This document shows, piece by piece, positions 1-64,000 of a DNA stretch of 64,000 nucleotides (position 1 is the stretch's first letter; every line of letters starts with the position of its first letter). The notes beneath the pieces are model-generated. The model ran no database searches. It was not told where the DNA came from and saw nothing but the letters and a program-made list of their open reading frames with translations. The DNA comes from Phyllobates terribilis (taxonomy: Eukaryota), in NCBI RefSeq assembly GCF_046119375.1, contig NW_027362767.1, positions 256,308,001-256,372,000 on the forward strand. The letters are read 5' to 3'. The position numbers and the translations under genes were made by a program.

Positions 1-31
1 GTATATATCTGCCATTATATTATATACTCAC

Positions 32-3000
32 CCAGTCCAACATGGTGGGCCCCATTTGGTCTAGAGTACCATCTTCATGTCGCAACCTTACCAAGCGATC
101 AAAGAGATCTAATAGGGAATATGCAATAACTGGTCAGCAGCAATGGTGGGGGAGGGTCACAGCCTGCTGTCTGAGGGGTTCAGTAGTCTATGTAAGGGGC
201 TCGCTGTCCATTACAGTATATACTCATCAATATAGAGTAAGATTCAATAAGGGATCCCATATACTATCTACAAGCAAGGTCAGGGGAGGACACTGACAGC
301 CAAGGACCCCTGTGAAAGACTTGTGTCTGGACCCTTCTTTGTTGTGCCCCACTGGTGTATACGCACAAACATTTACACATACATATTTCATATTCACATT
401 AGGCACATATGTATAAAATATGCATATACATTACACATCTATGTCCACATTATTCATATATTCATTACACACGCATGTACACATCATACCTATATTCATT
501 ACACACAAATTATACATATATACATTACACATGCATGTCCACATTATACATATATACAACACACACACACCTTATACCTATATACATTACACACACATGT
601 ACACATCATACCTATATACATTACACACATTATACGTATATACATTACACTCACATTATACACATATACATTGCACACACATCTTACATATATACATTAC
701 AGACACATGTACATATATGTACACATACAGTGGGGAAAATAAGTATTTGATACACTCCGATTTCGCAAGTTTTCCCACCTACAAAGAATGGAGAGGTCTG
801 TGATTTTTTTTTCGTAGGTACACTTCACCTGTGAGAAACAGAATATTAAAAAAATCCAGAAAGACACATTATATGATTTTTACATAAAGGTTGGAGTGTG
901 ATTGATTGAGTATGGGGACAGGTGTCTTTTATACAGGTAACGAGTTCAAACAGGTGCAATTAATACAGGTAATGAGTGCAGAGTAGGAGGGCTTCTTATA
1001 GAAAAGCTGACAGGTCTGTGAGAGCCAGAATTCTTGCTGGTTGGTAGGTGATAACATACTTATTTCATGCAATAAAATGCAATTTAATTATTTAAAAATC
1101 ATACAATGTGATTTTCTGGGTTTTAATTTTAGATTCTGTCTCTCACAGGTGAAGTGTACCTACGATAAAAATTACAGACCTCTCCGTTCTTTATAGGTGG
1201 GAAAACTTGAAAAACCGGCAGTGTATCAAATACTTATTTTCCCCACTGTATATATTGTAAGGTGGCTAATGGTCGTGTAGTCGATGGGAGGTATGTATCA
1301 GAGATGGCTGGTCTCTGTGATGGAGCCCGCAGTGTTTCTCTAGTGCACATAAGCACTAAGAGGATCATTTGGTGCACCTGGGAGCCGGGGTACGGGCTGC
1401 TAGGAGACAATGGGCGGGTCCAGCAACCCACATACCTCACCTCTGGGTGTGGTTAACAGCCTATAAAATGGAGGCTGTTGTTTGGCACATGGTCTGTGTG
1501 TCTGGAGGGAGAAGGCCTCTTGCGTGTGGTGGTCTCCAGACTGGGCCGTGTACTGGATGCCTGCCAGCCTGTGTGACCACAGTGCTGGCCAGCCAGAATT
1601 TTTGCTAAACGGACTGTTTTCTTTGTTTTTGCCTTCACTTCAGGCTGTTTGTTTGCATTTTTGGCTTTCGAACAGTTTATGAAACCAATAAACCGTAATG
1701 GACACTTAAAGGAACATGCCTACCGTTTTCCTCCCATTGCACCTGAGTACAATCCCTACAATATATACTATAAGGATTCACGCTCTCAGGTAGGCAGCAG
1801 GTAGCGTTCACAGAGGCACTGGATTCTTGGGTCAAAACAATGTCATGTTTATTTCCACTGGTTGCACAGCACCAAAAAATAACCATAAACATAAGTCCCT
1901 AGCCTTATCTACAGTCATGGCCAAAAGTTTTGAGAATGACACCAAAATTATATTTTCACATGATCTGCTGGCCTCTGGTTTTTATTAGTGTTTGTCTGAT
2001 GTTTATATCACATACAGAAATATAATTGCAATCATATTATGAGTACCAATAGGTTATATTGACAGTTAGAATGAGTTAATGCAGCAAGTCAATATTTGCA
2101 GTGTTGCCCCTTCTTCTTCAAGACCTCTGTAATTCTCCCTGGCATGCTCTCAATCAACTTTTGGACCAAATCCTGACTGATAGCAGTCCATTCTTGCATA
2201 ATCAATGCTTGCATTTTGCCAGAATTTGTTGGTTTTTGTTTGTCCACCCGTCTCTTGATGATTGACCACAAGTTCTCAATGGGATTAAGATCTGGGGAGT
2301 TTCCAGGCCATGGACCCAAAATGTCTATGTTTTGTTCCATGAGCCATTTAGTTATCACCTTTGCTTTATGGCAAGGTGCTCCATCATGCTGGAAAAGGCA
2401 TTGTTGGGCACCAAACTGCTTTTGGACGGTTGGGAGAAGTTGCTCTTGGAGGACATTCTGGTACCATTCTTTATTCATGGCTGTGTTTTTAGGCAAGACT
2501 GTGAGTGAGCCGATTCCCTTGGCTGAGAAGCAACCCCACACATGAATGGTTTCAGGATGCTTTACAGTTGGCATGAGACAAGACTGGTGGTAGCGCTCAC
2601 CTCTTCTCCGAATAAGCTGTTTTCCAGATGTCCCAAACAATCGAAAAGGGGATTCATCTGAGAAAATAACTTTGCCCCAGTCCTCAGCAGTCCACTCCCT
2701 GTACCTTTTGCCGAATATCAGTCGGTCCCTGATGTTTTTTCTGGAGAGAAGTGGCTTCTTTGCTGCCCTCCTTGAAACCAGCCCTTGCTCAAAGAGTCTC
2801 CGCCTCACAGTGCGTGCAGAAGCACTCACACCAGCCTGCTGCCATTCCTGAGCAAGCTCGGCACTGCTGGTAGTCCGATCCCGCAGCTGAAACAGTTTTA
2901 AGATACGGTCCTGGCGCTGGCTGGTCTTTCTTGGGCGCCCTGGAGCCTTTTTGACAACAATGGAAGCTCTCTCCTTGAAGTTCTTGATGATGCGATAGAT

Positions 3001-6000
3001 TGTTGACTGAGGTGCAATCTTTGTAGCTGCGATACTCTTCCCTGTTAGGCCATTTTTGTGCAGTGCAATGATGGCTGCACGTGTTTCTTTAGAGATAACC
3101 ATGGTTAACTGAAGAGAAACAATGATACCAAGAACCAGCCTCCTTTTAAAGTGTCCAGTGATGTCATTCTTGTAACATACCTGGCGGCGTCCTTGCATGG
3201 TGGTCCATCTCCCACTGTGCAAGAGGGCGCACTTGATCTCCTGTCCAGAATGTCTCTCTGGCTTCCCTCCATGCTGTCTGTTTGTGTCTGTTTCTGCTGC
3301 TTAAGGGCGGCGCCCGATCACTTCCTGCCTTTTGTATCTGCTGTGGGTCACACCCCTTGTGCGTCCTCAGCCTATTGCTGTCTGTCACTTGGTATATAGC
3401 TCAGCAGCTCCCTTCTATCCCTGCCTGAGCATAGTGTTTCCTTCAGTGTGTGCTTGCACTCTGAAGGTGCCAGGTCCCGTCTCTTGTCTCCTGCTTTGCG
3501 GTATCAGCTCCCGTGTCTGAACTGAGTCCTGTATGTCTCCTGCTTTGCGGTATCAGCTCCCGTGTCTGAACTGAGTCCTGTATGTCTCCTGCTTTGCGGT
3601 ATCAGCTCCCGTGTCTGAACTGAGTCCTGTATGTCTCCTGCTTTTCGGTATTAGTTCCCGTGTCTGAACTGAGTCCTTTCTGTGTTCTCTTGTCTGTCCT
3701 GTCTGAACACGCTCCTAGCCTGTTCCTCCCGCCTTCTAGGGGCCGATTACCTAGACCCGCTCCTGTATCTTGTCTGTCCTGTCTGAACACGCTCCTTGCC
3801 TGTTCGTCCTGCCTCTCTGGGGGCAGTATTCCCAGACCCGCTCCTGTATCCCGCTGCAGTGTCGGTCTCCTCCGTACACTCAGTTCCAGTCTGAACTCTC
3901 TCCTATCCTTTACCGGTTTTGCCTCTATGTCCGTTCCCTTCCTTTTTCTGCAGAGTCTGAACTCGTACCTAACTCCTGCCAGTTGTCTCTGTACTCCCGT
4001 TTGTGAGTTTGTGGTCCACTCGCTGCTTCACTGCAGGTACCCTGTGGGTGTCTGGCTCTGTCTTTCCCTTCCTGTCTGTTCCGTGTGAACAGAGCCCTGT
4101 CCTCCCTGCTCAGCCTTGTCTGCACTCTAGCCGTGCTTGCCTGTAACCCTCTGCCTGTATTGTTCCTGAGTCCCGGTGTGTACTGGGTCCTATCCCGCCT
4201 GTGTTCCTACCTGCTAGTGCCTCCCTGTCTGCACTCTAGCTGTGCTTGCCTTTACCCCCCCTGCCTGCATACCCGCCTGCCTGCATGCCAGTCGTGCCTG
4301 CCTATACCCACCAGTCTGTGTGCCAGCCTACCAGCCTGTTCCTGTATTCCCCTGTGTGGGTCAACAGCCGTGTCCGGGGTCTGTCCTGGAGTAGCACCTG
4401 GTCCCTCTGCTCGGTTCCTCCTTGGTGCACTGGCGTCGTATGCCGTCGTGCGACCCTGGTCGGATCGGGTGAATACTTAGTCACGCCCCTCCAGGCATTC
4501 ACTCTCCGGCACGGTCCAGTGGAATCACTACCAATCACACGCACACGCCGCTTAGCCCGGGCGTGTGCATAACAATTCTTACTTAATCATGACTGATTGA
4601 TCGACAGCCCTGTCCTCATCAACACCCACACCTGTGTTAATGGATCAATCACTAAAACGATGTTAGCTGCTCCTTTTAAGGCAGGACTGCAATGAAGTTG
4701 AAATGTGTTTTGGAGGTTAAAGTTCATCTTCTGGGCAAATATTGACTTTGCAAGTACAGTAATTGCTGTTAAGCTGATCACTCTTTGACATTCAGGAGTA
4801 TATGCAAATTGCCATTACAAAAAATGAAGCAGTAAACTTTGGAAAAATTACTATTTGTCTCATTCTCAATACTTTTGGCCATGACTGTATGTGCTAACTA
4901 AATAAAATAGACCCTGGATACTCACATACGGCTGAACTAGTCCCAATTCGGTCAAACATAATGGCTTTTGTCCATAGCAGCCAGTGATACTTTCAGTTTG
5001 GTGCACATGGTGTGTGCAGTCTCTTTTCAGAAAGAGATTCTGGCTTGTGTCTCTCTCTTTGGCTCCAACACAAATCCACTCTGGTCAGCTTCCCCCAGCA
5101 GACTGACTAAGGTAAACACTTAGCCTGGTTATATGCAGAGCCAGCCAGGTGCAAATAATCAGACCCTGAAGAGCAAGGATTTAACCCTTAACCCAAGCCT
5201 ACCTGGCTTAGCTACAATATGTANNNNNNNNNNNNNNNNNNNNNNNNNNNNNNNNNNNNNNNNNNNNNNNNNNNNNNNNNNNNNNNNNNNNNNNNNNNNN
5301 NNNNNNNNNNNNNNNNNNNNNNNNNNNNNNNNNNNNNNNNNNNNNNNNNNNNNNNNNNNNNNNNNNNNNNNNNNNNNNNNNNNNNNNNNNNNNNNNNNNN
5401 NNNNNNNNNNNNNNNNNNNNNNNNNNNNNNNNNNNNNNNNAGTTTGGACACACCTTCTCATTTAAAGATTTTTCTGCATTTTCATGACTATGAAAATTGT
5501 ACATTCACACTGAAGGCATCAAAACTATGAATTAACACATGTGGAATTATATACTTAACAAAAAAGTGTGAAACAACTGAAAATATGTCTTATATTCTAG
5601 GTTAGTTCAAAGTAGCCACCTTTTGCTTTGATGACTGCTTTGCACACTCTTGGCATTCTCTTGATGAGCTTCAAGTGGTAGTCACCGGAAATGGTCTTCC
5701 AACAATCTTGAAGGAGTTCCCAGAGATGCTTAGCACTTGTTGGCGCTTTTGCCTTCACTCTGCGGTCCAGCTCACCCCAAACCATCTCGATTGGGTTCAG
5801 GTCTGGTGAGGTCTGGTGACTGTGGAGGCCAGGTCATCTGGCGTAGCACCCCATCACTCTCCTTCTTGGTCAAATAGCCCTTACACAGCCTGGAGGTGTG
5901 TTTGGGGTCATTGTCCTGTTGAAAAATAAATGATGGTCCAACTAAACGCAAACCAGATGGAATAGCATGCCGCTGCAAGATGCTGTGGTAGCCATGCTGG

Positions 6001-9000
6001 TTCAGTATGCCTTCAATTTTGAATAAATCCCCAACAGTGTCACCAGCAAAGCACCCCCACACCATCACACCTCCTCCTCCATGCTTCACGGTGGGAACCA
6101 GGCATGTAGAGTCCATCCGTTCACCTTTTCTGCGTCGCACAAAGACACGGTGGTTGGAACCAAAGATCTCAAATTTGGACTCATCAGACCAAAGCACAGA
6201 TTTCCACTGGTCTAATGTCCATTCCTTGTGTTCTTTAGCCCAAACAAGTCTCTTCTGCTTGCTGCCTGTCCTTAGCAGTGGTTTGCTAGCAGCTATTTTA
6301 CCATGATGGCCTGCTGCACAAAGTCTCCTCTTAACAGTTGTTGAATAGATGTGTCTGCTGCTAGATCTCTGTGTGGCATTGACCTGGTCTCTAATCTGAG
6401 CTGCTGTTAACCTGCGATTTCTGAGGCTGGTGACTCGGATAAACTTATCCTCAGAAGCAGAGGTGACTCTTGGTCTTCCTTTCCTGGGGCGGTCCTCATG
6501 TGAGAGTTTCTTTGTAGCGCTTGATGGTTTTTGCAACTGCACTTGGGGACACTTTCAAAGTTTTCCCAATTTTTCGGACTGACTGACCTTCATTTCTTAA
6601 AGTAATGATGGCCACTCGTTTTTCTTTACTTAGCTGCTTTTTTCTTGCCATAATACAAATTCTAACAGTCTATTCAGTAGGACTATCAGCTGTGTATCCA
6701 CCAGACTTCTGCACAACACAACTGATGGTCCCAACCCCATTTATAAGGCAAGAAATCCCACTTATTAAACCTGACAGGGCACACCTGTGAAGTGAAAACC
6801 ATTTCCGGTGACTACCTCTTGAAGCTCATCAAGAGAATGCCAAGAGTGTGCAAAGCAGTCATCAAAGCAAAAGGTGGCTACTTTGAAGAACCTAGAATAT
6901 AAGACATATTTTCAGTTGTTTCACACTTTTTTGTTAAGTATATAATTCCACGTGTTAATTCATAGTTTTGATGCCTTCAGTGTTAATGTACAGTTTCCAT
7001 AGTCATGAAAATACAGAAAAATCTTTAAATGAGGTGTGTCCAAACTTTTGGTCTGTGCTGATTGATATATATATATATCAAAGTTTACATACCCTGGCAG
7101 AATTTTTCCTTTCTTGCCATTGTTTCAGAGAATATGAATGATAACAAAAAAAAAAAAATGCTCCACTCATGGTTATTGGTTGGGTGAAGCCATTTATTGT
7201 CAAACTACTGTGTTTTCTCTTTTTAAATCTTAATGACAACAAAAACATCCAAATGACCCTGATCAAAAGTTCACATACCCCAGTTCTTAATACCGTGTAT
7301 TGCCCCCTCTAACATCAATGACAGCTTGAAGTCTTTTGTGGTAGTTGTGGATGAGGTTCTTTATTTTCTCAGATGGTAAAGCTGCCCATTCTTCTTGCCA
7401 AAAAGCCTCCAGTTCCTGTAAATTCCTGGGCTGTCTAGCATGAACTGCACGCGTGAGATATCCCCAGAATAGCTCAATGATCTTGAGGTCAGTAGACTGA
7501 GATGGCCACTCCAGAACCTTCACTTAGCTCTGCTGTAGCCAATGACAGGTCGACTTGGCCTTTTATTTTGGATCATTGTCATGTTGGAACGTCCACGTAC
7601 GTCCCATGCGCAGATTCAGAGCTGATGAGTGCAAATTTACCTCGAGTATTTGATGATAACATGCTGCATTCATCTTTCCTTCAACTTTTACCAAGTTTCC
7701 TGTGCCTTTGTAGCTCACACATCCCCAAAGCATCAGCGATCGACCTCCATGCTTTACTGTAGGAATGGTGTTCCTTTCATCATAGGCCTTGTTGACCTCT
7801 CTCCAAATGTAATGTTTACGGTTGTGGCCAAAAAGTTCAAGTTTGGTCTCATCACTCTAAATTACCTTGTTCCAGAAGTTTTGGGGCTTGTCTCTGTGCT
7901 GTTTGGCGTATTGTAGGCGAGATACTTTGCGGCATTTGCGCAATAATGGCTTTCTTCTGGCGACTCGACCATGCAGCCCATTTTTCTTCAAGTGCCTCCT
8001 TATTGTGCATCTTGAAACAGCCACACCGCAAGTTTTCAGAGAGTCCTGAACTTCAGATGATGTTATTTGTGGGTTTTTTTTTGCATCCCAAACAATTTGA
8101 GGCCGAAATGTTTGTTGGTCTACCTAACCGTGGCTTGGTTTTTACAGAGCCCCTGATTTTCCATTTGTTAATTACAGTTTGAACGCTGCTGACTGGCATT
8201 ATCAATTCGTTGGATATTTTTTTTTAGCCCTTTCCTGTGTTATACAGTTCAACTACCTTTTCCCGTAGATCCGTTGACAATTCTTTTGCTTTCCCCATGA
8301 CTCACATTCCAGAAACGTCAGTGGCAGGATGAAGGATGCAAGAGTCTGTCTGGATCCCAGAAACTCACTCAGCTTTTATGCACACACACTGATTACAAGC
8401 AAACAGGTCACAGGTGAGGATGTTACCTTTAGCAGCCATTCAAACTCATTTGTGTTAAATTCTGTGCATGTTATCAGGCCAAAATCACCAGGGATGCTAA
8501 CTTTTGATCTGGGTCATTTGGATGTTTTTGGTTGTCATTAAGATTTAAAAAGAGAAAACACAGTAGTTTGACAATAAATGGCTTCACCCAACCAATAACC
8601 ATGAGTGGAGAAAAAGTTTTTTTTGTTATTCATATTCTCTGAAACAAGGCCAAGAGAGGAAAAATTCTGCCGGGTATGTAAACTTTTGAGCACAACTGTA
8701 CATACACAGACATACAGTACATACACCTTACACATGCATGTACACATTATACATTTATACACATTAAGCTCAAATATATATAAGGCCTTAATACATTTTT
8801 TTGTAATTTCTACTATGGAAAGCCAAAAACCCTAAAAATTAGAAGCACCAGCATGGATATTTTGGTGCTGTATTTTAGATGATCAGAATATTTATTTTAT
8901 CTTTCCATATTTACAGACATGACAGCCAAAACATTTTTTTTATCTTCTAATCAAACATAACTAAATGAGGGCATGTGGGTTTTTTTCAGAGAGGAACTAT

Positions 9001-12000
9001 AGTTTTTTTAGGCATCATATTGCCATAAACCTATGTAAGCATTACAAATTATGTTTGATCATGGGTTAAATACAGAAAAAAAAAAACAATTGAGAAATTT
9101 ACCAATTACTGCATTGTGCGGCTTCAAAGTACAGATGTGGTGTGATTACCAAGGACTACAGAGGACTGACCTTGGTGTAATGGTGGAAGTGTCTCCAGGA
9201 TTCCGAAAATCTGGTTCAGTTCCTCCTGTGTCATGATGGCCAGCTTTAACATAGGCTCATAGTAATTCTACAAAAATACAGGAGAGAAAGATTTACGTCC
9301 AAGAAACAAAAAAAAACAAGATGTCATCTTGCTGTTGTCTGACAACCAGGGGCTCCTACCATGTCCCTAACACTAGGGGCGCCCTATCTATTCCTGTTCC
9401 CCAGGTTACTTCATATGGTGAAGATGCTGGGGCCACATACCTTGCTGTTCTCCTGAATCAGCTATTATCTGTCCCCTCCCCCACCCAGGGAAGTGGGGAA
9501 TAATAGTGCATGTATATACACAAACAAGACCAACAAGGAAGGACGTACAGGGACAAATGAAAATACCAAACACACAAAATATGCACTCACAGACAACAGA
9601 GGGAAAACCGAAGGGACTAGGAAGGTAGACAAAAATAGAAGACGATGGGACTATGCACACAACCAAAACACCAAGCAACAGTCACAGAACAACTATCCTT
9701 AAACGGCTCTACCGAACAGCAACACCTCCACTCCACCTCTCACTAGGCTGTACAAGACATAACACTGGCAATCCCAGATAGGCAGAGCAGAGGCTATATA
9801 GGAGAGGGGAGTGGCAGATGCTGCACAGATGAGAACTTCCAAATACAAGCTACAAAGACTCAAAGCTGAGCAGATTAAGTCCTGCACTGCTGAAAGAAAC
9901 CAGCACCATTTAATACGAGGGAGAAGTGCTACTATTCAATGCAGGAGTATGTGAACTCAGATGATGCTGTCTTCTGACTCCTGTCTGTCGCGGTAAACCC
10001 GTGACAGTACCCCCCTTCCACGAGGTTCCTCCTGAACCTCAGGGCCGGGTTTATCAGGATGTGCTGTATGAAAGGACCAGATCAACCTTAACAACATGAA
10101 CGTCAGATGAGGATACCCACATCCTCTTTTCAGGACTGTAACCCTTCCAGTGTACCAAATACTGAAGCCACCGACAAACCAAGTGTGAATCCATGATCTT
10201 AACTATCTGAAACTCCAAATTCCCATCAATTATGATCGGAGATGTAGGCAGTGGTGATGGTTCAGAGGGCGCAAGGTATTTTTTGAGCAACGACCGGTGA
10301 AACACATTATTAATCCTAAAAGTGGGTGGCAACACAAGGTGAAATGCTACAGGATTGATACAGGCTACAATCTTGTAAGGAACAATGAACTTGGGACCCA
10401 ATTTCCAAGAGTGAACCTTCAACTTAATGTTCCTAGAGGACAACCACACCAAGTCACCAATACATAGGTCCGGACCCACCAGACGTCTCTGATCAGCCAC
10501 ACTCATATTTGGACCCCATCTTCTTCAAATTATTAAGAACCCCTTGCCACACAGATGTAATAGATGATGAAAATTGTTCCTCTTCAGGTATTATTGAGGA
10601 ATGATTCCTATTAAACGAGCTGAACTGAGGATGAAAACCGTAGGCCCCAAAGAATGGGACTTACAAGTAGACTCATGACAACGGTTATTTACTGCAAATT
10701 CAGTTAGAGGTAAATAAGTAACCCAATCCTCCTGATTATCAGACATGAAACCCCCAAGATAAGATTCAAAATTCTGGTTAACGCGTTCAGTTTGCCCATT
10801 AGACTGTGGATGAAAAGCTAAGGAAAACGACAGATGGATCCCCAATCGAGTGCAAAACGCTTTCCACAACCTGGAAATAAATTGCACCCCCTGTTCAGAA
10901 ACAATATCAGTAGGAATCCCATGAAATCTTACGATTTCCTTAATGAAAATTTGAGCCAAGGTCTTGGCGTTGGGTAAGGTGGATAATGCAATAAAATCAG
11001 ACATCTTGCTGAACCTGTCCACCACTACCAAAATAACCGTATTACCTGCAGATACTGGTAAATCAGTAATGAAGTCTACTGATAAATGAGTCCAAGGTCT
11101 ACTGGGAATCGCCAATGGTTGGAGAGACCCAGATGGAAGAGTACAAGGGGTCTTGGAACGTGCACACACACTACAGGCCGCAACATACTCCCGAACATTC
11201 TGATGCACGCAGACCACCAAAAATGCCGGGTAAGGAGATTTGTGAAGACTTTACTTCCAGGGTGTCCCGGCTAAGATTGAATCATGATGTTCATTTATAA
11301 CCTTAAAAAGTAGACTCACAGGTACAAACAGTTTACCTAAAGGACAGGCAGCAGGGACGTCCCCGTGAGCCTCAACAACCTTTCTCAAGGTCAGAACTTA
11401 TAGCAGCAATAATTACTCCTTTCTGTAGTATAGGTACTAGTTCACAATTATCTTCTCCCCCGGAAAAACAACGGAATAAGGCATCCGCCTTAATATCTTT
11501 ATTCCTCAGCCTATACGTCACGAAAATGTTGAATCTGAAGAAGAATAGAGACCACCTTGTCTGCCTAAGCGTCAGACGCTTAGTAAATTCTAAATACAAT
11601 AGATTTTTTTGATCCGTGATTACCATGACTGGATGTACAGTGGGTATGGAAAGTATTCAGACCCCTCTATATTTTTCACTCTGTTTCATTGCAGCCATTT
11701 GGTAAATTCTTAAAAAGTTCATTTTTTTCTCATTAAAGTACACTCTGCACCCCATCTTGATTGAAAAAAAACAAATGTAGAAATTTTTGCAAATTTATTA
11801 AAAAAGAAAAACTGAAATATCACATGGTCATAAGTATTCAGACCCTTTGCTCAGACACTACTATTTAAGTCACATGCTGTCCATTTCCTTGTGATCCTCC
11901 TTGAGATGGTTCTACTCCTTCATTGGAGTCCAGCTGTGTTTAATTAAACTGATAGGACTTGATTTGAAAAGGCACACACCTATCTATATAAGACCTCACA

Positions 12001-15000
12001 GTGCATGTCAGACCAAATGAGAATCATGAGCTTAAAAGGAACTGACCAAGGAGCTCAGAGACAGAATTGTAGCAAGACACAGATCTGGCCAAGGTTACAA
12101 AAGAATTTCCAGCATTACGCAAGGTTCCTAAGAGCACAGTGGCCTCCATAATCCTTAAATGGAAGAAGTTTGGGACCACCAGAAGTCTTCCTAGACCTGG
12201 CCGTCGAGCCAAACTGAGCAATCGAGGGAGAAAAGCCTTGGTGAGAGAGGTAAAGAAGAACCCCAAGATCACTGTGGTTGAACTCCAGAGATGCAATAGG
12301 GAGATAGTTGACTTTGTGGAACTTTCTCCCATCACTGCAGCCCTCCACCAGTTGGGCCTTTATGGCAGAGTGGCCCGACGAAAGCCTCTCCTCAGTGCAA
12401 GACATATAAAAGCCCGCATAGAGTTTGCTCAAAAACATATGAAGGACTCCCAGACTATGAGAAATAAGATTCTCTGGTCTGATCAGACGAAGATAGAACT
12501 TTTTGGTGATGATTCTAAGTGGTATGTGTGGAGAAAACCAGGCACTGCTCATCAAATGCCCAATACAATCCTAACAGTGAAACATGGTGGTGGCAGCATC
12601 AAGCTATGGGGGTGTTTTTCATCTGCAGGGACAGGACGACTGGTTGCAATTGAAGGAAACATGAATGCAGCCAAGTACAGAGATATCCTGGATGAAAACC
12701 TCTTCCAGAGTGCTTGGGACCTCAGACTTGGCCGAAGGTTCACCTTCCAACAAGACAATGACCCTAAGCACACAGCTAAAATAACAAAGGAATGGTTTCA
12801 GAACAAATCTGTGACCATTCTTGGTTGGCCCAGCCAGAGCCCTGACCTAAACCCAATTGAGCAACTCTGGAGAGACCTGAAAATGGCTGTCCACCAACGT
12901 TCACCATCCAACCTGACGGAACTGGAGAGGATCTGCAAGGAAGAATGGCAGAGGATCCCCAAATCCAGGTGTGAAAAACGTGTTGCATCATTCCCAAGAA
13001 GACTCATGGCTGTACTAGCTCAAAAGGGTTCTTCTACTTAATACTGAGCAAAGGGTCTGAATACTTATGACCATGTGATATTTCAGTTTCTCTATTTTAA
13101 TACATTTGCAAAAATTTCTACATTTCCGTTTTTTTTTCAGTCAAGATGGGGTGCAGAGTGTACTTTAATGAGAAAAAAAATGAACTTTTTAGAATTTACC
13201 AAATGGCTGCAATGAAACAAAGAGTGAAAAATTTAAAGGAGTCTGAATACTTTCCGTACCCACTGTACTGCCCCTTGCAGAAAATGACGCCACTCTTCAA
13301 AAGTACATTTAATTGCCAAGAGCTGCATGGGTTCCACAGTAGATTCAGTCCCAGATTCCCTTGACTCCATGTCCCCCGCAAATAGGAGTGTCTCCTTAGG
13401 TCTCTGACGAAGACATCGGTCCACCCGGATGGCCAGAGCAAAGGCCGCCTCCAGGAAGACCGGGGACTCATGTAGGGCAAAAGCATCCTTTACCCTTACC
13501 AATAGCCCATGAATGAACTGGCCACGGAGTGCGGGGTCATTTCACTTAGTGTCTGTGGACCACCTCCGAAGCTCGGAGCAATACTCCTCTGTTGGCCGGT
13601 CTCCCTGCCGAAGCTGACGTAGTGTGGACTCGACCAGGCAGACACGGTCGGGGTGATCGTATATGTGACCTAATGCCTGAAGAAATTCCTCAACCGTCTG
13701 TAGAATGCCTACACTTACTTTACCTTCTTTACCAAGTGCAGATCTTCAACAAGCATCCGCTCCCCCTGCATCAACTCGAAGATCACCTGTAGGATACATT
13801 ATATGAGACCGCCGTCATATAATACACAGGGGCAGTACTATATTATAGGGTAATAATGTGCACAGTGTGTTTTACAGTTCAGCACCTCTTGCCTCTTAAT
13901 ATCTCGGGCGGACAATTCCTCCCCAGTGCTGTCAAATGTTTCGCTCCACAGTTTGTTGCTTCTCTTTTTTGCAGAGCCGCCATCTCTGTTCCGTGTCCGT
14001 GGAGAGAAGCTGAACAGGCGGTTCTCGTTCCGGCTACCTATGGAGCGCTGTACGGATGTATAGGGGAGAATGTGGATCAATTCATAAGACATTTCCCACC
14101 CCATAACAATTGCAGATATGCCCCCCATTACCTGGATTGACAGGCTGAGCTTCTTCAGGGGAGTGACTTTCACTTGTTGGGGGGTGCTGGACGCAGACAA
14201 CGTTTTGGTAACAGGTTTAACCCTCTTGTTGCTGGGCTCCTGCAGGGGTGATAAAATACAATGCTTATTGCTTCCTACAATGGACACCCTTTTTCCCCCC
14301 TCAGTTATTATGTACAGTGCTGCTCACCAATATTGGCACCCCTTCATTTTTTTCATAGACTGTACAATATCTTCAGAAATAAATGGAAATGTACCAAAGT
14401 TATATCCTCAGGATTTTTTAATTAATGGTCCAAAAGTAACAATAAAATGTTGTTTTCCAACTTTCATGCTGAAATTTCAAAGAAAAAAACTGAATAAACA
14501 CCATGTGCAGCAATAAAGGCACCGCTAATTAATACTAGGCTGCACACCCTTTGGCATTGATGACAGTCTCCAAACGTTTCTTGTAGCCATCTATAAAGCT
14601 TCTTGTAATTCTCAGCTGGAATTTTCTCCCACTCTTCCTTTGCAGTTTGTTCAAGCTCTTGAATGTTTGCAGAGTTCTTTTTCCCAATGGCAGATTTCAG
14701 CCCACCCCAAAGATTTTCAATGGGATTGAGGTCAGGACTCATTGCTGACCATTTTAAACAGTCCATTTTTTTCTTTTTCAACCATTACTGTGTACTTTTG
14801 GATGTGTGCTTTGGGTCATTGTCTTGCTGGAGGACCTATGATCTTAGACTCCAACCAAGTTTTCTTACACTGGGTAGGAAATTTCTCTCTAAAATTCTCT
14901 GATTTCATGATTCCTGTGATACGGTCAAGGCCTCCAGTACCAGATGCAGCAAAGCAACCGCACAGCATTATGGATCCTCCACCATGCTTAACTGTTAGTA

Positions 15001-18000
15001 AGCTGTTGTTTTCCGTATAAGCTTCATTGCGCCTGTTGCTTTGAAATGACAAAAAGCTCTATTTTTGTTTCATCTGTTCACAGAACATTTTCCAAGAAGG
15101 ATTGTGGTTTGTTAAGGTACTTTTTGGCAAAGATCAGTTGCTCCTTTTCATGTCTTTTCTTCCGCAATGGTTTCTTCCTTGTCCTTCGCCTATGAATCTC
15201 TGCTTGGTTTAGTGATCTGCGTATGCTACTTGTTGAAATCATGACCCCAGACTGTTCCAGGTTGGCCTTCAGGTCTTTGGATGTTTGATGTGGTGTTTTT
15301 TTCCACCATTCGCACCAATCTTCAAAAACAATTGTCAATTTTCCTCATTCACCCACGTCCAGGGGGGTTCTTGATGGGTCCATGCTTGGCAAACTTCTTA
15401 ATAACATTGCGCACTGTTGAAAATGGGATACCAAGGTCTATGGAGATGGCCTCATACCCTTTGGAAATCTTGTGTGTGCTAATAATAGCAGTTCTGATGT
15501 CCTCAGACAGCTCCTTTGTCTTCACCATTGTGACAAAGGAACAGGGCCTACCATGTGGCTTTTTAAAACACTGAAGTCATCATTCATTGGCCAATTCATG
15601 TCACATGGGCACCGACAATTAATCACAGGAGAGTCTCTTGTGATTTACCACCACAGGCGAGTCAAAATGTGTTTCCATACTAAATTAATGTAAAGGGTGC
15701 CAATACCAGTGTCACAGCAAGCTTTAGGTTTTTTGTATTTTCCCCTCCTATTGCTTTTTGTTTTAAAATTATTGTTTATCATTTGCTCTTTTGTATTTAA
15801 CACGTGAGCTCTATACAAAAAAAACTTTCACTTGATTCATTTTTTTTTTTTTCAGGAGATATTCCACATTATGTACTTAAACTTCATGGGTGTCAATAAT
15901 GATGAGCAGGACTGTATAATACAAATGTCCATGGACCCTTGGAGATCAGGTCCCGGTGGTAGCCTGTGTACCCACTGCTATAGCGTGTACATACCACAAC
16001 ATGTAAGGCGCGGGCTCCACACGGATCTGTTATAACATCCACTGCTGGTTACAGTAGTGTCACTATTGTAACGCTGTCACACCGAGCCCTCACCCATGAG
16101 GATTTTAGCATTTTACAGCCAAAGAAGGCATAAGTTATAGGTTTCCAATATGTGGCACTTACGCTCTTACAAAACTGCAACACAGGCTATCAGGGCATGC
16201 TGGGAATTGTAGTTTTGCACAGATCGGAGGCATAAAGGTGAGGCATAACTAACAAAGTCCATCAGCTCTGCCAGTCATATACACAAGATGGCTCACAGCT
16301 TGAGTAATGCAGTAAGTCTCTGGCTTCTTCATCTTAGACATTAGGAGGAGGATGTGGTTTTAAGGTTTCCAACGAGTGCGAAAGTAATCATCATACAGGA
16401 AGTCCCAGAATCAGCCGAGACGCCCATAGTACAGCTCAGCAGGGATGGCAATGATAATATGGAGGCCGCCAACCAGCCGCATTACACAATGCACTATATG
16501 GCGGATTCCACCTTCAGGAAACATTAGCTTGTAAGTTTGTACAATCATCCCAGCCATCTCTGCCAACTCGTCCTCCCCCCCGGACCTCAACCGCCATAGG
16601 GAAGTATTCAAGGACGTGACCCCCCATAAATATGGCCACCTGGAAGATCAGAGGCGGCCAGACATCACTGGTGCCACTTATCTCAGGGAAAAATGGATTA
16701 GATAGGCAAAAACTACCTGAGCCATGTCCCCTGAAACGGAAAGGGGAAGGGGCACCCTGTACCCAGCAATAATGAATAAAGAAAGGGCTAATGATGCAGA
16801 CCCCAGACCTCGGTGCACTCACCTTCTCCTCCGTTACCTGGGCCGGAGCTCGCGCCCCCTGATTCCTCCTCTTCAGCTGCAAACGAAAGACAGAAATTAC
16901 TAAAGGGGTTTAAGTATAACACAAAAGGCTTAGATACACTGACTCAGCATACAGTATCACATAGGAAAGGCTTAGATACCCCAGCTCGGCACACAGTATC
17001 ACATAGGAAAGGCTTAGATACCCCTGCTCAGCATACAGTATCACATAGGAAAGGCTTAGATCCCCCCGCTCAGCATACAGTATCACACAGGAAAGGCTTA
17101 GATCCCCCCGCTCAGCATACAGCATCACATAGGAAAGGCTTAGATCCCCCCGCTCAGCATACAGTATCACACAGGAAAGGCTTAGATCCCCCCGCTCAGC
17201 ATACAGCATCACATAGGAAAGGCTTAGATCCCCCCGCTCAGCATACAGCATCACATAGGAAAGGCTTAGATCCCCCCGCTCAGCATACAGTATCACACAG
17301 GAAAGGCTTAGATCCCCCCGCTCAGCATACAGCATCACATAGGAAAGGCTTAGATCCCCCCGCTCAGCATCATACAGTATCACACAGGAAAGGCTTAGAT
17401 ACCCCCGCTCAGCAAAGAATATGACAGAGGAAAGGCTCACACTATGTGCAGAATTATTAGGAGCTTGTTTTCCTCAGGCAAAATAAGCCCAAAAAATTCG
17501 ATTTTCCTGACTCTGAAAAGTCACCAATTGCTCTCAGTCTTAGAGGACACAGCCTGGAATTGCTCAGATATTGGGGCGATCACAGAACCAGGAAAAGCTT
17601 TGTTGCAAATGGTCAATAGGGAGCAAAAACGTGTTAGATTAACTGCAAAAGATAAGAGAAGAATCAGATGTGAAGCAACAAAGAGCCATTATCCTCCCGA
17701 GCTGCCATATTCCAGAACTGCAACCTCTCTGGAGGACAGAAGTACAAGGTGTTCAGTGCTCAGAGACACGGCCGAGGTGAGGAGGCTGAGCTCGACCACC
17801 CCTGAGCAAGACACAGAAGTACAAGGTGTTCAATGCTCAAAATCATGGACGAGGTGAGGAGGCTGAGCCCGACCACCACTGAGCAAGACATAGAAGAGGA
17901 AACGTCAGGACGGGGCGAGGAGATGTCTGATAGATTGCTTACAGGTTTTATGGACTGATGAGTTGAGTGACTCTGAACGGAGCAGATGGATGGGCCGTGG

Positions 18001-21000
18001 CTGGATCAGCTGTGGGCACAGACCCCCACTTCCACTCAGACGCCAGCAAGATGGAGGTGGAGTCTCCTATGGGTTGGGATTATTAAAGAGGAGCTCATTG
18101 GACCTTTTAGGGTTGAAGATGGACTCAAAATCCACTCCCAAACCTACTGCCAGTTTTTAGAAGACACTTTCTTCTAGCAGTGGTTCTGGAAAATCCTGAT
18201 ACTTCTGCTGTACAATGCTCCATCGAGCATCAAAATCTCCACTGCTTGGTGCCAGTATTGGCCTTAAAAATGGAAGAATAATGACCCGGCCTAGTCCTCA
18301 CTCGACAAACCCTATGGAGAAATTGTGGGCCTTCTGACACAGGAGATTTACAGTGAAGGAGAACAGTCCCTGTCTGAGCAGTGTCTGGGGCTGTGGTTGG
18401 TGCTGCCCAAAATGATGATTGTCGACTGATGAAGAAGCGGGGACAGACGTCATGGGTGGAAGGTTAATGACTTATTGAAGAGTGGGGCAGCTATATTACT
18501 ATATTGGTCACAGATTTTTTGGGGGAAATGTCAGATATATATTTTGTACATATTGAGTATAAACAAACAATTGAGATGGTAAAATGTCTGTTTTTCATTT
18601 AGATGCATAATAATACTGCACACAGAGATATTCTCCTAAGAAAGAAAAAAAAACACTTTTACTTTCTTAAATATTCAGGTTTATTAACTTTTGGACTGAC
18701 AGACAGCCCTGCAATTGTGCAATAATAAAAGTAATCATCAAAAATACAAATTGCTTAATAATTGTGCACACAGTGTGAATAAATCCCTCAGCACCGTACG
18801 TGACATCGGCCAGGCTTAGGTGCCCCCACTCAGCACCGTACGACATCGGCCAGGCTTAGGTGCCCCCACTCAGCACCGTACGTGACATCGGCCAGGCTTA
18901 GGTGCCCCCACTCAGCACCGTACGACATCGGCCAGGCTTAGGTGCCCCCACTCAGCACCGTACGACATCGGCCAGGCTTAGGTGCCCCCACTCAGCACCG
19001 TACGACATCGGCCAGGCTTAGGTGCCCCCACTCAGCACCGTACGACATCGGCCAGGCTTAGGTGCTCCCACTCAGCACCGTACGACATCGGCCAGGCTTA
19101 GGTGCCCCCACTCAGCACCGTACGACATCGGCCAGGCTTAGGTGCCCCCACTCAGCACCGTACGACATCGGCCAGGCTTAGGTGCCCCCACTCAGCACCG
19201 TACGACATCGGCCAGGCTTAGGTGCCCCCACTCAGCACCGTACGACATCGGCCAGGCTTAGGTGCCCCCACTCAGCACAGTATCACATTGGCCAGGCTTA
19301 GATACCCCCACTCAGCACAGTATCACATTGGCCAGGCTTAGATACCCCCACTCAGCACAGCATCACATTGGCCAGGCTTAGATACCCCCACTCAGCACAG
19401 TATCACATTAGCCAGGCTTAGATAGCCCACTAAGCACAGTATCACATTGGCCAGGCTTAGGTAATAATATAATAATAATTTTTATTTTATAGCGCCAACA
19501 TATTCTGCAGCACTTTACAAATTTTAGGGGGACTTATACAGACAATACAGAATAAGCATATCTCATATCGAAAGGAGTGAGGGCCCTGCTCACAAGCTTA
19601 CAGTCTATGAGGAAATGGGGGAGACACAAAAGGTAAAAAGTACATATATTGTATAATGCAGCCTTGATATACTAAATAGGATAAATAATACATGGACAGG
19701 TCGCCTGCCAGTATGTGTACAGTCCTGACAGAGGCTATTAAGTGCATGGTTGGTATGAACCTGAAATTGAAGATTTTAATATGGGGGAAAACTGGGACGG
19801 ACAGATAGTGTGTGGAGGCGATACGCCAGTCTAAAGAAATGGGTTTTTAGGGTCCACTTGAAACTGTGGGTATTGGGAATTAATCGAACTGTCCTGGGTA
19901 GTGCATTCCAAAGAATTGGCGCAGCACGCGAGAAATCTTGGAGATGGGAGTGGGAAGTTCGGATTATGGAGGATTTTAGTTTTAAGTCACTGGCAGAACG
20001 GAGGGCACGTGTAGGGTGGTAGACTGAGACAAGGGAGGAGATGTAGGGGGGTACTGAAGCATGGAGCGCTTTGTGGGTAAGCGTGATAAGTTTAAATTGA
20101 ACTCTATATTGGATGGGCAACCAATGCAATGACTGGCACAGGGAAGAGGCATCGGTGTAGCGGTTGGCGAGGAATATGATCCTGGCTGCTGCGTTAAGGA
20201 CGGATTGGAGAGGGGAAAGTTTAGTAAGAGGGAGACCGATAAGTAGAGAGTTGCAGTAGTCCAGATGGGAATGAATAAGAGCTACAGTAAGAGTCAAAGG
20301 TGAGAAAAGTCCTGATTCTTGAGATGTTGAGGCGTAGATGACATGAACAAGCGATTTGATGTGAGGAGTGAAGGAAAGATCTGAATCAAAAATTACCCCA
20401 AGACAGCGGGCTTGTTGCTGGGGAGTAATGGTTGAGCCACAAACGGAAATGGCAATATCGGGCACAGGTAGGTTAGTGGAGGGAGGAAAGACGAGTAGTT
20501 CAGTTTTAGACAGAGGGAGGACATAATGTTAGACACAGCAGAAAGACAATCACTGGTCTTTTGTAGTAATGCAGGGGTGATGTCCAGAGCAGAGGTGTAT
20601 AATTGGGTGCCATCAGCATAGAGATGGTACTGAAAACCGAATCTGCTAATTGTTTTTCCAATGGGAGCGGTGTATAAGGAGAAAAGAAGGGGGCCTAGGA
20701 CTGATCCTTGAGGAACCCCGACAGTAAGGGGAAGGAGAGAGGAGGAGGAGCCGGCAAAAGACACAGAAGGAGCGGTCAGAGAGATAGGAGGAGAACCAGG
20801 AGAGAACAGTGTCCTTGAGGCCAATAGTGCGGAGCATAGTGAGGAGGAGCTGGTGATCCACTGTTTCAAATGCTGCAGAGATCCAGGAGAATCACACTAA
20901 GCACAGTATCACATTGGCCAGGCTTAGGTACCCCCACTAAGCACAGTATCACATTGGCCAGGCTTAGGTACCCCCACTAAGCACAGTAGGACACTAACCA

Positions 21001-21070
21001 CAGGACACTTACCCCGGAGCTCTCAGACAGGGAGCCGGTGGTGTAGGAGCGCTCTCTCTGCACAGGAGCC
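32..21070 (-). CDS. ARHGEF3/NET1-family Rho guanine nucleotide exchange factor (ARHGEF3-like), partial: 3' part runs off the window, first coding exon not resolved
   Basis: Minus-strand exons with GT-AG sites and matching phases: 21013-21070 ([19 protein letters not shown]), 16823-16876 ([18 protein letters not shown]), 14132-14239 (EPSNKRVKP...KKLSLSIQ), 13886-14047 (RSIG...KLWSETFD...IKRQE), 13724-13786 (VIFELMQGE...LVKK), 9171-9267 ([22 protein letters not shown]...), 32-108 (DLFDRL...GPTMLDW). These match recalled ARHGEF3/NET1 motifs [27 protein letters not shown] and YHDPMLKLSIMTEQELNQIFG (start of the DH domain). The two most 5' exons rest on splice sites and phase only. Confidence 0.88.
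345..727. repeat. Imperfect TACAC/ATAC-type low-complexity microsatellite
   Basis: Run of tacacat/catatac-like motifs; it explains the His/Thr/Tyr/Ile ORFs at 323-803. Confidence 0.85.
728..1248. mobile_element. Non-autonomous Tc1 derivative (internally deleted)
   Basis: TIR CAGTGGGGAAAATAAGTATTTGATACACT at both ends with longer imperfect subterminal inverted repeats; flanking TA at 726-727 and 1249-1250; no transposase. Confidence 0.85.
1256..1760 (+). mobile_element. Probable solo LTR (Gypsy-like)
   Basis: TGTA...TACA termini, ATAT on both flanks (1252-1255, 1761-1764), internal TATAAAA near 1462 and AATAAA near 1687. The TSD is weak evidence in AT-repeat context. Confidence 0.55.
2089..3102 (-). 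CDS. Intact Tc1-type transposase, 337 aa, DD35E catalytic spacing
   Basis: Open from [10 protein letters not shown] (ATG 3100-3102) to the stop at 2089-2091. It has an N-terminal paired-like HTH with GRPRK and catalytic FSDESPF / FQHDGAP / NPIENLW; I count 35 residues between the second D and the E. Confidence 0.9.
   Translation of the reverse strand: MVISKETRAAIIALHKNGLTGKSIAATKIAPQSTIYRIIKNFKERASIVVKKAPGRPRKTSQRQDRILKLFQLRDRTTSSAELAQEWQQAGVSASARTVRRRLFEQGLVSRRAAKKPLLSRKNIRDRLIFGKRYREWTAEDWGKVIFSDESPFRLFGTSGKQLIRRRGERYHQSCLMPTVKHPETIHVWGCFSAKGIGSLTVLPKNTAMNKEWYQNVLQEQLLPTVQKQFGAQQCLFQHDGAPCHKAKVITKWLMEQNIDILGPWPGNSPDLNPIENLWSIIKRRVDKQKPTNSGKMQALIMQEWTAISQDLVQKLIESMPGRITEVLKKKGQHCKY
3171..4574 (+). 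mobile_element. Gypsy solo LTR (about 1.4 kb) inside the DD35E transposon
   Basis: TGTAACA...ATAACA termini; exact 5-bp TSD ATTCT (3166-3170, 4575-4579); TATA-like TATATAG near 3393; internal tandem repeats at about 3490-3680. Confidence 0.88.
5224..5440. other. Assembly gap (N run)
   Basis: Run of N. Confidence 1.
5441..7060 (-). mobile_element. Tc1-superfamily transposon, DD38E (Intruder-type), frameshifted
   Basis: Long TIRs (left end clipped by the gap, right end ...GGTCTGTGCTG at 7060). Transposase pieces in ORFs 5597-5785 and 5772-6542; motif [42 protein letters not shown] gives 38-residue spacing; a small duplication near 5800-5820 breaks the frame. Confidence 0.88.
7079..8698 (-). 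mobile_element. Tc1 (DD34E) with about 200-bp TIRs, degenerate; same family as 24110-25745
   Basis: Right TIR ends ...GAGCACAACTG followed by TA (8699-8700); left TIR lacks its first ~10 nt; transposase fragments on the minus strand (e.g. [19 protein letters not shown]). Confidence 0.88.
9322..13697 (-). mobile_element. Degenerate Gypsy chromovirus remnant (3' LTR 9322-10006, PPT, chromodomain, integrase, RNase H end, gag fragment), interrupted by a Tc1
   Basis: LTR TGTCA...GTGACA next to a polypurine tract (gtaccccc on the plus strand at 10007). Minus ORFs 10054-10506 ([10 protein letters not shown] chromodomain), 10591-11220 (integrase [22 protein letters not shown]) and 11372-11626 (RNase H ITDQKNL); gag-like peptide at about 13290-13697 ([16 protein letters not shown]...LRQGDRP). 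Confidence 0.85.
11638..13265 (+). mobile_element. Tc1 (DD34E), Passport/Sleeping Beauty-like, near full length
   Basis: TIR CAGTGGGTA(T/C)GGAAAGTATTCAGAC, TA TSD (11636-11637, 13266-13267). ORF 12139-13041 has [19 protein letters not shown] and SPDLNPIE (34 spacing); the N-terminus is frameshifted. Confidence 0.92.
14315..15914 (-). mobile_element. Degenerate Tc1 (DD34E-like)
   Basis: Imperfect TIR CAGT(G/C)CTGCTCA(C/T)CA..ATTG(G/A)CACCC with TA flanks; transposase fragments ([21 protein letters not shown]; [15 protein letters not shown]). Confidence 0.85.
16920..17415 (+). repeat. Minisatellite, 42-bp unit (GGCTTAGATCCCCCCGCTCAGCATACAGTATCACATAGGAAA), about 12 copies
   Basis: Direct tandem repeats; they produce the 14-aa periodic ORFs at 16813-17424 and 16910-17440. 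Confidence 0.95.
17438..18777 (+). mobile_element. Degenerate Tc1-superfamily relic, probably DD37E (TRT-like)
   Basis: TIR CACACT(A/G)TGTGCA(G/C)AATTATTA at both ends. Peptide [34 protein letters not shown] resembles DD37E transposases as I recall them; the spacing cannot be counted directly because of deletions. Confidence 0.65.
18785..19460 (+). repeat. Minisatellite, 40-bp unit, same family as 16920-17415; CpG-rich variant block followed by a CpG-free block
   Basis: Units GGCTTAGGTGCCCCCACTCAGCACCGTACGACATCGGCCA, then GGCTTAGATACCCCCACTCAGCACAGTATCACATTGGCCA from about 19270. Confidence 0.95.
19462..20891 (-). mobile_element. 5'-truncated L2 (CR1-clade) LINE, RT domain to 3' end
   Basis: Minus-strand RT motifs [29 protein letters not shown] and [11 protein letters not shown]-terminal [13 protein letters not shown], and a 3' end GGCGCTATAAAATAAAA with an (ATT)n-like tail at about 19462-19500. 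Confidence 0.88.
20895..20990 (+). repeat. Continuation of the 40-bp minisatellite on the far side of the L2
   Basis: About two units of CTAAGCACAGTATCACATTGGCCAGGCTTAGGTACCCCCA, matching the last unit before the L2. Confidence 0.85.
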
Positions 21071-21299
21071 CTGTATGAGGAAGGAACAGAGTCACTCACA
21101 ATCCTAACCCTGCATTACATCAGTACAGTCACCAAAACCTGCGCAGACGAGTCCTCACAGAATCAGGACACGTCGTCACAGTTATAGTCAGACATGATAC
21201 TACTCCATAGTCTGTCATAATCCCGTCCTACCAGAAGTCCCCTTCATCCGCAGCTTCAGCTTTTCCGGTCAAGTCCATGGCCATTGCCTTGGGTCCCAT

Positions 21300-21530
21300 C
21301 AAGGATGGTGGATGGGCCTGGTTGTCATGGCAATTGCTGCTCCGTCACCCGCTCTGTGCCTCCTGTAGATCATCTCGTGAAGCTACTTTAGTGACATTTC
21401 CGCTGCCTCTGACCACATCTTCCTGTCATAGGTAGCTGTCAGTGTGGTCAGGCTCACGCATCACTTCCCGTAGCTTTGCTGTCGCCCGAGGGCGGTGGGC
21501 TGTCAGGCACTTCCTGACTTCAAGCAACAG
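21300..21530 (-). promoter_or_regulatory. Candidate promoter/first-exon region of the ARHGEF3-like gene
   Basis: Unique GC-rich stretch just upstream of the 58-bp exon, with ETS-like CACTTCC motifs (about 21462 and 21508) and GGGCGG. No in-phase ATG exon could be fixed. Confidence 0.35.
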
Positions 21531-21689
21531 CAGTATATGAAGTTACATGGCACAGAACTACTACCCCATCATCCCCACTACTCCTGAGTAGTAACATCGA
21601 TGTGACTCACACACACCACTGACAGGCTGAATGTAGGACATAGACATTGCTCAGCAGCAGTCAGGGGACCGCTGGGGTCACCTGGAGGA

Positions 21690-21940
21690 TTATGGGACCC
21701 CTCCAAGGATAATCATAATCTACTGCCCCAGACCATCTCTGACCACCGCCGGTCAGTCTGGATGATGTTGCCGGCAGCGTAACATTCACAGGTGCTCAGT
21801 GTGAATGTGCTCTCATTTGTGAAGGGAACGGCCCACTAATGGTGGACCTGCACAGTGCTGGGATGTGAACGCAGGTCCTACTATATGACATCAGTCCCTC
21901 CTGCCACCACCAGTCTGTTTCTGACAGTCTGGTCATGGAG
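21690..21940 (-). mobile_element. Old Tc1 transposase relic
   Basis: By-eye similarity to the internal region of the Tc1 at 62012-63525; no TIRs. Confidence 0.45.
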
Positions 21941-22621
21941 AAGAAGATTGGAGTGTTTACGGTAGTATAAGCGAGCTGCTGGTGAAGTGGGAGGTATCCA
22001 CAGAACCAGTAGAGAGTAATCCACCGCACACTCTTATTTCAATTTCTTAGCAAAAGTTTATTTTCACAAGTAGTGAGTGCGACATATGCACAGATACCAA
22101 GAAGGTGCAGGGAGAAGGCGACAGTAAACAATTAACGTTTCGACGCACCAGGGTTTTATTCATATAGTCGCTTGTGTGGGTGGGGGGGGGGTGGATGAGC
22201 GTTCCCACACCTTCATCATGTGCGTCTCTGGTCATGCACACCAGTAGCCATTGGCGGTAATTTGTGAGGGTCTGGCCACGCTCCTCCTGATGCTCCTCGC
22301 ACAAGGGAGCAGATACCGATCCTGCGCTGCGGATGACGACCTACTTCCCTGTTTGGTTCTTCCCACGTAACAAATGAGTCCTGGTACCGGTTCCATGTTC
22401 TTCAGACTGGAGCCACAGCAACCACGTGTCACCCAGAGGGGCTGGATGACTTGTGCCAACTAAATGGGCAGCAGGTACCGCCTCATCCTACCAGTAGGGA
22501 CAAGGACACGAGCGAAACATAAGGACAGTCAGGGAGGATAAGGCTGTGTTATCACATTGTGTCCGCGATTGTGATAGAACCACATTTTTGGAAAATCACA
22601 GAAGAACATACAATGCAGCTG

Positions 22622-22701
22622 CAGCAAGGGCTGGCCGCCACCTGCAGCAAGGGCTGGCCGCCACCTGCAGCAAGGGCTGGCCGCCACCTGCAGCAAGGGC
22701 T
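22622..22701. repeat. 23-bp tandem repeat CAGCAAGGGCTGGCCGCCACCTG, about 3.5 copies
   Basis: Exact direct repeats. Confidence 0.9.
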
Positions 22702-23249
22702 GATGGTGCAAGTGGCCTGCACCATTCCCTTTTTGCAGCTGTCATGCCCGTTTTTCAAAAAAATACAAGTAACCTATTTTACTTAATGGGTGCAAAAGGC
22801 TGCAGAAAATCTGCAACATCAAAAACTCACCAAAAGCTCATCGTGAGACCTTACCTTACACTGCGGCTATTAATCACCTAAAATTTTATATAAAGCGTTG
22901 TAAGGTAATATATAGAAAACGTTCCATCCAGATTTAAAATCAGCCTAGTTTAGCCCCTGTGGGGACAGACCGCGGCCTATGTGCACACAGAGTATTTAGA
23001 AGAGTTTTTGGTGTGGATCCGCTCTAAAATGTGTCAGGATAATGGTTCGAAAAACACTTGAAAACACTCTTCCTTTTCATTTTTATGGTAAAACCACTTT
23101 GCTGGTTATATGTTTGGTGTTTTTGAGCATTTTGGTTTCCGCTTAAAATTTTGAAAATAAGCCTGGTGGGAGAAAAAAAAGAAAGTGCACATCAGTTCTT
23201 TGAAGCGGCTCCTGATGAATAACACTCCAAACTAGAAACCGTCCAATCA

Positions 23250-23665
23250 TCTTATATGCAGCTAGAAAGGTAATAGCTAGGTATTGGGTGCGAATGGAAC
23301 CTCCCTCTAGACAAGAGTATATAAGGCAGGTGGATTATGTGGTACGGATGGAGGAGAAAATCTATTTCAAAAGGAAAAATGACAAACTCAGTGACAACCT
23401 ATGGACACCATGGAAGGTGTGATTAATGCTATTGGAGGAAAGATTCCGGTGAATACATTACGAAATGCATTGAAATGGTTATAGAATGTTTTGTGTGATA
23501 TTGGACCATATCTTATATAACGTTGATGGATTATTGCTGTCCGTTAAAGAGGGGGGGGGTTGAGGGTGGGGTTCTTTTTGCTAATAAGAAAATTGGAAAT
23601 TGTTGTGCTGAAGTTGTATTCTATTATTTTTTCTTTAAATGAATAAAAATTTATCTGATTCAAAA
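23250..23665 (+). mobile_element. Short 5'-truncated L1 (ORF2 C-terminus plus 3' UTR)
   Basis: 16-bp TSD AGAAACCGTCCAATCA (23234-23249, 23666-23681); peptide LYAARKVIARYW...MEEKIY...LWTPWK; AATAAA at 23642-23647. Confidence 0.85.
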
Positions 23666-24109
23666 AGAAACCGTCCAATCAGAAGGCTGCAAGAAAAACA
23701 CATCAGGAAAAGAAACGTTCCTAAAACAGAACTGCTTCAGGAAATGAAAAACCTCCTGTAAAAACTAGCCAGAGAAGGAGCTTTTCTTGAAATGGTTTCC
23801 ACTTGAAAAAAAACTTGTTGTTTTTGACCGGATCAAAATAATTCTGCATAAAGCCTATTGACACCTGCCCGTGACTTTCTGTTGGAGCAGGATGTGTGCA
23901 CAGCAAAAGTGACTAACAACATATAGTGCCCAAATAATTCCACAGACTGTGATTAATCAACGCCTAAAAAGACCAACACATGTAGCAGTCTGATTGTATT
24001 TCCAAATGTCCACTGAGCTCTGAACTTGCAGCCTCACAAGCCGGTCATGACAATGTAAGAAACATTACAAACATCAACCAACACCAACTTGAACATCTCG
24101 AGGTACATA

Positions 24110-25745
24110 CAGTTGTGCTCAAAAGTTTACATACCTGGCAGAATTTTTTCTTTCTTGGCCTTGTTTCAGAGAATATGAATGATAACAAAAAACTTTTTCT
24201 CCTCTCATGGTTATTGGTTGGGTGAAGCCATTTATTGTCAAACTACTGTGTTTTCTCTTTTTAAATTTTAATGACAACTAAAAACATCCAAATGACCCTG
24301 ATCAAAACTTCACATACCCTAGTAATTTTGGCCTGATAACATGCACAGAATTTGACACAAATGGGTTTGAATAGCTACTAAAGGTAACATCCTCACCTAT
24401 GACCTGTTTGCTTGTAATCAGTGTGTGTGCATAAAAACTGAGTGAGTTTCTGGGATCCAGACAGACTCTTGCATCTTTCATCCAGCCACTGACGTTTCTG
24501 GATTGTTAGTCATGGGGAAAGCAAAAGATTTGTCAACGGATCAACGGGAAAAAGTAGTTGAACTGTATAACACAGGAAAGGGATACAAAAAAAATATCCA
24601 AGGAATCGATAATCACAGTTTGAACGCTACTGACTGGCATTAACAAATGGAAAATCAGGGGCTCTGTAAAAACCAAACCACGGTTAGGTAGACCAACAAA
24701 AATTTCGGCCACAGCTGTCAGGAAAATTGTTTGGGACGCAAAGAAAAACCCACAAATAACATCAGCTGAAATTCAGGACTCTCTGAAAACTAGCGGTGTG
24801 GCTGTTTCAAGATGCACAATAAGGAGGCACTTGAAGAAAAATGGGCTGCATGGTCGAATTGCCAGGAGAAAGCCATTACTGCGCAAATGCCGCTAAGTAT
24901 CTCACCTAGAATATGCCAAACAGCACAGAGACAAGCCTCAAAACTTCTGGAACAAGGTAATATGGAGTGATGAGACCAAAATTTAACATTTTGGCCACAA
25001 CCATAAACGTTACATTTGGAGAGAGGTCAACAAGGCCTATGATGAAAGGAACACCATTCCTACAGTAAAGCATGGAGGTCGATCGCTGATGTTTTGGAGA
25101 TGTGTGAGCTACAAAGGCACAGGAAACCTGGTAAAACTTGAAGGAAAGATGAATGCAGCACATTATCAGCAAATACTGGAGGCAAATTTGCACTCATCAG
25201 TCCGGAAGCTGCACATGGGACGTATTTGGACGTTCCAACATGACAACGATCCAAAACACAAGGCCAAGTCGACCTGTCATTAGCTACAAAGTGAAGGTTT
25301 TGGAGTGGTCATCTCAGTCTCCTGACCTCAATATTATTGAGCTACTCTGGGAAGATCTCAAGTGCGCAGTTCATGCTAGACAGCCCAGGAATTTACAGGA
25401 ACTGGAGGCTTTTTGCCAAGGAAAATGGGCAGCTTTACCATCTGAGAAAATAAACAACCTCATCCACAACTACCACAAAAGACTTCAAGCTGTCATTGAT
25501 GTTAGAGGAGGCAATACACGGTATTAAGCACTGGGGTATGTGAACTTTTGATCTGGGTCATTTGGATGTTTTTGGTTGTCATTAAGATTTAAAAAGAGAA
25601 AACACAGTAGTTTGACAATAAATGGCTTCACCCAGCCAATAACCATGAGTGGAGAAAAAGATTTTTTGTTATCATTCATATTCTCTGAAACAAGGCCAAG
25701 AAAGGAAAAATTCTGCCGGGGTATGTAAACTTGTGAGCACAACTG
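24110..25745 (+). mobile_element. Tc1 (DD34E) with about 210-bp TIRs, full length, disrupted ORF
   Basis: TIR CAGTTGTGCTCA(A/C)AAGTTTACATACC, TA TSD (24108-24109, 25746-25747); transposase pieces on the plus strand ending DVRGGNTRY at 25527. Confidence 0.92.
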
Positions 25746-25948
25746 TATAAGCATCTCTAGATATACACACATGGTCATTGTAAAGAGAACAAACAAAATT
25801 CTATATATATTAATCTCCCAGGTCATAGGTGGAAAAAAAAAAAAAAATAGAGAAGTGAAGTTTCACCACTCTCCCAAAAGTCTAATGCCCCATACTGGTA
25901 GGATGAATTCTTGGTCCTATATCAACGTTTTGGGAAACTTGAAGACAC

Positions 25949-28900
25949 TCAGCCGGACTGAACTTGTTCCCGTTTTTTCTGGGCAAGCAAAGCCCGATAT
26001 TGCTTACGGTTCTCTTCAATGCTGCTCTGGAGAGAGGCGACTTCAGCAGCCAGGATGGTCCCTGCAGGAAGGAAACAAGACTGAATAGTGGCCAGGAGCA
26101 GAACTGGGACCACAGTCAGTGTCTATACACCGACCTTGCAGGAAGTTACTCTGTGCTTGCCGTAAGCTTTGAGGGACCAAAACCCCGAACCAGCGCAGGG
26201 GGTCGTTAACCACAGGTGATTTTGGCTTCTCACTTTCTTCTGCTGCAGTGGGTTTCGGTGCTTCCTTGCTGCTCTTATGACCCCGATGCCTGAGAACTAG
26301 AACAGGATCAGATAAAATACAATAAAACATCATGACTCACGTCTGAGCAATCTCCTCTCAAGATCCTGCACCTCCACATTGTGTGTGACCCTCACTCCTC
26401 CTACTACAACCTTCACTTATAGAGCCATTCTTCCAGGAGGACTCCAGACACAAGCTCCAAGAATTCGCTGCACTCCCCAAAAGAGTCCCCTTCACCACTC
26501 TTCATCCTGAGCTTCCTGATGCCACATTATGCTTTAGTAAAATATGGACTCACCTTGACCGGCAGCTCCGATATTCTCCACCTTCGGGAGCTTCTCCTCC
26601 TTCACTTTGTCCTGTGTCTCCGGCTGTATGTGTTCTGCAGTGAATGTCGTCAGCCCGTCATCCACAGTGCTGGACATAGAGAAGGAGCATGGAGGAATCA
26701 CTGCTTATTGTGTACGTAGGAGTGTATTGTGTGGCTGGAAAATCCAGTGATGCAGTAAAATTGATTATTGCTCCTGAGAGACTGTCAGGATATGCTGGGA
26801 GTTGTAGTTACACAACAGTTGAAGTGACACAGGTCAGAGGCTACAGCACTACAAATGAGAAGAAATGCTATATGACTGTAGCTAACCCTGTATATCATAC
26901 ACACAGGTGCAGAAAGTTGAGATATGGAGCGCTGTTTGCAGGCGGCAGACAACGTAGACCAGCTCTAGATGTCCTTGTGACCCCGACTAACCAAATATCA
27001 TCTCTTAAGGGTGACGGCTGTAAGATTAGACTTCCTGATCCTGCACAGATGCATAAGCAGGTTAAGAACAATCCTACTGATCACCATGATTCCCATCGAT
27101 GGTCAGCACAGGGACAGAGGAAAAAGGCCCAGAATATGTGGACCATGCAAACAGCTCCCCATACCTCAGCATCTTGAACCCTTGTCACTATGAGAGCATA
27201 TGATGATTCCATGGTGGGCTTGTACTGCTATGAGAGAGCAGATAACAGAATAAGGATATATGTAAGAAATAAACTACCGCCTCACCTGTCCTGGACAAAG
27301 GTGGAAGGCGTCATCTCCGGTGTATACTGCAGTGAGGACACAGACTTATTCCCCATAGAATATCGAGACTGAGAAAGGCAGAACCATCCCTGAAAATGAC
27401 ACAGGTCATAAGAATGCTGATTATATCCGTAAAAATACAGCTAGACACTGAGGTATATATCCATAATAATACCGCCAGTCACAGATATTACCGTATATAT
27501 AATAACACCATATATATCTGTAATAATACCGCCAGACACTGAGATATTATAGTCATGGCCGATAGTGTTGGCACCCTTGAAATTGTTCCAGAAAATAAAG
27601 TATTTCTCCCAGAAAATTATTGCAATTACAGATGTTTTGTTACACACATGTTTATTTCCTTTGTGTGTATTGGAGCAACACAAAAACAGAGAAAAAAGGC
27701 AAATTGAAAGTTGTTGGCAGAGTTCCAAAATTGTGGGTAAACAACTTTGCTTCAAGCGTGTGATACTTGCCACAGGTGAGTTTGAACGAGCAACAGGTGT
27801 GGGGAATATGAAAATCACACCTGAAATCAGATAGAAAGGGGAGAAGTTGACTCAATCTTTGCATTGTGTGTCTGTGTGTGCTACACTAAGCATGGAGAAC
27901 AGAAAGAGGAGAAGAGAACTGTCTGAGGACTTGAGAACCAAAATTGTTAACAATATAAACAAACTCAAGGTTACAAGTCCATTTCCAGAAATCATGATGT
28001 TCCTTTATCCACAGTGCGCAACATAATCAAGAAGTTTACAACCCATGGCACTGTACCTAATCTCCCTCTGGAACAAATTTAAGGGTGCCAACACTTTTGC
28101 CCATGACTGTATATAATAACATCATATATATCTGTAATAATACTGCCAGACACTGAGATAGTGTATATATAACAACGCCGTCAGAGGCCGTATATATGTG
28201 TATGAGACGAGGACACATCCCTCACCTTCTCAATGACTGTGTTCAGACATTGTCTCTTCTCCTTCAGGTCTTCCAGGTCATCCATGACTCTCAGGAGCAG
28301 CTGATCCAGACGCTGATTCACATCTACCAGAGTCTCATCCACAGAAGGTGCCATGTTTATGGTGGAGGAACCTGAGAAGAATCGTGCCAACCATGATACC
28401 AATTATCTGATGCATTTGTACAAAGCTTAAATGTCTGCTGAGCAGTGTATCTAATCCTATCCTGTGTGATACTGTCTGCTGAGACGTGTATCTAATCCTA
28501 TCCTGTGTGATACTGTCTGCTGAGCCGTGTATATAATCCTATCCTGTGTTATACAGTCTCCTGGGCCGTGTATCTAATCCTATCCTGTGTGATACAGTCT
28601 GCTGGGCCGTGTATCTAATCCTATCCTGTGAAATCCTGCATGTTGAGCTGTGTATCTAAGCCGTTAATATGTGACCGTGTGCTGAGCTATGTATCTAAGC
28701 CGTTAATATGTGACCGTGTGCTGAGCTGTGTATCTAAGCCTTTAATATGTGACCGTGTACTGAGCTGTGTATCTAAGCCTTTAATATGTGACCGTGTGCT
28801 GAGCTGTGTATCTAAGCCTTTAATATGTGACAGTGTGCTCAGCTGTGTATCTAAGCCTTTAATGTGTGACCGTGTGCTCAGCTGTGTATCTAAGCCTTTA

Positions 28901-30724
28901 ATGTGTGACCGTGTGCTGAGCTGTGTATCTAAGCCTTTAATGTGTGACCGTGTGCTGAGCTGTGTATCTAAGCCTTTAATGTGTGACCGTGTGCTGAGCT
29001 GTGTATCTAAGCCTTTAATGTGTGACCGTGTGCTGAGCTGTGTATCTAAGCCTTTAATGTGTGACCGTGTGCTGAGCTGTGTATCTAAGCCTTTAATGTG
29101 TGACCGTGTGCTGAGCTGTGTATCTAAGCCTTTAATGTGTGACCGTGTGCTGAGCTGTGTATCTAAGCCTTTAATGTGTGACCGTGTGCTGAGCTGTGTA
29201 TCTAAGCCTTTAATGTGTGACCGTGTGCTGAGCTGTGTATCTAAGCCTTTAATGTGTGACCGTGTGCTGAGCTGTGTATCTAAGCCTTTAATGTGTGACC
29301 GTGTGCTGAGCTGTGTATCTAAGCCTTTAATGTGTGACCGTGTGCTGAGCTGTGTATCTAAGCCTTTAATGTGTGACCGTGTGCTGAGCTGTGTATCTAA
29401 GCCTTTAATGTGTGACCGTGTGCTGAGCTGTGTATCTAAGCCTTTAATGTGTGACCGTGTGCTGAGCTGTGTATCTAAGCCTTTAATGTGTGACCGTGTG
29501 CTGAGCTGTGTATCTAAGCCTTTAATGTGTGACCGTGTGCTGAGCTGTGTATCTAAGCCTTTAATGTGTGACCGTGTGCTGAGCTGTGTATCTAAGCCTT
29601 TAATGTGTGACCGTGTGCTGAGCTGTGTATCTAAGCCTTTAATGTGTGACCGTGTGCTGAGCTGTGTATCTAAGCCTTTAATGTGTGACCGTGTGCTGAG
29701 CTGTGTATCTAAGCCTTTAATGTGTGACCGTGTGCTCAGCTGTGTATCTAAGCCTTTAATGTGTGACCGTGTGCTCAGCTGTGTATCTAAGCCTTTAATG
29801 TGTGACCGTGTGCTCAGCTGTGTATCTAAGCCTTTAATGTGTGACCGTGTGCTCAGCTGTGTATCTAAGCCTTTAATGTGTGACCGTGTGCTCAGCTGTG
29901 TATCTAAGCCTTTAATGTGTGACCGTGTGCTCAGCTGTGTATCTAAGCCTTTAATGTGTGACCGTGTGCTGAGCTGTGTATCTAAGCCTTTAATGTGTGA
30001 CCGTGTGCTGAGCTGTGTATCTAAGCCTTTAATGTGTGACCGTGTGCTGAGCTGTGTATCTAAGCCTTTAATGTGTGACCGTGTGCTGAGCTGTGTATCT
30101 AAGCCTTTAATGTGTGACCGTGTGCTGAGCTGTGTATCTAAGCCTTTAATGTGTGACCGTGTGCTGAGCTGTGTATCTAAGCCTTTAATGTGTGACCGTG
30201 TGCTGAGCTGTGTATCTAAGCCTTTAATGTGTGACCGTGTGCTCAGCTGTGTATCTAAGCCTTTAATGTGTGACCGTGTGCTCAGCTGTGTATCTAAGCC
30301 TTTAATGTGTGACCGTGAGCTGAGCTGTGTATCTAAGCCTTTAATGTGTGACCGTGTGCTGAGCTGTGTATCTAAGCCTTTAATGTGTGACCGTGTGCTG
30401 AGCTGTGTATCTAAGCCTTTAATGTGTGACCGTGTGCTGAGCTGTGTATCTAAGCCTTTAATGTGTGACCGTGTGCTGAGCTGTGTATCTAAGCCTTTAA
30501 TGTGTGACCGTGTGCTGAGCAGTCTGGTGTGAGCTGCATCCCCTCCGTACATTACTTAGTACCAGGACACACAGAGACGTCCTCTCACTATTCTCCCTGT
30601 ATAACCTTCCCCATAGCCCCAACTCCTCACCTTCTGACATTATCTTCTCACATGACCTTTCCAACCCGGAAGTAGTCATCATGTTTGAGCCACTTCCGGG
30701 TATGGTGCGGCCGGGCGGCGCCAT
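25949..30724 (-). CDS. CCDC115: Coiled-coil domain-containing protein 115 (V-ATPase assembly factor, Vma22 homolog)
   Basis: Exons: 30631-30724 (putative upstream coding exon), 28226-28371 (internal ATG 28352-28354; LDQLLLRVMDDLEDLKEKR), 27286-27389 (GWFCLSQSRYSMGNKSV), 26554-26669, 26135-26296 (DPLRWFGVLVPQSLRQAQ), 25949-26061 (stop TGA). All GT-AG and in phase: 207 aa from the internal ATG, 244 aa with exon 1. Head-to-head with IMP4 as in human. Confidence 0.92.
27550..28109 (+). mobile_element. Internally deleted Tc1 in a CCDC115 intron
   Basis: TIR (C/T)AGTCATGG(C/G)C...GTGTTGGCACCCTT, TA flanks; keeps the transposase 5' end (MENRKRRRELSEDLRTKIV), related to 60305-61935. Confidence 0.8.
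28445..30530 (-). repeat. Minisatellite in CCDC115 intron 1: a few 41-bp units, then about 48 near-identical 39-bp units (GTGTATCTAAGCCTTTAATGTGTGACCGTGTGCTGAGCT)
   Basis: Direct tandem repeats. The reverse complement shares CTCAGCA.AC.GT..CACA...AGGCTTAGAT with the 16920-20990 arrays. It explains the 634-aa and 621-aa periodic ORFs. Confidence 0.97.
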
Positions 30725-30817
30725 GTTTACTGAGGGCAGCTGATCTCTGGCTGGAGATTGGCGGGCAAGCAGGAAGCTTAGTGATAATTCCCACGTGTGA
30801 GGCCGGCCGCCACCATG
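30660..30817. promoter_or_regulatory. Compact CpG-rich bidirectional promoter CCDC115/IMP4
   Basis: Inverted ETS/GABP sites CCGGAAGT (30666-30673) and ACTTCCGG (30692-30699), YY1-like CGCCATGTTT around 30719-30728, ATTGG (30757-30761), E-box CACGTG (30792-30797), and Kozak GCCGCCACCATGG at the IMP4 start. Confidence 0.75.
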
Positions 30818-30845
30818 GTGAGTAGATGTGGTGTGGGATAATGTG

Positions 30846-30921
<76 letters not shown>

Positions 30922-33900
30922 GCCCCGTATATAGAGGGCAGTGAGTGCGCGACCTCGGGGGTCGGTGTGATGCTCCCCTGGGCCTGGTGTTATATAGATG
31001 TAGCAGAGCTGAACTCCTGGTCCAGGACGCCCCCCACTACCTATCAGTCCCTGCACTGATGAGAGGATTGTACTATATAGATGACCTCCATCATTCCCAC
31101 TCTTAGAATTTGGGGCCCCAGTCTGCATTAACCCATTAGGGGCCCAGTGTGGGGTGACACACCGCCTCATATATAACCACTTAGATGCGGGGGTCGCTGG
31201 TCACCTCAGCATCTAAGTAGTTAATTTTCTCTGGATCCAGTTTCAGCGGTTTGGGAGGTGTCTGCTGTGTGAAATATGTCACCCGCTGAGGATGGAGCGG
31301 GGTCCGTGCCTGTCCCACACATGCCCCCGACCTCAGCCATACATGGCTGACGCGTGTCGGGAGAGGTGGGTCCTCCTGCCATTAGCGGCACTCCACTGCC
31401 CATGATCTCCATAATTGCTTCTCACACTGGCTGACAGCGGGCAGGGACCCAGTGATATCTTCAGATGCTTTATTAAAGGGGTCTTAGGAGGGGTTTGGAT
31501 GGAGCGGTGGTGGAGCACGGTCCTCTCTGGACACCAGCTGAGCGATGTGCTCGTCACACTCCTCCCAGCCGCGGTCATCATACAGTACTTCGTATGTTAC
31601 CCCTGTGTCGGGCAGGGCTTCCACTTTGTAGCATTTTATAGGCGCTCCCCCGTGTCTCAGTGCAGAGACCCCTCCTAACACACGAATGAAGCTACATGTA
31701 TATACATGGCCTCTACACATTGGGGGATCATGGTGCCCCCCCAATGACTAATCCTCCATCATCTGTAGCTGCGCAGGGAGGCTCGTCTACGCAGGGAATA
31801 CCTCTACAGGAAAGCCCAGGAGGCCAAACAGCACAGCATAGAAGACAAGAAGCAGCGGTTAAAGCGAGCGCTCGAAGGTTAGTGCCATGACAGTAGATAT
31901 CAGATGACCCCCCACATGCCGGATACAGACACTGACCCCCATCTATATCCACAGAAAACAGGCTCATCCCCACAGAGATCCGCAGAGAAGCCCTCACTCT
32001 CCAGAAGCAACTCGAGTTTGATGATGAAGGCGGTGAAGGTGAGAATAGGAGATTACAGGACCCAGTATAATGTGGAATGTGCACATCTGAGTCATGCTGG
32101 GTCTGTTGTACTACAAGTCCCAGTGGTGCCTGATGGAAAACAGGGTTTTTATATCAAAATACAGTTCTTTCTCTGGGTAAGGCAAAGTAAATCCAAACTG
32201 TCTCACCAACTTGGTTTTACTGGCACGTCTCAGTCTCTAGCATAGACTGTTCACCATGAACTGTCTTTCTCCAGCTCCAACACACTCTGCTAAGGTAACC
32301 CAGCTGCTTGTTATTATGCCTGTAAGACCTAGACTGGAGCATGGGAGTGACCTTTCCCACCCAGCCTCTTCTGGTCCCTCCTAAATCATGAGCCCAAAAT
32401 CCAGTAAAAAATGAAACTATCTCAGTGACCTATTGTTACTGTTGTACTTTCTCCTGGGACAAATATGTATGTGGGTGTGATTATATGATAAATAATTTGT
32501 ATGGGTTCAGTTTACTGTTCTGTTGCCCCTCCAGGAGTGTCCTCGCACGTGGATGATGAGTATAAGTGGGCCGGAGTGGAAGATCCGAAGGTCATGATCA
32601 CAACATCAAGGGACCCAAGTTCACGACTGAAAATGTTTGCCAAGGTATCAGTGGTACAGGGCAGTGTTCCCCAACTTGTGGTAACAGGGTACAACTCAGA
32701 AACTAAAAATGAGTATTGTAACCCAATCAGGATGGCATCCGTGGGTCATATGTGTCCAAAATATAAGGACATAACATAGCGAGACGTGACCCCCAATAAA
32801 TATTAGGATCCATCCAATAAGGTGTACACAAGACTATAACTCCCAGTATGTCTTTAGTGAGAGGATGAGGCTTTAGCTTGTCATGTGATCTCATACTCTT
32901 GTTGTTTTGTAGGAGTTGAAGTTGGTGTTCCCCAATGCTCAGCGTATGAACAGAGGAAAGCATGAGATGGGAGCGCTGGTCCGGGCCTGCAAAGCCAATG
33001 ACGTCACTGACCTTGTCATCGTCCACGAGCACAGAGGCATGCCGGGTAAGTAGAGTGAGCCTTGTAGTGTTTTATAAGACCCCTATATCCAGAGCTTATA
33101 AAGTATCATTGCGTATATCGGTCACATATAGATGTATTGGTTTCTGAAGGTTCTCAGCACTGGGAGGGATGATGGGGGTCATTAGATCTGTCTGTCATCC
33201 TTCTGAAGGACAGAACAGCCGGACTGAAATGTGGATAGATCAGGAGTTGGGATAATCTGCCTCATATGAACTGCTTCTTACCCCCATTCCACAGAGGTGG
33301 GAAGAGATCACGTACGTTTCTCTGCATGTGTCACAGTAATCTGGCAAGCATGTAGTGTGCTATTAGCTGCCCCTCCAGGCCTGCATGGTTGGCTAATGGA
33401 CACACCAGGACCATGTTCTCATGGATGGGCTATGGGTATACCCCTTTAAGGTCACTCATTCTCGAGACCAGAGCCGCTATTTAGAGCACAACGTGTCGTG
33501 GAGGACCTGTCTCACTTCTACATTATGCAGGCAGCTTATTGATTTACATAAGAGTGTAATGCTTAGGGTTTCCTCCTGGTGCTGCTGCTGGGCTCTCCTG
33601 CAGGTTGTAGGTGATCATTAAAGCGCACCTACTTAGTAAAACACATACACTGTCAGGTGGGCGACATTACACTGAGTAAAATCATAACTTTGATGATGAA
33701 ATCCATCCAGTTGATTCTTGTGTAATCTTTATTTTCAGATCTGCCATAATGATATGCTTGTGCTTCGGGGCGGCCTTTGGGGAGGGCTGTAACTGGTGCT
33801 CTGCTTATATATTCCTATCTCTGCCTTGTGACAGGTCACTGTGCTTTCAGTCACCTGCCTACTATTTTACATACTGCCTGTGTAATTTGTGTGCTAAAGT

Positions 33901-54560: not shown

Positions 54561-55695
54561 TGTAGCGCTGGCGTCCCTGCCCTCTGCTAGGCAGGGACGC
54601 TGCTCCCCTCACCGCTCTGCTGTCAGCGCGCGCTCCGTCCCGGCGTCCTCTCCCCGCTCTGCTGTCAGCGCGCGCTCCGTCCCGGCGTCCTCCTCCTGCT
54701 CTGCTGTCAGCGCGCGCTCCGTCCCGGCGTCCTCCTCCTGCTCTGCTCTCAGCGCGCGCTCCTTCCCGGCCCCTGTGCTTAGGGCGCGCGCGCGCGCGCT
54801 TCCCTCCTCTTAAAGGGGCCGCGCGCGCCGCCCTAAAGAGTCCCCGGCCAATGGCCGGAGGACTTCATCATATATAAGGCACCTCCTCCAAAATGGAGGT
54901 GCCCGAGCAATGTTGTTTGCACCTGTGTCTCACCTGTGCTTCAGCCCTCAGGTCCCGTTGCCAGTTTCCTGCCAGTTACCTGCCAGTTACCTGCCTGATT
55001 CCTGCCTGAATACTTGTTACCTGTCTGCTTGCCTGAGGTCCGACGGTCTGCCTTACTACTCCTGTCAGTCTGTCTAAAGGACCAGCCTGCCCGCTCACCT
55101 GGGAGCGCATATCAGCTACCTGCCTGCTTGCCTGAGGTCTGACGGTCTGCCTTTCTACTCCGGTCAGTCTGTCTATGGACCAGCTTGCCCGCTCACCTGG
55201 GAGCGCTTCTCCGTTATCTGCCTGCTTGCCAGCCCGGAGGCTCCGTTGTCACGTGCTGTGACCACCAGCTATCTCAGAGACTCTTGCCCGCTCACCTGGG
55301 AGCGCATCTCCGTTACCTGCCTGCTTGCCAGCCCGGAGGTCCCGTTGTCACGTGCGGTGACCACCAGCTTTTCCAGAGACTCTTGCCCGCTCACCTGGGA
55401 GCGCTTCTCCGTTACCTACCTGCCTGCCAGCCCGGAGGTTCCGCCGTCACGTGCCGTGACCACCTGCTATTCCAGAGACTCTCGCTTGCTCACCTGGGAG
55501 CACACATCTACCATCTGCCTGCTAGCCTACCCGGAGGCTCTGCCATCACAGGTCGTACCTACCCCTTACCCAGAGACTGCCCTGATCACTTGCCGTAACT
55601 CCCTGTCCGTTCACCCAGAGACTGCCACCCGCTCCCTTACAAGGGCCGCCCCCTTGTATAGTAGCTCAGAGGTTCCGCCTCCCGGACCCGTTACA
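54561..55695 (+). repeat. 5' LTR (1135 bp)
   Basis: Differs from the 3' LTR by about 3 substitutions and one 6-bp (GC)n indel by eye; TATA at 54871. Confidence 0.95.
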
Positions 55696-55708
55696 GTTTG
55701 CTCGGGCC

Positions 55709-58687
55709 ATGGAACCCGGTGGCACCCAAGCTCCCTCGCTCACGGACCTGTGTCATGAACTGTCCCGTCAAAGGTCCCAACAGGAGTCCATCCTGGGTCA
55801 CCTGCGGAATGTCAATACTCGCCTGGATACTCTGACAACACCACCTGCAACTACGGCCAGTACCATGGTATCCTTTTCCGGACCCCGGCTCTCTGCACCT
55901 CCTCGCTTCGGAGGCGACTCCGTCCTGGCTCGGGGCTTCATAAATCAGTGCACCCTGCATTTTGAACTATTGTCCCACCAGTTTAACTCCGACCGAGCCA
56001 AAATTGCATTCATCATGTCCCATCTCACCGGGGAGGCTCTGGCCTGGCTAAATCCTCTATGGGAGAGAGGAGACCCCCTGGTGTCCGACTTGCCTGCCTT
56101 TCTCACGGCTTTCCGGAAAGCCTTCGACGAACCCGGACGGAGGACCTCATCCGCATCATCTCTGCTACGCCTCCGTCAGGGAAGCCTCACCGTGGGTCAA
56201 TATGCCATACGGTTCCGTACCCTTGCCTCGGAGCTGGCCTGGGATAACGAAGCTCTGGTATCCGTCTTCTGGGAGGGTCTGTCCGGCCGTATTAAAGATG
56301 AACTTGCTGGTCGGGACATTCCTACCACTCTCGATGACCTAATAACTCTTGCCACCCGGATTGACCTACGGTTCCAGGAACGTGCCAAAGAGGTCACCCG
56401 TGAAAAGGGGCTTCCACGTCTGGTTCCTACTTTTTTGAAACCCGTCACTCCTTCCGTTTCTCCCCAGGTACACTCTCCTGAGCCTATGCAGGTCGACCAG
56501 ACCAAGATGGTCAAATCCCGTCAGGACTTTCGCCGTGCCGAGGGGAGCTGCTTCTACTGTGGCAGTAAGGAGCATCGGATCCGTGCCTGCCCGGAGAGGT
56601 CGGGAGAACGCCTGTGTCTAGGTTCGCTCAGAGGACTTGATCTAGACAAAAATAAATCCTCTCCATCCCTGCTGCTGTCTGTCTCAATCATCTGCGGGGA
56701 GAATCGTTATTCCGAACTAGCCCAACTTGACTCTGGAGCAGCCGGAAATCTTATTTCACTGTCCCTGGTGGAGAAATACCGCATCCCCACCAAACCTCTG
56801 GCTGTACCCTTGTCTGTTGTTGCCGTGGATGGGGGCCTCTTATCTCGCCCCATCCAATTCATCACCGAATCCATTACTCTGCAAGTGGGTATGCTGCATT
56901 CAGAGAGTATCTCCCTTCACGTTCTGCCTGGACTCTCTCACGCCCTCTTGCTAGGTCTGCCTTGGCTCCAGAGACATGCACCCGTGCTTGACTGGCAAAC
57001 CGGAGAAGTCCTTCGCTGGGGACAAGACTGTCATAAAACCTGTCTGGTTCCCGTCCATTCCGTCCGTCCCTCTCCTATCCCAGCTAATCTACCTGGACTT
57101 CCGATTCCTTATTGGTCTTGTGCTGATGTCTTTGATATGGAGGAGGCAGAGACATTACCACCTCATAGACCATGTGACTGCCCCATCGATCCCGCCAGAG
57201 TAATGCAGGTGGCCCCCGTGAGTCTAAATTGTCTCCCTCCTGGTAAGACGTTCGTATCGGTACCTGATCGGGAGAGGATCCTACACTGGGGTCATTCGTC
57301 TAAACTAGCTGGCCACGCCGGTCAGAAAAAGACCCTCCAGCTTATTACCCGGCACTACTGGTGGCCTAACCTGCACAAGGATGTTATGGACTTTGTTTCT
57401 GCCTGTGTGTCCTGCGCCCGCAACAAGGTTCCGAGACACCTGTCGGCCGGCCGCCTTCTTCCTCTGCCAGCACCTGCTGCCCCCTGGCAGCATATAGCGA
57501 TGGACTTCGTAACTGATCTGCCCGTCTCTGCCGGTTGTACGGTCATTTGGGTGGTCGCTGACCGCTTTTCCAAGATGGCTCACTTCATTCCCCTGCCAGG
57601 TCTTCCGTCTGCACCCGAGCTGGCTAGAGTCTTTATCCGCCACATCTTCCGTCTTCATGGCCTGCCCCGTCACATCGTGTCGGATCGAGGAGTACAGTTC
57701 ACTTCTCGTTTCTGGAGAGCCACTTGTAAATTGCTAGACGTCACTCTGGACTTCTCCTCCGCTTACCACCCACAGTCTAATGGTCAAGTGGAGCGGATCA
57801 ATCAGAACCTGACCAGTTACCTCCGGCACTTCGTTAATGCTCACCATTCTGACTGGGTGGATCTCCTGCCATGGGCCGAATTCTCGTACAACAATCACGA
57901 GAGCGAGTCTTCCTCTATATGGGAGAGTACCCGGTCCGCACTCCTTCTGTCATCCGAGCGTATGAAAAGGCACGCTGACAAAGGACGTCTGGATCCTCCT
58001 CAATTCCGTCCTGGGGATAAAGTCTGGCTCTCGTCCAAATATGTCCGGCTCAAGATCCCTTCCTATAAGTTGGGGCCTCGGTTCATCGGCCCACTGGAGG
58101 TTATCAGTCAGATCAACCCGGTGGCCTATAAATTGAAACTCCCGGCCAACTTACGGATCCCTAACTCCTTCCATGTATCTCTCCTCAAACCTGTGGTACT
58201 TAACTCTTTTTCTAAGTCTACAGGTACGCCTCTTGCTCCGGTTTCTGCTGAGGACGAGTTTGAGGTAGAGAACATTCTTGCCACCAAAAGGGTAAGAGGA
58301 AAGACCTTTTTCTTGGTAGATTGGAGGGGGTTTGGTCCTGAGGAGAGAACGTGGGAGCCCCGGGAGAATATCCATGCCCCTCTCATCCTAGCTAAATTTC
58401 TGTCTGGCCTAAAAAAGGGGGGGCCTAAAGGGGGGGGTACTGTAGCGCTGGCGTCCCTGCCCTCTGCTAGGCAGGGACGCTGCTCCCCTCACCGCTCTGC
58501 TGTCAGCGCGCGCTCCGTCCCGGCGTCCTCTCCCCGCTCTGCTGTCAGCGCGCGCTCCGTCCCGGCGTCCTCCTCCTGCTCTGCTGTCAGCGCGCGCTCC
58601 GTCCCGGCGTCCTCCTCCTTCTCTGCTCTCAGCGCGCGCTCCTTCCCGGCCCCTGTGCTTAGGGCGCGCGCGCTTCCCTCCTCTTAA
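55709..58687 (+). CDS. Gag-protease-integrase-chromodomain polyprotein, 992 aa, no RT/RNase H
   Basis: Retrotransposon gag (PPRFGGD, LLRLRQG), CCHC knuckle CFYCGSKEHRIRAC, protease LDSGA, RT N-terminal stub PPHRPCDCPID joined directly to the integrase HHCC region, D-D35-E (MDF, SDRG, VER), and chromodomain FEVENIL...FLVDWRGFGPEERTWEP. The stop lies inside the 3' LTR. Confidence 0.92.
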   Translation: MEPGGTQAPSLTDLCHELSRQRSQQESILGHLRNVNTRLDTLTTPPATTASTMVSFSGPRLSAPPRFGGDSVLARGFINQCTLHFELLSHQFNSDRAKIAFIMSHLTGEALAWLNPLWERGDPLVSDLPAFLTAFRKAFDEPGRRTSSASSLLRLRQGSLTVGQYAIRFRTLASELAWDNEALVSVFWEGLSGRIKDELAGRDIPTTLDDLITLATRIDLRFQERAKEVTREKGLPRLVPTFLKPVTPSVSPQVHSPEPMQVDQTKMVKSRQDFRRAEGSCFYCGSKEHRIRACPERSGERLCLGSLRGLDLDKNKSSPSLLLSVSIICGENRYSELAQLDSGAAGNLISLSLVEKYRIPTKPLAVPLSVVAVDGGLLSRPIQFITESITLQVGMLHSESISLHVLPGLSHALLLGLPWLQRHAPVLDWQTGEVLRWGQDCHKTCLVPVHSVRPSPIPANLPGLPIPYWSCADVFDMEEAETLPPHRPCDCPIDPARVMQVAPVSLNCLPPGKTFVSVPDRERILHWGHSSKLAGHAGQKKTLQLITRHYWWPNLHKDVMDFVSACVSCARNKVPRHLSAGRLLPLPAPAAPWQHIAMDFVTDLPVSAGCTVIWVVADRFSKMAHFIPLPGLPSAPELARVFIRHIFRLHGLPRHIVSDRGVQFTSRFWRATCKLLDVTLDFSSAYHPQSNGQVERINQNLTSYLRHFVNAHHSDWVDLLPWAEFSYNNHESESSSIWESTRSALLLSSERMKRHADKGRLDPPQFRPGDKVWLSSKYVRLKIPSYKLGPRFIGPLEVISQINPVAYKLKLPANLRIPNSFHVSLLKPVVLNSFSKSTGTPLAPVSAEDEFEVENILATKRVRGKTFFLVDWRGFGPEERTWEPRENIHAPLILAKFLSGLKKGGPKGGGTVALASLPSARQGRCSPHRSAVSARSVPASSPRSAVSARSVPASSSCSAVSARSVPASSSFSALSARSFPAPVLRARALPSS

Positions 58688-59569
58688 AGGGGCCGCGCGC
58701 GCCGCCCTAAAGAGTCCCCGGCCAATGGCCGGAGGACTTCATCATATATAAGGCACCTCCTCCAAAATGGAGGTGCCCGAGCAATGTTGTTTGCACCTGT
58801 GTCTCACCTGTGCTTCAGCCCTCAGGTCCCGTTGCCAGTTTCCTGCCAGTTACCTGCCAGTTACCTGCCTGATTCCTGCCTGAATACTTGTTACCTGTCT
58901 GCTTGCCTGAGGTCCGACGGTCTGCCTTACTACTCCTGTCAGTCTGTCTAAAGGACCAGCCTGCCCGCTCACCTGGGAGCGCATATCAGCTACCTGCCTG
59001 CTTGCCTGAGGTCCGACGGTCTGCCTTTCTACTCCGGTCAGTCTGTCTATGGACCAGCTTGCCCGCTCACCTGGGAGCGCTTCTCCGTTATCTGCCTGCT
59101 TGCCAGCCCGGAGGCTCCGTTGTCACGTGCTGTGACCACCAGCTATCTCAGAGACTCTTGCCCGCTCACCTGGGAGCGCATCTCCGTTACCTGCCTGCTT
59201 GCCAGCCCGGAGGTCCCGTTGTCACGTGCGGTGACCACCAGCTTTTCCAGAGACTCTTGCCCGCTCACCTGGGAGCGCTTCTCCGTTACCTACCTGCCTG
59301 CCAGCCCGGAGGTTCCGCCGTCACGTGCCGTGACCACCTGCTATTCCAGAGACTCTCGCTTGCTCACCTGGGAGCACACATCTACCATCTGCCTGCTAGC
59401 CTACCCGGAGGCTCTGCCATCACAGGTCATACCTACCCCTTACCCAGAGACTGCCCTGATCACTTGCCGTAACTCCCTGTCCGTTCACCCAGAGACTGCC
59501 ACCCGCTCCCTTACAAGGGCCGCCCCCTTGTATAGTAGCTCAGAGGTTCCGCCTCCCGGACCCGTTACA
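58441..59569 (+). repeat. 3' LTR (1129 bp)
   Basis: Direct repeat of 54561-55695, preceded by the PPT. Confidence 0.95.
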
Positions 59570-60304
59570 CTCTGTGTGGCATTGACCTTGTCTCTAATCT
59601 GAGCTGCTGTTAACCTGCGATTTCTGAGGCTGGTGACTTGGATAAACTTATCCTCAGAAGCAGAGGTGACTCTTGGTCTTCCTTTCCTGGGGCGGTCCTC
59701 ATGTGAGCCAGTTTCTTTGTAGCGCTTGATGATTTTTGCAACTGCACTTGGGGACACATTCAAAGTTTGCCCAATTTTTCGCACTGACTGACCTTCATTT
59801 CTTAAAGTAATGATGGCCACTCGTTTTTCTTTACTTAGCTGCTTTTTTCTTGCCATAATACAAATTCTAACAGTCTATTCAGTAGGACTATCAGCTGTGT
59901 ATCCACCAGACTTCTGCACAACACAACTGATGGTCCCAACCCCATTTATAAGGCAAAAAATCCCACTTATTAAACCTGACAGGGCACACCTGTGAAGTGA
60001 AAACCATTTCCGGTGACTACCTCTTGAAGCTCATCAAGAGAATGCCAAGAGTGTGCAAAGCAGTCATCAAAGCAAAAGGTGGCTACTTTGCAGAACCTAG
60101 AATATAAGACCTATTTTCATTTGTTTCACACTTTTTTGTTAAGTATATAATTCCACATGTGTTAATTCATAGTTTTGATGCCTTCAGTGTGAATGTACAA
60201 TTTTCAAAGTCATGAAAATACAGAAAAATCTTTAAATGAGAAGGTGTGTCCAAACGTTTGGTCTGTACTGTATATACATGGTGTACATACAAACATGGCT
60301 TATA

Positions 60305-61935
<1,631 letters not shown>

Positions 61936-62011
61936 TATATACATGGAGCACATACAAACATGGCGTATATCTATATATACATGGTGTACATACAAGCATG
62001 GCGTGTATATA

Positions 62012-63525
62012 CCCTGCTCAAAAAAATAAAGGAAACACTCAAATAACACATCCTAGATCTGAATGAATGAAATATTCTCATTGAATACTTTGTTCTGTAC
62101 AAAATTGAATGTGCTGACAACAAAATCACACAAAAATCATCAATGTAAATCAAATTTATTAACCAATGGAGGCCTGGATTTGGAGTCACCGTCAAAATTA
62201 AAGTGGAAAAACACACTACAGGCTGATCCAACTTTGATGTAATGTCCTTAAAACAAGTCAAAATGAGGCTCAGTATTGTGTGTGGCCTCCACGTGCTTGT
62301 ATGACCTCCCTACAATGCCTGAGCATGTTCCTGATGAGGATGCAGATGGTTTCCTGTGGGATCTCCTACCAGACCTGGACTAAAGCATCCACCAACTCCT
62401 GGACAGTCTGTTGTGACATTGGTGGGTGGAGCGAGACATGATGTCCCAGATGTGCTCAATCGGATTCAGATCTGGGGAACGGGCGGGCCAGTCCATAGCT
62501 TCAATGCCTTCATCTTGCAGGAACTGCTGACACACTCCAGCCACAGGAGGTCTGGCATTGTCCTGCATTAGGAGGAACCCAGGGCTAACCGCACCAGCAT
62601 ATGATCTCACAAGGGGTTTGAGGATCTCATCTCGGTACCTAATGGCAGTCAGGCTACCTCTGGCGAGCACATGGAGGGCTGTGCGGCCCTCCAAAGAAAT
62701 GCCACCCCACACCATTACTGACCCACTGCCAAACCAGTCATGCTGAAGGATGTTCGGTTTGAACCTGCTTTCATCTGTGAAGAGCACAGGGCGCCAGTGG
62801 TGACTTTGCCAATCCTGGTGTTCTGTGGCAAATGCCAAGCGTCCTGCACGGTGTTGGGCTGTGAGCACAACCACCCTCTGTGGACTTCGGGCTCTCATAC
62901 CACCCTCATGGAGTCTGTTTCTAATCGTTTGTGCAGACACATGCACATTTGTGGCCTGCTGGAGGTCATTTTGCAGGGCTCTGGAAGTGCTCCTCCTGTT
63001 CCTCCTTGCACAAAGGCGGAGGTAGCAGTCCTGCTGCTGGGTTGTTGCCCTCCTACGGCCCCCTCCACGTCTCCTGGTGTACTGGCCTGTCTCCTGGCAG
63101 CGCCTCCAGCCTCTGGACACTACACTGACAGACACAGCAAACCTTCTTGCCACAGCTCGCACTGATGTGCCATCTTGGATGAGCTGCACTATCTGAGCAA
63201 CTTCTGTGGGTTGTAGAGTCCGTCTCATGCTACCATGAGTGTGAAAGCACAAACAACATTCAAAAGTGACCAAAACATCAGCCAGAAAGCATTGGTACTG
63301 AGATGTGGTCTGTGGTCCCCACCTGCAGAACCACTCCTTTATTGAGTGTGTCTTGATAATTGCCAATAATTTCCATCTATTATCTATTCCATTTGCACAA
63401 CAGCATGTGAAATTGATTGTCAATCTGTGTTGCTTCCTAAGTGGACAGTTTGATTTCACAGAAGTTTGCTTCACTTGGAGTTATATTCTGTTGTTTAAGT
63501 GTTCCCTTTATTTTTTTGAGCAGTG
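62012..63525 (-). mobile_element. Tc1 (DD34E) with an internal in-frame deletion
   Basis: TIR C(A/C)CTGCTCAAAAAAATAAAGG(G/A)AACACT, TA flanks; ORF 62380-63474 has [15 protein letters not shown] and [12 protein letters not shown] (34 spacing), with a deletion after DESRF. Confidence 0.88.
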
Positions 63526-63567
63526 TATATATAAACACATAGTGTACATACAAACATGGCTTATATA

Positions 63568-64000
63568 CAGTACAGACCAAAAGTTTGGACACACCTTCTC
63601 ATTTAAAGATTTTTCATGACTTTGAAAATTGTACATTCACACTGAAGGCATCAAAACTATGAATTAACACATGTGGAATTATATACTTAACAAAAAAGTG
63701 TGAAACAACTGAAAATAGGTCTTATATTCTAGGTTCTTCAAAGTAGCCACCTTTTGCTTTGATGACTGCTTTGCACACTCTTGGCATTCTCTTGATGAGC
63801 TTCAAGAGGTAGTCACCGGAAATGGTTTTCGCTTCACAGGTGTGCCCTGTAAGGTTTAATAAGTGGGATTTCTTGCCTTATAAATAGGGTTGGGACCATC
63901 AGTTGTGTTGTGCAGAAGTCAGGTGGATACACAGCTGATAGTCCTACTGAATAGACTGTTAGAATTTGTATTATGGCAAGAAAAAAGCAGCTAAGTAAAG
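63568..64000 (+). mobile_element. DD38E (Intruder-type) transposon 5' end, cut by the window edge
   Basis: TIR CAGTACAGACCAAAAGTTTGGACACACC after TA; transposase ATG at 63973 (MARKKQLSK). Confidence 0.9.

What the first reader, a model, noticed from the sequence alone, without database searches (positions are those of the whole stretch)
55709..58687. Young chromovirus with RT and RNase H cleanly deleted yet a fully open 992-codon ORF
Seen: the RT stub PPHRPCDCPID is fused in frame (near 57190) to the pre-integrase region, and a second apparent in-frame deletion lies after the integrase core (near 57915). Gag, CCHC, protease DSG, integrase HHCC and D-D35-E, and the chromodomain are all intact. 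The LTRs differ by about 3 substitutions and one indel; TSD, PPT and PBS are intact. Inference: this may be a non-autonomous lineage that supplies its own capsid, protease and integrase and borrows RT in trans. It is also the architecture from which Gag-derived host genes (PEG10/RTL class) arose.
Basis: partly seen in the sequence, partly recalled or inferred. Interest (0 to 1): 0.7.

Follow-up and report, generated by a model that had tools for sequence, protein, structure and literature searches.

The report
Frame-locked parasitic amphibian jumping gene
A jumping gene that has lost its copying enzyme has still spread to about 870 places in this genome, likely on enzymes borrowed from a full-length relative, and every inherited cut leaves its one long reading frame open, which likely means its RNA has to be translated to be copied.

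Summary
Observation confirmed; this is a family, not one broken copy. The RT/RNase H junction occurs exactly 748 times in the genome, with distinct 5-bp TSDs and 0.1-0.2% LTR divergence. The lineage is one clade nested in a ~9,700-copy RT-bearing Tf1/sushi-type chromovirus family. (1) One extra base in the -1 slippery site (872 copies) fuses gag and pol, and the predicted frameshift stimulator is decaying. (2) About half the copies (437) also lost the integrase core, in frame, and still integrate cleanly, so integrase as well as RT comes in trans. All inherited indels keep one frame; 0 of 131 inherited substitutions are stops (P~0.01). Gag+protease are partly constrained (omega~0.5); the integrase remnants are not significantly so. 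An unrelated lineage (P0043, 47% identical) shows the same layout. Likely mechanism: Gag-protease made in cis plus translation to the 3' LTR, as in mouse IAP 1Δ1; untested here. Chance survival is not excluded. No sign of domestication. A sequence look-up of this scan's earlier notes found no look-alike; other enzyme-less families were noted.

The parts
54556..54560 (+). 5' target-site duplication CTCTG
   Evidence: matches 59570-59574
54561..55695 (+). 5' LTR (TG...CA, 1,135 bp), with 42-bp repeats in the predicted U3 and 99-bp repeats downstream
54871..54878 (+). TATA-like box; predicted transcription start about 30 nt downstream
   Evidence: sequence; spacing of 30 nt printed for L064; start not mapped
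54901..54910 (+). Predicted self-primer: 10 nt complementary to the PBS
   Evidence: paired with the PBS in both MFE and centroid folds; complement present in the own LTR in 90 of 93 copies
55698..55707 (+). PBS of self-priming (Tf1/sushi) type
   Evidence: same PBS in RT-bearing copies
55709..58687 (+). Single fused ORF, 992 aa: Gag-PR-IN remnant-chromodomain-LTR tail
55861..55867 (+). Junction of a 39-bp in-frame gag deletion (7-bp microhomology)
   Evidence: joint also in public contigs
55937..56356 (+). Capsid (Ty3_capsid / Retrotrans_gag)
56546..56596 (+). CCHC zinc knuckle
   Evidence: below curated cut-off; motif in 95 of 95 sampled copies
56602..56609 (+). Former -1 slippery site carrying one extra base (56606), which fuses gag and pol
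   Evidence: 872 exact pattern matches; 20 of 20 copies found with the intact site carry RT
56615..56663 (+). Decaying remnant of the predicted frameshift stimulator (9-bp stem; possible pseudoknot)
   Evidence: nearly invariant in 53 RT-bearing copies, one compensatory pair in 2 of them; altered in all deleted types; fold -15 to -17 versus about -12 kcal/mol
56645..56995 (+). Aspartic protease (LDSG)
   Evidence: LDSG in 93 of 95 copies
57184..57191 (+). Junction of the 1,323-bp in-frame RT + RNase H deletion (8-bp microhomology)
57266..57430 (+). Integrase HHCC zinc-binding domain
57479..57909 (+). Integrase core with D, D, E but without its last conserved segment; 57506-57994 is absent altogether in the type-B sister subfamily
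57910..57917 (+). Junction of the 108-bp in-frame integrase deletion (microhomology)
   Evidence: 277 exact matches
58013..58195 (+). Integrase C-terminal SH3 (GPY/F-type; label recalled) domain
58259..58399 (+). Chromodomain
58427..58437 (+). Polypurine tract
   Evidence: sequence
58441..59569 (+). 3' LTR (1,129 bp); the ORF ends inside it
59570..59574 (+). 3' target-site duplication CTCTG

Best explanation
This is a young copy of a ~870-copy deletion-derived chromovirus family that lacks reverse transcriptase, carries a truncated integrase and has gag fused to pol in one frame; it is likely copied and integrated by the enzymes of its ~9,700-copy full-length parent, and the open frame is likely kept because its own Gag-protease and translation along the whole RNA help that RNA in cis. 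Steps: (1) shown: one ancestor gained a base in the slippery site and lost RT/RNase H by a microhomology deletion, and later lost parts of integrase, always in frame; (2) predicted: the RNA starts in the LTR and primes itself, so it needs no tRNA; (3) inferred: the fused protein is cut by its own protease, and the released Gag binds its own RNA and co-assembles with helper Gag and Gag-Pol; (4) inferred: helper RT and integrase copy and insert it; (5) inferred: the 3' half is kept open as a translated passenger, probably to spare the RNA from premature-stop decay, while its protein sequence drifts.
For: Copy counts 748, 872, 437, 277, reversed-pattern controls 0. 0 of 96 sampled copies carry RT. 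One clade, support 100/100, nested in the parent. Parent present and young: 19 of 33 full-length copies among 40 sampled have open gag and pol, youngest LTR pair 0/1057. Core-less type B has perfect TSDs in 42 of 46. Type-C copies carry parent alleles at the first 6 and family alleles at 41-42 of the other 42 diagnostic sites, as expected from recombination with the helper. All four inherited deletions are in frame and the one fixed 1-base indel offsets the -1 shift, against 3 of 17 private parent indels in frame. 0 stops in 131 inherited substitutions, expected 3.8%, P=0.007-0.011. Gag+PR 38N:30S, omega~0.53, p=0.007; RT stub 13N:0S. Stimulator decay. Same layout in an independent lineage, P0043. 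Precedent: IAP 1Δ1 fusion acts in cis (PMC6466679, PMC7411935, passages).
Against: No expression, translation or particle data. Microhomology deletions here are in frame 42-50% of the time by chance, so four in a row is P~0.04 alone. Stops in inherited versus private changes: p=0.08 within the family. Constraint is weak (overall omega~0.7; integrase parts 0.68, p=0.12; capsid alone not significant), and synonymous 'novel' alleles may have come in by recombination from parent subfamilies not among the 53 sampled. The parent tolerates a gag stop with a longer 3' tail, so decay avoidance needs an extra assumption. Ty1 shows no cis preference (PMC3945221, passages). The recombinants could be DNA-level. 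P0043's DNA, LTRs and copy number were not seen.
Confidence: 0.6

Rival explanations
1. Only the act of translation matters: the frame keeps ribosomes on the RNA and avoids premature-stop decay, and the protein itself does nothing; helper Gag packages the RNA.
For: Type B has lost conserved residues in the integrase remnants (GPRFIGP intact in 1 of 46) with no stop; the RT stub is 13N:0S yet open; the lock removed the gag stop, which a Gag-only role would not need.
Against: Gag+PR omega~0.53, p=0.007; CCHC 95 of 95 and LDSG 93 of 95 retained; Gag and PR are the parts never deleted here or in P0043 and P0127.
Confidence: 0.17
2. Chance survival: one lucky master copy amplified in trans; in-frame cuts reflect codon-phased microhomology and the lack of stops reflects few generations.
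For: In-frame share of 6-8-bp repeats is 42-50%; the element has likely passed through few master copies; inherited N/S 1.67 is not far from neutral 2.4.
Against: The 1-base insertion sits in the 7-nt slippery site; P(0 stops)~0.01; a second lineage (P0043) and a single contig (P0127) also fuse the frames at the same spot.
Confidence: 0.17
3. One reading: the element supplies capsid, protease and a working integrase and borrows only RT.
For: D, D and E motifs in 45 of 45 type-A copies.
Against: The SPF..YG..P segment conserved from Ty3 to foamy-virus integrase is deleted in all type-A copies; core 8N:4S, not below neutral; 437 copies without the core spread as well.
Confidence: 0.04
4. A step towards a domesticated PEG10/RTL-like host gene or restriction factor.
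For: Gag-PR retained without RT resembles PEG10's domain content (recalled).
Against: Hundreds of dispersed, LTR-flanked, sub-0.3%-diverged insertions; no single fixed locus; the window copy sits in a Tc1-type transposon remnant.
Confidence: 0.02

Closest known systems
Mouse IAP 1Δ1 subtype (PMC6466679 and PMC7411935, passages read; the primary paper, Saito et al. 2008, was not held)
   Same: Non-autonomous; an internal deletion yields one gag-pol fusion ORF; enzymes come in trans; prolific new insertions; the fusion protein was reported to act in cis.
   Different: IAP is an endogenous retrovirus and one 1.9-kb deletion makes the fusion. Here a Ty3/gypsy chromovirus is fused by a 1-base insertion at the slippery site, keeps whole capsid and protease, has four separate in-frame deletions and reads into the 3' LTR. 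A cis effect is untested here.
Tf1/sushi-group chromoviruses of vertebrates (PMC6317226, PMC3601003, passages)
   Same: PR-RT-RH-IN-chromodomain order in the parent, self-priming PBS, TG...TTACA LTR ends, 5-bp TSD.
   Different: The window lineage has no RT/RNase H and no frameshift.
Plant semi-autonomous LTR elements: TR-GAG and sugar-beet families (PMC13570524, passages), RLG_Quinta (PMC11302176, abstract)
   Same: Non-autonomous families that keep Gag (and PR) and use a partner's enzymes.
   Different: Those keep Gag/PR ORFs or patchy decayed pol remnants; here pol remnants stay in one open frame in 91 of 95 sampled copies.
PEG10 (PMC5009743, passage)
   Same: Ty3/gypsy origin; a gag-pol frameshift with a pseudoknot, as predicted for the parent here.
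   Different: PEG10 is a single immobile host gene that keeps frameshifting; this is a mobile multi-copy parasite that abolished it.

Membership tests
Ty3/gypsy chromovirus, Tf1/sushi group | Domain order PR-RT-RH-IN with C-terminal chromodomain | tested here: met
   Met by the parent pol (L051); the window copy keeps the order minus RT-RH
Ty3/gypsy chromovirus, Tf1/sushi group | Self-priming PBS complementary to the RNA 5' end | tested here: met
   10-nt complement about 30 nt after the TATA box, 90 of 93 copies; RNA start and priming not mapped
Ty3/gypsy chromovirus, Tf1/sushi group | RT phylogeny places it in the clade | not tested
   No RT tree with named references was built; best named homologues are frog and fish gypsy/Tf2-like proteins
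Autonomous LTR retrotransposon | Encodes RT, RNase H and an intact integrase | tested here: not met
Non-autonomous LTR retrotransposon family | Shared lesions at many loci with different TSDs | tested here: met
   748 junction matches; perfect TSDs in 40 of 45 type A (39 distinct) and 42 of 46 type B (36 distinct)
Non-autonomous LTR retrotransposon family | Partner with shared LTR ends, PBS and PPT and recent activity | tested here: met
   LTR identity up to 97.6%, same PBS and PPT, open gag and pol, young LTR pairs
IAP 1Δ1-like cis-acting fusion | Single gag-pol fusion ORF created by the lesion | tested here: met
IAP 1Δ1-like cis-acting fusion | The fusion protein promotes mobilisation in cis only | not testable with these tools
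   Only indirect selection statistics
TR-GAG | Keeps Gag (and PR) only, no pol enzyme domains | tested here: not met
   Integrase parts and chromodomain remain in frame
PEG10/RTL domesticated genes | Single, immobile locus without functional LTRs | tested here: not met

The most novel reading that the evidence does not exclude
Defective vertebrate chromoviruses obey a frame rule: they can shed RT, RNase H and integrase but spread only if one ribosome can run from the gag start into the 3' LTR, so independent lineages converge on locking the -1 frameshift and cutting only in frame. This would be a recurrent class of frame-locked LTR parasites and natural evidence that translation in cis gates LTR-retrotransposon RNA into particles.
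Probability: 0.3. Interest if true: 0.72.

Novelty: new variant of a known kind. Interest (0 to 1): 0.52.

Why it matters
Whether LTR-retrotransposon RNA needs to be translated in cis to be mobilised is unsettled: yes for IAP 1Δ1, no for Ty1 (passages in PMC6466679, PMC3945221). This family is a natural deletion series of about 870 copies beside a live parent, with a locked frameshift, a decaying stimulator and two integrase states, so the question can be tested with genomes and Ribo-seq alone. It also marks which parts of a sushi-type RNA are dispensable in cis, and shows that RT-based annotation would miss a prolific family in a 10.6-Gb genome.

Tried and rejected
Assembly artefact or post-insertion deletion: rejected by hundreds of dispersed junction copies and by the same joints in public contigs of three organism labels and two studies. 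Expression: the look-up of sequencing runs listed no holder on record as RNA, so nothing is concluded. Runs X5 and X8 (organisms B, C) and X18 showed none of the joints; contigs cannot show absence. A genome-wide count of RT-less copies with an intact slippery site could not be run; in the sample, 80 of 80 copies picked by the RT junction carry the extra base, so the order of the lock and the RT loss is unresolved. RT-less fish and frog proteins (10 of 147 screened, plus P0115, P0119) were not counted as convergent: those looked up are NCBI/UniRef gene models and may be spliced; P0151 and P0181 etc. were not checked at DNA level. P0043 is not from this genome (best 51% identity). The 5' leader is not unusually stable overall (z=+3.8); only the PBS helix is claimed. 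No AATAAA-type signal was found in the LTR. No tRNA genes in the window. The pseudoknot's second stem is read by eye, not computed. No structure prediction was run. Rows dropped: L142 (5'-truncated) before typing; L127-L129 (same TSD as L126) before the selection counts; 7 of 40 parent loci that were not full length; two of the 17 private parent indels are one mis-aligned ~0.9-kb insertion, and some 1-bp indels may be assembly errors. Seven paper searches (listings only) showed no report of a frame-locked RT-less vertebrate chromovirus; subscription journals, Repbase and supplements were not seen.

Full report
1. Observation. The element runs 54561-59569: LTRs of 1,135 and 1,129 bp (3 substitutions, one 6-bp indel), an internal region of 2,745 bp and TSD CTCTG. 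The ORF 55709-58687 has 992 codons, about 80 of them inside the 3' LTR. Pfam finds capsid, CCHC, protease, HHCC, rve, SH3 and chromodomain but no RT or RNase H. The best named homologues are gypsy/Tf2-like proteins of frogs and fish; the genome is 10.57 Gb, so an amphibian host is inferred.

2. It is a family. All 40 scored hits of the internal region were full length and about 100% identical; 24 of 30 fetched loci could be parsed and all 24 had matching TSDs, at 22 distinct sites. Exact genome-wide counts: RT junction 748, fused slippery site 872, 108-bp junction 277, type-B junction 437; reversed-pattern controls were 0. I fetched 80 of the first 100 listed junction hits on contig C1, plus the 16 listed fused-site hits that lacked the exact junction. 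None of the 96 carried RT: 45 type A (window-like), 46 type B, 4 type C, 1 truncated. LTR-pair divergence averaged 0.19% (A) and 0.11% (B). The 39-bp and 1,323-bp joints occur in public contigs labelled organisms A, D and E, the type-B joint in A and D, the 108-bp joint in E, so the lesions are not assembly errors.

3. The partner. All 20 copies found with an intact slippery site are full length, with YLDD/YIDD-bearing pol overlapping gag in the -1 frame. A pattern at the RT start matches 9,747 places. Of 40 sampled, 33 are full length and 19 have open gag and pol; mean LTR divergence is 0.55% and the youngest pair is 0/1057. The nearest subfamily shares up to 97.6% LTR identity. On an 880-column tree of 82 copies (all 53 parents, 29 deleted copies) the deleted copies form one clade (100/100) inside the parent, on a stem of 0.042 (midpoint root, bootstrap not fully settled).

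4. The lesions. Relative to RT-bearing copies the window copy has: 39 bp missing in gag (55861, 7-bp microhomology); one extra base in the slippery heptamer (56606), which puts gag and pol in one frame; 1,323 bp missing over RT and RNase H (57184, 8-bp microhomology); 108 bp missing in integrase (57910). The last removes the SPF..YG..P segment that aligns with the end of the Ty3 (7q5b) and foamy-virus integrase cores. Type B lacks 57506-57994, that is the core after its first Asp, again in frame, yet 42 of 46 have perfect 5-bp TSDs. Integrase therefore comes in trans (inferred, strongly). Read-through into the 3' LTR is ancestral. A 9-bp stem 5 nt after the slippery site is nearly invariant in 53 parent copies, with one compensatory change in 2, and is altered in types A and B, as expected once shifting is no longer needed. 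The PBS pairs with 54901-54910, about 30 nt after a TATA box, the self-priming described for Tf1/sushi elements (PMC6317226, passages). Type C has parent alleles at the first 6 diagnostic sites and family alleles at 41-42 of the next 42: a recombinant with the helper, by co-packaging or at DNA level.

5. Is the open frame selected? The ORF reaches the PPT region in 42 of 45 A, 45 of 46 B and 4 of 4 C. Counting alleles absent from 53 parent copies: inherited (2 or more copies) 49 S, 82 N, 0 stops; private 41 S, 105 N, 4 stops; parent shared 303 S, 106 N. Neutral expectation from the private spectrum is N/S 2.41 with 3.8% stops, giving P(0 stops)=0.007-0.011; Gag+PR omega~0.53 (p=0.007), integrase parts 0.68 (p=0.12), RT stub 13N:0S. 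So constraint is much relaxed against the parent but is not absent. Against: the direct inherited-versus-private stop test gives p=0.08 (0.03 with parent singletons pooled); capsid and protease are not significant alone; 42-50% of 6-8-bp repeat pairs are in frame by chance; recombination with unsampled parents could add synonymous alleles.

6. Convergence. P0043 (7 unnamed Logan sequences) is one frame of Gag, protease, no RT/RNase H, HHCC, no core, then a tail and an apparent LTR read-through. It is 47% identical to the window ORF and absent from this genome; a stand-alone Gag 87% identical to it stops at the fusion point. P0127 is a single similar record. Their DNA was not seen. Fish gene models with similar gaps were not counted.

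7. Mechanism. Shown: ancestry, lesions, amplification, a live partner. Predicted: self-priming, stimulator decay. Inferred: the fused protein is processed by its own protease, Gag binds its own RNA and co-assembles with helper proteins, helper RT and integrase finish the cycle, and the 3' half stays open as a translated passenger that protects the RNA (0.6). Rivals: translation alone (0.17), chance (0.17), own integrase (0.04), domestication (0.02). The parent's own gag stop is a difficulty for the RNA-decay part.

8. Known comparisons. The closest working model is mouse IAP 1Δ1, whose deletion makes a gag-pol fusion that acts in cis while enzymes come in trans (PMC6466679 and PMC7411935, passages; the primary paper was not held). 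Ty1 shows no cis preference (PMC3945221, passages). Plant TR-GAG and related families keep Gag/PR or patchy pol remnants (PMC13570524, passages; PMC11302176, abstract). Defective elements outpacing their helpers is known (PMC10924933, abstract). PEG10 keeps frameshifting (PMC5009743, passage). LTR end motifs fit the Sushi group (PMC3601003, passages). Seven searches listed no frame-locked RT-less vertebrate chromovirus; the library lacks most subscription journals and repeat databases, and no supplements were read. Earlier scan notes describe other enzyme-less LTR families (unchecked), none like this sequence.

9. Verdict. Real, and more structured than first read: a new variant of a known kind. 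The non-autonomous family is established; integrase independence is refuted; selection for the open frame is probable; the cis mechanism is untested. Interest 0.52.

Noticed in passing
P0043 and cluster members P0121-P0126 (unnamed Logan contigs); P0133: Independent one-frame Gag-PR-IN(HHCC)-tail protein without RT/RNase H or integrase core, 47% identical to the window ORF. A stand-alone Gag 87% identical to it ends at the same spot, so its parent uses two frames.
   Followed up: partly
P0127 (unnamed ENA contig, 3,091 bp): One-frame Gag-PR-(unmatched stretch)-chromodomain protein, fused at the slippery-site position; a single record.
   Followed up: partly
G000:C1:187482496-187498381 (L076, L077); also L083, L116, L138; parent pairs L049/L050, L061/L062: Head-to-tail tandem arrays sharing LTRs, up to five units; the five-unit array has the same 5-mer TTCGG at its outer ends.
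   Followed up: partly
L126-L129 (G000:C1:678-680 Mb): Four type-B copies with the same TSD, probably a segmental duplication of one insertion.
   Followed up: no
L091 at window-equivalent 58293; L052; L193: Nested insertions of about 0.5-0.9 kb inside family and parent copies; not identified.
   Followed up: no
window 50290-51135, 59485-59874, 62380-63480 and surroundings: The flanks are a patchwork of Tc1-type transposase remnants with inverted repeats; the element is inserted into one.
   Followed up: partly
window 47500-49700: Long (TA)-rich minisatellite with a unit of about 30-40 bp, also seen as short copies between the Tc1 remnants.
   Followed up: no
LTRs of all sampled copies: LTR length varies from about 880 to 1,330 bp through 42-bp and 99-bp repeat units, which moves the ORF's stop, so the C-terminal tail is not fixed.
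   Followed up: partly
L044:1717-1956, 1729-2040, 2365-2501 (joints): Other skips seen in public contigs (238, 310, 135 bp and others), possibly further deletion families or related elements.
   Followed up: no
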